Of a stretch of DNA of 12,075 nucleotides, positions 1 through 12,075 are shown in pieces. The stretch's first letter is position 1. The number at the start of each line of letters is the position of its first letter. Source of the stretch: a bacterium (GTDB lineage Bacteria > Zhuqueibacterota > Zhuqueibacteria > Zhuqueibacterales > Zhuqueibacteraceae); the NCBI GenBank assembly GCA_044869275.1, contig JBIOXB010000135.1, forward strand, positions 1 to 12,075, given 5' to 3'. The notes under the pieces were generated by a model. The model had not been told where the DNA came from. It searched no databases and saw only the letters and a program-made list of their open reading frames with translations. A program made the position numbers and the translations under genes.

Positions 1-100
1 TCAGCCGCAACATCATGCTCGCGGCCGCCAGAATCTGATCCAAGTTTGTCAAAGAACGATAGCCCTCGTCGGGCCAGACCAGTTTTAGATGTCATCAAAT

Positions 101-120
101 GGGTTTTTCAGCAGCCCCTA
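101..120. mobile_element. possible IS/MITE terminal inverted repeat (IS5/IS1182-like end)
   Basis: GGGTTTTTCAGCAGCCCCTA resembles the ...TTTTTCAGCAGCC ends I recall from IS5/IS1182-type elements. It abuts the stop codon of the 122..562 gene. A + frame ending SRNIMLAAARI* (3..38) could be a transposase C-terminus. No partner end is visible. Confidence 0.25.
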
Positions 121-121
121 A

Positions 122-562
122 TTATGCTGCTTCAAGCCGCGTCACGCGCCCTTCCAATCCGCGCAACGCCTCGTTCTGCTGTTGGTCGGAGGCCTTGAGC
201 TGATCGATCTCTTGTTGCAAGCGATCCTGGCCCGCCCCAAGCGCCATTTTCTCCTGCTGAAACAATTCACAGTTTTTCATGAGGGCGTCAACCGCAGTCA
301 ACATGCTATCGCGAAACTGCGCATCCTTTTTTTCGTTTTCAGCAATTTGATCCGCCAAAGCGTTGATTTGTTTTTGCAAAGCAATTCCTTGACGCTCAAA
401 TCCGTGCGCCATTTCTTGCCGCACGAGTTCAAAATCTTTCGCGGTTTCCTTACGGAAAGCCTCCAACTCGCGGGCGAAGCCGTCCACGCGCTTATTGAGA
501 TTTCCCAAACCCTTTTCTCTTGGGTCTTGCCGAGGCGGATTTTTGCGAGATTTTCCAGGCAT
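122..562 (-). CDS. hypothetical coiled-coil protein, 146 aa
   Basis: ATG at 562 with GGGAGG RBS (571-576) 8 nt upstream. Q/E/K/A/L-rich heptad pattern, ending LEGRVTRLEAA. Has its own promoter candidate. Confidence 0.85.
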   Translation of the reverse strand: MPGKSRKNPPRQDPREKGLGNLNKRVDGFARELEAFRKETAKDFELVRQEMAHGFERQGIALQKQINALADQIAENEKKDAQFRDSMLTAVDALMKNCELFQQEKMALGAGQDRLQQEIDQLKASDQQQNEALRGLEGRVTRLEAA

Positions 563-591
563 AAACTTGTCCTCCCAACGTATAATCAGCT

Positions 592-620
592 ACAATACCA
601 AATCAACAACAAAGTTGCAA
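592..620 (-). promoter_or_regulatory. sigma70-like promoter for the coiled-coil gene
   Basis: Minus strand TTGCAA (620-615), 17-nt spacer, TATTGT (597-592), with an extended -10 TG. Confidence 0.55.
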
Positions 621-637
621 ACAGATTCTTTCACTGC

Positions 638-1300
638 TCAAGTGTTGTAGTGGCGATGCAAGATTTCGTGGATCTTACCTGCACGGGCTCGTCCAATACC
701 GGAGATTTGCATCAGCTCCTCCGGCGCCGCGGTGCAAAGCGCTTGCAGGCTGCCGAACCGCTTCAGCAATTCCTCCGCCAAATGCGGGCCAATACCCGGC
801 AAAGTTTCCAACACATAACGCTGCGTGAGGCTCAACGATGTGGTCCGTTTCTTAGGATGCAAGGAGAAATGCCGGTCGGATTCTTGACAGAGGAGCTGTA
901 AAATGGCAAAAATCAGCTCGGCACTGTCGCCGGCATTTTTGGAATACACAATAGGAATATGATTTAGCACGGAGAGATAAAGCAATGCCCCACGATAAGC
1001 GCGCGCCTGGATCTCACGGCCAGGGTTTTCGGTTTCTTCCAGCAGCCAAATGGGATGGAGAAAATGGGCACGCAGCGATTGGGCTTGCTGAAACAGGCGC
1101 CGGTCAAAAATGGATTGGATAAAGTCGGCGGTTGTTTTTCGCTCAATGGCGACATGTGGCGTCAGGAGGTAATCGCCGGCGGCGAGATTTTTCAATCGAA
1201 CTTCCAGCCCCATTTTGCTGAGTGCCTGGGGAATGCCAGACGCACGCTCGCGCATGTCGGCAATTACAAAGAATGGGCGGGATTCAGGCTTGGCAATCAC
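638..1300 (-). CDS. ERCC4/XPF-family structure-specific endonuclease with tandem HhH domain (short XPF / Hef C-terminal-like), 220 aa
   Basis: DxRE (D15-R17-E18), GDY (42-44) and ERKxxxD (E53-D59) nuclease motifs. Two HhH motifs, LETLPGIGPHLA and LMQISGIGRARA. GTG start with GGGGAAGG upstream. Confidence 0.92.
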   Translation of the reverse strand: MIAKPESRPFFVIADMRERASGIPQALSKMGLEVRLKNLAAGDYLLTPHVAIERKTTADFIQSIFDRRLFQQAQSLRAHFLHPIWLLEETENPGREIQARAYRGALLYLSVLNHIPIVYSKNAGDSAELIFAILQLLCQESDRHFSLHPKKRTTSLSLTQRYVLETLPGIGPHLAEELLKRFGSLQALCTAAPEELMQISGIGRARAGKIHEILHRHYNT

Positions 1301-1448
1301 AATACATCCTTCCCCCAGAACTAAACCAGAAGAGCGCCTTTAGAAAGCACACGCCGAGCCGCGATTAAACCTCAAGATCACGCCGTTTCAAGTTGCTTAA
1401 CCCAGCCGTCCAGCGTATCAATGGCTTCTGCTGTTAAATTTCGGACGA

Positions 1449-1477
1449 ATGGTAACAAATCACTTTTCAAATCGCAA
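1449..1477 (-). promoter_or_regulatory. sigma70-like promoter upstream of the ERCC4 gene
   Basis: Minus strand TTGCGA (1477-1472), 17-nt spacer, TACCAT (1454-1449), preceded by TGn. Implies a leader of about 140 nt. Confidence 0.45.
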
Positions 1478-1585
1478 TAGCATGTTTCGAAAATTGTGTT
1501 TAATTGAATGTGCGCTTGTTGACACCAACCCAGGGAGTGCCGGTCTTGGCCGCCCGGACTTTCATTCGGAGAAACAAACGAAATT

Positions 1586-2404
1586 ATGGACGTTGTGAAT
1601 TATCTCCCCCCGCGCCGTTTTGGCGAGATCGACGATCTGCTCGCGTTCATTTCGATTTATGAAGACACGCGGCGCACCCGCGCTTATCGCGCCCTGTTGC
1701 GCGCGCATCAAAAATCCATTCGCGACGCCGTGTGCGTGGAAGGCGGCTGTGGCCTGGGCGTTTTTGCCGTGGAAATGGCGAGGCTGGGTGCACGCAAAGT
1801 TTATGCAGTGGAGCAGAATCCGCTCCTCGCCCGGCTCGCGCGGCAACGCCTCGCGCGCTTGCCCAAAAAACTTGCCCAGCGCATCGAATTGCTTGAATTA
1901 CCCTTGCAAGATTTCCAGCCACCGCAAAAAATTGACGTGCTGGTCCATGAATTGTTCGGCCAATTGCTGTATGACGAAGATCTGTGGGTGTTGGAACATT
2001 TGGCATTTAAGCCCAGGCTGGTCTTGCCGGACGGCGGCGAGTTGCTGGGCGGGGTGGTTTCTTCCACAAATTATGGCGATCCCCTCATGACTCCGGAGCT
2101 TTTGCAATCGCTGCAGGGCGCACTGGTGGCTGGCCTTTTCGAAGAGCGTCTGCGGGAATTGCAATTCCCGGTTTTGCATTGGAACTTCGGAGCAGGACTT
2201 AAAACCGGAACCATTGATCTGAAGGGCTACGAAGGCGATTTGCTTTGTTTTGGCGTGGCCATTTCCCATGCCGGCCGGCGCATTTGCGAAGCAGGCCGTT
2301 GCCCAAACTGGTCGTACGTCTGGACGCCACGGTGCGGCGACCGCTTCGAGATCGACTTTCGCCGCGCCCGCCGCGGCACCGCCTGCTACTTTCAATGGTT
2401 GTGA
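1586..2404 (+). CDS. class I SAM-dependent methyltransferase, PRMT-like (arginine N-methyltransferase-like), 272 aa
   Basis: DxxRTxAY helix, motif I VEGGCGLG, post-I GARKVYAVE, double-E loop IDVLVHELFGQLLYDE (E122, E131), and PNW at the THW-loop position. Confidence 0.85.
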   Translation: MDVVNYLPPRRFGEIDDLLAFISIYEDTRRTRAYRALLRAHQKSIRDAVCVEGGCGLGVFAVEMARLGARKVYAVEQNPLLARLARQRLARLPKKLAQRIELLELPLQDFQPPQKIDVLVHELFGQLLYDEDLWVLEHLAFKPRLVLPDGGELLGGVVSSTNYGDPLMTPELLQSLQGALVAGLFEERLRELQFPVLHWNFGAGLKTGTIDLKGYEGDLLCFGVAISHAGRRICEAGRCPNWSYVWTPRCGDRFEIDFRRARRGTACYFQWL

Positions 2405-2413
2405 TCAAGCACT

Positions 2414-3184
2414 TCACCGTGCCGTTTTTTTCGCCAATAATTTGTTGCGAATCTCGCCAATGGTTTGGCGCGCCTCCGGATCGAACCACGCCTCGAGAAA
2501 AGCCTCGCGCATCGCGCCTGCGCTTTTGATCATGCGCTCCAAGGCCGCGCCGCGCAAAGTGGTTTTCAGCGTGGCGTGCGGTTTGCCGGGGTGAACGGAA
2601 AATTCACGCAGCCGGGCCAAGGCAATTTCCAGCAGCCGATCGGCAGCGACGACCTCATGCACCAAGCCCAGGCGGTGCGCTTCGTGCGCTTCAAATAGTT
2701 TTCCGCTATAAAAAATGAGAGCATGATTAAAAGTGGGAAGCGCGTAGCGGGCAATTTCCAGCGCGGAAGCCGGCAACGGCAACCCCAGCCGAATCTCATT
2801 CAAGCCGATGACCGCAGGGCCCTCCGCCATGACGCGATAATCGCAGGCCAAAGCCAGAATGCATCCCCCGGCCGTTGCTGCACCGTTGATCGCCGCCACC
2901 ACCGGCATCGGCAGCCCAAAGAGCTGCTGCAAGGCGACGTCGAAATCTTCCAAGAAACGGGACATTTGCTTGCGATTGTAATCATAAACCGCAATCAAAT
3001 CCAAGCCTGCTGAAAAAAAGCGCTCGTAACCTGTGAGCACCAAGCCTTTGAGCTTGGCCGTCTGCGCCTGTTTAAGGCCGTCGGCGATTGCCGCCATCGC
3101 GCCATAATTCAAAGCATTCGCTCCACCCGCGTGCAAATGTAGAATCCCCAGATCATCTTTTTGATCCAAATGAAAAAACTCCAT
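2414..3184 (-). CDS. enoyl-CoA hydratase/isomerase family protein, Delta3,Delta2-enoyl-CoA isomerase (ECI1)-like, 256 aa
   Basis: FFSAGLDL, PVVAAINGAATAGGCILALACDYRVM and IGLNE motifs. Only one catalytic Glu is present (IGLNE). Start moved from 3265 to ATG 3184 because a perfect AGGAGGT RBS lies at 3194-3200. Confidence 0.9.
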   Translation of the reverse strand: MEFFHLDQKDDLGILHLHAGGANALNYGAMAAIADGLKQAQTAKLKGLVLTGYERFFSAGLDLIAVYDYNRKQMSRFLEDFDVALQQLFGLPMPVVAAINGAATAGGCILALACDYRVMAEGPAVIGLNEIRLGLPLPASALEIARYALPTFNHALIFYSGKLFEAHEAHRLGLVHEVVAADRLLEIALARLREFSVHPGKPHATLKTTLRGAALERMIKSAGAMREAFLEAWFDPEARQTIGEIRNKLLAKKTAR

Positions 3185-3358
3185 CGCGCTTTTACCTCCT
3201 GCTCTGCAGTCAACAGCAATTGCTTGTAACGCGTCAGGGCCGGGCAAATGAGGTGCGCTGCCCAAACGCGTGTTCAGCCCGCGCCGGGAGGCATTCCTTC
3301 GGCTTTACGAGTTTTCTGCACGGCTGATTCATTGCAAAAATTGTGTAGTAGGGTTGGC

Positions 3359-3387
3359 AATATAAGCAGCCGAGCACGATATGGCAA
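3359..3387 (-). promoter_or_regulatory. sigma70-like promoter for the isomerase gene
   Basis: Minus strand TTGCCA (3387-3382), 17-nt spacer, TATATT (3364-3359). Confidence 0.55.
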
Positions 3388-3447
3388 CAGCAATATTGCA
3401 AAAAAGCCAGTTCAATATGGAAAAGATTTTTTTTACCGAATTTTAGG

Positions 3448-3475
3448 TTGCACCGTGAAATTTTTCTGCTAACTT
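3448..3475 (+). promoter_or_regulatory. sigma70-like promoter for the zinc-finger/VanZ genes
   Basis: TTGCAC (3448-3453), 16-nt spacer, TAACTT (3470-3475), extended -10 TG, with an AT-rich tract upstream. Confidence 0.4.
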
Positions 3476-3573
3476 TGAGCACTAAGGATGGTTTTATTCG
3501 TTGCTCTCGACCACGCAAGACTGACCCGCCATTTCCATTTTGAAGTGGATGGCAACAATCCATAAGGAGCAGT

Positions 3574-3969
3574 ATGAATGCCGTTTCGAATTCCGCCGAA
3601 GAACTTTCTGCCGCAATGCACGCTCAAACTCCGTCGCTGGCAGCGCCCGCGGGTTGTCCCTCGGTGGAAGATTTGATGGCTTGGTCGGAACGCCGCGAGC
3701 AGCGAGACCGGCTGGCATTCTCCGAGCATTTACAGAAATGCCCACGTTGTGCTCACCTTTTGGAGCAGGCGATTGCGTCTGGCATCGACGCAGGTATTGA
3801 AGACCAAGACCTTTTGACCATACAGCCCGACTTACGTCTGCCTGCGCTGTCGGCAGACAAAGAACCTCGAGCAGACACTGCCGCAAAAAACAAGAACCCC
3901 GCAGCCAAAGTGCCAGCGACGACCTGGGAGCTTCTGACTGGGCGGCCGGCGCACCCGCGCAAATCATAA
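3574..3969 (+). CDS. small protein with zf-HC2/ZAS (anti-sigma-type) zinc finger, 131 aa
   Basis: TAAGGAG RBS at 3563-3569. CPSVEDLMAW...EHLQKCPRC matches the C...HxxxCxxC zinc-binding anti-sigma motif. Low-complexity tail, no TM segment. Confidence 0.75.
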   Translation: MNAVSNSAEELSAAMHAQTPSLAAPAGCPSVEDLMAWSERREQRDRLAFSEHLQKCPRCAHLLEQAIASGIDAGIEDQDLLTIQPDLRLPALSADKEPRADTAAKNKNPAAKVPATTWELLTGRPAHPRKS

Positions 3970-4039
3970 GAACCAAGCAAGGGGTACAGCAATTCAAAGT
4001 TCGTTCATAAGTGCCGGCCAGCGCGCCGCATTTGCGCGT

Positions 4040-5449
4040 GTGCTCTTCTGCCTGGTCGTTGTCGTTTTGCTTTACGTCACCACGGTTCCCTTCGGCGTGG
4101 AGATCCCCCCCAATTTCGGAAAGAAATGGGAGCGCACGGAGATTCTGCCTTTCTATTTGCGCCAAGGGGAGCGCTACCATCCTTCCGACTTGCTCGGTAA
4201 TTTTCTGCTCTTCCTGCCGTTCGGATTCGCATTGCAGGGCTGGCGGCTTGAGCGACGGCGCGAGCAGGCCGCGGGTTTGTGGCCCACGATCGGCAGCGGG
4301 ATGCTGATGAGCCTTGCCATCGAAACGATGCAATTCCTGCTGCGCGACCGGTACACCTCCATCAACGACTGGATCTTAAATGTCGCCGGCACGGCTGCCG
4401 GCGCATGGATCGCCCGGAATTACTATGCCGCACAATTGGAGCGCGGCATTCGTCTGGGCCGCAGACTTTTGCAACGGCCGGCCGTGCTCGTGCTGCTGCT
4501 GCTGCTGTTCATCCACGCGCTGTGGATGCTGTCGCCGTTCAATTTCACGCTCGCGACGCACAACTTCGTGCGCAAATGGCAGCATTGGAAATTCTCGGTC
4601 AACTATTTGGCCTCGCTTCCTCTCGAAATGTTGACGCTCGACCGACGCGAATACTGGCCTCTGGTTCTGCTTGAAAATTTGCTGTTCGGTTCGATTCTGG
4701 GCGGGCAATTCGTCTTGTGCCAGCGCTGGTATCGTCCCGGTGACCGCCGCTTCTTTCGGATTGGAATCGCATTGCTCGGCCTGGCGTTGTGCTTGATCGC
4801 TTTTCTGCAATTCATCGTCATCGGCAGCAATCCCGACGCATTGCCGCTGCTGGCAGTAACATCGGGTTTGATGCTGGGCTTGATCCTCATGAAAAAATGG
4901 GTGGCTCGCAGGCTGCTGATGATGGACGGGGTGACACAACTCTCTCCTCGGACAGAGGCCCTGCTGTTGGTGCCCGGGTTTCTGCTCTTCGCGCTGCTGC
5001 TGCTGCGGCCGGATCTGCCAGACTTGCGCGTCGCGCAAATGCAGGACGCGCAGCACCTTTCTGCGCAGCAATCAATCCAAGCTTTTTTCACCCAGTTGTG
5101 CACTTCAGTGCGGCCATCGTTTTTAAGCTTGGGCGGCTCGGCCTATTTTAGGCTTTTTCTCAAGCTCCTATTCGTGACCATACCGCTGGCGTTTGCGCTC
5201 GCCACCATCAAACCACGCCGCCAAGGCGCCCCTTACCCACTGGGTGTTCTGCACATGCTTCTCTTGTGCACCGCCCTCGGATTGGCCGCACAAGCTTTGC
5301 GTTTTTGTTTCTGGGGAAGCAGCGTGAATTTGTTGGCAGTATTTGCGCTTGCGCTCGGCGGTGGTGCCGGCGTTTGGATGGAAACTTGGTGGGAGAAATA
5401 CGATTCAAATCTGCAACCCTCCAACTTGACAACAGCAAGCTCCCCATAG
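4040..5449 (+). CDS. VanZ-family multi-pass membrane protein, about 469 aa (start uncertain)
   Basis: VanZ motifs DLLGNFLLFLPFG and SLAIETMQFLLRDRYTSINDWILNVAG, with many hydrophobic segments. The frame is open upstream to a stop at 3935-3937. Confidence 0.88.
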   Translation: MLFCLVVVVLLYVTTVPFGVEIPPNFGKKWERTEILPFYLRQGERYHPSDLLGNFLLFLPFGFALQGWRLERRREQAAGLWPTIGSGMLMSLAIETMQFLLRDRYTSINDWILNVAGTAAGAWIARNYYAAQLERGIRLGRRLLQRPAVLVLLLLLFIHALWMLSPFNFTLATHNFVRKWQHWKFSVNYLASLPLEMLTLDRREYWPLVLLENLLFGSILGGQFVLCQRWYRPGDRRFFRIGIALLGLALCLIAFLQFIVIGSNPDALPLLAVTSGLMLGLILMKKWVARRLLMMDGVTQLSPRTEALLLVPGFLLFALLLLRPDLPDLRVAQMQDAQHLSAQQSIQAFFTQLCTSVRPSFLSLGGSAYFRLFLKLLFVTIPLAFALATIKPRRQGAPYPLGVLHMLLLCTALGLAAQALRFCFWGSSVNLLAVFALALGGGAGVWMETWWEKYDSNLQPSNLTTASSP

Positions 5450-5523
5450 CCGCGGCCGTGTTCGCAAACAATTCTGCTCTCGAAATTCAACAGGCGTAAC
5501 TCTGTCACCTTAAGTGCTATAGC

Positions 5524-5556
5524 GGATTTTCATCCCGAAGGGTCGGGATGAAAACC
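5524..5556. terminator. perfect 12-bp hairpin between convergent genes (bidirectional terminator or REP-like element)
   Basis: TTTTCATCCCGA (5527-5538), loop AGGG, TCGGGATGAAAA (5543-5554). Lies between the convergent VanZ and HAD genes. Confidence 0.55.
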
Positions 5557-5593
5557 GAAGCTCGTTGCGGAGCGGCTTTAGACAAAAAACTCT

Positions 5594-5637
5594 CCAACGG
5601 ATCAAAAACGACCAACGGATCCTTCTGAATCCGTTGG
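5594..5637. repeat. direct plus inverted short repeat
   Basis: CCAACGGATC at 5594-5603 and 5612-5621, with the inverted copy ATCCGTTGG at 5629-5637. Confidence 0.7.
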
Positions 5638-5648
5638 CGAAGAAATTT

Positions 5649-6392
5649 TCAGATTTTTATCCTCTTCCTCAGCCATCTCTCCCACTCATTCCAGTTTTCA
5701 AATATCGCTTCCGGTCGCACCGCAGCATATTCTTCCGCCGGTTTGGCCGGAATAAATGAGGGCGCCTGGTGCGCCAGCAGCAACACCGCTTGCATCCCCA
5801 CGCTTTGCGGAACGGCCACGTCGCGATCGAGGCGGTCGCCGATCATCAGCGCGCGTTCAGCCGGTACTTTTGCCGCTGCCAGCGCGCGGCGAAAAATCTC
5901 GGGCTCGTCCTTCATGCCGCCGATGTCTTCCGAAATGAACAATAATCCCGGTGAAATGAAAGGCAGCAGGCCGAGCCGCGCGAGCACTTCGCCTTGACCC
6001 TCGATGCTGCCGTCGCTGATGATGCCGCGTTGAATGCCTGCCCGTTCCAACGCCCGGAATAGAAGGATACATTTTGCCGAAAGCTTGATCTTCATCCGCA
6101 TCGTCTCGCGATACGCGGAAAGAAACCCGGCCATACGCCGCGCGTCTGCCGGCCAACCGGCCAGGCGCTCAGCTTCCCTGACAATGCGAATATCGGAATA
6201 GATGTGGCTGATATGAGGAGGGTCGACCTGCCGATCGGCCTGCAGATAACAAAGGAAGAATCTATTCGCCTCCGGGATCAGGCCGGCTCGCGCCAGCCGG
6301 TGGCAAGCCTTTTCCGCAGCGGAACGGATGATTTTCGCGCTGGGAATGAGCGTGCTGCCGATATCGAAGAAGATGGCATCGAATGCCGGCAT
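5649..6392 (-). CDS. HAD-superfamily hydrolase (subfamily IA-like), 247 aa
   Basis: Motif I FFDIGSTL, motif II IISDG, motif III GGMKDEPEIF, motif IV MIGDRLDRDV. Confidence 0.92.
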   Translation of the reverse strand: MPAFDAIFFDIGSTLIPSAKIIRSAAEKACHRLARAGLIPEANRFFLCYLQADRQVDPPHISHIYSDIRIVREAERLAGWPADARRMAGFLSAYRETMRMKIKLSAKCILLFRALERAGIQRGIISDGSIEGQGEVLARLGLLPFISPGLLFISEDIGGMKDEPEIFRRALAAAKVPAERALMIGDRLDRDVAVPQSVGMQAVLLLAHQAPSFIPAKPAEEYAAVRPEAIFENWNEWERWLRKRIKI

Positions 6393-6439
6393 TCTTGCTT
6401 GCGCCTATGAGATGGTGGGAGCAATCGTCCCGGTTAACC

Positions 6440-7888
6440 TCAATTCGTAGAAACGATCGCGCGCACCACGGCATTAGCCCAGCGCTCGCGGAAATCCGCC
6501 GAACGAATTCTTTGCCAATCCGCGCGATGCGTGAGATTCGCGGCTTCAATCAAAACCGATACCGGCACGCGGCTATAGCGAATGACACCGGGCGTCCATT
6601 TGCTGCCGCCACGATAAACATACCGGCGCACCGGCTGGTGCTTGTGCACCAGCAAACTCGCACGGCGCAGAGAGGCAATCACGCTCTGCGCAAAGGCTTG
6701 ACTGGCGGTTTCGGCAAGGCGATTCTGCTGCAAATCGAATACAATGGTTTGGTCCCGGCTTTCGCTGAATTTGGCGTACACCTCACCGCTGGCTTTAAAA
6801 TTGGCGACGCGTTCCTCCGCGTCGGGAATATAAATCATGGTCCCGCCCACGGAAGGATGGAGATGGTCCAAGTGAATGCTGATGAACACAATATCCTCCG
6901 GCGCCACACCTTGGCGCAGCAGGCTATGGTAAATATCTTCCACCAAGTAAATGCGCAAATTCAGGGCGATGCGGCTGTCTTCCATGTCATAAATCGGCGT
7001 GACTTGGAGGTACTGATGCCGCTTGCCCTCGCGCACGGCGTGGCCGTTCGACAATTGACCCGCGTCCGGATGCGCGGAAACCAGAGTATGAACGTTGACG
7101 CCGCGCTTCACCAAACCGCTCCGGATTCTTTTCAACAAATCGAAGGCGACCTCGTCTTCGCGCACGCTGCGCACGATCGTGCCCGGATCGTTGCCGCCGT
7201 GGCCTGCGTCCAGGATCACGTGCTGAAAATAACCGCGGCGCGGCGGCGCGCGCAACGGCGGCGCCGGCACGGTGAAAAATGCTTCGTCAATCAATTCCAC
7301 TGGAATTCGAATCTCGGCGCCAGTGGGAATTTGAGTTTCGTCCGCAATATTGTTCAGGATCATCAATTCGCGGGCGATTTGATTGACGTCTTCCGCTTCC
7401 ACCCGGCCGGTAAAGCGCACCACCACGGCGCTGTACAATGCTTCCCCAGATTTCAAACGATACCGCCCAAACGTGCGCTCGCCTTCTTTCATGATCTTCA
7501 ATTCGGGGTCATTGGATTGCAGCGCTTTGCCTCTCCGTTTGATTTCCGCATTCCCGGGCACAAGCTGCGGCGCGGTCGAAGCCGCGCTCTCCGGAACGGG
7601 CGGAGCCGGCGCGGCGGCACGTGATGTCGCTTCCGCTTGTTCTTTGTTCCGGGCGGGTTCGCGTGCGACAGAAGCGGCAGGAGCATGGCGCACCGTGTCT
7701 GGCGCCGTTTCCCTTTTGTGCCGGTCGATTTGATGGAAGCGAGGATCAGGAGAAAGGCAGGCTTCCAAAACCAGGAGGCTAGCACAGGCCAAAGCCAGTC
7801 CGGGGCGGAGGCAGCGCCCATTTGTTTTGAGAAGAACGATTTTTACGGCCGGCGAGAGCAAGCGAGAGGGCGGCGTCATGTTCAACAA
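6440..7888 (-). CDS. N-acetylmuramoyl-L-alanine amidase (Amidase_3) with LysM-like domain, possible lipoprotein
   Basis: VILDAGHGGNDPG, REDEVAFDL, FISIHLD and SVLIEAANL supply the Zn and catalytic residues. LysM-like YRLKSGEALY...LNNIADETQIPTGAEIRIP. Hydrophobic N-region ends LEAC. Start may be TTG 7888, TTG 7885 or ATG 7879. Confidence 0.9.
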   Translation of the reverse strand: MLNMTPPSRLLSPAVKIVLLKTNGRCLRPGLALACASLLVLEACLSPDPRFHQIDRHKRETAPDTVRHAPAASVAREPARNKEQAEATSRAAAPAPPVPESAASTAPQLVPGNAEIKRRGKALQSNDPELKIMKEGERTFGRYRLKSGEALYSAVVVRFTGRVEAEDVNQIARELMILNNIADETQIPTGAEIRIPVELIDEAFFTVPAPPLRAPPRRGYFQHVILDAGHGGNDPGTIVRSVREDEVAFDLLKRIRSGLVKRGVNVHTLVSAHPDAGQLSNGHAVREGKRHQYLQVTPIYDMEDSRIALNLRIYLVEDIYHSLLRQGVAPEDIVFISIHLDHLHPSVGGTMIYIPDAEERVANFKASGEVYAKFSESRDQTIVFDLQQNRLAETASQAFAQSVIASLRRASLLVHKHQPVRRYVYRGGSKWTPGVIRYSRVPVSVLIEAANLTHRADWQRIRSADFRERWANAVVRAIVSTN

Positions 7889-8346
7889 ACCGGGCTATCC
7901 TTCCTGGAAAGTTGCTGGCAAAAACTCAGAACAGCCGCTTGCCACGCGGCGTCGTTTTCATAAAAGGAAATCGTGAGCAAGCGATCGGGGTTGCCGATCA
8001 GCATGCGCGTTAAAAAAACTTCCTGGTCACACAGGCACAGCACCGGGCGCTGTTGCTGCAAACAGGTCGCAATTTCAAAACCCACGCCCAAGGAGGGCTT
8101 GCTGACTTCGGCGATCATGCCGTCGCAAGCCGAGATCATCTGCAGGTCACGCGCAAAGATTTCTTGTGGCGTCCGCCGTGATTCCGCTTCCAAAACATCG
8201 GCGCGGGCGACATGCGCCGAGAGCACATGCGCGCCGCAGGCAATGATAAATTCCACCAGGCGAGCGTAAAACGGTTGGCGCTCGCGGCCCGCGCTGATCG
8301 CGGCAGCAAAGTAGATGTTGAGGGAGGAGCTCACCAGTTTATTCAT
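7882..8346 (-). CDS. nucleoside 2-deoxyribosyltransferase family, DNPH1/Rcl-like 2'-deoxynucleoside 5'-phosphate N-hydrolase, 154 aa
   Basis: IYFAAAISAGRE, VLSAHV, IFARDLQMISACD and AEVSKPSLGVGFE motifs, with the catalytic Y/D/E triad retained. ATGA overlap with the upstream gene. Confidence 0.88.
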   Translation of the reverse strand: MNKLVSSSLNIYFAAAISAGRERQPFYARLVEFIIACGAHVLSAHVARADVLEAESRRTPQEIFARDLQMISACDGMIAEVSKPSLGVGFEIATCLQQQRPVLCLCDQEVFLTRMLIGNPDRLLTISFYENDAAWQAAVLSFCQQLSRKDSPVC

Positions 8347-9581
8347 CCATTGCCGCGGGTGGATCGAATCACTTCAAAAATTTCCGCTTCGGTCAAATTG
8401 CGATTCATGCTTTTGGCTTTGGTGAAAATCGCATCAATCAAAGGCCGCGCGGGCTCATAGCCGTGCGTTTGCAGCCAATAGATCACATTCGATTCGCCGC
8501 TCATGTGGCCGATTTCGATCTCTTGCCGCCGCCCGACCCACGCCGCGGGCACGCCGGAATAGACGCGATCGGCCAGCCAATCTGCCCCTTTATTCTTCGC
8601 CTTGACAATCGCGGCGGCATGCACGCCCGTGCCCGTGCGAAAAGCATCCCTGCCCAATACCGGATAATTGGCCGGAATCGGCACCTCACACTTCTGCGCG
8701 ACGAGTTCACCATAAGCTTGCAGTGGTGTCAGATCGTTGTCGATCCAGCCGAGCAGCTTGCAGTTTACCAGAATCAAATCCAGGGGCGTATTCCCCACGC
8801 GCTCGCCGATTCCCAACATGGTGCCGTGCACGCGATCGGCGCCGGCTTCGATTGCCGCCAAGGTATTCACAATCGCCAGCCCGCGATCCTTGTGGCCGTG
8901 CCAATCCACTTTCACCTCCGGGTCAATCGCGTGCACCACTTCACGCACGAATGCAATCAAGGCGCGCACGCCGTTGGGCGTGGCGTGTCCGACGGTATCG
9001 CAACAAACCACACGCTGGGCGCCGCAACGCACCGCCGTGGCATAAAGCAACCGTACCGTGTCGGGATGCGAGCGAATCGTATCCTCGGTGACAAACATCG
9101 CAGGCAAGCCGTGTGTGACCACAAATTCTATGGCCTTTTCAACCGCATGCTGCAAAAAGCTCACCTCCCAGGCTTCCGCATATTGCCGGATCGGGCTGGA
9201 GCCGAGAAACGTGGCCGCTTCAATGGAAAGGCCGGCTTGTTGCGAAGCTTCGACAATCGGAATGATGTCGGCTTCCATCGTGCGTGCGGCACAATTGGGA
9301 AAAATATTCAGCCTGGCGCGGACAATTTCCTTTGCCAAAGCCACGACATCCGCGTGCGCGCGCGGGCCGGCGCCGGGCAAGCCAATATTCGCGGATTGAA
9401 TGCCAAGCTGGTGCATGAAGTGCAACATGCGGATCTTATCCGCAATCGGCGGATCGACCACCGAAGGCGACTGCAACCCGTCGCGCAAAGTTTCGTCGTC
9501 GAAGGCGATGGGTTTGCTCGGTTTCCACACGCCGGCGTGGGTGTTCCAGTCGTAGATCAGCTCGTTTTCATTGGGGAGCAT
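8343..9581 (-). CDS. DRE-TIM acyl-CoA:2-oxoacid condensing enzyme, short-form 2-isopropylmalate synthase/homocitrate synthase-like, 412 aa
   Basis: DETLRDGLQS, CDTVG, HGHKDRG, GIGERVGN and GVHAAAI motifs. No C-terminal LeuA regulatory domain. Confidence 0.9.
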   Translation of the reverse strand: MLPNENELIYDWNTHAGVWKPSKPIAFDDETLRDGLQSPSVVDPPIADKIRMLHFMHQLGIQSANIGLPGAGPRAHADVVALAKEIVRARLNIFPNCAARTMEADIIPIVEASQQAGLSIEAATFLGSSPIRQYAEAWEVSFLQHAVEKAIEFVVTHGLPAMFVTEDTIRSHPDTVRLLYATAVRCGAQRVVCCDTVGHATPNGVRALIAFVREVVHAIDPEVKVDWHGHKDRGLAIVNTLAAIEAGADRVHGTMLGIGERVGNTPLDLILVNCKLLGWIDNDLTPLQAYGELVAQKCEVPIPANYPVLGRDAFRTGTGVHAAAIVKAKNKGADWLADRVYSGVPAAWVGRRQEIEIGHMSGESNVIYWLQTHGYEPARPLIDAIFTKAKSMNRNLTEAEIFEVIRSTRGNG

Positions 9582-9600
9582 CTGCCCTCTCGCCCTGGGA

Positions 9601-9707
9601 GTGAATTGAGGACTGAAGATCGAGGATCGAGGATTGAAGATCGACGATCGCTAAAAATATTCCGCCTGCCCGATCTTCCATCTTCGATCCTCGATCCTCG
9701 ATTTTCA
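9601..9707. repeat. inverted arrays of GA(G/A)GATC heptamers forming a 37-bp hairpin
   Basis: 6-7 forward units (9601-9649) and 5 reverse units (9672-9706). 9614-9650 matches the reverse complement of 9671-9707 at 33 of 37 positions, with a 20-nt loop. Confidence 0.9.
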
Positions 9708-9746
9708 CGGTATCGTGTTTGGCAAGCACGCGCAGGCAAGACGAGT

Positions 9747-10529
9747 TTATTTCCCTTGAAAACTCGCCGGGCGCTTTTCCAAAAACGCTTTCGTGCCTTC
9801 TTTCATATCTTCCGTAGAGAAAAGCATGCCGAAAAGGTTGGACTCCAATTGCACGCCTGCTTCCAAAGGAATCTCCAAGCCGTGCGTGACCGCCTCCAAT
9901 GTGAGCTTCACGGCCACCGGGCCTTTCTTGAACACCGTTTGCAGAATCTCTTCGCATTTCGCCATGAGCTGATCCGGCGGTGTGACGTGATTCACCCAGC
10001 CCATGCGCCAGGCTTCTTGTGCGTCGATCATATTACCTGTGATCAGCAGCTCGATCGCGCGGCCTTTGCCAATCAAGCGCGGCAAGCGCTGCGTGCCACC
10101 GTTGCCGCACATGATGCCGAGATTGACTTCGGGCTGGCCAAATTTCGCTTTTTCCGAGGCCACGCGCATATGGCAGGCCAGAGCCAATTCACTACCGCCG
10201 CCGAGACAAAAGCCATTCACTGCCGCAATAATCGGTTTGGGAAAATGCTCGATGAAGCGCAAAATCTCCTGGCTCTGCAGCGAGAACTCTTTCGCGCCCA
10301 CCGGCGTTTGTTTCGCCAGCTCGCCAATATCCGCGCCGGCCGCAAAAGCCTTGTCGCCTGCGCCGGTGAGAATCACGCCTCCGACATTGCCGTCGTCTTT
10401 CACGGAGGATAGCGCTTGCCGCACTTCCTGCATCGTCTGCCAATTCAGCGCATTCATTTTTTCCGGGCGATGCAGCGTGAGATAGGCGATTTTGTTTTTG
10501 ATTTCGAAGAGAATATTTTGATAAGCCAT
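9747..10529 (-). CDS. crt: enoyl-CoA hydratase (crotonase), 260 aa
   Basis: KAFAAGADI, GGGSELALAC and GQPEVNLG (both catalytic Glu), GGTQRLPRLIG, and C-terminal FLEKRPASFQGK. GGAG RBS at 10537-10540. Confidence 0.93.
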   Translation of the reverse strand: MAYQNILFEIKNKIAYLTLHRPEKMNALNWQTMQEVRQALSSVKDDGNVGGVILTGAGDKAFAAGADIGELAKQTPVGAKEFSLQSQEILRFIEHFPKPIIAAVNGFCLGGGSELALACHMRVASEKAKFGQPEVNLGIMCGNGGTQRLPRLIGKGRAIELLITGNMIDAQEAWRMGWVNHVTPPDQLMAKCEEILQTVFKKGPVAVKLTLEAVTHGLEIPLEAGVQLESNLFGMLFSTEDMKEGTKAFLEKRPASFQGK

Positions 10530-10542
10530 ATTTGAACTCCGA

Positions 10543-10568
10543 TTTCATGATTTTTACGAATTTACGAA
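10543..10568. repeat. short tandem repeat upstream of crt
   Basis: TTTACGAA at 10553-10560 and 10561-10568, plus degenerate TTTCATGA at 10543-10550. Confidence 0.5.
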
Positions 10569-10624
10569 ATGACCAAGAAGGTTCTTCAGTTTTCAAAGTA
10601 ACAGGGATGTGCTTCAGGAATATA

Positions 10625-11461
10625 TTACACCTGCTTGAAAGCGCGATACACCTCCGGCCGGCGGTCGCGCAGAAACATGCGCAGTTGCCGCATCTCCTCG
10701 ATGCGTGATAAATCGCAATCCCCCAGCAACAGCTTCTCCTTGCCCTGCGGCGCGCGCGAAAGAATTTCCCCGCCGGGATCGACCAAGAAACTGCCGCCGA
10801 TAAACTTCACCGTCGCTTCTTTGCCTACGCGATTGACGGCGGCCACAAAGACTTGATTCTGAAAGGCGAAGCCTTGCATTTCGATTTCATACATTGCGAT
10901 CGGATCCTGCACCACGCCCGCAAAAGGCGCGAAGATAATCCCTGCGCCTTGCAATACCAACTGCCGCGTGTACTCGGGATAATGCCGATCGTAACAAATC
11001 GCCACGCCGATTCTGACGCCACCGAGGTCGAATACCTGCGGCGGGGTGTTGCCGGGCCAGTAATAAAATCTTTCATTGAAACACGGCTCTTCGGCGATGT
11101 GCATCATCCGGACGGGGCCGAGCAGTTCTCCGTTCTGCGCGCGCAGCAGAACGGTGGTATCATAATATTCGCCCGCGCCGGCGCGTTCGAATATGTTCAA
11201 CAAAACACTTATCCTTTCCTGTTGTGCGGCGGCGCGAAACAAATGAATGGTCGGACCGTCCAGCGCCTCTGCCCATTGAAAGAATTTCTTTTCGCTGCGA
11301 TGCTGGGGAAAGAACGGCAGCAATCCCACTTCGGAAAAGCAGATGATCTGCGCGCCCAGTTGCGCGGCCTGCTTGACCCAGGCCAGGCCTTTCTCGCGAT
11401 TGGCATCGAGATCATTTGTGACCGCCATTTGCGCCAAAGCAATACGAACTGCTTTATGCAT
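10625..11461 (-). CDS. carbon-nitrogen hydrolase (nitrilase superfamily; N-carbamoylputrescine amidase/beta-ureidopropionase-like) with atypical active site, 278 aa
   Basis: IALAQ, ICFSE (E44), ICYDRHYPE (C156), VNRVG and FLRDRRPEVY motifs. The canonical YRKxHI segment reads VRMMHI. Confidence 0.92.
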   Translation of the reverse strand: MHKAVRIALAQMAVTNDLDANREKGLAWVKQAAQLGAQIICFSEVGLLPFFPQHRSEKKFFQWAEALDGPTIHLFRAAAQQERISVLLNIFERAGAGEYYDTTVLLRAQNGELLGPVRMMHIAEEPCFNERFYYWPGNTPPQVFDLGGVRIGVAICYDRHYPEYTRQLVLQGAGIIFAPFAGVVQDPIAMYEIEMQGFAFQNQVFVAAVNRVGKEATVKFIGGSFLVDPGGEILSRAPQGKEKLLLGDCDLSRIEEMRQLRMFLRDRRPEVYRAFKQV

Positions 11462-11786
11462 GGGTGGATGCTGTTCTCTTCAGTGCTTGCTTTTTGCCAT
11501 TTTTTGATGGCGGCGCTGCAATTTTCATACGCGGTCGCACGATTTGAGAACGGCGCGGGCGCAAGCGGTCGATTTCAACATAAATGAGTGGACGTTTCGG
11601 TTCGCGGTTGAGGCCAGCATTGCGAAAATTGTATTCGCGCAACTCCAGATCGTAAGCAGGCAACAGCACGACTTCCGCACCGCGCGGGATTTTTTGCGCA
11701 AATCGTGGATGCTCGAGAACATACCGATCAAATTCTTGCGCAAGCACAAGGCTCCTAAGCGACAATTCATCCATTTCGGCCTTCAT
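11454..11786 (-). CDS. DUF5647-like protein, putative antitoxin-like partner, 110 aa
   Basis: EFDRYVLEHPRFAQKIPRGAEVVLLP..D.EL.EYN signature (family name recalled, not searched). AAGGAG RBS at 11797-11802. Overlaps both neighbours. Confidence 0.75.
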   Translation of the reverse strand: MKAEMDELSLRSLVLAQEFDRYVLEHPRFAQKIPRGAEVVLLPAYDLELREYNFRNAGLNREPKRPLIYVEIDRLRPRRSQIVRPRMKIAAPPSKNGKKQALKRTASTHA

Positions 11787-12075
11787 AATTTTTTCGCTCC
11801 TTAATAAAGGCTTTTTTGTATTTCACCCAATTCTTTCTGATGTCTTCCTCAGCATTGGTCAAAGCGGCGTTGTAGTCCTCAATGCGTATAAGGTTTTTTT
11901 TCTGCCTTTGCCCCGGTCGCATCAAATCTCTGTGGACGCATCCATGTGCCGTATCATAACGCACGACAGGAACCCACACGTTCTCAATAGTCGTTTCAAA
12001 TTGGACTGCGAATCTCAGAATTTTTCCCTTTTCGCTAATATGCCAATGCCGGTAGCGATCTTCCGGGCTAATCCT
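11767..12075 (-). CDS. partial DUF7718-like (TumE/DUF6516-reminiscent) small protein, putative toxin; 5' end beyond window
   Basis: The frame is open to the window edge: RISPEDRYRHWHISEKGKILRFAVQFETTIENVWVPVVRYDTAHGCVHRD...NWVKYKKAF. RYDxAHGxxHxD motif. GTG 11979 in the ORF track is internal. Confidence 0.78.
   Translation of the reverse strand, partial: RISPEDRYRHWHISEKGKILRFAVQFETTIENVWVPVVRYDTAHGCVHRDLMRPGQRQKKNLIRIEDYNAALTNAEEDIRKNWVKYKKAFIKERKNYEGRNG

Follow-up and report, generated by a model that had tools for sequence, protein, structure and literature searches.

A compact bacterial protein family with a predicted, trimmed PRMT fold that keeps the PRMT catalytic residue set

Protein arginine methyltransferases (PRMTs) share a three-part core (PMC13137591) and a catalogued set of motifs (PMC12925635), according to the available excerpts of those papers, and the accessible part of PMC4860837 describes how two glutamates and a tryptophan form their arginine pocket. 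In T. brucei PRMT7, the amide oxygen of Q329 hydrogen-bonds the guanidino group, a narrow pocket restricts the product to monomethylation, and dimerization runs through an arm whose mutants lose most activity (excerpts of PMC8226133). PRMT sister groups from bacteria have been placed in secondary-metabolite operons and giant synthetases in the available text of Aravind et al. (2012; PMC3417536). According to excerpts of the respective reports, SznE methylates the guanidino group of arginine (PMC11705231, PMC12637814) and BlsL methylates a guanidine in blasticidin biosynthesis (PMC5572114). Methylated arginine and lysine are common in bacterial proteomes (bioRxiv 2023.06.29.546327) and mycobacteria had no characterized arginine writer (bioRxiv 2021.10.06.463415), as far as the excerpts of these preprints go; bacterial arginine writers are mostly unknown.

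Here, we analyzed a PRMT-like gene in a 12,075-nucleotide stretch of bacterial DNA (the window). The initial annotation of this stretch regarded PRMTs as mainly eukaryotic; the PRMT likeness that it noticed holds, while the surprise is smaller, since the available text of PMC3417536 already puts bacterial PRMT sister groups in print. The gene is an intact open reading frame on the forward strand (1586-2404), and its product of 272 amino acids (P0001) carries the following features:

1586-2404, forward strand: predicted PRMT-fold methyltransferase gene (P0001); an open reading frame whose relatives begin at the same methionine (M1 in 173/181)
1586-1660, forward strand: N-terminus and long helix (residues 9-25), kept across the family and standing in for the type I YFxxY/alpha-Y region
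1664-1675, forward strand: D27-x-x-R30, the putative PRMT SAM-binding pair, its role assigned via alignment with CARM1/PRMT3
1739-1753, forward strand: motif I, E52-G-G-C-G56, located in the family alignment
1811-1813, forward strand: post-I acidic residue E76, located in the family alignment
1949-1978, forward strand: double-E loop E122...E131, aligned with CARM1; G125, L128, and D130 within it are near-invariant in the family
2027-2401, forward strand: C-terminal domain (residues 148-272), a predicted trimmed PRMT beta-barrel
2063-2122, forward strand: short insert (about residues 160-179) of two short helices with conserved D165, at the position of the PRMT dimerization arm
2285-2302, forward strand: C234-x4-C239, directly before the N-W loop, with both cysteines in 167/181 relatives
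2306-2311, forward strand: N241-W242, counterpart in profile alignments of the THW loop's H-W

All the residues from which the initial annotation had read an arginine methyltransferase signature were recovered at the codons assigned to them, namely D27 (1664-66), R30 (1673-75) with T31 next to it, motif I, E76, E122 (1949-51), E131 (1976-78), and P240-N241-W242 (2303-11). In the numbering given by the initial annotation, their PRMT1 equivalents would be D51/R54, E100, E144/E153, and the THW loop; the structural alignment to PRMT1 sets model residue 17 on chain residue 41, an offset of 24 that is the same as for D27/D51. The protein has the seven-strand SAM-binding domain of the PRMT fold family with motif I, post-I, and motif II, and motif III is cut down to P143/P148. 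In the N-terminal helix, F12 aligns with the Phe of YFxxY and I15 takes the place of the second Tyr, while N5, D16, F21, I24, and Y25 are kept in the family. The cysteine pair before the N-W loop, lost entirely in 5 of the 181 relatives and by one residue in 9, could possibly form a disulfide or metal site beside the active site.

A phmmer search of PDB sequences returned PRMTs as 55 of 56 matches, the best being CARM1 (E 1e-10), and in that alignment, which covers residues about 25-150, D27/R30/T31 and E122/E131 coincide with CARM1's own residues for these motifs, as do the double-E loop's G125 and L128. When family profiles served as queries, the E-values improved to 1e-13 and 1e-17. Sequence likeness to PRMTs is limited to residues about 25-165, and the C-terminal domain (148-272) found no sequence match among PDB sequences. 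No Pfam or NCBIfam model exceeded its cut-off for P0001, including those for PrmA (Pfam PF06325, 18.1 vs 22 bits; TIGR00406, 17.9 vs 183 bits) and the PRMT5 domain (18.5 vs 22.9 bits). In the HMM comparison of PRMT and PrmA that the initial annotation had proposed, PrmA fell below cut-off and the PRMT5 domain did likewise; the PDB search favored PRMTs.

The AlphaFold2 model of P0001 (pLDDT 90.5, pTM 0.87) matched PRMTs along its whole chain. All of the Foldseek matches listed were PRMTs, headed by T. brucei PRMT7 (E 3e-14, TMq 0.68), and a Foldseek-independent fold search of 48,161 chains put PRMTs of types I, II, and III at ranks 1-15 (Z 22.0-15.4, rmsd 2.9-4.0, 233-260 residues aligned), with PrmA as the next rank (Z 12.2, 137 aligned). 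A further structural comparison gave whole-chain Z-scores up to 22.9. When residues 148-272 were folded alone (pLDDT 93.4), the first 14 ranks of a wide structural search were all PRMT barrels (Z 7.9-4.6, alignments spanning 110-122 of the 125 residues), ahead of the best non-PRMT (Z 4.2, 63 aligned); since Z-scores of 4.6-7.9 are middling by the tool's scale, support for the barrel rests on ranking and coverage. Foldseek found nothing at E<=0.001 for this isolated domain, and PRMT7/9 rows were highest in probability. Structure prediction with a fold comparison, which the initial annotation had suggested as a check, thus ranked PRMTs first for the whole chain and again for the barrel alone. 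PrmA, the L11 lysine methyltransferase, has the class I Rossmann domain in common with P0001, but we rejected it as an identity because its weak HMM matches are under cut-off and its structural match of 137 residues leaves the barrel uncovered. The model predicts that P0001 joins a Rossmann domain to a PRMT barrel, a trimmed version of the complete PRMT fold. In the family, a median of 111 residues (n=181) separates the second Glu from the loop Trp, versus 148 in 31 type I-motif PRMTs, and 31 versus 61 residues follow the Trp, which agrees with the shortened barrel proposed from the sequence at the outset. Arm and barrel together are about 65 residues shorter than in a type I PRMT, and the site of the arm retains about 20 residues, with two short helices in the model.

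Of 8,000 candidates scored in a protein search, 244 were matches. Among the 120 matches listed, identity was 56-100%, nearly all were full length, and the source records were KSB1, Ignavibacteriae, Calditrichaeota, and Bacteroidota. Those that carried a name were called hypothetical or SAM-dependent methyltransferase, the kind of generic database label that the initial annotation had expected. In a profile search of 1.84 billion representatives (27 matches at E<=1e-30), rows 1-32 belonged to the family and were followed by a gap to E 2e-16, beyond which rows matched the N-terminal half only; 115 rows outside the family had the type I double-E pattern in 88 cases and THW in 60. From 218 family sequences, 188 were 240-340 aa long and 181 remained after de-duplication (identity 24-100%). 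In these 181, we counted D27 in 180, R30 in 180, E76 in 179, G125 in 181, D130 in 180, E122 in 168 (Asp in 12), E131 in 179, N241 in 181, W242 in 180, and P240 in 107, with most single misses coming from one misaligned or chimeric row (P0149). Conservation of both glutamates in homologues, on which the original proposal had been staked, is thus high, and of its PNW motif the N-W part is near-invariant while the proline is not. Of the 181 full-length relatives, 167 combine D27, R30, E/D76, E122, E131, N241, and W242. To our knowledge, tolerance of Asp at the first Glu, as in the 12 relatives above, would be unexpected for eukaryotic PRMTs. Two divergent members (P0275, P0276) are labeled as coming from a Candidatus Altiarchaeales archaeon, which may reflect transfer to archaea or a binning error. 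A literature search at the level of titles and abstract openings, covering few subscription journals and no supplements, found nothing on this compact family.

The active-site loop and the N-terminus set the family apart from type I PRMTs. A local profile comparison with 10 other PRMT-like proteins, presumed prokaryotic, placed N241-W242 on the H-W of THW, as did a global comparison with 35 type I-motif proteins in which the W242 columns were low-confidence; the local comparison to type I-motif proteins covered the N-terminal half only. In line with these two profile alignments, the suggestion that W242 is the THW-equivalent Trp appears sound. The position of the THW His is Asn in all 181 sequences, YFxxY is absent from the family (F12 is kept, and the second Tyr position is V/I/L/A), and of the double-E consensus SExMGxxLxxExM the E, G, L, and E are kept while the S and both M positions differ. 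Asn in place of the THW His, loss of YFxxY, and the trimmed arm and barrel rule out type I PRMT identity. Since an amide replaces the THW His and type I motifs are lost, monomethylarginine would, by analogy, be the somewhat better bet for the product if P0001 is an arginine methylase. The initial annotation had reached monomethylation by another route, from the little room left for an arm, and this does not follow, because T. brucei PRMT7 monomethylates yet dimerizes via its arm, its product being set by the narrow pocket (excerpts of PMC8226133); moreover, about 20 residues are left at the arm site. The short arm poses a separate question, that of an enzyme working without the usual dimer.

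Together, the sequence comparisons and the model lead us to favor, with modest confidence, P0001 as a SAM-dependent arginine N-methyltransferase acting on cellular protein. Guanidino methylation as such, whether on protein or on free arginine or another small guanidine, is likely. By comparison with PRMT structures, SAM would be held in the Rossmann pocket by D27/R30, motif I, and E76, and E122 and E131 would clamp the arginine guanidinium, as such glutamates do in the accessible part of PMC4860837. W242 may pack on the arginine side chain and close the pocket with N241 (PMC4860837, PMC8226133, as excerpted), and N241 may hydrogen-bond the guanidino group like Q329 of T. brucei PRMT7 (PMC8226133, in the text available). 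A methyl group would then move from SAM to the arginine side chain of a cellular protein, and the acidic conserved residues D16, D17, D130, D132, and D165 might, more speculatively, bind a basic peptide. We weighted protein over small guanidines because there is no biosynthetic cluster and the conserved surface is acidic, with 13 positions at least 90% acidic and only 4 at least 90% basic, one of which is the SAM-binding R30.

The protein-arginine reading is weakened because the characterized bacterial guanidino methylases SznE and BlsL use small molecules, according to the excerpts of their reports, and because a candidate substrate does not co-occur with the gene. The top-ranked Gly/Arg-rich protein of the host genome (G000) is a 120-aa RRM protein (G000:C36:75267-75629, reverse strand, in L064) whose long Gly/Arg/Ser tail looks like the target motifs of eukaryotic PRMTs. 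This protein was found in 33/43 genomes of the phylum with the methyltransferase vs 83/124 without (p 0.25), and the G000 query went unmatched in 10 of the positive genomes, among them all 5 from family f7, so we rejected it as an obligatory substrate, though it may be one of several. Thermal adaptation was likewise not supported by composition: in 80 of 99 sampled genomes that gave at least 2,000 residues from at most 20 kb per genome (35 positive, 45 negative), IVYWREL was 0.405 vs 0.394 (p 0.12, in a noisy test), with no difference inside family f1. Since the genomes are related, these genome-association tests, like the amidinohydrolase counts below, are descriptive only.

We also considered that P0001 performs the same chemistry on a small molecule, such as free L-arginine, agmatine, or another guanidino metabolite, like SznE, with the trimmed barrel and the N-terminus shutting the pocket. 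The peptide-binding barrel and arm are indeed cut back, the N-terminal tip is in register across the family and well ordered in the model, the known bacterial guanidino methylases use free arginine or arginine-bearing metabolites (excerpts of PMC11705231, PMC12637814, and PMC5572114), and the bacterial PRMT sister groups sit in secondary-metabolite operons (available text of PMC3417536). However, the genomic context points elsewhere. The gene stands alone, flanked by an XPF-like nuclease gene that diverges from it and an enoyl-CoA hydratase gene that converges on it, and its neighbors in the window serve metabolism and repair. Among the 92 loci compared (62 from genomes plus 30 of 32 from metagenomes, some of which may be the same DNA), neither flanking gene recurred beside relatives, no neighboring pathway was common to the loci, and no conserved biosynthetic gene cluster surrounded the family in these loci or the window. 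The commonest shared neighbor, a secreted-looking protein with an FlgD-Ig tail, occurred at only 18 of the 92 loci, mostly in close relatives, and is absent from the window, so an operon partner was rejected; it lies 3' of the gene (L003:6884-8563 and 17 other loci), is 560-900 aa long, and has a signal-like N-terminus.

Among the 75 of 97 distinct nearest-neighbor ORFs that were scanned (22 short or doubtful ORFs were left out), 30 matched unrelated families of housekeeping or metabolism at E<=1e-30 (valS, gatB, ndk, deoC, mtnA, purU, and others), and 45 received no label at that strict threshold. No NRPS or peptide-maturase family was recognized in this set, which argues against a secondary-metabolite role. 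A DDAH-like amidinohydrolase (PF19420) was present in 2/43 positive and 10/124 negative genomes, with none found in G000, so a methylarginine breakdown partner is not supported, and this also speaks against the small-molecule substrate, as do the few conserved basic positions available to a free carboxylate. Taken together, we regard a small-molecule substrate as unlikely, though it is the alternative that survives best. Fused forms did not turn up at E<=1e-8 when proteins 509-2000 aa long were searched, although this search was weak, and a promoter and terminator scan gave nothing informative. A mobile origin was rejected: viral contigs, phage records, and plasmids yielded no relative, and the 5 members scanned had no PHROG. 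Separately, ESM Atlas rows 3-7 and 10 are phage-encoded proteins of 250-313 aa with a feature resemblance to P0001 of 0.94-0.96, and the phage model BFVD A0A6J5L7A5 matches along the greater part of the chain (TMq 0.62, E 2e-11); compact PRMT-fold enzymes from other families may be encoded by phages.

The window holds other genes worth recording. At 638-1300 on the reverse strand is a stand-alone 220-aa ERCC4 plus helix-hairpin-helix protein resembling the archaeal XPF/Hef nuclease (Pfam ERCC4 8e-27; NCBIfam archaeal Xpf 3e-41, below cut-off), and such a stand-alone protein is unusual in a bacterium. A DUF7718 gene cut by the contig end and then a DUF5647 gene (11454-12075, reverse strand) look like a toxin-antitoxin module, and a 146-aa coiled-coil-like protein at 122-562 (reverse strand) has no family above cut-off.

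A PRMT-derived enzyme that keeps its acidic loop could also have shifted to another nitrogen acceptor, such as Lys or His in proteins, an N-terminus, or a base in RNA. A quick tree of the Rossmann part (84 rows) grouped the 20 family rows in one clade (SH-aLRT 99) whose stem is long, at 1.38 changes per column, and gave that clade no placement among type I PRMTs and the other PRMT-like proteins of prokaryotes, so that an origin from eukaryotic type I PRMTs could not be read from it. Judged from sequence, the family is real, well conserved, and its own clade with the PRMT catalytic residue set. A shift of acceptor would fit the long stem, the H-to-N change with YFxxY lost and Asp tolerated at E122, and the family-specific invariant residues Y25, D130, and D165, which type I PRMTs do not have. 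On the other hand, the joint retention of both Glu at 9-residue spacing and the loop Trp in 167/181 corresponds to a guanidinium pocket, going by the accessible part of PMC4860837, and lysine and RNA methylases had far lower fold scores, with the Rossmann domain matched alone. We therefore find a different acceptor improbable.

Of 167 genomes in the phylum, 43 carry the gene, as a single copy (29 among the 105 of high quality), and its distribution is patchy, so that some members of one taxonomic family have it and others do not. Broken copies, with a frameshift and stops, internal deletions, or truncation, were found at 4 of the 62 genome loci (L060, L061, L062, L063); each lies 3' of a CHASE2 cyclase gene, like the intact copies L011-L014, a sign that this lineage is losing the gene. 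Given its patchiness and its decay in some genomes, the modification seems dispensable. One divergent relative (P0131) has Asp/Gln at both Glu positions and N-Y instead of N-W and is possibly inactive. A pseudoenzyme that binds SAM or Arg without catalysis, in the manner of the TbPRMT3 prozyme, would suit P0131 and the broken copies but is very improbable for P0001, as the catalytic and SAM motifs are all conserved, the prozyme is without them (excerpts of PMC8226133), and no second PRMT-like gene that could serve as a partner was found in G000.

Returning to arginine methylation of cellular protein, its fullest version, in which the family is a minimal PRMT of ~270 residues without the canonical arm that writes monomethylarginine on ordinary cellular proteins through an N-W active-site loop in KSB1, Ignavibacteria, Calditrichota-labeled, and Bacteroidota lineages, is a doubtful proposal. 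If it were true, these bacteria would have a dedicated PRMT-fold writer of protein arginine methylation. As a small, single-module PRMT-fold enzyme outside biosynthetic clusters, P0001 would be an easy candidate for expression and assay, and a natural test of two PRMT rules, the need for an arm-mediated dimer and the effect of the THW His position on product type. Interest is limited by the bacterial PRMT homologues already described, the several other families, and hosts that are mostly uncultured.

Compared with known systems, P0001 is closest in whole fold to the eukaryotic type I PRMTs (PRMT6 5fqo/5lv4, PRMT3 2fyt, PRMT1 1or8, CARM1, and PRMT2; Z 21-23, ~250 aligned), which are also its best sequence matches. 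The two share D-x-x-R-T, motif I, the post-I Glu, the double-E spacing, and the loop Trp, yet are only 15-19% identical in structural alignments. Unlike these enzymes, P0001 is without YFxxY (its second Tyr is Val/Ile), has Asn for the THW His and Leu/Ile for the Met after the second Glu, and is ~37 residues shorter between the second Glu and the Trp and ~30 shorter past it; in the structural alignment, the model reaches no further than PRMT1 residue 334. T. brucei PRMT7 (type III; 4m38, 5eku) scores level with the type I enzymes (Z 21.6) and, in the available excerpts of PMC8226133, resembles P0001 in being a single module with an amide (Q329) at the type I His position but differs in having a full arm and an activity that depends on dimerization. 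Its E181-to-Q329 distance is 148 residues vs 110 in P0001, and we saw no sign of nearer kinship to it than to type I. The sister groups of Aravind et al. are likewise bacterial PRMT-fold methylases, but going by the available text of PMC3417536, the P0001 family differs in forming a separate clade that is stand-alone and has no recognized biosynthetic cluster; its loop is N-W, whereas most of the other bacterial PRMT-like proteins have H-W. Other, longer PRMT-like domains occur in the same phylum (G047:C5:25631-26428, G059:C6:18787-19596 (L204), and L199-L203), two of them inside open frames of 4,374 and 1,427 aa. SznE/StzE and BlsL, likened here by their described chemistry alone, perform the bacterial SAM-dependent guanidino N-methylation proposed for P0001, but on small-molecule substrates and inside Streptomyces clusters, as far as the excerpts describe. 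Altogether, the family is a compact, unnamed variant of a known enzyme type with a predicted PRMT fold, and is neither a type I PRMT nor PrmA.
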